Shown piece by piece: positions 1 through 52,588 of a stretch of 52,588 bases of DNA. Source of the stretch: Girardia tigrina (lineage: Eukaryota). The notes below the pieces were generated by a model. That model did no database searches and had not been told where the DNA came from. It worked only from the letters and a program-made list of their open reading frames with translations. The DNA lies in the NCBI GenBank assembly GCA_001938485.1, contig MQRK01254919.1, forward strand, positions 1-52,588, given 5' to 3'. Position 1 is the first letter of the stretch, and the number at the start of each line of letters is the position of its first letter. The position numbers were made by a program, and so were the translations under genes.

Positions 1-1265
1 TTCGCGTTGTTTGTTCGGATACCGTCTGGATTCACAGTATGATCCAGAAATACTAATTCCCTCTGGTGGAACTGACATTTTTCGGGATTAATTTTCAGTC
101 CCCACAAGCTCAATCGTTGAAATACTTCCCTCAGAATACAATCGTGCTCTTCTAATGTTTGTGCGTACACCAATATGTCGTCTAAATACACGAGAACGCC
201 CTTGAAAATCATACCTTCCAATAAATTATGCATCAACCGCTGAAAAGTCGCCGGTGCTGTGGATAGCCCAAAAGGCATGCGATTAAAACAAAATTGCCCC
301 TGTTTAGTGCTGAATGTTGTACATAACCTAGATTCCTCGGTTAGCTCAACTTGATAATACGCTTGACCCAAATCTATCGAAGAAAACCAGCAAGCCTCAG
401 CCAAGCAATCTAATAAATGATGTGTATCTGGCATCGGAAAAGATACACTATCTGTAACGCCATACAATTGGCGATAATCAACGCACATTCTTATCGTACC
501 GTCTTTCTTCCCCACAATAACGAGTGGGGAGTTCCATGGACTTTTACAAGGCCGTATAATCTTTGACTGCAATAAATTCTGAATCATTTCATCGATCTTA
601 CTTTCTAGATGCATCGGTTGTCGGCGGGGATGTTGACTAATTGGCCCTCCTCTTGTCACGATGTAATGTTGAACTTTCCGAGTATGTCCCAAATCGAACT
701 TTGATGCCATAAATATATTCCCAAATTCCTTGACAAGAAATTCAAGTGTCTTTTGTTTGTGATTCTTGTACTGGTCCAATGCTATTTTCGTCCGCTTGTC
801 ATCTGTGTAGGTGTTTTTCACCAAGGCCGCATCAATATTGTTTACTGCCATAAGTTGAACTTCAAATAATGGCATTGTGTCAACACCCCCAATAAACTGA
901 AGGTGTATTTTTCTCACAAAAATCACTTTGATATCTCTTACTTTACTATTCCATTGTACCTTCAATACAGCGGTACCCGTGGGTGACTCGGTTCCCGTCG
1001 AGAATACCCCGCTTAATCTAACTTCAAAATCTGACAATGTGAGTTCTCCAATCTTCCGCCAATAATCTTCGCTCATAACGGTGACCGAAGCTCCGGAATC
1101 CCATAACATATCCAGTTAAATTCCACATATCTCCATCATACTCCACAGTCTACCATCATTTGTCCTTTGCATCACTTCAAGTTCTTTCACATTTCGATTC
1201 ACATTCCCAGTTTCTATTACAATCCCATTGACGAAATGTAAGCAATGGGATTGTTCAGGTTTTTT
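1..1265 (-). pseudogene. pol: Ty3/gypsy pol (aspartic protease + reverse transcriptase), running off the left edge
   Basis: Manual translation gives protease LWDSGASVT (DSG 1092-1100) and RT motifs SPWNSPLVIVGKKDGTIRMCVDYRQL, FSSIDLGQAYYQV, RMPFGLSTAPATFQRLM and YLDD (177-188). The frame is open from 1115 to the edge, with one in-frame TAA at 1116-1118. It lies in the -1 frame relative to gag. Confidence 0.95.
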
Positions 1266-2423
1266 CCCATCTCAACTTCGTGTGAAATTATTTCATCATC
1301 TGACTGGTCCACTTCGTTCTGTTCGTCGTAAACACATAATATCGATTTGGATTTCTCAAAATTCGCGTTTCGTAACAGATTACATTCCTTGAAAGAGTGA
1401 CCCGGTTTTCCACATATTAAACATTTGTCCTTAAGGGGACATTGAAATCTTCTGTGATCGTTTTCACCACAACAAAAACACTGTCCCGGTTGCAACCGTT
1501 CATCGTGCGGTGGGGGCATGCTACGGCATTTATTATAAAGCCTTCGATCGATTTGCTTCAGCGATACCGAAGGCTGTTGTTTCAGAGATGTCTGACGATA
1601 TTCCGAATCAATTGGTTTTGTTTGATTAGACTTTTTGAAATAATCGGTATTTTCAAATCCATTACTTTCATCACATCGACTTGGAGGATTCCAATGATTG
1701 TGTTGGGATTGTATCTTCGGAAACGATTTCACAGCTTGTGCATAATTTTGGGGTTTGTTCTGATTGATGTATCTTCTATTTTGAATTCCATTGACTTCGA
1801 TTTTCGCCATGTCAACGGAGGTTTCCCGATTTTCATAAACCTTTGCAAGCATTCTCATGTCTTCCCTTTTGATGTCCGGCTTTAATGCCAACGAGTCTCT
1901 GAGTCCCATACTTCTTACCCGTTTCGTTAAAAATTCGTTCAATATTTCATCACGACTCAGCTCCGAGTCAAAAACATTGTTAAGCAATTTCCTTACTCGA
2001 ATTTCAAAAGTCACGAATTTTTCTTTCTCATCTTGTTTAATAATTTGCCAGCTCCACAAAACTATCCAGAATGGACTTCTTCACCGTGAATGTTTCATGG
2101 AACCAATCTGTGGCTTCGTCCTTAATTACGGCATCTGTTTTATGGTCTTTCCATAATTCACCGGCTTCTTCTGAGAGTAATAAATCAAAAGCATTTACCA
2201 ACGGCAAATCATTCAAGGACAGCCATTCTTCAATATCCTTCAGCCATCTTTCAGTTTCTTGTGAGTCTCTTCCATCGAACTTTCTCACATTAAAACTCAG
2301 CAATTCCTGAGCTTTCTGTGGAAGCGCCGCTAACAATAAATTGCACTGCTGGCTACGCGTTATAGCGTTAATATTTTCGGCGTGGTCGCCAGTTACGATA
2401 GGTTTATGATTCATCAAAAACAC
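1217..2423 (-). pseudogene. gag: Ty3/gypsy gag with two CCHC zinc knuckles, broken by a 1-nt frameshift near 2040
   Basis: ORFs 2037..2423 and 1217..2059 join as ...FVELAN/IKQDEKEKF. The knuckles are CFCCGENDHRRFQC and CLICGKPGHSFKEC (CX2CX4HX4C). It lies directly upstream of pol. Confidence 0.9.
1219..1265 (-). promoter_or_regulatory. -1 programmed ribosomal frameshift signal (A AAA AAC slippery heptamer + 12-bp hairpin)
   Basis: On the minus strand, A_AAA_AAC lies in the gag frame (1259-1265). After a 4-nt spacer comes ACAATCCCATTG-12 nt loop-CAATGGGATTGT (1219-1254). The -1 frame is open from here to the TAA just before the protease motif. Confidence 0.8.
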
Positions 2424-2499
2424 GTTCAGTGTCAGTTATAATAATTATATATTATTAAAACAAATTAAATTTAATATCATAACTATATGTTTTATATTT

Positions 2500-2900
2500 T
2501 TCTTATTTACATGATCCCAACAATATTGGTCTTGTGTTCCGCGTACTTCTTGTCGGGTACATTCTATCAATAACTTGGGCCTTCTCCTTTCCCTTTATTC
2601 TCCAGGTTCATATACTGGTCTGAGTCTTTGTTTTCTGACTCTGATAATCGGTTTCTTTCACTTCCTTGATCTGGTTGTAATTCCGTTTTATTTCTTTATT
2701 CATCCCTTCGTGATATAAAGAGAATTTCCAGTCATAAATAATTCTTCGGATAACGAATGACCCCATTAATTTATTTTTAAATCATTGTATTACTGGATTT
2801 TTAACCATCACTTTCTGTCCTATTTTTAGTTTTGCATACAACTGGTGCAGTCATACCTTGATTTTTCTCTATCTTTGATTCCGGGAACTACTTTTATCCT
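2500..2900 (-). mobile_element. Degenerate gypsy integrase C-terminus (separate, older element)
   Basis: Broken peptides KIGQKVMVKNP, KLMGSFVI, KRNYNQIK and RMYPTRSTRNTRP resemble the GPY/F region and tail of gypsy integrases. There are many stops and frameshifts. Confidence 0.5.
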
Positions 2901-4296
2901 ACTTCTCATTCTATTCACATAATTTATCTGCTGTGATATTCAACATGTTTTGATTCTGTAACATTTTTAATTTTATTTTTCTAAAAATCAATCAAAATGA
3001 TATCATTGAGGTATCATTCCATCAAAATAATGCTTCTGAATCATAATTGCCCTTCTCAATAAGTCCTTAGAAATACCACTTTTACACAATTTGCAACTGA
3101 TATTTTTGCTTGTAACGTATTTAGTCTTATAAAAATTGTCGTTTTTCATTAATAAATCGAATATGCCACGGTACACATTTGAATTTTCATTTCTATAAAA
3201 AGATTCGATTTCATATACTGAAGCTTTAATATTCTTGTTGATTTGCAGAATTTAAAAATTAATAGATTTCCAACTTAACATTCTTAACATAACAGCTCCG
3301 TACTTTAAAAGTACTATTGAAACAATACAATAGAAACTTTCAACGCCTTAATATTGTGTTATTAATTGATATTCTTACTTTCATATTATTGCTTTTATTG
3401 ATGTTTTAATAGTTTAGTTTACCTCATTTAGAACTGGCCACTGCAGGTATTGGGGATAACTAAATATTATATTAAAATAGTCGGAGAATAAGAGATCTAC
3501 TCAGCAGGTCACGTCAGATACATGTTCCAAGTCTCATCCAGAGGCCAGCCTGATGCTTGCGATATATCGTCTACATGTCACTAAGAGATATTCCCTAAAA
3601 ACAGGAATGACAGCTGGGGGTCTCACGACGTTTCAAGAGAGGCATCTGGCAGAGTCATGTCGACCAACGTGTTATTAGTTAACTTTTTAAATGAAAAAAA
3701 TTAATTAATTAAAAATGAGAAAAAATTAATAATTAATAATAATTAATAGAATGAAAAGTAAGTTCGTATATATTTTTTCTCATTTTAAAATTTTAAGATG
3801 AAACATTAATATTTGCAAATATTTCTTTTTCAAAAAATAATTTTGGTATAGGAAATTTTTATATTTTCTTTCCGGAAAACATTTTTTTAATAATATTTAT
3901 ATTATTAATATATATTATTAATAGAAACTTCAATTAAAAATAAATATGATTTGTGTTTTGTAAAGATTTGTAATTTTATTTGAAATTTTTTTACGATAAT
4001 TTTTAAAATTTAAAAATATATAATTAAAACATAAATATTTTATACAAATTTATATTTCCAAGTCTAGGAAATAATTTTAAGATAATAATTGAGATTGAAT
4101 TAATTGTTTAAGTTTAAAGTAAATAAAATTTGATTAATTATTTATTGTTTTTAGGGTTAGATTAAAGGTAGATTTTTTACCCAGGCGATATTTCGAAAAT
4201 TTATTAAATATTTAATCTTATTATTTACAAAAATATGTCTCTCATAGGTACTAATATAATAATAATAATAAAATTATTATTAATAATAATAATAAT

Positions 4297-4816
4297 TGTG
4301 AGGAATATTTTATATTGTTTGAATGTGTGAATGTATTGATGCTGTATGTTGATTTAAGTATGTTGAATTTAGAATGGTGATTCTCCCACCAGATGGAAAT
4401 CGGTCTTTTTAAAATTTAAAGTGATTGACTTTCCGAACATAATTAAAATAATTTGATAAGTTTATATTTTGTAAATTAACAATTTAAATTAAGTTTAATA
4501 TTTTTTAAGAAAAGAAAAGCATTTGATTAAATTTAAATAAATTTAATAAGATTTAAATTAAAGTCATTTTAATTAATTTGATAACATTTTTATTATTTTG
4601 TGTTTTTATTTAAAAGTAATTTGAATTATTATTTTTAATTAATATTTTTAAAAAATAAAGATTTAAAAAAATTGTTTGAATAATCATGATTAAAAATAGA
4701 AATTAAAAAACCAATTAGAACGATGTCAAACAGTGAAAGATTTTGCGAGAGTTATGATAACTCTAAATGTGATAATAATAAAAATTCTAATGAAAATTGT
4801 CTCAATGTTTTTAACA
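4297..4816 (+). mobile_element. Solo LTR (TGTGAGG...TTAACA), copy 1
   Basis: Colinear with 10758-11261 and with the reverse complement of 34303-34802. It has TG..CA ends and is flanked by ATAAT on both sides, although this sits inside an (AAT)n tract. Confidence 0.75.
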
Positions 4817-5630
4817 ATAATAATAATAATAATAAAAATAATAATGATAATAATAATTGGGTAATGGGAGTAATATTTCTGGAAATATGAAAGTTTCTTG
4901 ATCGGACGTGAAAACAACTAATTTTAAAATATTGTGCAGTAATTTTAAAAATTATTGGGAAAGAGTTACTTGTGAGGTATTATTGATTAAATCGCTTAAT
5001 CCATCCATTAATGTCCAAACAAGTCTCTCTTCCATTTTTTGGAAAATATTTAATTAGTTATTACGCAAGATGTTTGCATAATCATCAATTTGCTATATAT
5101 AAGACAGCGAAATTGTTGTTAATTAAACCTGAAGATGTGGAAAACCCACCAAAATATATTGCAAAAATAAAATTTAATTTTTTGAATGGCGTTATTGATT
5201 TTATTATTATTACTATTATTATTGGAGTGAAAAATAATTAAGTTGTGGATAGACCGAATATTTGCATGATGAAACTTTTCATAAGTAGAAAGTGAATCGA
5301 CTCTGATGAATGAAATCGGGAATGAAACTACTTTTCAAAAATATTGTCCTGTGAAATTAATGTAAGAGCTTTTGTGGTAAAGGGAATTGAATGTCGATGG
5401 TGAAGAAGTTCATTAAACAAAAAGAAAGACTTTATACCATATCAATAGTGTCGGACAAATTTATCATTTATAATCAATGTTTTTTAACGATTCTACTTAT
5501 TAATTAATTAAGTATTATAAAAAATTAAATAAAATAATATAATTTTCAAAAAATTATAGAAAACAAAAAAAAATAATTAATTATAGTAATAATGGAGTTT
5601 ATTGAATGACGGTTTGTTTTCGCTCTAAAG

Positions 5631-6148
5631 TAGCGGTTCCTAACCTTTATAGTGCAACGACCCTTTTAATACAATTCCCAATGTTGTGGGGACCCCAAAC
5701 TGTTGCCACTAAATACTGTTATAAATCGTAATGCTCATATCTGATATGCGGGAAGTATTTTCATTGCTAAAATTGAACTAGCTAAAGCTTTATGTTTAAT
5801 AACAAAAACAATATGTAATTATAGTTTGTTAAAATAAATTTCTACTTATAATTAAATTCAAACAAATCAATTTGTTATGACTTGCATTTATTTATTTTTT
5901 AATATTACTTATTCACCATTTTCATGTTGCATACTTATGTGAAAACATGATGGGTTTAGATAACATTCTTAACTACAGTAAACTACATTGTTACAACACT
6001 GTTGCAACAATATGTGGTCAAAAACTATTGTCAGTGCGAAGGTTGAGCTTGTTTCTGCTTCATTACCTATACAGTTTACACATTAGAATACAAACAAAAA
6101 AACACATTTTTTCAATGGTATTGGACGACCACCGGTTGAGAACTGCTG
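5631..6148 (-). mobile_element. Non-autonomous hAT (Buster/Charlie group), SPIN/URR1-like internal deletion derivative
   Basis: Perfect 8-bp TSD CTCTAAAG (5623-5630, 6149-6156). TIRs are TAGCGGTTCCTAACC / GGTTGAGAACTGCTG. The minus strand retains transposase-tail codons VMKQKQAQPSH*. Confidence 0.85.
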
Positions 6149-7119
6149 CTCTAAAGTGATTCCTATCGAGTCTTGTAATGCCGACTTGTGGTTAATTGGT
6201 GGTGATTTTGAAAGTATGTGTGTTGTGTAATTATGTGAAAAAATGAATGTTGTGTTCTTAATGCAACTTAAGATTCCTTGATTTTGATTGGTTCCTCGAT
6301 CATTTGGATGGGAAAATTAAAGATGATTTAATGTATATTTGTGACGGTGTCACAATTTAAATAAATCAGTTGTGAAAGTGTGAAGAGAGGAGTTGTGTTC
6401 GGATTGGTTTGATAGAGATATTAATGTAAAAATTTCTCATGTTTAAAAAAAATAAAATTGAGGTCTGTGAATAAAAAAAGGTTGTTTAAAAAATAAAATA
6501 TATGTTTTGGTATAAAAACGAATTGTGATTTTTGAAGGAACAAAAAGAGTAACATAATTTGTAAATGCAAAGAAAATTAAAGTTTCGAGTCTTGCATTTT
6601 AAATTATAAATGATTAATAATCTTGAAATTGAAGACTTTTCAGAGTTTGATTTATTCGAAAGAGTAGATTTATTGTATGAATTATCTTAAATTACAATAA
6701 CGAGAATCGGTTGTTACTCTTTTGATAGATATAAATCGACTTATAATGAACTAAGCAGTATAAAGCCAAATTATCTGTGTAAAGATAGAACGTATTCTTC
6801 TTTAATAAGGTTTCCCATGAAACCTTAAAATATTACTTGAAATCCAAAAAAATCAATAAATAATGATGTGATGAATTATCTAAGAATTGAACTAACCCCT
6901 AAAGTGCTATTTAAAATGAATTGTTCGGCCAAAAAAACAAGTAGGGTTTGACTTGGAAGTATACCCATTAAGGTCCTCTTCTATTATTATTATTGTTATT
7001 ATTATTATTATGTTATTACTTTTTAAAAATACTTTTAAGGATCTCTTTCCATAACAGTGCTCATAAGAAAAAGAGAAAGTTTGATAATTTAGTAACATCT
7101 GTTAAAAACAATGTATTAA

Positions 7120-7352
7120 CCCTAATGGGCCGAAACTATTTCCTTTAGAAAAAAATGAATTTTTGATATTAATTCTGGTTTATTATATCTAAATAACTTG
7201 TTCTACATTAAAAAATAAACTGATGAGTTCAAACTCATGACTCATATATACAAAGACTATTGCACCTAATGCCGCCTGTTGCTGAGTTGTCAAATTGATG
7301 TAAAAAAATATTTGAGCAGTGTTCTTTTAAAAGTACGGTGGACCCATTCGGG
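7120..7352. mobile_element. Possible piggyBac-type MITE
   Basis: TTAA|CCCTAATGGGCCG ... GGACCCATTCGGG|TTTA. The inverted ends match at 10 of 13 positions, and the right TSD is imperfect. Confidence 0.3.
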
Positions 7353-9789
7353 TTTATTATATATGAGTGCACTGAAACATGTATAGAGAACAGATTTTCT
7401 TTTTTTTATAATAGTGGAAAAGGGATTCGCATTTTCTAATTTATTAAATTAAATGGTCATATAAATATACAATATATATTTATGCTTTTTTCCTTCTTAA
7501 ATAAAATTTTCTTGTCAAATCGTATTGAAGTCACGATCATATTTTGATCCATAGACCGAATAATTGAACTAAGATTTACTTTAGGATTATTATTTATAAT
7601 GTGAAAGACTGAAAAGAAGTTTTTTCAATAAAAAAAATGTGAAATGATTGAGCAAGATAAAAGGACAATTACATATATATATCTGATAAAGTTGTTATAT
7701 ATTTTTAATAATTTTTAATAAAACAAAATGAACTCTATTTTAAAATGTATTTCGTGATAATATATTTAGACGGTTTTACAGTAATCCTCAGATGATTGAG
7801 ATTTTTACCTCTTGTATAGGTGAAATCGATTTTTGTGTAATCTATTATATAAAATTAATCGAAAGCTCTTTACAGATTGCTTGTCAGTGCCGCTTAAACA
7901 TTGATTTTGAGATCATAAGATTCAATTAACAATGTAATACTCGATATTCCCTCATAATAAAATGTAATATAGAATTCGAGAAACTATCATTCATCTTTGC
8001 GGAAGAGTCCAAGAGCACGCTAATGGAGAGGGTATGAAAAGGACAAAAACAACTTTAAAATATAATTGATTTCTATTGCAATCGTGAACAAAGTCGATAT
8101 TCAATATTTACAAATTTGTTAAAACTAAAACACATTAACATTATTTAAACAAATTATTTAGGAACTCCATTTTCATTTTTTTGCAAGAACCAGTTTCGAC
8201 ATTTCCAAATATAAACAAATATATATTTTAATTTAAATTTAAAACGGTATAATATACTACATATTGTTTTTTTATTAATTTCCATTTTTTACAAAATTAA
8301 TTTATACTAAAAAGTTTTAAACATTAATTTGTTATTTTAAAATCACAAAAATTTATTTTAAGATTATTTAAACTGAGCAAAACTTTATGATACATTATTT
8401 TAAAATTGCTTAAACTTGGTTATTTTTAATACTTCATCATTTAAAAATATTTCCCAAGATTTTTTAATATTGCATTTTTTTGTAAAAATAAAATTCAGTC
8501 AATTAATTTTTAAACGTTACACAAAATATTATTTCTAATTAAACAATTTTTAAAACATTCTATTATTCTCGGTATTTCAATTCCCGGCTTAATCCAAAAC
8601 CAATCTTTAATATTTTGGAAAATTAATTTTGTTTTAGATTTTTTAAAATTTGATCGTTAATAATTTCTATTTTAATTTGATTTTGTCAACAGATTTTAAT
8701 TTATCATATATAAATATTAAATTCGAAAATTTTATCGTTCGCCGAGATTCTAACTATTTCAAAATTCTGTCCAAGCATTTTAAAAATTATTTGGAAAGTG
8801 TGATGTGTAAAGCATTGTTAATTAGATCCAAAAATTAATGTTCAAACGACACTCTCAACCAAGTATTTTAGAGTTTTCGATTAATTTTAAATAATACATG
8901 ATACAATCATCGATTTAACATATATAAGTGGTAAAAAACTCATAATCAGTGAAATAGTCGAAATATATTATATTTAATATTTATTTTAAAATTGCGTCAC
9001 TATTGTTTTATTAAAATATGCCATTATATTTTGTAGTTTATCTATAATTTGTGAAATATTTTTTTCAAACATTGCATTTTTTTTAATTTTTATTAAATTT
9101 TATAAATTTCCTAATTAGTTTTTTTCGCATTTTTTTCTGGCTAATTATTTAAAATCTTAAATTATTTCAGTGAAAAAGACGAATGAACTATGTCCACATG
9201 ATAAAAAATTATTTTTTGAGCGGGTAAAATATACTGAAATAGTTAAAATAATGTTTTTCGGTATCGAAAACTTTTAAACATATTTTAACCAAAAATATTT
9301 TTTAAAAGATGAAAGAAATATTACATTAGAGATATTGAAAGTCAAAGAGTCAAGTTCGCCAGTTCAAAGGGTCTGTCAAAAATGTTCTCTGAAGTTTTCC
9401 TATCAAAATTAAAACATAATCGAAATTTATTCAATTTCTTGACAATAAATGATTTTCTTAATGAAATTTATATTATAAATTTAACTTGTCTTAAATTTTT
9501 GTCAGATAATTTTTATTTCACTCATGTAGAAAAATATGTTTTATAAAAGAATGTTTTACAAAAATACTTTTTATCCATATAATTTTATGTAAAAAATATA
9601 TCCATTATTTTCAACCTAAAAATCCAAACAACATTTTTTCTACATATTTATTCTTACAAAATAAGCTAATAACAATTAAAAGCTCATGGTAAAATTAAGT
9701 AATCATATGATAAAAAAATATTTTCTTTACATTAATGATTAAATCAAATAGTAATTTAGTACTTAAACTCAAATAACACCATTTCAATG

Positions 9790-10170
9790 TTAAATTAAAA
9801 CATGTTTCGCCACTTTTGTGGCATCTTCAGTTCTGCATTTAATTAGAAAGTTATTGTTTATATAGAAAGATGACCAATACGTCACAGTGTGTTACGTCAA
9901 AATACTCTAATATCATTGGATGAATCACTTTGCACATTTAAATCGTCACCTCCGTACTAGAATTGCAGAACATACCCAATCAAGTAGAAAAAGCTTAATT
10001 TTGGACCACATAGTGAAATGTCATGGAACTTAGAGGAGGGTATTTGATAATGATTTTCGGGTTTTGATTAGTTACTTTGATCACAATTATGAAAGGACAA
10101 TTACTGAAGCACTCTTGATAAAATTTTGTAAACCTAGTTTGTCTCTCCAATGTACAAGGATTCGCACTTG
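9790..10170. mobile_element. Penelope-like element remnant, head-to-head inverted structure
   Basis: The minus arm (9790-9940) encodes LNVQSDSSNDIRVF* followed by a hammerhead. The plus arm (9941-10160) encodes the GIY-YIG C-terminal half RHLRTRIAEH...DH...ERTITEALLIK...P. Confidence 0.8.
9795..9835 (-). ncRNA. Minimal type I hammerhead ribozyme motif
   Basis: Minus strand reads CTGAAGA T GCCAC AAAA GTGGC GAAA CATG TT. Stem II is perfect, stem III is palindromic (ACATGT) and stem I is weak. Confidence 0.75.
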
Positions 10171-10399
10171 TTTAAAAATTTGAGTTTAAAAAAATATTTA
10201 GTTTCAAATACGTTTTTATCTTTTGTTTTTGTGAAGAAAAATCTAAATATATTTTTTTCAAAGCAGAACCTCTTTTGGTTATAAAATGTTTTAAAGTTAT
10301 AAGAGCCAGAAGTTTTGGCCCTGACTCAGTTGCGATTATTGTGATTGGTTCCGTTTTTAAATATAGTTTGACTAAACATCTGTTACTAATATTTTTGTG

Positions 10400-11800
10400 C
10401 AAACAGTTTATTTTTATTAGTCCGATTAAGTATAAAGCTGTAATCTAATCTTTGACCAAAGAAGTTCATTCGTCAACATTTATCAAACATCAAATTAGAT
10501 CAAGTATATGGCGAGTATTCTCCAAATATTAACGCCTGTTGAGGCGATAATTCTCGACACTATCGTTCTTTTGGAGGCATATATTATATCTGACAGACTT
10601 TTGAAGACGAAAGAAATCACAGCAAGCTTATTTCTATCTAAAACAACCGTCAAAAAATGTCTTTAAAAAAGGTGCAAGGTGATTTACACTACTTCTTGTG
10701 ACTCTTCACAAACAGGAATAAGTGAGATGCTGCAAAGAGTTTTAAGATGAATATAACTGTGAGGAATATTTTAAATTGTTTGAATGTGTAAATGTAGTGA
10801 TGCTGTATGTTGATTTAAGTATGTTGAATTTAGAATGGTGATTCTCCCATCCAGATGGAAATTGGTATTTTTTTATTTAAATTTAAAGTGATTGACTAAT
10901 CGAACATAATTAAAATAATCATTTTATAAGTTCATATTTTTTTAATTTAACAATTTAAATTAAGTTTAATATTTTTTAGTAAAATTTAAATTAAATGCAT
11001 TTTTAATAATTTAATAACATTTTTATTATTTTTGGATTTATTGATAAATGGTTAAAATTATTATTTTTAATTAATATTTTTAGAAGTTAAATATTTTCAA
11101 AAATGACTTAAAAAATTGTTCGAATAATCATGATTGAAAATAGAAAAGAAGAAAACCAATTAGATCGATGACAAACGATGAAAGACTTTCTGAGAGTCAT
11201 AATGACTCTAAATGTGATTGTAATAAAAATTCAAATAAGACTTGTCTAAATGTTCTTAATTATAACGGTAATCCTAAAACTGTTAACTCCTTTGTTACTG
11301 AATATACGACTATTGTATTGAACTGTGGTACATTATCAAAGCGGGAATCAATGAAATAAGAAAAAAATGAGGGTTTCTCTTCAAAAAGCCAGTTACTCAG
11401 TCAACTGAGATAATGACTACAATATTTTTGATTTCAAGGGGCTTTTATTGGTTGACTAATAGGAAAGAAATACAAGAGTTTTCGCTGGACTACTTTACCA
11501 CATTCATGATGCCACCCTAGTCCATACAGATGTTATTAACAAGACCGCCATGAACGTAGAAGTTTGAAGGAATTTCTCATCAATCTTATAGTCTAGATTG
11601 GACAATCATCGATTTTTGCAAATTCTCAAAAGTTATGTTAGACTTCAGAGATAAAAAAATTAACAAAAAATGATGGTATTAGGCTCAATAAGATGCAACA
11701 AGTGTATTGATGTACAATGAGATAACACAGAAAAATGAAACGTTCATCTTTATATTAAACTTCGATTTTTACATTATTTAGTAAATGTTTTGACATGTCT
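10400..11800 (+). mobile_element. Old mariner remnant interrupted by solo LTR copy 2
   Basis: HTH-like DRLLKTKEITASLFLSKTTV lies before the LTR. After it come FVTEYTT..SKRESMK, SHQSYSLD (degenerate HPPYSPD) and RCNKCIDVQ*DNTEK. The ends are approximate. Confidence 0.55.
10758..11261 (+). mobile_element. Solo LTR, copy 2
   Basis: Starts TGTGAGG, with a 5-bp TSD ATAAC (10753-10757, 11262-11266). Highly similar to the reverse complement of 34303-34802. Confidence 0.85.
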
Positions 11801-11805
11801 ACTGT

Positions 11806-12180
11806 TACATAAGCTGGACCAAAAGTAAGGTTACAGTGAACATTTAAACATTTTTCTTTTATTAGAAAATTACAGAATTATTCACAAAAATCATATTTAC
11901 ATATTAAACATTTATTCTCTAAACTGCTAAAAATGTTTACCTTCTACCTTACAATAATTTTCAACTCTGGCAAGAACACACTGATATACAATACAAATTC
12001 CTATCTCATTTAATATCAGGGAATATGAGGGGATTTTTCTCATATACTTTGTTCTTGACTACCCTCCGAAAAATGTTTACGTGGTGGTTAGTTTTCCAAA
12101 CTAATTCTGTTGAAAGGTTTCAGGAAAATACAATCTTATTCTCTTATAGGAGCTCAAATTTGCCGGAATATATTAAGACA
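11806..12180 (-). mobile_element. Tc1/mariner-superfamily 3' remnant
   Basis: TIR-like TACATAAGCTGGACCAAAAGTAAGGTTACAGT and a minus-strand tail VEGKHF*QFRE*. The other end was not found. Confidence 0.3.
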
Positions 12181-13087
12181 TACGATAAATGATATATTTA
12201 AAAAACGTTGTTTTCATTTTTTTATTTTATAAAAATATCATATTAAATTCAATCAGTTTTCATAACAAATTATAATTGCAGATAATGTCGTATGAAATAT
12301 CGAAATATGTACAATAATCAATTTGTTAATCACGACTTAAGTAAATTATTTTTCAAATATATAATATTATATATATTAAATTTTACCGATAAACTTATGA
12401 CTACTATAATAAAATTGATTATTAACACATTATTAAACAGTTATTATGTCAATTTTAGTTGTTTATAATAAGTTTTGTTTATAAATTTGCGTAAACAATT
12501 TATATATTTACACAAGATTTTCTAGATAAATTTTCTTATTTATATTTATTATCTGTTCATATAATACAATATATAATATAAATAAGAAGTATCGTTAAAA
12601 ATCTAAACTTAATATTTTATGGTACAAAAACTTTAAGGTTTATTAGTGGTTCTTTTTGGTGAACTGAAACTTTTTGATATTTTTTAAATTAAAAATCATA
12701 ATTATATTTGAGATAAATTAAAAAATAATATTTTACTAATTAAATTGAAAGAACTTTTATAAAAAAATAGGTTTAAAAAATCACAATTAAAATAACAGTT
12801 TCGGAGTAAAAGAATATTGTAAAGAAAATTTTGATATATCTTGTAACACTTTTTAAAATAAAAATCATAATGTTTATTGAATTTAATTGTCAACGGAAAT
12901 TCTCATTAAAAAATAATTTATAATTGAATTTTTAAAATTAAAGAAAAATTATTTAGGAATTGAATTTTTACAGGACATGTCCATTAAAATAATTTTAAAA
13001 ATCTAAATTTATATTCCAAATTAATAAACATTGTAAAAATTAATAAAACAAAAACAAAATAGGATTTATGCAAAATTGAATAAATTA

Positions 13088-13130
<43 letters not shown>

Positions 13131-14238
13131 GATATTATTATTTATATTTAGAATTTCAAAATCTGGTTTATGTAACTGAAATATTGTTCCTCATAAATTT
13201 GTTTTAGTAATGAAGTTGTATTAGAAATAAAGTTTGCAAATTATGACTTTGGATTTTAATCACGACCCAAATAAGGTTGATAGAAGAAGTATTAGAAGAA
13301 GAAGAATGGAAGAAGTATTTTATTTATCCGAATAATTTGCTGAATTCAATTTCCAATTTAGAATATCTCTGAAAATTTATTGAATATTTTTCGAGTTAAA
13401 CCTTCACTAATAACGATACTCATTCAGTTAAAAAAAAATAAAATAACAAAAGGTTTATGTTTATTCCCCATTAGTATTATTATCACAATATATGTAGTAT
13501 CTTGTGAAGTGTTTTTAATTAGGTCCTACAATTTTCAAATTAATGAAAAAGTGATACTCTCAACTGCTTTATTAAAAATATTTAATAATAATATTTAAAT
13601 AAAAAGTAAACTAGCAAATCAAAAAAAATATTTGCTAAAAAACAACACTTTGAGTGAATAAAAGTCTCTCAAAAATCGAATAACAAATTCAAAATTTTTA
13701 ACAATTTAATCGGTTCTGAATCAATATTTTGAGTCCACAAGTCGAACAAATGGCCCAATCGAGATGGTTAGAGTAAAAAAACTGATCAGTCAAGAACAGC
13801 ATTTTAATGTGTTTTGGTGTGGTAAAACTAAGGGGTCATGGTAGAATCTTGAAATATTCGGTCCGACTAGAAATCCTTTGACCAAATAATTTGATGTTGA
13901 TTGCTGATCTGGATAGCCTCGTTTTTAAATACCGTTTCCGCACCTTAAAAAACCAAAATGTTGTTTTTTAACACGAGAAAATTATAGAAAAGAGTGAAGT
14001 ACAAGGAGTCTAGAAAGTCAATATTTTTTTTGAAAATCCCTTATGAATTTCTTATACATTTTTTTAATTAAATCATGTATTTTCATTCGAATTATACATT
14101 AAGACAAAATTTCAGTTCAATCTAACCGTGGGAAGTGAGTTAAGTATCGTTTAAAAACCGTGACACACACATGCATGTAGGAAGTAAGTTAATATAAGTA
14201 TTGTAAAAAGCGATTACATAAATGTTATATATTCATTA

Positions 14239-15045
14239 CAGTAGACTCCCGTATAACGCGATTAATACGATACGTGTTGTATGAAACAACGTTGAACGAA
14301 GAAAAACTTGTATAACGTGAACGATTTTTACATGTAAAAATACATCATATAAAATGAGATATTAGAAAAATATACTATTCATTAAAACAAAACTATGTAT
14401 ATGTTATTTCATATGAAAATGTACATATTATATAAAAATATAATTTAAAAAATTAATTCATTATATTTATTTTGTATTGAAGTTAAAGACATCTTCAAAA
14501 TACATTAATTATTGTCCATTAAACACTATAGGTTGACCACTAGTCACTATCTGTGTCATCCAAAATTACGTTCCATCGACGTCAATTCACTAGAAGTGGG
14601 TGTTTATTTTCTTTTTGTATTTCTTAAAAATTAATTGATTGATTTTGAACAATATTATTTACTTAATTATTGAATTTATCTTTTTGAGTGGTTTTATTGG
14701 GTGAAACGTAACTTTTTAATAGTTCTGAATTTAAAATATGGAGCAAGACATTCTTGAGATTCCCTTTTAAATTGCATAGAGCGCTCTATTGATGAATCCT
14801 TATTTGTGATATATGCGCCTAATTGTTTACCCAATTCAAGTCTTTTGTTGAGCTGTTCTGATGTAAAATTTGTTATTGTACAAATGCATATGCAATTAAA
14901 TTGACAAAGCAATATAAACTATTTCGTTAAAACACAAAAAATATAAAAACGCGTTTACATTAAAATTAAATGTATGTACAGTGTTTAAAAGTGAAATTCC
15001 CGTGTTTTATTCTATAACGCGTTATAGGGGAATCGCGTTAAATGA
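14239..15045 (-). mobile_element. Tigger/pogo-like remnant
   Basis: TA|CAGTAGACTCCCGTATAACGCG terminus with repeated TATAACG(C/T)G subterminal motifs. The peptide DSSIERSMQFKR...LAPY resembles Tigger C-termini. Confidence 0.5.
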
Positions 15046-18000
15046 ATAAACTCATCGCTCTTTTTGAAGGCATTGTATGAAATCGTGTTGTATAAACTCT
15101 GAAAAACATTAATCACTTGTTTTGAGAATAAATCCTTTGAATAGCTTTTGATGTTTTACTAGAAAAACATTATTAAATAACTCTACTCAAAAATATATGA
15201 AGAAATTGATCAAATGTCCTGATAATAAAAGTTTTCACTGGCATTTGGATGTTCATAAAATGGATATGCCATTGTTTGTTAATAATAACTTAATCTTTTA
15301 CCTAAAATTGGTTTTAGGTTCCTTTCATCAATTAGATTTTCCTCGATTCTATAAGGAACGGAGCTGTTACGTAAACCGAAGGTAGGTTCTATTCCTTAAT
15401 ACATTCATGTCCCACCATCTCACTAACTCATTTCAGTGAAATGGAAATTAATAATAATTTTTCATACATTTGATATTGGGTCCCGTGAAATGAAAAGGAA
15501 TGCGATCTTTGACCACATTGGGAAAACAAGATATTTGTGTATGAGTCCTTTGTGCATTTAGAAAAGAATAACTTATTTTAATTCACTTCATAAGTTTTCT
15601 TTTAACATTAACTTTAAATAGTTTATTATTTTGAACCAATCTATTATATTGTACTTTTTTGCATTGATTTACCAAAACCAGAACGAAATTTCTGACTATT
15701 TTCTCCTCTTCGTTTTGGATGTTACTGAAAGATTTCTATCGTTTCCACCATTAATTTTAACTGAGTTTTTCAGTGCTTTATATGCACCAACACTCCTTGG
15801 ACTCCATAAAAAAAACAGAAACATCCGGTGGTGTGACACTCCTGATTTCATTTTTAATAATGGATTCCTTTTAAATAATGTCCACTCTGAGGAATTCTTT
15901 TTATACTCTATGATATAAGTACTAAGTTGGGCATCATCTGCTTTGAAGTATAATGCACTAGGAACCGGTCTTTTTGGGGCGGTTTTTTGCGCAGAATTTT
16001 TCGGAATTTTTTTCGAAAGAATTATTTATTTTTTAGTGCATACATATTAATAAACTTCGAATTAAACATAAAGGTTTCAAATTCATTTAAAACGGGAAGA
16101 AGTCAAAATTTGTTTGATTTCTCTTCTTTGGACTTTCAACTGTTGTAAGAAGTTTACTTTTTCCTGAGATTTCATTATCTTTTCTTTTATTTAACACAAA
16201 TTTAAAATTTATACAGTTGTATTTGTGTTTTTTTTCTCCTCATTCAACAGAATATAATTAATATTTAACTCATTTATTGACATACGGAATTTCTGTAGTC
16301 AGATTCTTACATTAATTTGATTTATTTCTTTTTATTTCTTTCACAAAATTATTTATTCATAATTACAATTCAGATCATTAATAGAGAATGGCTTCCCGAT
16401 CGGTCCATTAAAGGAGGCAAACGATAAACAATTAATGGCAGAATCGTATAATATAATATGCAGAGGTTGTATTATATTTGTACTCCTACAATTTAATGAA
16501 AATATTTTTTTAATTTTCTATTTATTTATACAATAATATACAATTCCCAAGAAAGAATTTCATTTTTGCAAAGAAAATCAACATTAATAGTTATAATTTT
16601 ATGTTAAATGTGTGGTAAACTAAATTTTAAAACTACTTTTATATGAAAACCGCAATTTCTGATCAATACATAATTATGTCATTCGGGTGCTTCTGTGGAG
16701 TTTATTTTTAAAGAGTATTCATGGTAAAAATTAATTAATTAATAACTGTAAAAAATATTATGTGAAGTCGTTGTTTTACTAGATGCAATGTTGACTTTTA
16801 AGAAAATGATTTAAAAACTGTTTTAAGGAAATGATGAATACAATTTGATTCGATTGACTTCGTTCATTCTATGCTCTATTCTAATGTCTATTATAAATAC
16901 CAGTATGTCAAATCATTGTTACGTTTCAATTAAAAAATGTCTGAGGATGTTCTATGCAGACTGAAAAACTTTTACAATGATCAACGATTACGGTTGTTTT
17001 GGGAGTAATGTAAATATTATGAAGTGGAGGCATTGTAGCGGTCGATCAGTAAACATAAATATAATCCTCAAACAGCAAACCCAATCTTACCAACTGTAAC
17101 TGCTCAAAATGTTTATACAATCGTCTAAATCTGACAAATTCTTCATGGATCAGGGGAATAGCGAGCAAGGTCGGCAATCAATATTCACAGATCACTCGGT
17201 CGAAACAACAAACCGAATTAATTGTCAAATGTTTATTGGACAATTACGAATCCGTAATTATTAAGATAATAAAGGCTTTAGACCAGCAGATATAGCTTCA
17301 ACAAGAAAATTAATTCGTTATATAAAAATTATACCTCAAAAACAAGAAGTTGTATCAGTTTCGAAAGAAGTAGTTTAGGCTATTGCTTAGGTAATGGCAT
17401 CTGTTAATAAAGACACTAATTCAACTGGATTAAAGCACAGGAAACAAAAGTCTTCAGTTAATAGCAAAACAAAAAAAAGATGATGGAAAAAATTCGAAAG
17501 GATCTATTAAAAAGCAATTAATCAGTCGTTATTACAGATTCACCAACTAGAAAAATTGAAAAGTTGCTCAAAGTAATTGTTGATGATTGGTTTCGACATA
17601 CTTGATCATTTAAGCTAACCACAAAAAATAAATCACATGAATTCAAATCAGCTACTAATCGATCCCATATCCCCTTTTAACTTCAGTATCGAATCTAATG
17701 AAGCACTTATTAAAATTTTATGAAAGAAAAATCAACAAAATCTTGAGTGCGACGAGATACAGAAATGTTGGGATTGTATATTGTAGATAACAATATTTTT
17801 TTATTTTGTTTTTATTGATTATGCATAACATTATTTTATTTCTATTTAATTATTTATTATTTTGTTATGAATAAATGTTTTATAATAATAACACGATGAT
17901 GTTATTATTATGTTTTATTTATATTTTAACGATGAAGAATTACATTAAATATTATAAACTATCTATTATTTATATTCAAAGAATTTGAATTATATTTAAA

Positions 18001-18725
18001 TAATATAAACTATGTCGTACCACATAAGCCAGGCATACTTTTAAGTTAAGCCACTCATTCTTTTACGTTACGCATTTCGTCACAAGTATAAAAGGAATTA
18101 ACAGACAGAAAACAACGACAATTATTACAATTTTTACAGGTAAAAAACATTTAGAAATAAGGAAAATTATTATAATTTTTACAGATTCCGACGTCTCAGT
18201 CTTCGGCCAATAAATTTTACAAGAATCGAGAATTGTTTCAATAAGAAGATTTGAATTGAGCATTTGTTCCAATAAGAAAATTAGAATTGATTATTACGTT
18301 TGGAATCAAAGTTATTAACGTTGATAACGAGCTCTGAGGATTGACATTAGTTATGCATTGGTGAGGGTTTATAAATTTCGATATCGTTTCGCATAAAATT
18401 AATAACTTAATTCTTTGAAATTTCTGATTTATTGATCCTTTCATCCTAAAAAAGGTATTAGTTCGGAGGTGTTTGAGGAGGTTCTGAGACTCTGATAGTA
18501 TCTTCATACTGCTCTATCCGAATGATTGAACTCAAATGATTTATCATCCCGATTCTAAGCTTCATCGCATTCTTGCTCAATCTGATTGATTCATCAGGCA
18601 TCATTAAAAATATATCTTAACATCGAGCAGGAGTACCGCCGATCAGCCTGACGTCCTTAACACCCCGAATATTAAGTAGCCTTGTAAGTGGATAACACGC
18701 CCAACTTATATAATGAATTTACTTA

Positions 18726-18786
18726 TCGCATTTCTTAACTGTATTTCGACCAGCTTTCAGGCCCTTTCGTCCGGAGACAGACGCAA
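18726..18786 (-). ncRNA. Degenerate hammerhead-like motif
   Basis: Minus strand reads CGGACGA (core U4 changed to G), then GGCC/GGTC stem II, then GAAA TACAG TT. A bulged stem I can form from TTGCGTCTGTCT / AGAAATGCGA. Confidence 0.4.
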
Positions 18787-19816
18787 ATTCTCGTTTTAGT
18801 TTCGCAGGGACACTATGTGAAAGTATATCTGACTAGTTCGCACAGATTACCGATGTTACAGGTCCCTTGATTTTATTAAAACGAATTTATAACTTAATTA
18901 TTTTCGCATTATGTCAAGAGTAAATAGTTTTTAAAATTTCAGTTATTGTGTTGATACTATTGTTATAATGTTACTATAAACATTCATGTTTTCAGTTTAT
19001 AAGATAAAATGGTTTTGTATCATTATTGCAATTATACTTTCAATTGTTTCTACTAATTTATCGTCAATTTTAAATGGTCTCTTCCTTATTTACAAACATA
19101 ATACATCATAATTGTTATTAATGTTTAGGTATAGTTAAAAAGAATAGTTATTAGTTGAAGTAGTAATTAATAAATAATCTCAAAATAACACTATTTACAG
19201 ATACTTTCTTATTGGCGTAAGGTATAATTCAAAAGGTTTTTCAGTTTTACAGGATTCAAAATGAGTTACAAACATCACAAGGTTGAAAGGAAATGAACAT
19301 TACCATTAATCGATTCAAGGGGTATTCAGATTATTCTTCACTATAAAAGAAAAATAAATCTAATATTAAATAATGAAATATTTACTTAGAACACTATTCT
19401 GAAGACATCAGAAAATCAGAGGTAAAGGGTTATCAAATTTAAAGTAACAAAAGGAAACTCTTGCGTAGTGAAAGAAGAATTATCGCTTATATTATAAAAC
19501 TGCAACAGAAGTCCCTCTTAGAGGATGTAGCTTCGAATTCAAGAAAACAGGATGTCCCATTTGCTTCGCCACACGAAATATCTCCTAGACAATTAACCAA
19601 AACAAAACGGCGTCACAAATATATTAAAATTTTGAACGAACATTTAAAAATTAATTTTATTTTTATATGTGGGCGTTTTCAAGATTGTATCAATGTATAT
19701 TTTGTTTATTACATTTTTTGGTTATTTATTTTGTATATTATAAACCTATAATTTGTTTAATCCTAGATTCATATTCTTCGTAACAAAAAACTCCAAACGG
19801 CTTGTTTTAAACATTA

Positions 19817-21003
19817 CAGGGTGCGGCAGCTATTTGAGAACAAAATGACATAAAGTTCAAAAAATGAATATACAACAGAAAAATAACATTTATTACAATT
19901 TAAAATTTTACATATATTAACACGNNNNNNNNNNNNNNNNNNNNNNNNNNNNNNNNNNNNNNNNNNNNNNNNNNNNNNNNNNNNNNNNNNNNNNNNNNNN
20001 NNNNNNNNNNNNNNNNNNNNNNNNNNNNNNNNNNNNNNNNNNNNNNNNNNNNNNNNNNNNNNNNNNNNNNNNNNNNNNNNNNNNNNNNNNNNNNNNNNNN
20101 NNNNNNNNNNNNNNNNNNNNNNNNNNNNNNNNNNNNNNNNNNNNNNNNNNNNNNNNNNNNNNNNNNNNNNNNNNNNNNNNNNNNNNNNNNNNNNNNNNNN
20201 NNNNNNNNNNNNNNNNNNNNNNNNNNNNNNNNNNNNNNNNNNNNNNNNNNNNNNNNNNNNNNNNNNNNNNNNNNNNNNNNNNNNNNNNNNNNNNNNNNNN
20301 NNNNNNNNNNNNNNNNNNNNNNNNNNNNNNNNNNNNNNNNNNNNNNNNNNNNNNNNNNNNNNNNNNNNNNNNNNNNNNNNNNNNNNNNNNNNNNNNNNNN
20401 NNNNNNNNNNNNNNNNNNNNNNNNNNNNNNNNNNNNNNNNNNNNNNNNNNNNNNNNNNNNNNNNNNNNNNNNNNNNNNNNNNNNNNNNNNNNNNNNNNNN
20501 NNNNNNNNNNNNNNNNNNNNNNNNNNNNNNNNNNNNNNNNNNNNNNNNNNNNNNNNNNNNNNNNNNNNNNNNNNNNNNNNNNNNNNNNNNNNNNNNNNNN
20601 NNNNNNNNNNNNNNNNNNNNNNNNNNNNNNNNNNNNNNNNNNNNNNNNNNNNNNNNNNNNNNNNNNNNNNNNNNNNNNNNNNNNNNNNNNNNNNNNNNNN
20701 NNNNNNNNNNNNNNNNNNNNNNNNNNNNNNNNNNNNNNNNNNNNNNNNNNNNNNNNNNNNNNNNNNNNNNNNNNNNNNNNNNNNNNNNNNNNNNNNNNNN
20801 NNNNNNNNNNNNNNNNNNNNNNNNNNNNNNNNNNNNNNNNNNNNNNNNNNNNNNNNNNNNNNNNNNNNNNNNNNNNNNNNNNNNNNNNNNNTCGTAAGAG
20901 TAGCTTCTGCCATGTCTACCAGCAAAAATAAAATTATGTAATTATAACACACAAAAAGATATGGTGTCTATATTACGTGTTCTCAAATAGCTGCCGCACC
21001 CTG
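19817..21003 (-). mobile_element. Young Tc1/mariner-type element whose interior is an assembly gap
   Basis: Perfect 26-bp TIRs CAGGGTGCGGCAGCTATTTGAGAACA, flanked by TA on both sides. Ns run 19925-20891. A possible start MAEATLT lies at about 20913 on the minus strand. Confidence 0.85.
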
Positions 21004-21719
21004 TAGTAATTGAATTTCCAATGTTTATTTCAAGATTAGACTTGGTTTTGCGAAAAAGTTATTGTAAATCATGGGTGGGTAAATGTTTTCATTATTGGGC
21101 CGAATGATCTTTAAAAACTTTTGACGTGGGCCTGAGATACATTTCATTCCGTTTCACCTATCACGAAAAACGGTCTTATATTAAATTATGTTTGTTTCCC
21201 TAAAAATCAATTATTAATAAAATAAAAGAAAATATAGTTAACATTTTTATTAACATAATAATAAATTCGTAACCAACATCATAAAAACATAATTAATAAA
21301 AAAATATACATAGCTACTTCAGACATTAATGTGAATAATGGTCTTTATTTAAAATACCTTCAAAATTTGGATTAAATCTGCTGGTGGCTATTGTAGTGCC
21401 CGCTTATTTTTTTATTTATAACAAAATCTGCATATGAATATCTATTTTTGTGTGTGGTGTTATAAACAAAATCATTTTTGTATTTTGAATGGGTTTGATT
21501 TTTTTTATTTATGTAAATAATAATTAGAGAGGACAACTGAGAAAAGAAAGAATCAATAACAGAAGATGAAATTAGGAAGATAATAAAATTATATATTAGC
21601 AGAATTATATATAATATAATAATAATAATAATAATATTAAGATTATTATTATAATATAATTAGAATTATTATAATAAAAAAATCAATAAAAAACAATTCA
21701 AGATTCAATATAATAATTT

Positions 21720-23780
21720 AAAGCCAAAATATTAGAAACCACTCTCACCAAGTTTCAACCGAGGAACTCTAAGAATCAAGTCATCTTCAAAGTTTCGGAT
21801 CTGTATTTATCTTTGTGAAAATTCGTGAACCGCTCTATACAATTATTTATTTTGTTGAAGATCAATTTTGGACAATAATAAAGTAACATTTTTACTTATT
21901 GAATTCCCTAGAACTGATTTTCATTTTTTTTGGTGATATCCTTCGTTTTATCCTTCTGTTGTATTGTTACTAATATAATCATTTTAACTCAACGTATTGA
22001 TTTTATTTTTATTTATATTCGTAAGTGGATTAAAAATTCGGTTCATCCTACATTTAATCCACTTCAGCTATTCTTAACACCACTTTCAAATTTTCGTCAC
22101 TTATCCTCAATCGTACGCTGCTCTTAAAATTTTTCATTTAAGAAAATGTAGCTTTGCGAATGTGCGTCGAACCAAAACAAGTTAAATATTTTTGTGCAAT
22201 TTCTCTTAAATTTTTAAATATTTGGTTTAAAGAGACATAAAAACCAGTTATTTCTTTTTCAAGAAATTGATCTTTCAGCATTCAATTTGATTGTAATGTT
22301 ATTAACTCTAACTGTACACATAGGGTGCATCATTAACTTTAAATGAAAATGGTAAACTTACTAAAGATATAAATCAATTATCCTACATAATAAACTCCCA
22401 TTCATTTGTAATTTGCGCATAGCCAGATCCAACGGCTGGGGTTTGTACACTCCTATTGTAAATGGTAATGAATCTTTATTTAGACATAACTCAAAGAAGA
22501 AGGAAGACATTTCAGGGAATTTGAGTGTTGGGAATATGTGATAAAAGTTATATCCTGCCAAGAGGAAGTTTGAGATCAGTTGAAAATATATCAGCGTAAA
22601 CATTTTGTCTATTGTAGTGTCCTCTCGTTCGCACATATAATAGTATAATAAATAAATAATACATAATATTTTCTTTATATCTGTAGGTTGCACGGGATCA
22701 GTACTATTTGTGGAGCAATTCTTTAATCTACCACCCTAAATTGTTGGCCTCAACAGACCCATGCATAAATAAAAATAATTAAGTTAAATTAATTAATTAA
22801 TTAGTTTCTAAACGACGATAATTTGCCGTCAAATGATTATTAGAATTGATGAAATGAAATATTCAAAAAAAAAGAATAGATAAAAATAAGGGAATAATAC
22901 TAGAGGAGCAATCAGTCGTTGAACATTCTGGACATTCAGGAGAATCTCGATTGCTTTTCTCATTCCAAATCAATTTTTACAAAGCCGAATCGTGAATTAA
23001 AAGACGAATTCAACGAACTTTATAATTACTGAAGCAAGAATAAAAGATTAAAGAAAAAACTTCTGAATCATCTAACTTTCAAAACCCAATTTGATGAACC
23101 TGGATTATATCCATTGAAAATCTTCAAATAAAATAATTTTACCCACAAATATATTTGATCCTCTTAATTTTTGATATTCAATTAAATTAAGAACTTCTAA
23201 AAGTTAATTCCTGGACATGTTGAAGTAACTAATCTTAGTTGAGTTATTGTTGATTCCTTACTTAAACTATTTCTTTTTTTAAGTTATTGCTTGCTTGTTT
23301 TTATCCTTCAATTAAATTGCTGTTGACATTCCAATTGTTGTAATTCTCATTAACCGATTTTTTCTATTATTATATTTATTTACAAAGTTAAAGGAAATTC
23401 GGAAATCACTTTGTTCATTTTCTAAGTTTCTTTATCTAGTATTTTAAGAACCCATTTGAGAAGGTTAATTTGTTTTAAACGATGTTTGGAGCTTATAAAA
23501 TGGAGTACCTAAATTACATATGATTCATCTTTCTTTCTTAAGATGTTACTTTTATGTATGTCAGTTATTTAATTTTACTTAAAGTATTACAATGGACTTG
23601 CAATAAAAAATCAAATTATTCTTCATTATAATGACTTAAAGGAAAACATTAATGAAACAATTCAATTGTATTTTGGCAGTTTCTTAAGAGAAGTTGACCT
23701 TTATTTCTTTTCATCAAGAAGTAAATGAGTTCAAAATAAATACAAAAAAATGTTATTATTATTTTTTGACGAAATCACTT
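21720..23780 (-). mobile_element. Possible highly decayed gypsy pol
   Basis: Scattered fragments (IEYQKLRGSN, ECPEC) occur in RNaseH-then-integrase order. There is no intact motif. Confidence 0.25.
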
Positions 23781-23829
23781 TTATAAACAATTAGGAAATA
23801 AACTACCACTGCTTTTATGTTTTTTAGAC

Positions 23830-24580
23830 CTCAATAAACGTATTTTGTGGGCCTCCCATCTCTTTCGAATGGTATTGAGCCACTAGGCTCTTTATAGGGT
23901 CCACCCAATTTAAAGAGTGCTAGCTGTCCCCCGATAGGCCTTCTACCGGGTCGGATTACTTCAGTCTCCGAGATCTCTTTGGCTTCCCTGTTACAGACGA
24001 CCAATCATGTACTGTAGTACCATGATTGAGCATCCCATTGGCTGTGTTAGTGGACTTAGAACTGCCGCGAAAGGGGCACTTGAACTCTCCCCTCGCTGTT
24101 GAGTTAGTGATCCTAAAAGACAAGTGCGTATCTTCGGGATTAATCGTTTGCTCCACCACCATTGAGATAGTCGGAGGTTCTGTCGCTAACCGAGAATTGG
24201 TAGTTGGTATATCTTGTGGTGTATCTGCTTCCGATGTATTGCTTCCTTCATTTGTTACACATGTTGTCAGTTGAATTTGATTTTCTTCCTTTCTGTTCAT
24301 GTCTATTCTGTGATCCTTATTCAGATGTCTTATTAGCAATTCTCTTGTCTTATAGCTTTTTTTTGCATTTGTTGCATTTAAACTTGTTAACTCCGTCCGG
24401 TGTTTCTTGATCACCTCTCTCAATGTGATCAAGAACTTCATGTGCCTGTTTAGTTCCTTTGCTTCCGTAAACTCTTTGAAGCAGACGTCTATAAGGCATT
24501 GAATTATCTTTCTCTCTCGGGCAGATAAGTTTGGGTAAACTTGTTGCTGTGGATTCCGATCTTCCTTTCCTAATGAGTTC
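23830..24580 (-). pseudogene. Decayed ORF with three C2H2 zinc fingers, resembling the N-terminus of an R2/NeSL-type non-LTR retrotransposon
   Basis: CLIDVCFKEFTEAKELNRHMK; FKCNKCKK/SYKTRELLIRHLNKDH (frameshift in an A run); FKCPFRGSSKSTNTANGMLNHGTTVH. It is intronless with a Thr/Ser-rich spacer, and no RT is visible. Confidence 0.55.
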
Positions 24581-26821
24581 AGCTATGTATGTGCTCTGTG
24601 AAATGGTGGGGTCTCATCGAATAATGTGTTGTATAAATTCATTGTAATCAGCATCTTCACCGAATAGTCATTTCCCATCGACACGGAGACGTTACATTCA
24701 AAGTAACGTCTGAAACGTATATTAAATAATGTGTCACTTTTACTATGAAACCTTAAATTGAGAAGAATATCAAAAAATTTTAGAACATAAATTATCAATA
24801 TTTCTAAAAAATCTAAACTAGTATTTCCGGCCTTATTATTTGCATCAGGTGTAAAAGGTGATATATCAAGATAGGACTGTTATACAACTGTACTGGATCA
24901 CCTTTTTCAGCGTTATGATAAACTCAGGAAAATATGAAAGAAAAAATTTTAAAAGTCATCTGGTAGTATCTCATCTAAAAATATTATAATTTCCTTGAAA
25001 AGAAACAATGACTTTCTACAGAAAGACTCGGAAATATATGTACATAGCCAGGAAGGAAATGGTAACTATAATTTATAGTGATTTATAATGTTAACCGAAA
25101 TCAGTATTTAATTCTAACAAATTGGTTTTTCTTTATTTGAACAAGTCTTGAAAATGGTATTTCGACACTCTTCTTGGCAATCTTCTACAGTTTTTCAAAA
25201 AACTATGTAAAATATTTCTTGTGGCCGACATGATTTTTCTTGATCAAAAATGGAGATACAACGCCCTTTAAACTCTCTCACCCAATATTTAAAAGTTGTC
25301 AGAGACAAGGAGTCATGTAGGTAATTATTGAAGTGATGTTAACCTAAATAATTTGAAAGCCGGTCAACAGGAGACTTTGGGCTGACTTGTTGCTGTCCGG
25401 ATTTTGTTTTGTCGCCGAAAAAAAATTTAAGGTCACACCTCATGATTTTTACTAATCGGTGGTGTGGAATCGGCGGTTCGTTTGAGAATGCCGTAAGTAG
25501 AATGAACGCCATGCTGGCTGATTAGAAAATTTGAAAACTCGTAGTTTTAAAATATTTATTTGAAATAATCAAACAAAATTATTATCTACATCATTTAATA
25601 TAAAGTTCTTTTTATTTTCGATTAATATGATCTGGTCCACTTGGATTTTTGATTGAGTTGGATTGTTCATTCATTTTTTGTTGTTGCGGAGTGGCAACGA
25701 ACGTAACAGTAAGTTTACTGGAATAGATCTTAGATTTCACTGTACATCTAATTCTGCAACACAAAGAACTCGATAACGCTGCGATATTCGAAGCCTAAAA
25801 TCATCGCTTTGACGAAAATTCAAAATGTCACAATAAAAATGTTAATGCATTTGATAAAATAAAATTATTACTGAAATTAAAACGTATATTATTTTATTAA
25901 TTTACACAGGAAAACTAAAATTTGCTATTACATTTTTTTTTACCTTAGGTGGGATTTTTACTATTGATGATTATTATTACCAAGTAAAATTATTTTATTC
26001 TTCTTTATATAAAACCATATTATAGAATTGTCGTCTTAACAGACTGCTGAGCAAGCGTAATGCATTACTTCTTGATAGGGATTCATAGATATTAAAACAT
26101 ATGAAGTTAATAGATATTATAACATATGAAATCGAGACAGGAAATGAGGAACTCTATTGCGCAAGAAGTAATAAAATTACTTTGACTTTTCTATCTTCTT
26201 ATTAAAATCTCGGTTAAAAAAGACATTAACTCCTAACAAGAATATTGCAAAAATAATGTAATTTATTTCAATTTCTTCATTAAATTTGATCTTAAAATAG
26301 TAAAATGTAATGCAGTACGGCTTTATAAATAATGAATATCAAAACTTATTATATATTTCTTGTCGAAGTCTAATGACATCCTCTCAATCACTGTAGGGAT
26401 TCTCGTCACTGGAATCTTGAAAATATTTAATATCCTGAATGAAGCTTAAAAAACACTTGATAATATATTTATATTGTGACTTATTTTCCATTAAAATATG
26501 CTGTTAACTTTAACACAATGAGGTCAGACATTATAGAGCAGTTGCCGTACAATACATTATAAAATAGAAAGAAAAACATCACAGAATAACTGAGATAAAT
26601 TTATTACACTTTGTTATTATCTTTCTATTTTCACAAAGGACGGTAATACACAGTATTTGAGTTTTAGAAAATGACCCCTTCCTAACTTATATAAAAGAGA
26701 TTTCAGAAAGAACTATACTTCCTTGTAAAATAAGAGGAACATTATTTATAATTTTATTATATATTAGTAATTTTGATCTATGCATTTAAAGTATAATAAT
26801 AATAATAAATAAAAAAACTGA

Positions 26822-28077
26822 TATTAGGCCGTCAAGAATGAAATTTGTAGAACTAAAGTCAAATTTTATTGATAATTTACTAATACAAATATTTAAATCA
26901 TTCATCAAATTATGCATCCATATTATCGACACACTTTTGCCATTTGAGCGGCAGCTTGTTGAGGCGATTTGAATAAAAATTTGGAGGGTGAGAATCTATA
27001 ATTTGCTGGTAGGCCACTTCTATGGCATCTTTGGAATTGAATATTTTTCCTATCAAAAATGTGTTCAAAATTGAGAAATAAATGGTAGTCAGTTGCAGCC
27101 ATGTCTGGAGAGTATGGAGGACGATGCAGATGTTCCAACACAATTTCATGAAATAATATTATAGTCTTAATTGTACTATGAGGTTTTACATTATTGTAGA
27201 GCAAGATAAGAGTAAACATGTTTATCAATCGAAATGTTTTTCTTTGAATTTCTGCATCATATTTTACAAATGATTGTAATAGACATTTACTGTAATCGAT
27301 GAACCAGATTTTATGAAGTCATAATGGATTTCACCTGCAACAGATCCCCAAACACAGAGCATCAGCTTCTTTTGATGAATAATTCATTCGTGTTTACTCA
27401 GCGTGCTGAACGTTTGCGATTATTATATTTGATCTACTTTTCATCATAAAAGACGATTTGATTCAAAAATGATCACATTTATAACGAGACAGCATCACCA
27501 AGCAACCATCCAATAGCTTTCGTTTCTGCTATTTATTCAATTCATGTAGAATCCACTTATCCAACTTTTACTAATTTCAACCAAGTGATTCAAAATTGTT
27601 TACTCTATAATAGCAAACGTTAGCGATAAATCATTATAACTTTGTGATAGATCTAATTCCATGGTTACCTTCTAATCATCAGTGTCAACCTGCGTTCCTG
27701 GGCGACCCCCTAAATTCCTTATTGGTGGTAAAATTACCTTCCACAGATGTTCTGAACCAATTTTAGACTGTTTACTGCGTAGTATCATTGTATCCAAATA
27801 CACTATTGATGTTTTTCGTGGCTTCTGATGCTGAGGTTGCACGTAGAAACTCGTACATCATAATATTTCAAATTTATGCCTTTTAAAATTTTTTAAATAC
27901 TGATTATTAAAACAAATTAGCAATGATTTTAATTAATTTTTATTGATGTGTTCAATAGTTTAAATATATAGCAATCAATAAAAAAATTGAGCAACCAAAT
28001 GTTATGTGATTGTCAAATTATAACTATTTTAATTTATTGTAATCATGTCTAAAAATTTCCTACTTGACAACCAAATA
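26822..28077 (-). mobile_element. Mariner element, full span, degenerate
   Basis: Imperfect TIRs TATTAGGCCGTCAAG / CTTGACAACCAAATA about 1.26 kb apart. Motifs KWILHE, YNNVKPH, RPPYSPDMAATDYHLF and KWQKCVD. Confidence 0.9.
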
Positions 28078-30955
28078 TTAGAATTAAATAATAATTCGCT
28101 TGGCCGATTTTCCTTAACGGATATCGTTCTTTTCTCTCTTCATTTTGTTATTAATCATAATTTTGTTGTTTTCATTATAATAAATGAAACTACATTTTTA
28201 TTAATAATAGATTTACCAATTCACTGAACAAAAAGCGAAAATTGTACCTTGAATAATTTACCATTAACCTAATCCATGACTGAAGTCGATTCATGTTTCC
28301 AATATTTGATACAAAAAGAAGTAGTCTTTACATAAGCAAGTATCTGTTGTTCAATATTACATTAAATAAATTCTCGGAAAGCTAACATTAAAAAATAAAA
28401 GCATAATTTAGTAGGACCATTAAAATTTTCAAAAGGATAATAAAGCAATTATGTTAATATGTAACAAAAAGAAACGATTCCCGGTCAAATGAACGAAGTG
28501 TTCATCCATGTTTATTACCTCAATCAACATAGAATCCATTGTAATATTACAGAAACAGTTTTATAAAACAATTAAATGTTCAATAGTGTTTAAATATTGA
28601 ATAAAAAATTATTATAAAAAAGTGTGAAAGAATAATAAATACTCATACTTCTTCTGGTCAAGTACTTTCTCTTCAATCTTTATCTCGCCAATCCTTTCTT
28701 CAACTCCTTCATCCTCCTTCTAATGTAGAAATAGACTTTTTTTGATATAATTCTGAGACTTGATTCAGCTTTTTTCATACAAATTGTGAAAAAAACAACA
28801 TTTATAAAAGGTATTTATAACACTTTCACAAAGTTTTTGTTTCAAGACTATTTCTTAATATTGGTGCACATATAATAAACTTTAATCTATTATATCGTGG
28901 TCATATCTTTAGCGATCGTTTCGATATTGAGAACACATACAAATTGAAGGCTCAATTCAAAGAAGCTCCATTTCTTTAAATGTATAGTAAAAAAGTTTTA
29001 TAGTGTTTTACATTTCCCCTAAAAATAAATAATAAAAGCAATTATGTTGGGGTTCCAAAATATAAATTCAAATGTTTAATCAAAAAGTTTTGTAAAAAAA
29101 TTAATTAAAAATTATTCTCTGTTAAAAAATAAATAATTTTCGATTCGCATTATTTTAAAAAAATTTGTAGAATAATTATAAATATTTTGAGATTTGTTTT
29201 AGCTATTCAATTTCCAAGGTTATAAAAAACTAGTATATAAACAACTACAAAATCAGTCATACTCACACCATAATTTTCTATAAAATTTTATAAGAGGAAG
29301 AATTCGTATCGAAGAGAAGTAAATTTTGTTATTTAAATAATCTTTTCGTTTGTTTATTTTCAAAATCAACTACTGAACTTAGTATCCCATATTCGAGAAA
29401 AGGTTCATTTTGATTTTGTTTTAACGGTTATTGTTCGTTTAGAAGATTTATAGTTTCTATAATAATAAACTGTGATCTGACAAACTCGCATTGTTTAACC
29501 GTTTGTGAAAGTGTTTATTGTTATTATTGATTTGAATAACATAAAGCTGTGTGTCTTTTCTTTCGGTGCAAGCTCATCATACATAAACCGGACAATCGTG
29601 ATTCTGATATTGTAGCTCTTAGCCATGTTTTAACACGTCTCAATATGTTAAAACATCGTTCAACTGTACAACTCGTAAATTTTTTTGACTGATAGAAAAT
29701 AGTCACAATGTTCAAGAACGTCTATTAAAGTTGATGGAAAATTTCTTGATGGAGAAAAAATTGTTCATTTTTCGTACCATGTTGTAGCCTCGATTTGTAA
29801 ATTTATTATATTGTATTGTGCACCGAGTTTTTTTGCGTTTTTTAAAAATATCGTTTTATCTAATTTTATAATACATTTTGGATGAAATTGAAAAATTGAA
29901 ATTATGGTTTGGTTATCTTTAGAAAATCTTGACGTTGAAGAAGATATTAAAGAATTCAAATATGGTATAAATATTGATTGTCGAAAGTTTATTTCAGGAG
30001 TGTTTCCTGTACAATTATTTCTATATCTTTGCTTGGAACAACACCTGGCTATTTCAATATTGATGAATAATTTTGCAGCCAAATCGAATGATTCCTTAAA
30101 AATCTCTTGAGATTTTTCGTCAGAGTTTTCTCGATGCAATAAAAATATATTAATTAAATCCTGAACGTGTCGATGAGCACCTTGTAAATCTAATTGTACA
30201 GACTGAAGAGTCTGGGTTACTGGTTCCAAAATGGCTGAATATTTGGCTATTATTTTTAAACAAACGATAAACATTCCATTACTAGTCGCCGTTAAAAAAC
30301 GATAAGCTTCTTGGCTTGTTGAACCTGTCCAATTCGTTGACATTTCCTCTAGTTTATTAAAAATAAGCCCAAAATGTTTTGAGAAAATGGAAATACTTTT
30401 ATATTTTGATGTCCATCTTGTTTCTGAAAGAAGAGGAATTGTGGGAACAGTAGCTCTACGTTTTGAACTCTCTCTAAAAAATGTTATTATCGATTTTACT
30501 ATTCCAATTGTTTGACGGACTTCTGCGACAATGTTCAAATCATTAACTACTAGATTTAATCTATGAGAAGCGCAATGTACATAAGTAGCATTTGGATATC
30601 AATTTTTTATTTGCGCCGGAACACCAGCTTCCTTTCCGGTAATAGTTGCACAACTATCGTATCCTTGTTCAATCAATTTACTCATACCCAAACCATATCC
30701 CACACACTTGTTAAGAATTGCAGAACTGATGCTTTTAGCATCCATTTCGAAAAGCTTCAAAAAGCCATCAAATTCTTCACGAAAGTTTTTAGCTTCATCA
30801 ACAAATGGAACACCAAGTGAAAGCTGTTCTACCCCTGCAATATCAGCTGTTTCATCAGCTAAAATTGAAAACCCAATTGATTTATTGACTTCTGAAATGA
30901 TGGAATCTATCATTTCCAATTCACAAAATTCAATTAATTGATGTTCAGCTCTCAC

Positions 30956-31556
30956 AAAGGTTTAATCAAAAAGTTTGATCCCAAATACCATGAATCTAAA
31001 AATTATTTCCCAATCATATAAAATTCGTGATATGTTCAGTAATAAATCTCTCACTCCTCTCGGTTTGTGCTCCGATCTTGTTTATAAATATGCATGTAAT
31101 GGGTGTAACGCCACATACATTGGAGAGACATCTCGTAATCTCTGCAAACGGATCAAAGAGCATAGTCGGTTGGATAATGGGAGCAATATTGCCGAACATA
31201 ATTTAAAATGTAAAAAGAAAATCGGAGAAAATGATTTTCAAATTCTGTGTAATCGATTTAAAAATTACTAGGAGAGAGTAACGTATGAGGCCTTATTAAT
31301 AAGATCCATGGATCCAAAAATTAATATTCAAGCTTCACACTCTACTTCTCTGTTAAACATTTTCAAATTGAGCCTTTATTACATGATTGATTGCACAATC
31401 ACATTTCTCATATATAAGCTGCAAAAAGCCAGTGTTAATTTAGTCTGAAGATGGCGGGTAACCCGTCGCGATTAATTACAAAAATAAATTTTGAAAAATG
31501 GCGTTCACTTTTTAAAAATGAAGAATATCAATTGCCATTATTTTTTACATTCCTTA
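30956..31556 (+). mobile_element. 5'-truncated Penelope-like element (GIY-YIG endonuclease + 3' pLTR)
   Basis: LVYKYACNGCNATYIGETSRNLCKRIKEH...EALLIRSMDPKINIQ, with a TAG at 31269-31271 replacing Trp. The 3' end matches both arms of 45410-45930. Confidence 0.92.
31438..31485 (+). ncRNA. Hammerhead motif with a mutated GAAA box
   Basis: CTGAAGA (31445) T GGCGGG TAA CCCGTC GCGA TTAATT. The sister copies at 45.5 and 45.9 kb retain GAAA. Confidence 0.65.
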
Positions 31557-31941
31557 TTAAATTTTTAACTTAATTTTTTTTATTAAAATTAAATAGCTTT
31601 TAGTTAGCTTTTAGACTAAAATAACTTTTTTCTGAGACTATGGGAGATCGACATAGTACAATTAAAACGATAAATTATTCAAGTTTCCAGGGGGACAATT
31701 GCCCTCTTTGCCCCCTTTTGGGGACGCCCATGTATTAGGTTGTCCTGGTAAAATGCAAGAAAAATGAGACTCTTTCTTCAGATTGCAAACCTCAAAAGTT
31801 GTATAAGAGATAATAATCACAAGCCTTTTACTAACATGATCAAAGTGTAAAAAATGATCTTTTTAAATAACTTCTAATAGTATTACTGAAACTATTGGAA
31901 TTGTATCATGAACTATCATTAAAAATTTGTAATAATTGTAC

Positions 31942-33138
31942 TATTAGGTTGTCCTAAAAGTTCCCGGTCAAGAATGAAAAATATAATTTTTTGTACAAGA
32001 ATTTATTTTAAATAAATAGCAATTAATCTTCAAAGTACAGTCCATCGTTTTCGACTACTTTTTGCCAACGGTCTGCAATCTTTCAGATCAGGTCAAAGTA
32101 CCATTCCGGCTGCTTCGATTTGAAGAACTCTTGACATGCTTGTTCAACTTCATCGAATGCTTCGAATCGGTGGCCTTTCAAGAAGTGTTGCATGGATCGG
32201 AAGAGACCATAGTCGGATGGAGCGCAATCAGGGCTGTAAGCAGGATGCGGCAGGATTTCGATTCCATCAAACTCTTGGAACCTGCCCGTGGTCTTCTTGA
32301 CGGTATGCGGCTTGGCATTGTCTTGCTGAAGCAGTGTACATTTTCGGTTGATTAAGGCATGGTACTTCTCCTTGAGCTTTTCGTAGACACGGTACAGCTG
32401 TAGACAATAGAGCCCTGCATTGAAGGTCTGAACCAACTCAAAGTGCATGACTCCCTCAAAGTTGCAACACACACAACATGATTTTCAAGTATTTTTCTTG
32501 TTTTGGAACTGTCGCCGTTGCTTGTCACGGTGGCACATATCACTTGTCTCGGTTGTGGTTGACCAAGTAGACCAACTTCTCGTCCGACGTCACAATTCGT
32601 TTCCAAAATCGGTCACCTCGTGGATTCTATAGCAGTTGTCGGAAAATTTTGACTCTTTTATCGGTCTGTGCATTGGTGAGTTCGTGTGCACAAAGTCGAA
32701 GTGCTTCAAATGCCAATGTATGGTTAACTTGCCAACTCCAAGCTCAAATACCAAATCACAAGTGCTTGACGAAGGCTTCATGTCTAACTCTGCTTGCAAG
32801 TCATCGTTGTCCATTTTGTTGGTCGTCCAGAACGAGGACTGTCATTCAAGTCAAATTTGTATTTATTGAAAAGCTTGAACCAATCAATTGCCATACTTTT
32901 TCCGACCGTTTGTGTACATTCAACTTTGCAAATTGCCTTAGCAGCATCTCGTGTTATCAAGCCTTTCTTCCAATAGTGATGCAGCAACACACGGATTTCA
33001 AGCTCTGTAATCTTATAGTCCATATAATGCTATAAATAAATCTATGTATATTAATATCAAATAAATAATGCCAAAAAGAAATTTGAAAAAAATTGTATTT
33101 TCTTTTTTTTGACCGGCAACTTTTAGGACAACCTAATA
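31942..33138 (-). mobile_element. Mariner element, full span, frameshifted transposase
   Basis: TIRs TATTAGGTTGTCCTAAAAGTT(C/G)CCGGTCAA at both ends. Motifs RSGRP, IVTSDEKL, LQQDNAKPH and HPAYSPDCAPSDYGLF. Confidence 0.95.
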
Positions 33139-33226
33139 TGTTTCCAACAAGAATGATTATTGTAGTAGCCTATAGTCTCACTCATACACCCGTTTACATT
33201 CTATTAGGACCTTTTACATTCATTAA

Positions 33227-33228
<2 letters not shown>

Positions 33229-33289
<61 letters not shown>

Positions 33290-33344
33290 AACGANNNNNN
33301 NNNNNNNNNNNNNNNNNNNNNNNNNNNNNNNNNNNNNNNNNNNN

Positions 33345-33388
<44 letters not shown>
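33229..33388. repeat. (TA)n microsatellite spanning a small gap
   Basis: TA runs lie on both sides of Ns 33295-33344. Other TA runs occur near 13097, 38945, 39008, 50315 and 51663. Confidence 0.95.
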
Positions 33389-33391
<3 letters not shown>

Positions 33392-33689
33392 ATAAAAAAA
33401 ATAAAAAAAATACACAAAGCATACACATATACACACAAACAAATTAAAAAAACATACCTCATACAAACAATTTTTTTACATTCCTTAAGGGCATTTAACG
33501 TTTTAATAGGGAAAATTAAAATTATAATATACAAATATTTTTAATTTTTTCTAAAAAACCATAAATAAATTTATGGATATTTATCACTGGAACATCATCA
33601 GTCCTCCAAGGAAAAGCAAAATAAACATGAACGATAAATAATAATAATATAAACGAATAATAATAATAATAATAATAAATAAACGAACT

Positions 33690-34200
33690 CTGGACTGTGC
33701 AATTTAGCCAAAATTCTATCTTCAGAACAATTTGACACCATGATCGTTTGTCTGTGTCTCCTCTGTTTGTTACTTTCATGTCTCTTACTGTTCGAATGAT
33801 TCTTTCTGTAAGCCCTTTTGATTGATGTTCAAACGGGTCACTAAACATTTCTTCAATTCTTTATCTCTGGCAAAATTCTTTAAATATTCCGATAGTAGAG
33901 CATTTTCCATTATCCGTTAATATCGTTTTTGGCTTTCCATATCTATATATCCGTTTGACCAACACGCATTGAACTATAGTCTCTTCCATTTGAGCTCTAA
34001 TTTCTTGTAAACAGACCAATTTTGAAAACACTGGTCCACCATAACCAATAAATATGGATAGATGCTATTCTTGTCACCCACATATGCGATATTTATCACG
34101 ACTTGCTCTAAAACCTCGTCATTTCTTTTTGGAATCAGCTTTTCCTTTGTTTCTTCGCTTGAAATCTTTCTGTACACGTATTCCTGACATTCTCTGATAA
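33690..34200 (-). mobile_element. Gypsy integrase core remnant
   Basis: YLLVMVDQ, KPKTILTDNGK, FKEFC and HQSKGLTERIIRTVR (rve DDE core), with stops and frameshifts. Confidence 0.8.
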
Positions 34201-34302
34201 CAATTTTATTGTTATAACAAATATTATTTATGACATTAAATATGGATCGTTAAATTATGAGTAATTTTTGTTTGTTTAAATGGTTTTTTAAGACTTTGTG
34301 TA

Positions 34303-34802
34303 TATTAAGAACATTTAGACAAGTCTCGTTTGAATTTTTATTACAATCACATTTAGAGTCATTATGACTCTCAGAAAGTCTTTCATCATTTGTCATCGTT
34401 ATAATTGGTTTTCTTATTTCTATTTTTAATCATGACTATTCGAACAATTTTTCTAAGTCATTTTTAAAATATTTAACTTCTAAAAATTATTAATTAAAAA
34501 TAATAATTTTAACCATTTCTCAATAAATCCCAAAATAATAAAAATGTCATCAAATTATTAAAAATGCATTTAATTTAAATTTTACTAAAAAATATTAAAC
34601 TTAATTTTAATTGTTAAATTAAAAATATGAACTTATAAAATGATTATTTTAATTATGTTCGAATAGTCAATGACTTTAAACTTAATAAAAAATACCAATT
34701 TTTATCCGGGTGGGAGAATCACCATTCTAAATTCAACATACTTAAATCAACATACATCATCCATACATTTACACATTCAAACAATTTAAAATATTCCTCA
34801 CA
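34303..34802 (-). mobile_element. Solo LTR, copy 3
   Basis: Reverse complement of copy 2, with a 5-bp TSD GTGTA (34298-34302, 34803-34807). Ends are TG..TA. Confidence 0.85.
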
Positions 34803-36131
34803 GTGTACATTGTGAATTGTTTGTAATTTATTTGATATACGTGACTAATTTATTGAATTGTAATTTGAATTGACGAATTACTTGGATGCCAAAAATTAGT
34901 CAGAATTAACAAACTGATTATTTACTATAATTTTGATTCATCAATAACAAATAAAAACGGAAATAAGGTTCAAGCAAAATCAACTGAAGATTTTATATAG
35001 AACTTTCTAAACAATTTCCGTTGGAGTTTCAAATTTATCAATTTAACAAAACTGAGATCTCTCGTCATTTGTGACAATATCAAAGAGTTCTTGCCTAATA
35101 TGTGATCATCGATTGAATTGTGAAAGTGAAGTAAACATTTAGGTCGATTGAATATGTCTAGGATAAAATTCTTTGCTCTTTACAACATTAATTTGCTGAG
35201 TTTAAATAGCGTCCAACAGATTCCAAAGAATAAAATAAAAATGAAAACATTAGAATTAATTGATTTAGATTTAAACGAAAAAAATAATCAGTTAGGCTCT
35301 ATTCTTTAAAAAGAGTCAGGTACTTAAAAATAGAAATTGTACCTGTTAGTCGCGTGTATGCCATTTTCATTATCAGCAAGTTCACAATTTATATTCAACA
35401 CAAAAAATTATTAATATAACAAAAATCGATTTTAAAATAAATTTTTGTTAACAAAATTTTTTATTTCACTAAATCCTTAATTAATTTCGTTTAAGTTATT
35501 ATTCTAAATTTTATCCTAATTTTAAATTTATCTATTTAATTTATTATATTCGATAACATTTTTTGAAATTTTATTTAATCAAACTTGATATTATTTTTTA
35601 AAATTTCTTTATAAAAATATTCAACTTAATTTTAGTTTCTTTAAAATTAATTTCGTAGTAGTATTTTATTATATATTTACATTATAAATTTTATACCTTT
35701 TATTATTTATTCTAAAATTCTTATTTTAAAAACTTTTATTAATTACTTTCCTATTAAAATATAAGGAGTTTATTTAATGTAAGCTTTTTAGAATTTAAAC
35801 TCTGTTTTTTGTTTTTTTTATAATTATTTAGTTTTTTAAAATTTTAAATTAAATTATTTGGCGTATTGAAAATTTTAACTAACTCATATTACCACACAAG
35901 TAAGATTAAGTAAATTCAATTTTTTCTCTCTTAAGCATTGACATAAGAATATAATAAAATATTTAATATTGCACAAATTAAAAAAAACATTTGTAATATA
36001 ATATATTTTTGTATAAGTAAATAAATTATATAAAATCTCGAATCGAATATATATTTATATCATACAAAGAATAATCAAAAATATTGAAATCAGAGTAGGT
36101 TAATCAACAAATTTTCGACCAGAAAGATCAG

Positions 36132-36573
36132 TGTGAGGGATAATTTGGAATGTTGTAAGTTTGTTGGTTGTATGCTGTTTAGATTGGTGACTCTACTACT
36201 CAGATGGGATTGATATGTTTATTGATTGATTATTTAAATCTAATGATATAAATTTTAAGTACGAATTAAAGTTTTATAATTATGAATTTTAATAATATTT
36301 TTAGTAAACGATTTTAACGTATTAAATTTAATATATTTTAAAAATTAATGTTCATTTAATAAATTACCTAATGCCTTTTTATCCAATAAAATTTAAGAAA
36401 TTAAAAATTAATATTAAAAATTTCCCATTCATTGTTTTTTTAGATATGAATATATCAGAGACTATATCAATCAAAGAAAGATGCTCTCTAAAAATTGTTG
36501 AGAAGAATCTGTTTGTGTTGTCAATAAATGTTTGCATTCAAATTGTGATGCTAATAATATTGATTTTTACGTG
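36132..36573 (+). mobile_element. Diverged relative of the solo LTR family
   Basis: Starts TGTGAGGGATA and has a similar GTATG...TTAGA(T)TGGTGA.TCT..CAGATGG block. The right end is uncertain (flanks ATCAG/ACCAG). Confidence 0.45.
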
Positions 36574-37917
36574 ACCAGGTAAAAAAAGTAGAAAGTTTAA
36601 AATTTTAAAGAATACGTGGCGATTTTTGGTCTAAAAAAGAAAGAAAATTAAATAATGAATTATTGTGATTAAATGGGAGTCAGAGTTTTGTGATGAATTT
36701 TGGTGTCGAGAATTGTAAATTGTAATTCCGGATATTTGATATTGTGATTTCAGTTGAATCGATAAATTTAATTAAACTTTGTTTTTCGCAATTTGTGAAG
36801 TTGTCAGTAATGTTTTTGTTCGTGAATAAAAAATGATAGAAATTGTTTTATCAATTTTTATAGAAATTGAATAAAATTAAATTAAATGTTTGTTGTTTTA
36901 ATAAAAGAAATAAGACCGTTGATATTTTTGTCTCAAATGTTTGCTGTTGTGTTACCGTTAGGCTGACTTGAGATAAAGCTCGTCAGCGATGCCGTCACCA
37001 TTTTGTTTTTTTCGAATCGAGAACCCATAAGTGCGAATAAACTTCCAAGAGAGTTACAAATCGATTTTTTCGTCGTATTATGGCGATTATGTGAAGATAA
37101 TTGACGATTTTGTGTTCGATTGTGACAATAACAGCAAAGATAACGATAAAATCCATTTTTTGTGTAAAAACGCTTTATCTAGACATTTTAGCGGGGTCTC
37201 TGTTATTATTGATGTGGTAGAAAGTTTTTATGATTTGCGACCAGAAGAATGTTCGACTGTCACGAGTTTCGGTCGTCTCGGGGAATGAGATCACTCTGGG
37301 GGAACGAGAAAAGACAGATATTTTTCTTTTCCATTGTTCCCTAAAGTAGGGACAGATAGGCGCAGTGATAGAGAGTCGCAACAGTCCAGCGCAAACCATT
37401 TTGTGATCATATATATAAAAAATATTTTTTTATTTGTCCTAAATAATAAAAAATCAAAGTTTCTATTTATTTTATGGTAAAAATTTGGCAACACGCTTCA
37501 AATTCAAAAGTATTATAAAATCTTCTTTAGTCCTGGAAGAGTTATAAATCAGAATTATATATTTTATGAATTAAATGAAATACCAATATTTATTGTTTTT
37601 GAGATACGACATACGATATTCCAAAACGGCTCTAATTTATGGATGTAATTATTGAGCAGCCAGCGCGGAGCTTCGACAGACTCTGTGAAAGAAGCCATAT
37701 TTGCGGTATATTCAATATATGTTAATTTGCAACAGTCGTTTTTCTTCATTTTGAAACTTAAATAATATTTTAAAGATATTTAATGCAAAATAATATAATA
37801 AATAAATTACGAAGAACAAATTAGAAATATTTTTTTTATTTAATTCATTTGAGAAGTTTTTCTAATGTTTTATATATTTATTTTTTATTTAACTATTAAT
37901 AGATTACAAATTAACTA

Positions 37918-38255
37918 TATTAAGGATATTAACAGACGAAGTCGTATTACAAGATTTATTACGACTAAAATGATCTGTAATCAGCATCTGGGGCATGACT
38001 TGTTTCTTCAATTGATTTTTCAAAAAATTTGCCAAAATCTGCAAAGATTAAAACAATTGTATTTTTAATTAATTGTTAAATAACAATTAATTTATTATAC
38101 AATTAGTAATATAANTTTTTAAATTCGACAATAATTGACTTCAATTGTCTAGGGAGAGATGCCATGCTTCAAACACCAACCAGTCTCAAACATACTATAA
38201 AACTCATTCAACAATCACTCAACATCATTCAAACATCATTCCAATATCCCTCACA
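37918..38255 (-). mobile_element. Short related solo LTR
   Basis: Minus strand starts TGTGAGGGATATT and ends CCTTAATA. 5-bp TSD AACTA (37913-37917, 38256-38260). Confidence 0.65.
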
Positions 38256-38399
38256 AACTAATTACACAACTTAATTGCATATAAATTAACATTTTAAAAG
38301 GTAATTTATTAAACAAACAATTATTATAGTTTGAAATGGTATGTGATATGACTAATGAATATGGGGTCTACTATTGAAAAAATAATAAAGTAAAATTTA

Positions 38400-38940
38400 C
38401 TTTCAATCGCAAACAAGTTATAAATGCATCATTTCTTCAAGACATTTCCACTACACCAAAGGGTTCTAAAGGCTGATGGTTGTAAGATCTGATGGCTGTT
38501 GGATAAAAAAACCTTTTAGACTGTATTCTTCCAATCAATTTTTGTAACTTAAGATGGCCAAAGAAATAATAATCAGATAAAGATTCATCAAAGCTGTTAA
38601 AAGGGTAATGAGTAAAGTGACCATATCTAAGTGATGAAATTGACAGCTCACTGATGTGAATGGGTACATTGTCGTGCAAATAGCACAAGTTGCAACCTCT
38701 AATCTTTCATCTGTGTCGTGGTCTGTAATAATAGCTTTGAGCAGAAGTCAGTGTTGACATAAACGCTAGTCACAACAAAGTAATTGGCAATCATGACCGT
38801 ACATCCAAAAGAGACATGAGCACGACAGCTGTTTTGTAAAATGTTGATGACCCCGTGTTTCTAGAAGAACCTTACCTCAGTAGCTTCTTTTCTTGTGGGT
38901 TCTAGGTGCTTTGACCACAGAGGGTTTGACCATAATTGTT
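38400..38940 (-). mobile_element. Old mariner remnant
   Basis: YLHDNVPIH and YPFNSFDESLSDYYFFGHLK are degenerate versions of HDNARPH and HPPYSPDLAPSDY.LF. Confidence 0.6.
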
Positions 38941-39084
38941 AAGAATATATATATATATATATATATATATCTGTGAAAACAAAGAACTAAAAATAAGTAT
39001 TCTATGTATATATATATATATATATATATAGGAAAAATTTTAAAAATAGAATATTTTTATTGTTTATTTAAAAAATAGAATACT

Positions 39085-40175
39085 TTGTATGCGAGAAAGT
39101 TTAATGAAATACAATCCAAAGCTGTAAAGTTCATCGAACAAATCAATTTGCAGACAGAACATGGTGTTAGTTTAAGTCTTACTGCAAATGATAGACACCG
39201 ACCCCATCGTGTACCAAAGAAATTCAATTATGAAACAGATGACGAAAATGAATACACATTTTCTGCAAACCGGAAATTTGAAATTGACAATGCAATTACA
39301 CAAGTCCCGTCAAGATTTTCTGCCAACAAGGATCTGTATGTGGAGATAAGCCTTTTGAATCCGAACAAGTTTGATAGCATCCAAAATTATCTGAAAGAAA
39401 ATCCGTCACTTCTTTTAAAATTGACAGGCATGGCAAATGTAAATGTGCGTGATTTGCGTGATGAATTGATCTCGTTTGCTCTCAACTACCGTGATATACA
39501 GTCCACCAATTTCCTTCAAACTGAAATTTCTGTTAATGAGGCTAGCAGTCCATTGAATTTTGCTGAAAAAAATCGAGTATACTCAAGATATATGCTTGAA
39601 AAGTAACATTCTTTGTCAGAACTGTCTTGTATGTGCTTTCAAAGCTTTCCATTTCCATAATTTATTTGTTTCCTCCTACACAAATTTGTACATTGTGTAT
39701 AAGACTGTCATGACACTCAGCTGTACACAGGTCAGTTGTGAATGCTCATTTAGTAAAATGAAAATAATAAAAACGATTGGACAACCACACCTAGAAGCAC
39801 TAATATTGATTGCTTTAGAAGAGAAGAATTTCCCCATAGATCATGATGTCATCATAGACAACCTTGCAGAAAGTTCTAACGAATTAAATGTACTAACATA
39901 TTCTCCTGTTTATTTCTGTCTATTACTTGCTCCACATACTGTATATGTTGTTTCCTCGTGTTAAATGAGCCTTTCTAATCATTTTCTTTTTAATGGGTAT
40001 TCAAATGATATTACAATGTTGGTGTATAACTACCATAGTGTGCCCAAAAGTCATTTTTCATGTAAATTTAACATAGAGGTAAAATTTGTTTAGAAAGAAT
40101 TCGTGACCCTGCTTGCAATTACGGGCTCCTGAGGTATATCAGCAATCCTGAGAATAAGTAGCCAGTCCGCCAGTG
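39085..40175 (+). mobile_element. hAT transposon 3' half
   Basis: LSCTQVSCECSFSKMKIIK is the hAT dimerisation motif. A right terminus GCCAGTCCGCCAGTG lies at 40161-40175. Confidence 0.8.
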
Positions 40176-40699
40176 TTTATAAGGTTTATGAATACAATAC
40201 AGACAAACAAAATCTAATTTCATTTCACTTTTTTAAAAATAATGATAATTCATATAAATTCATAAAAGTTTCAGTGAAAAATAAATGCGAAGAAACGGAA
40301 AGCTGATAAAGAAAAAAAAGAATCAAAAAATAATTTCAGTAAAAAAATTGTTTTTAAAACACGCTTACTTATTTTATTCAATTCATCGACTAAAGACAAT
40401 TTTCATTCTTACTAATCACTTTCAACACATACATCCAAGCACAAATGCACATTCGTGCGCACACACATTCGTGCACACACACATCACACGGAAACTAAGA
40501 CTAAACTAACCGAAATTATTCAATTATTATTGAATCAGTCTCTTTCAATGAAAACCAAATACATGAAAAGAAATTTTTAAATAATTTCATATTAAATAGA
40601 AGTTATTTGGAAAAATAAATAAATAATATAAATCCATTAAATATGTTTAAATTTATTTTCAACTTTTTATCTTGATTTCAATTTACATAAAAGTTACCG

Positions 40700-41890
40700 C
40701 GATTTAATTATTATTTCGAATCTCCAGACCTAATTAACTCATAATAATTGCCCATCTCGATAATTTTCCAATATTTACAAAGATCATTTTCCACAGCTTT
40801 TTTTTCTGGCTGTAGAAAAACAAATTTTCTTTCTTGTATCAAAAATGGTTTCTTTTTTCATTCCTGAAAACTATTTTTTTTCAAACAAATAATTGAGTTA
40901 TTAAATAAAAAAAATGAAATTTTCATCTATATTCTTTGGGGTTTTTTTCCTATGTTATTTTGTCCTTTTAAATTGGAAATTAATTAAACTTTTTCTTGTA
41001 ATATTTTTTTTGTTATTTTGGTTTATTATTTTTCAGTAAGTTTAAATTATGGTTTAATTGTACATTTCGTACAATTGATAGTTCGGCCATGTATTGGGGA
41101 CGCTGCACCGACTCAGTGGGGACTACATGGGCCCAATCACCGACCAGTGACCCTGGAGTATGTTTCGCGAGAAACATTTCAAAATTAATAGTAACCTACC
41201 GGTTTCGGATGGCGTTGGGATATAGTGGGGGCCGCCATCTTGCCCGACAGCTCCGGAACGATGTCGATTCGATTTGAGGGCGATCTAGCTGAGACGCGAT
41301 GATAAAACGGAGAAATCGAATTCTTTGCCGTTGGTGCCGTCGATATGATGCGCAGATTTATCGAGACAAATATTCGATATTGTTGATGTCAATGGAGAGA
41401 AATGGCGCAACAAATTCGAGTGGATCTTCGAGATCAATAATCTCTCGAGCATTTTCTGCGACGGGCGCTCGGGCAAACTGATGTCGACGATGTAGGTTTT
41501 GGGGTCCGGTGAGTTGTCGAACAGTTTTGTGAAAAAATCGAAACAGTTTTCGATGCATAAATCTTAAAACATATATAAAGTTTTTTGGTAATGTGAACAG
41601 TTTCGGATAATAATTTGGAAATTTCTGCAATCTTTGAAGTAGAGATGAACATTTTATCAAGCGATATCTCAAACTTCTCCTGTATCCAGGTTTTAATTTT
41701 ACTTCAAATCCTTTTATTGATCTTTTTTTAAACCAATATTTAATTTGAATAAAAAATTATAATTATAACCATAATCTTAACTACAATCTTATATTTTTTT
41801 ATAGTTACAACTACAATTACAATTACTTCGGGCACCAAAAAATCGTTTCTCTTTCAATTTCTTCTTTAATCTCTTCCAGCTTTAAGAAAA
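40700..41890 (-). pseudogene. Possible multi-exon host pseudogene, product unknown
   Basis: A GC-richer island. Exon 41200-41562 joins exon 41073-41152 in frame across a 47-nt GTAGGT...CCAG intron (41153-41199). There is an in-frame TAG at 41285-41287, and further candidate exons with stops near 40700-40863 and 41600-41880. Confidence 0.4.
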
Positions 41891-43561
41891 AAACTAAAAG
41901 TACAGGTCAAAATAAACATGAATAGGCTCATACAAATTTCACACGATTAAAAGGAAATTAACGAATGATTACAAGTTAAGATGATACACCAGACACTAAA
42001 GACATAACAGGTATGAAATAAGTTATAAGGGTGTTTATACAGAATATCTTAGATTCGAGATGATTTTTCGAATCTTTGTTTAAAGAAGAACCGAAATAGA
42101 CATTATTCAAAATTTTATTAATACAACACAATAACATATTTTTCGAAAAAATTTTCTTTTGAACATACCTTATAAAGTATGAGTATGATGGATAATTTTA
42201 TGTCTTAAAGAAGTTTGTGTTCAATAAAGTTCTTAAATCATGTTGTGATGTGGATTTGTTAACGAACAGAAGATATTAAAGAGGAAAATACAAGCACATT
42301 AAACAGGGTTTCCCAATTAATGGTGCTCGCACCCTTTGGGGTGCGGTGCAGCATTCCACGGGGTGCGAGATGGTTTTTCATTTTTCCACATATTACTTTT
42401 AGTGTTAAATTTTATAATTTATCAAAAAACCTAATCTTAAGCACTTAATCCTAAAAGTTTTACATGAGAAATAAATTATAAATACTATTATAAATAAAAT
42501 TTTAGATTTACATTTTGATTAAATATTCAGACAAAATATTTTAATATTGTGACGTTATTTTAAATTATGGGGAAAAAGGAAACCACAACCTGGTATTTTA
42601 TTTATAAAGTTACTTTTTTCTAATAAACTTCATCTATATTTTTTCAGATAAAATTTTCAAATTTGAAATTAACCCTTCATCGTGTCAAAGAAAAGGAAAT
42701 AGAATGATGATTATTTGCATTTTTGTTTTACTTGCAGAGAAATAACCAAATATCTTAAAAAACACCAGTGCTTATTTTGTAATGTTGTCTTCTAAAACAA
42801 AAATTTCAAGCCATCTAAGTTGTAAGAACACTTCAACAACCGGCATAGTTGAGCAGATGTTGCAGGTCATGATGTTAAATCATTGAAAGCAAAAAAAATC
42901 CGCTTTGATTCAGGAGGAACCCTTCCAAAGTTAGGTTTTAAATCTGTTGACAAACCACTGTTGTTGGCTTCATACCACGTGGCATACAAAGTAACCAAGT
43001 CCAAGCAGCCCATACAATTGCAGAAGATGTGATAAAGCCATGTATAATATAAATGGCGCAAAATTTTCTGGGAAAAGAAGCCTGTAACAAGCTTTAAATA
43101 GTCCCGTTATCAAATAATGTTATTCAGAGCCGAATTAGTGATTTAAGTACGGGCATTTTGGACCAAATTATCGCAGATATCAAAGCTAGTCCTTTGAATA
43201 TCTCTCTCCAGTTGGATGAAACAATGTGATGTTGAAAACTGCAGTGAACTCATCGCATTCGTAAGATATGTTCATGATTGTGCTGTAAAAGAAGATTTTC
43301 TGTTCTGGGAAGATATGAATAGAACTACTAAAGAAAGAGATATATTCAAATGTGTGAAGAATTTATTTTGCAAAACATGAATTATACATGAAAATTATTG
43401 GTATTTTTGTACCGACGGGGCCCCTGATATGCTGGGAAATACTTCAGGATTTTTGGCTTATTAAAACAAATTATGCCGAACTTGCAAGGTACCAACTGAT
43501 TTCTTTATCGACATGCTTTAGAATCAAAAACACTGTCTCCAAAGTTGAAAAATGACTTTAA

Positions 43562-44848
43562 TATTAGGTTTTTTAAAAAATAATGTCGTTTTTTGAATGG
43601 TGCTGATTTTTGATCATGTTTTGAAATAAATCTTTATCATTAATTTATGTTTTGTACATAATTATAAAGCTTATGAGAAACTCAATATTTCTATGATACT
43701 TTGTTTAAATATTAACTTTAAAATAACGTGTTTATTTAAATGTTTGTCAATATGCAAAAATCGCAATTACGAGCAATTTTTTTGTATGAATTCAAACTGT
43801 GCCACAAAGCATCGGAGGTCGCCCGTATTATCAACGGTGCATTAGGCGATAGAACCACAAGCAAACGTATGTTACAACGTTGGTTCGAAAAATTTCAAGG
43901 AGATGAGACCCTCAAAGATGATGATGCCGTGGACGGACACCTGCTATTGAAAATGAAAATTTGAAGGTTCTAATAGAAGCAAATCCACACACAACAGTTT
44001 GAGAGCTTGCGGAGGAACTAGGTGTCATGATAGGAACAATTTCAAACCATCTGCGTGACATTGGGAAGTCGAAAAAAACTGGATAAATGGATTCCATACG
44101 AATTAAATGACAATCAAAAAAGGCGTTGTTTTGAGGCATCGTCTTCACTATTTCATCGGAACAAAAATGATCTGTTTCTGGACCGAATTGTAACGTGTGA
44201 TGAAAAGTGGATTCTCTACAACAATTGGAGACGTTCTTCTCAATGGTTGGACCACGATCAAGCTCCGCAGCCCTTTCCAAGGCCAAAATTGTACCAAAAA
44301 ATATAATGGTGACTGTTTGGTGGTCTGCAGTCGGTGTTATTCATCATAGCTTCTTAAATGCAGGTAAGATAATAACGGTAGAGAGATACTGCCAGGAAAT
44401 TTTCAAAATGAACCAAAAACTCCTACAACAACAACAACCAGCATTAGTCAATAGGAAGGGGCCTATTCTTCTCCACGACAACTTTCAGCCACACATCGCA
44501 CGTCTGACAATGAAATTGTTGAACGAACTTGGCTACGAAACTTTGAGTCATCCAACATACTCACCTGACATCTCGCCTACAGAGTATCACTTTTTCAAAC
44601 ATCTTGACATTTTCCTCCAGGAGAAATACTTCAAAAATCAAGGAAATTCTAAAACTGCCTTCAACGATTTCATCGCCTCCAGAAAGCAAGAATTTTATGC
44701 AACCGGAATAGATAAACTCGTTCAACGTTGGTAAAAGTGTATTGATGGTAACGGTTTTTATTTCGATAATTAAAGTTGATTCTAAGCTGAGATATTTGTC
44801 TTTAAAGATTAAGGTTAAAAATGACATTATTTTTTAAACAACCTAATA
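43562..44848 (+). mobile_element. Mariner element, full length, frameshifted, inserted in the hAT
   Basis: About 30-bp TIRs TATTAGGTT(T/G)TTTAAAAAATAATGTC. Motifs KWIPYEL, IVTCDEKWI, LLHDNFQPH, HPTYSPDISPTEYHFF and RW*KCID. Confidence 0.95.
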
Positions 44849-45477
44849 CTACTGTAAAAACCGTCAGTTTGATTAAGGATCGTGCTCTGAATCACGGCCT
44901 CTTCAAGTCACTTAGTCAAGATTTTGGAAGCGAGCGTTAAATTTTTCATAACCACATGAAAGTCTACTGTCTGTCACGAGGGAGAGCTTTAGCGTGTTTC
45001 TTCGAATTGCGAGAAGAAGTCAAAGCTTTGCTAAAGGAACGTGACTATGATCTTCTCAAAGAAATTGAATCAAAAGAATTCAACCTGATGCTAGCTTATT
45101 TGAATAACATTTTCAGTCGTATTAATGACCTGAGTATTTCTCTTAAAGGAGAAAACATAAAAATATTAAAATGTTGTAAAAAGTTAAATGGTTTCAAAGA
45201 AAAGTTACATCTCTGGTGTCGACGAGTTCTAAGAGATAATCTTTCAAATTTTCCATCACTCGAAGAAATGGTTGATGAAGAAGAGTCCCTAATTACAAGT
45301 GTATGTGAAGAAATTGTTAATCATTTGGAAAAACTATCAAAGTCATTTGATGGATGTTTTGGAGGAGAAGAACTAGTAACTTCTAAAGAATTGATAATAA
45401 ATCCTTACTAAGGAATTTAAAAAATAATGGCAATTGATATTCATTATTAAAAAGTGAACGCCATTTTTCACAATTTA

Positions 45478-45524
45478 TTTTCGTAATTAATTTCGGTGGA
45501 TTACCCGCCATCTTCAGACTAAAT
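45478..45524 (-). ncRNA. Minimal type I hammerhead ribozyme motif
   Basis: Minus strand reads CTGAAGA T GGCGG GTAAT CCACC GAAA TTAATT, with one mismatch in stem II. Confidence 0.75.
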
Positions 45525-45852
45525 TAACAACTGGCTTTTTGCAGCTTATAAATGAGAAAGGTGATTATGCAATCAATCATGTAATAAAGGCTCTATTTGA
45601 AAATGTTTAACAGAGAAGTTGAGTGTGAACCTTGGATATTAATTTTTGGATCCATGGATCTTATTAATAAGGCCTCAGACGTTACTCTCTCCCAATAATT
45701 TTTAAATCGATTAAAGAAAATTAATATTCAAAATTGATATTCAAGCTTCACACTCAACTTCTCTGTTAAACATTTTCAAATAGAGCCTTTATTACATGAT
45801 TGATTGCATAATCACCTTTATCATTTATAAGCTGCAAAAAGCCAGTGTTAAT

Positions 45853-45896
45853 GTAGTCTGAAGATGGCGGGAATCCGCCGAAATTAATTACGAAAA
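45853..45896 (+). ncRNA. Minimal type I hammerhead ribozyme motif
   Basis: CTGAAGA (45858) T GGCGG GAAT CCGCC GAAA (45880) TTAATT. Stem II is perfect and stem III is palindromic (ATTAAT). Confidence 0.8.
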
Positions 45897-46909
45897 TAAA
45901 TTGTGAAAAATGGCGTTCACTTTTTAATAAATCCTTACTCTATTAATTTGGATTATAGTTCAAATGATGAAAAGTTGAAAGACGATCTTATTGAATTGCA
46001 CACAAATCGTGTTCTTGAAATGCAGTTTGAAAATAAAACTCTGGAACAATATTGATGCTTCGTAATGAAAGTGTTTCCAAGATTTTGTGAAAAGGCACTG
46101 AATGTATTAGTTTAATATTATTTTCTTTTATTTGTGAAAATGTTTTTAATTAATAAAATATTTTAACGTTTTATTTATTATCAATATTTCAGTTTAAAAG
46201 CCTTTTATTACCTACAATTATTTTGAATACAATACAAATTTTAAATACAATTTAAATACAAAAAATAATTTACAGTATTCAAATTTTTATTATTATTACG
46301 ATACATTAATGATAAAAGTTTTTTAATTTTTTTACGAAACTGTTTAGAATTAAGTATTTGTCAAATCTTTAATTTATAGAATTTCAAACTGACTTTAAAA
46401 TTATCAGTTTTTTTTATTTACATCTCTGGTAACAAAGTTCATTATTTTATTTTTTTAGAATAACATTTAAAATTAGTACAAACATAATTATTCTTGTCTT
46501 TATATATTTCTTTTAAATCAATTATTTAAAAATCCATTATTTCCCAATTAATTTCATTTTAAATTTTTACTCTACAATTAAAATTTGATTATTTCCGAAA
46601 ATAACTTTTTAAAATTAATTAAGATTATTTTTTAATTATGATTGCTTAGAAAACTTTTGATTTTAAATATTTCCTTATTTTAGAAATTCTTTATAAATAT
46701 TAATTGTTTCAAAAATTTTAAGAGTGAGCCTGTCCTTCACAATCAATAAGAACAAAAAGAGGATTAATATTACAACAATGGAACTAGATTATTGAAGTTT
46801 ATGAAAAAAATGAAAAAAAGTTATGAAGAAGGATATTTTCCATAAGCATGAATCAGTACTAAATTTGACCTTTTTCTAATGTCAGTGTCTGAAATTTGAT
46901 TAATCAAGT

Positions 46910-48103
46910 TATTATGTCATTTCATATTGAATGTCGGATTTTATTACAAAACCAGAATACATTTTCCGAAAATATGAAGCATATTCAACCAATAGTATAT
47001 TCCCCATCATTTTCTATAACACCTTTTTACTTAGAAACGAGATTTATTATGCCATGCTTACAAAATTTCTGATCTGAAGAATCGAAAATCTCTTCTATAC
47101 CGTTTTTTAAACCATCCAGTGAATAGAATGTTTTTACTTAGATAATGTTGCATCGATTTGAATAAAGAAAAAGCAGATGGTGCAATGTCTGGACTATAGG
47201 GTAGATGGGATAAAGTTTCCCATCCATACTCCTGGATTTTGCTGTGGGTGTTCTTTGAAACGTGTGGTCATGCATTGTTTTGCTGCAAAATTATATCTTT
47301 CTTATTTGCTATTGCCGGAAGTTTAATAGAGATTTGTTCTTTCAAGCTTGTCAATTGAAAGCAATAAATATCCGAGATAACTGTTTCACCAGGTTTCAGC
47401 AGTTAAAAGTGAACAATCCCATTCATTTCTATTATATTATACATCACTTATTATATTATTATACATCACTTAGATTATTATACATCACTTACTTTTCGTC
47501 TCTGGCGACTATTCATTACTCTGTCAGGAAAGCAATGAAGCGCAGATTACTATCAGCTGAACTTTATCTTGTTCAGTAAGTTGATGTGGTACCCACACAC
47601 CAGCTCTACTGACTTTGCCTATTGCTTTAATATTGCAGAAAACTGTCACCCTGTCTATTCTTCCTGTTTTATCTGCTATCTCATCTAACGTCTCCTTCAG
47701 ATCTTCCTAAACTACATGCGAAGAGCTTCATCATCTACAGCTGATCTACGGCCTGGCCTGGGTTCATTTTAAGCTTAAATTATCTCTTCTAAATTTCGAG
47801 AACTATCTTTGGCACTTTCTCTCATCCAACGCTCCAGGATAAATCTTATTGATCCTTCTTCCTGCATGCGGAGCATTTTTTCCTTTTCGATATTCATAAA
47901 GCATGCAACGTCACAAATACTTTTCCTCAACAATTTTTATTGTCATTTCCGTATTGCTTGAGATAATTTTACGGTTCTCGTAAAAAATTAAAGAGATGCT
48001 AATTAACAAAAACGTACAAATATATGCTTCTAAATTTAGGTGATCTACAGCTAGTTACAGTCAGTACACAAAAATCCGACATCCAATATGAAATGACATA
48101 ATA
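46910..48103 (-). mobile_element. Mariner element, full span, internally decayed
   Basis: About 33-bp TIRs TATTATGTCATTTCATATTG(A/G)ATGTCGGATTTT. Motifs VWVPHQ, LQQNNA*PH and SHLPYSPDIAPS. Confidence 0.9.
47433..47491. repeat. Three-copy tandem repeat of about 20-22 bp inside the mariner
   Basis: TATTATACATCACTTA occurs three times. Confidence 0.85.
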
Positions 48104-49029
48104 ATAGATCTTTTATCATATTTCAAATATGTGTTAATTTGTCTATAATTATGAAAAATAGAATTTATACTTTAATAAATATTTACAAAAAATTAAAAAA
48201 AGAAATAATCAATAATTATATTGTATTTTTGGGCTTCAATAATGAAATTAATCATTCTTTCATAAGGAAAAGTTTGAATATTCATGTTAAAATAATTACG
48301 TATATTTCTAATTTTGATATTTATTCTTCTTTATTCTTAAATTATTTGTTAATAATTTTATTTTAAATAAAATAATATTAATTTTCAAAACTAATATAAA
48401 ATAGAAAAAATTCTTTGGTGAGTTAATCTCGATTTTAATAGCAAAGAAATTCTCTTTTTTATGATACGAAAATTTTATGACAGAAACCGAAACATAATTT
48501 TTAATTACTGAATAAATTATCTAATATTACTTTGATTAATTAAATTTATTTATTTATATTTGGGAAAACTAAATGAAATTTTAGAAATCCAATTTTCTTT
48601 CCTTTTACATTTTAAATTTCCTAACCGATTCTTCTTCTTTTGGTTGAGCAATTATTTACGGGACTTTTGTTTCTACTTTCCGGTTTATGTCAAATTTCAC
48701 ATATTTTCTTTTATAAAAAAATATTTAAATGTCTTTCGTTTTTCGTTGAATATTTCTAAATTTAATAATAATACTTTATTTTGATAAAACTTAAACAAGA
48801 TAAAATATTGAAACCAGATTTCATGGGATTCGGTTAACCCGTTTTTCAGTTCCATTCTATGAGGAATATTTTTAATAGTGTTTTTGTATGTTGTTTGGTA
48901 TGTTGTTTTAGGATTGTGTTTCTCAACCAAGATTGAAGATTGATATTTTGATTGATATATTGATATATACCGTCGGATTATTCGGACAATTTTAAAATGT
49001 AAATAACAACTTTATATTTAAACTAATAT

Positions 49030-50225
49030 ATTTTAATCAATAAATATATATTAATTTCAATGGATTAACCGTCATCTTCAGATGAACTGATTTTTTTAAA
49101 AAAGAAATGGACTTATATACTGCAGATAATGATTATGCAATCAATACGACATCAATAAATCATTAAAAACCCCTCAATAAAGTTGTCGAGAGTGCATTTT
49201 GAACGTTAATTTTAGGATCCAAAGATCTTATATATAACGCTTCACATGTCACTCTCTCCCAACAATTCTTAAATTGAGTACACAGAGTTTTTAAGTTATA
49301 GATTTTTATCTCCCCTTTACAATGTTTACTATGTCCAGTAATATTACTTCCACTTTCCTTACGATTGTGTTCCCGGATTCTCTTACAGAGATGACACAAA
49401 GTCTCTCCAATGTATGTGGGATTACACCCATTTCATTTATATTAGTAAATGAGATCCGAACACAATCCTAACGTTGTTGAAGATTTATTGCTAAACATAC
49501 GTTCGATTTTTTTGGTACGAGAAATTATTTTTAAATTTATGGTATTATTTACTGCTTTTAAAATGGAATTTTTAGATGTTTTAAAACCTTCTGAATAAGG
49601 TACGTTAAAAATATATCCATGTTCTAAACTATTTTTATTATTTTTACAAGATTGATCTTGAACATCTGTTAGTTTATTATTATTACTTTTTAATTAATTT
49701 ATCAATAGTTTCTTTCGTTAGATTATCAACTACTGATTTGGAAAATCATATATTAATTTTGTTAATTTATTGAGACTTTCATCACATCGCCTATATGTAG
49801 ATGAAAAAGCACATGAACGAAAATAAGGTATTTGATCATAATTCTACGATATTTAAATTTACAAAAACTATTTGGGGTTGTATACAACCTTTATCAGTTT
49901 TCTTTCTGTATATCTCTGTCTCATAAGAACTATTCTTTCTCTCAATTAACAAATCCAGAAACGATAATTTATTGTCATTCTCGGTCTCCATAGTGAACTT
50001 TACATTTAAATGCAAAGAAGTCATATAATTTTAAAATAGAGAGATATCATTCTCATTGTTAAAAATCAAGAAGATATATCAACATAGAGTTTATACGCAA
50101 AGGGCCTCTGACCAGAAAATAAATCGATTTTATCTTCAATACTCGAAAAAAATATCGAAGCTAAAGTGGGCGCTAATGGTGAACCCATAGCTACTCCATT
50201 AAACTGTTTGTTAAATTTATATATT
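49030..50225 (-). mobile_element. Penelope-like element remnant (RT C-terminal half + GIY-YIG + 3' end)
   Basis: QFNGVAMGSPLAPTLA, LNVKFTMETENDNKLSFLDLLI, EIYRKKT, TYIGET.CHLCKRIREH and EALYIRSLDPKINVQ. Confidence 0.92.
49035..49092 (-). ncRNA. Minimal hammerhead motif at a PLE 3' end
   Basis: Minus strand reads CTGAAGA T GACGG TTAAT CCATT GAAA TTAATA. Stem II is partly decayed, and distal AATCAGT/ATTGATT pairing is possible. Confidence 0.65.
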
Positions 50226-50306
50226 ATAATATTCCTAAATCTTGCTTATTTGTACCTTATTCTGAAGGATTTAAAAGTAATTAACAATGAATTAAATTTA
50301 AAAATA

Positions 50307-50352
<46 letters not shown>

Positions 50353-50729
50353 GTTCATCTAAAAAGTGTGTTTGTTTGTAGGTTTGTTTGCCATGCTATG
50401 AAATGTGAAATTGCGGAGGAGCCGGAGTGAATTCCCTTAATCACGTGGTCAATCCGGATAGCCCGCATCAAGACAGTTCTGTCTGTGCAGCGTCATATCC
50501 GAAAAGCGCTGGAAGCCGAATTAATTGACAGACTCTTAAATCAACACAGAATTCGAAACAATAAATAATAAATTATAATAATTGCGATTTAAAAATTAAA
50601 ACAAAAAATTTCAAAGACGAAAATTCAGCTCACCCGTCATATATGATGGGTCTTTTTCTAACCAATATTATGGTTTGGCATTGGATTCACCAGGCTGCTA
50701 GGTAACTTGCAATCATAAGTTGATTTCTT

Positions 50730-50758
50730 TGCGATATCTCGGGACCACAAAGGGTTAA
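50730..50758. mobile_element. piggyBac-like terminus
   Basis: ...GGGACCACAAAGGG|TTAA. The partner end was not found. A second TTAA|CCC terminus-like motif lies near 51586. Confidence 0.3.
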
Positions 50759-51699
50759 ATATTCATATTTTCTCTTTGTCAGTTGATTCTTTTTTCAAAG
50801 ATCAAAATAAAATACCTTCATTAGTTTGACTATTTCATCCGGGCTCATTTACGTTAGATTATTCTATATTTTTTCATTATTTTTTTCTTATTGCCCATTG
50901 TTTAATATACTTTAATGTTATAATAAAAAAATGTTTTTATTTAATATTAAAAGAAAAATTATATGTTAATAAAATACTTACACCTAATTCATTTTTTTAT
51001 TTATAAAATATATTATTACATATTATTTTATAATAAAAACTCAAGGGTTTTTATGTTTAGTAAGCGAATAAATGTCAAATTTTTCTTAATATTTTATGTA
51101 TTAGTTTATTATTGATTTTTTTAATGTACTTTTAGAATACCAAACGAAAATTTTAAATTCAAGTAAAAAAATATTATTTTTTGACTTAGGTATTTTACAG
51201 CAATTTTATACTGAAAAAAAGAAATACAGAAGAGATTTGAATAAAAACTGGAAATATGTAACATTTTAAAAAATTATATTCGATATTTAAAAAGATTGGC
51301 TCTGATTGTAACAAATATTTATTGTCTTGAATATTTTAATTGAAAAAAAATAATTATTTATTGTTACATGCGAGACCAAACTAAATAAAATTTTAAATAT
51401 AAATAAATTAGAATTTTAAATTTTATTTTTACCAAAAAAAATTTTAAATATATTACCATTATTTTAAATCAATATTTAATTGTCTTGAATGAAAGGAAAA
51501 ATTATTTTTGCTTAAATTTATTAAAAATATTTACCGATTTCACCATTAGTATCATTAGGGTAAAAAATTAAGTTATGAAATTAAATTAACCCGCAACTAC
51601 TATTAGCCGGTCAATTTGACTTTTTAACTTTTTTAAATGTATAGATAAGTGAATAATAAATGATATATATATATATATATATAATGAAAAGAAAGGCCA

Positions 51700-52588
51700 T
51701 TTTTTAATATTAAATTTATTCCCAATACAGACGCGTTTCACCATTTCGGCATCTTCAGTGCAATGAAATAAAGTGATTAATTGCTATTTATATAGTTGAA
51801 AACTATTACATCATACGTCTCAAAAACATGCTGTTTTTTCTTTAAAAAAAAGAAAAGTATTTTTAATGATATTTTAAAAAACTTTAATATGATTAGATGA
51901 ATCACCTTGCAAGTTTAAACATGGTTTATGATGCTTTATTAACAATGCTTCGGCAATAATCCTTTCATAATTTGTGTCAAAATTATTTAAAATCACTTTA
52001 AAATCTTTATTGTAATCCATAAGATTACCTTNNNNNNNNNNNNNNNNNNNNNNNNNNNNNNNNNNNNNNNNNNNNNNNNNNNNNNNNNNNNNNNNNNNNN
52101 NNNNNNNNNNNNNNNNNNNNNNNNNNNNNNNNNNNNNNNNNNNNNNNNNNNNNNNNNNNNNNNNNNNNNNNNNNNNNNNNNNNNNNNNNNNNNNNNNNNN
52201 NNNNNNNNNNNNNNNNNNNNNNNNNNNNNNNNNNNNNNNNNNNNNNNNNNNNNTTTAAGCCAACAGGTGTTCGATGTTCTAAAAATCGTTTGAACTCTTT
52301 TGCTCTCTCTGAGTACGGTAATTTTAGATTGATAGTCATTTGATTATCAATGTCATTTCCCGAAGTTATATTAAAAAAAGATGAACAGAATTTAAATAAA
52401 ATGATTAATAGACTAGTTAAAAGTAATGATATTAGTAATGAATTAAAAAACGGTTTTATAGTACAAGGGTCGCAACCTTCGAAACTTTATGGTCTACCTA
52501 AGATTCATAAAGAAGGTATTCCAATGCGACCTGTTTTGTCTATGATTGGTAGTGCACAATATCAAGTTGCAAAAATTCTAGAGAGATT
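51700..52588. mobile_element. Penelope-like element, head-to-head inverted structure across a gap
   Basis: The minus arm has LKLPYS (52254-52339), then after the gap ERIIAEALLIKHHKPCLNLQ..KVF* and a hammerhead. The plus arm from about 52350 has the RT N-terminal motif LYGLPKIHKEGIPMRPVLS, open to the window edge. Confidence 0.9.
51720..51768 (-). ncRNA. Minimal type I hammerhead ribozyme, best-preserved copy
   Basis: TTTCATTGCA CTGAAGA T GCC GAAAT GGT GAAA CGCG TC TGTATTGGGA. The core is complete with a GUC cleavage triplet and palindromic ACGCGT stem III. Stem I pairs at 9 of 10 positions, counting G-U. Confidence 0.85.

What the first reader, a model, noticed from the sequence alone, without database searches (positions are those of the whole stretch)
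45395..45939. Palindromic double-hammerhead mini-element built from two inverted Penelope 3' ends
Seen: a roughly 515-bp, essentially non-coding insertion splits the hAT reading frame at INPY|SINLD. It is flanked by a 15-bp duplication, TAATAAATCCTTACT, whose first 6 nt also match the element's own sequence (microhomology). It is made of two inverted copies of the 3' end of the PLE at 30956-31556, giving a near-perfect stem of about 190 bp with an outward-facing hammerhead in each arm. Established: PLE pseudo-LTRs carry minimal hammerheads and inverted pLTRs occur. Inference: this is either a one-off integration product or a non-autonomous fold-back, retrozyme-like unit. A transcript from either strand would carry a ribozyme motif and form long dsRNA.
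Basis: partly seen in the sequence, partly recalled or inferred. Interest (0 to 1): 0.7.

Follow-up and report, generated by a model that had tools for sequence, protein, structure and literature searches.

The report
Back-to-back Penelope retrotransposon stub
The palindrome is real but ordinary: it is two cut-short ends of a common jumping gene (a Penelope-like element) joined back to back in one insertion, likely made when both strands of the cut DNA were used to start copying, and its two ribozyme motifs are predicted to be smothered by the hairpin.

Summary
A 515-bp insert lies between two copies of a 15-bp target duplication, and hAT paralogues carry that 15-mer only once. The insert is two head-to-head 3' ends of a Penelope-like element (PLE), with a 203-column stem at 96% and a minimal hammerhead in each arm.

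It is not a mobile mini-element or a retrozyme. Its centre was found only once in the assembly. 23 other head-to-head insertions of the same family each have a different centre and size (about 0.4-2.7 kb). The family has at least 1,868 ends. In all 24 insertions one arm carries the roughly 40-nt PLE 'tail' and the other does not.

This layout is published (Craig 2021, Arkhipova 2013, Cervera 2014), and this scan noted it before at other places in this genome. In 9 of 24 the tailless arm reaches further 5', which excludes simple cDNA snap-back there and favours priming from both target strands. Both target junctions show excess microhomology. In either full transcript the ribozyme stem has pairing probability 0. 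Public runs could not test the junction. Low interest.

The parts
45395..45409 (+). Target-site duplication, left copy (15 bp). Its last 5 nt also match the element's long (tailed) end.
45410..45713 (-). Left arm: 5'-truncated PLE 3' end, antisense. Holds the end of the GIY-YIG frame, the pseudo-LTR and the tail. The family match stops at 45713.
   Evidence: (loose ends at 45713)
45405..45448 (-). Tail (about 40 nt, including the 5-nt overlap with the TSD). In full-length copies it reads on into the N-terminal codons of the ORF.
45470..45530 (-). Minimal type I hammerhead motif of the left arm. Core at 45517-45511; C-A mismatch in helix II at 45497; predicted cut between 45485 and 45484.
45714..45716 (.). 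Three central bases that match neither arm
45717..45744 (+). 13-bp tandem duplication at the 5' start of the right arm (likely polymerase slippage at the join)
45717..45930 (+). Right arm: shorter 5'-truncated PLE 3' end, sense, without tail (short end, +5 from the anchor motif; the last 6 nt overlap the TSD)
45846..45900 (+). Minimal type I hammerhead motif of the right arm. Core at 45858-45864, extra U before helix II, palindromic TTAA loop; predicted cut after 45889. The ATG at 45864 is the position at which the ORF opens in full-length copies.
45925..45939 (+). Target-site duplication, right copy
44941..46052 (+). Host: decayed hAT transposase frame (FAM200/Buster-like), interrupted at INPY|SINLD
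30969..31560 (+). Separate, older 5'-truncated copy of the same PLE family (92% identical; ribozyme core broken). Not the source.

Best explanation
This is one insertion of an endonuclease-bearing Penelope-like retrotransposon, consisting of two 5'-truncated copies joined head to head, likely made when both strands of a 15-nt staggered cut primed reverse transcription, and likely inert since. Shown: the TSD with its empty site, the two arms, the tail on one arm only, a centre found once, and 23 like insertions with other centres. Inferred: the GIY-YIG nuclease nicks both strands. One 3' end anneals by a few bases at the distal start site (end of the tail) and the other at the proximal start site (start of the tail). 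Both reverse transcriptases stop after 200-300 nt, and the two cDNA ends are joined (3 extra bases and a 13-bp slip). The hammerheads are passengers of the pseudo-LTR. A read-through transcript would fold as a ~200-bp hairpin in which neither ribozyme forms.
For: The family has 1,868 exact matches to a 23-nt end motif, and 862 match a tailed-end motif. Full-length copies have a 2,764-nt unit with RT and GIY-YIG matches and an ORF that opens inside the hammerhead and runs through the tail. End positions are bimodal, +2 to +12 and about +39 to +44. 24 of 24 head-to-head insertions with both outer ends resolved have one tailed and one tailless arm, with 24 different centres. 19 of 24 have a TSD of 12-17 nt; 0 of 240 mismatched flank pairs reach 12. 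In 9 of 24 each arm holds sequence that the other lacks, so neither is a copy of the other. Overlap of target and element averages 3.4 nt at short ends (null 1.3) and 2.2 nt at long ends (null 1.1), in 16 insertions. In vitro a Poseidon PLE cuts and extends both strands and starts at two sites that bound the tail (PMC11167929).
Against: For this locus alone the tailed arm is the longer one, so cDNA snap-back cannot be excluded here. In vitro, start sites did not differ between strands and were reported as not homologous to the cut DNA, unlike the genomic pattern here. The 24 insertions are not a random sample: many came from searches with the palindrome. The microhomology null is simple, and my TSD finder picks the longest repeat, which can inflate overlaps. 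Many copies are single-orientation, so double priming is not obligatory. No public run was seen to bridge the centre.
Confidence: 0.8

Rival explanations
1. Same identity, other mechanism: one cDNA was made from the tailed end, folded back on itself (or was self-primed, as Arkhipova 2013 propose) and was copied back to the short end, which then annealed to the other target end.
For: At this locus the tailed arm reaches further 5', as in 15 of 24. Arms of the same insertion share rare alleles far more often than random pairs do: 22 against 1.5 expected, in 11 of 26 insertions. The left arm stops inside a small palindrome (AATCGATT), as does L002. Self-priming was proposed in PMC3846280.
Against: In 9 of 24 the tailless arm reaches further 5' than the tailed one, which a copy of the first cDNA cannot do. 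The centre here has no clear microhomology. Arms differ at common polymorphic sites 10 times against 16.7 expected for random pairs. Shared alleles also follow from two primings on one RNA.
Confidence: 0.12
2. A non-autonomous fold-back or retrozyme-like element that is transcribed, cut by its ribozymes and re-inserted as a unit.
For: It is non-coding, has a TSD, carries two hammerhead motifs and both outer PLE ends, so the parent's enzymes could in principle recognise it. Arkhipova 2013 report pLTR-flanked cargo moved in trans.
Against: The centre was found once. There is no tandem same-strand unit. Helix II probability is 0 in both full transcripts. The left ribozyme is damaged. Sibling palindromes all differ in centre and length.
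Confidence: 0.04
3. An assembly or amplification artefact (chimeric inversion).
For: The assembly is fragmented (255,254 contigs), and 24 of the first 30 listed family ends run off a contig end inside the element. No listed contig of the public runs bridges the centre.
Against: The arms differ at 8 of 203 columns. The insert is bounded by a true TSD with an empty site in paralogues. The same tail asymmetry and TSD recur in 24 insertions and match published PLE structure.
Confidence: 0.04

Closest known systems
EN+ Penelope-like insertions with an inverted 5'-truncated copy and a tail at one end (Craig et al. 2021, PMC8557442, Fig. 2 legend and text; passages read)
   Same: Inverted 5'-truncated copy joined at the 5' end, 30-40 bp tail at one end only, hammerhead in the pLTR, assembly breaks.
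   Different: Here both copies are cut very short (304 and 214 nt), so almost no ORF remains.
Pen2a_Av and Pen2_Av derivatives of Adineta vaga (Arkhipova et al. 2013, PMC3846280; passages read)
   Same: Head-to-head inverted pLTRs flanked by a TSD; tail on one of the inverted pLTRs; tail overlaps the first codons of the ORF.
   Different: TSDs there are 8-10 bp and here mostly 12-17 bp (apparent, including overlaps). They favour self-priming, which 9 of 24 insertions here do not fit.
Dual opposite-strand minimal hammerheads of Schistosoma PLEs (Cervera and De la Pena 2014, PMC4209133; parts 1-2 of 4 read)
   Same: Two minimal hammerheads about 100-700 bp apart on opposite strands, attributed to truncated PLEs; extra nucleotide before helix II, G10.1-C11.1 pair, palindromic loop 3.
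   Different: A different family and sequence. That paper does not describe the junctions in the parts I read.
Poseidon PAc of Anolis, in vitro (Frangieh et al. 2024, PMC11167929; parts 1-2 of 4 read)
   Same: The ORF opens at helix II of the hammerhead. Two reverse-transcription start sites bound the tail: the distal one at ORF nt 111-118 there, and at about nt 102-107 here. Both strands are cut and extended; AT-rich targets.
   Different: They saw no strand difference in start site and no homology to the target. The genomic copies here show one start site per arm and short microhomology.
L1 twin and dual priming (Meyer et al. 2010, PMC2837659; passages read)
   Same: TSD-bounded inverted halves from priming on both target strands, microhomology at target junctions, little at the internal junction.
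   Different: L1 twin-primed halves do not overlap. Here both arms copy the same ~200 nt, closer to their hypothetical 'dual priming'.
Non-LTR retrozymes (Cervera and De la Pena 2020, PMC7229834, abstract only; Li et al. 2026, bioRxiv 10.64898/2026.07.22.740005, part 1 of 5 read)
   Same: Non-coding, type I hammerhead, PLE-derived.
   Different: Retrozymes are tandem same-strand repeats with at least two units. This is an inverted single-copy pair.

Membership tests
EN+ Penelope-like element (parent family) | Single ORF with RT and C-terminal GIY-YIG | tested here: met
   RVT_1 47.8 bits, above its cut-off. GIY-YIG at the C-terminus, E 6e-4, below its cut-off. A 2,764-nt unit in L150/L151. The copies carry stops and frameshifts.
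EN+ Penelope-like element (parent family) | Pseudo-LTR from a partial tandem, containing a hammerhead | tested here: met
   L151 and L152 have a 5' pLTR that reads on into the ORF, with the ATG inside the hammerhead.
EN+ Penelope-like element (insertion structure) | Inverted 5'-truncated copy, tail at one end, TSD | tested here: met
   This locus and 24 of 24 head-to-head insertions; TSD of 12 nt or more in 19 of 24.
Penelope/Poseidon clade (against Neptune, Nematis) | RT phylogeny; no Zn-finger-like linker between RT and EN | not tested
   No tree was built. The C-terminal EN and the hammerhead argue against Naiad/Chlamys.
Minimal type I hammerhead of PLEs | CUGANGA / GAAA / UH core, extra nucleotide at 9-10.1, G10.1-C11.1, palindromic loop 3 | tested here: met
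   The right arm passes; 0-1 hits per shuffled window, in 2 of 30 shuffles. The left arm has one helix II mismatch. Other families in the window vary helix II and keep a palindromic loop. Rfam finds nothing here.
Minimal type I hammerhead of PLEs | Self-cleavage (as a dimer or protein-assisted) | not testable with these tools
   Predicted unfolded in the full hairpin. No same-strand partner in cis.
Non-LTR retrozyme | Two or more tandem same-strand units, each with a hammerhead | tested here: not met
   Only a 13-bp and an 11-bp tandem repeat in 44800-46500; one hammerhead per strand.
Non-LTR retrozyme | Abundant monomeric linear or circular RNA | tested here: inconclusive
   Only assembled contigs were available. 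One RNA-guess run under the best holder's species label laid 0 records on the centre, which is no proof of absence.
Non-autonomous fold-back element or MITE | Many copies of one unit with the same centre and ends in different flanks | tested here: not met
   Centre found once; 24 different centres.
hAT transposase (host) | Homology to hAT transposases | tested here: met
   7 homologues at 44-78% identity; 5 carry PF14291, 1 carries PF05699, 1 is named FAM200C-like.

The most novel reading that the evidence does not exclude
Head-to-head Penelope insertions are the fossil of one concerted reaction. A single (probably dimeric) complex primes both strands of a 12-17 nt staggered cut, always gives one strand the distal start site and the other the proximal one, uses 2-6 nt of target-RNA pairing at each, and mostly copies RNA from one source locus. 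This would explain the tail at one end only, tie it to the two in vitro start sites, and correct the view that priming needs no homology.
Probability: 0.4. Interest if true: 0.5.

Novelty: new member of a known kind. Interest (0 to 1): 0.2.

Why it matters
The locus itself matters little: it is a dead stub in a dead transposon. The family census is the useful by-product. The origin of PLE tandem and inverted structures is described as undefined (PMC8557442). The 24 of 24 tail asymmetry, the 9 of 24 cases that exclude snap-back, and the microhomology at both target junctions give concrete predictions for the existing in vitro PLE assay. Such hairpins may also feed small-RNA silencing of the family (inference, untested), and they likely break short-read assemblies.

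Tried and rejected
Rfam scan of the window: no hammerhead hit; two chance matches at E 0.24 and 0.65.

Public runs: only assembled contigs could be laid, and no listed piece bridges the centre with 31 bases on each side. The low-depth cover of 45715-45729 in X1 and X2 appears to come from contigs that then run on unlike the window. This is inconclusive for both artefact and expression. Depth was not used as copy number.

A 6-nt microhomology at the centre: I first read one from a BLAST extension, then rejected it, because the family departs at 45713.

Many hits ending at query position 328: not a shared breakpoint, only where the left arm ends.

Three 2-mismatch matches to the centre: chance matches in an unrelated repeat. 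Two partial BLAST matches do not continue into an inverted arm.

A genome-wide count of palindromes by one gapped pattern could not be run, so the fraction of insertions that are inverted is not known.

One RNA or two: unresolved. The arms share rare alleles (22 against 1.5 expected) but still differ at common sites (10 against 16.7). One RNA, two RNAs from one locus, later conversion between the arms, or consensus effects in the assembly all remain possible.

The window's PLE at 30969-31560 as the source: rejected.

Full report
Observation. The sequence shows TAATAAATCCTTACT at 45395-45409 and 45925-45939, with 515 bp between. Of 13 other copies of the host hAT, 6 have the left and right flanks adjacent with one copy of the 15-mer, 2 more read on with one copy, and 5 were uninformative. 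The repeat is therefore a target-site duplication. The host frame is homologous to FAM200-like hAT transposases (7 hits) and was already broken by stops. The insert folds as one hairpin: 45444-45646 pairs with 45730-45930, with 8 differences in 203 columns, MFE -317.6 kcal/mol and z = -40.7.

Anatomy. The left arm (45410-45713, minus strand) and the right arm (45717-45930, plus strand) are both 3' ends of one PLE family. The left arm runs to the family's long end and overlaps the TSD by 5 nt. The right arm stops about 39 nt earlier and overlaps the TSD by 6 nt. The centre holds three extra bases and a 13-bp tandem duplication. The arms are 92% identical to the window's PLE at 30969-31560 and up to 97% identical to copies elsewhere, so that copy is a relative and not the donor.

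Parent family. A 23-nt end motif has 1,868 exact matches in the assembly, and a slightly different motif that includes the tail start has 862. Among the first 30 listed matches, 19 end at +2 to +12 and 11 at +23 to +43. [quoted passage not shown] In full-length copies the ORF opens at the ATG inside the hammerhead and runs through the tail. This is as reported for the Anolis element (PMC11167929).

Is the palindrome a mobile unit? No second copy was found. A 30-nt centre pattern with up to 1 mismatch matches once. A BLAST of 45685-45765 (39 of 39 candidates scored) has no other spanning hit, although the tool warns that DNA search can skip common words. A 26-nt pattern with 2 mismatches adds three chance matches.

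Instead, the loci that I fetched hold 24 non-redundant head-to-head insertions with both outer ends resolved, this one included; duplicates L004, L005, L008, L009, L037 and L041-43 were left out. All 24 centres differ. All 24 have one tailed and one tailless arm; two tailless arms end slightly early, at -4 and -14 (table compiled). TSDs are 12-17 nt in 19 of 24, and 7-11 nt in the other five (one internal mismatch allowed). An exact-match control on 240 mismatched flank pairs never reached 12. The sample is biased towards palindromes. Many other copies are single-orientation, mostly without a clear TSD.

Ribozymes. The right arm fits the minimal type I hammerhead: CUGAAGA, an extra U, a 5-6 bp helix II, GAAA, a palindromic UUAA loop, then UU. 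Shuffled windows gave a hit in 2 of 30. Four other motifs in the window vary helix II yet keep a palindromic loop. The left arm has a helix II mismatch: pair probability is about 0.15 in isolation, against about 1.0 for the right arm. In either full transcript helix II probability is 0, because each motif pairs with its antisense copy. Metazoan minimal hammerheads are thought to work as same-strand dimers and cleave poorly (PMC4209133). A head-to-head pair offers no such partner in cis.

Mechanism. Shown: both element 3' ends abut the TSD, at the two family end positions. In 9 of 24 insertions the tailless arm reaches further 5' while the other arm alone has the tail, so neither can be a copy of the other. 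Target-element overlap averages 3.4 nt at short ends (null 1.3; none of 20,000 resamplings reached it) and 2.2 nt at long ends (null 1.1; P = 0.001). This is for 16 insertions: L035 and L040 were dropped as misparsed, and negative values were set to 0. Inferred: both nicks prime reverse transcription, one at each start site, helped by a few paired bases, and the truncated cDNAs are end-joined.

Against this reading: the in vitro study saw no strand preference and no homology, the null is simple, and at this locus alone snap-back is not excluded. The arms of one insertion share rare alleles 22 times against 1.5 expected (11 of 26 insertions), yet differ at common sites 10 times against 16.7 expected. 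Related templates are likely, but one molecule versus two, or later conversion, is unresolved.

Artefact and expression. Differing arms, a true TSD and recurrence argue against an artefact. Public runs were available only as contigs, and none listed bridges the centre. Neither the junction nor transcription was tested independently.

Known work. Craig 2021 (passages) describes the inverted 5'-truncated copy and the tail at one end. Arkhipova 2013 (passages) describes head-to-head pLTRs with TSD and tail. Cervera 2014 (parts 1-2 of 4) describes opposite-strand hammerhead pairs 100-700 bp apart. Meyer 2010 (passages) defines twin and dual priming for L1. Retrozymes are tandem same-strand units (Li 2026, part 1 of 5; Cervera 2020, abstract). 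Five searches listed no paper that counts the tail asymmetry or applies dual priming to PLEs. I saw most hits only as listings, read no supplements (Frangieh's Figs S1-S2 may bear on the junctions), and older subscription papers on Penelope are outside the library. Earlier notes of this scan on other pieces of this genome reach the same reading; they are not independent support.

Verdict. Real, explained, and a new instance of a known PLE insertion type. Interest 0.2. The family statistics are a modest, testable addition.

Noticed in passing
window 5098-5160 (+), 9776-9844 (-), 49058-49122 (-), 51706-51772 (-): Four further minimal-hammerhead-like motifs with different helix II sequences and palindromic loops (TATA, CATG, TTAA, CGCG). 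Two adjoin PLE-like sequence at about 70% identity to this family.
   Followed up: partly
window 7797-7914 / 8825-8942: Inverted repeat (118 nt, 77%) in another PLE-like family; possibly an older head-to-head insertion.
   Followed up: no
window 30969-31560 within 29765-30961: The older PLE copy adjoins another decayed transposase remnant on the minus strand (DUF4371 match).
   Followed up: partly
window 44204-44734: Mariner-type transposase fragment (Transposase_1, E 3e-15) just upstream of the host hAT frame.
   Followed up: no
L010:1578-1696, L018:1849-1944, L040:1778-2524, L099:112-223, L106:590-765, L114:2981-3279: Several insertions carry pieces from near the 5' part of the ORF (unit positions about 100-510) at the internal junction, which suggests a recurrent template jump.
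   Followed up: partly
window 45713; L002:1806; L175 and L176: Four copies leave the family sequence at the same point, inside a small palindrome; a possible truncation hot spot.
   Followed up: partly
L162 (C250791): A second tailed minus-strand arm lies about 850 bp before a head-to-head insertion; possibly nested or neighbouring insertions.
   Followed up: no
window 4292-4832, 10753-11277, 34304-34804: Three copies of another ~500-bp non-coding repeat, one inverted, at 74-96% identity.
   Followed up: no
window 19814-20967: Stretch open in several frames on both strands for more than 330 codons; not examined, may be an N run or a simple repeat.
   Followed up: no
window 46106-46300: A different high-copy repeat begins here and cuts off the hAT frame's 3' part.
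   Followed up: no
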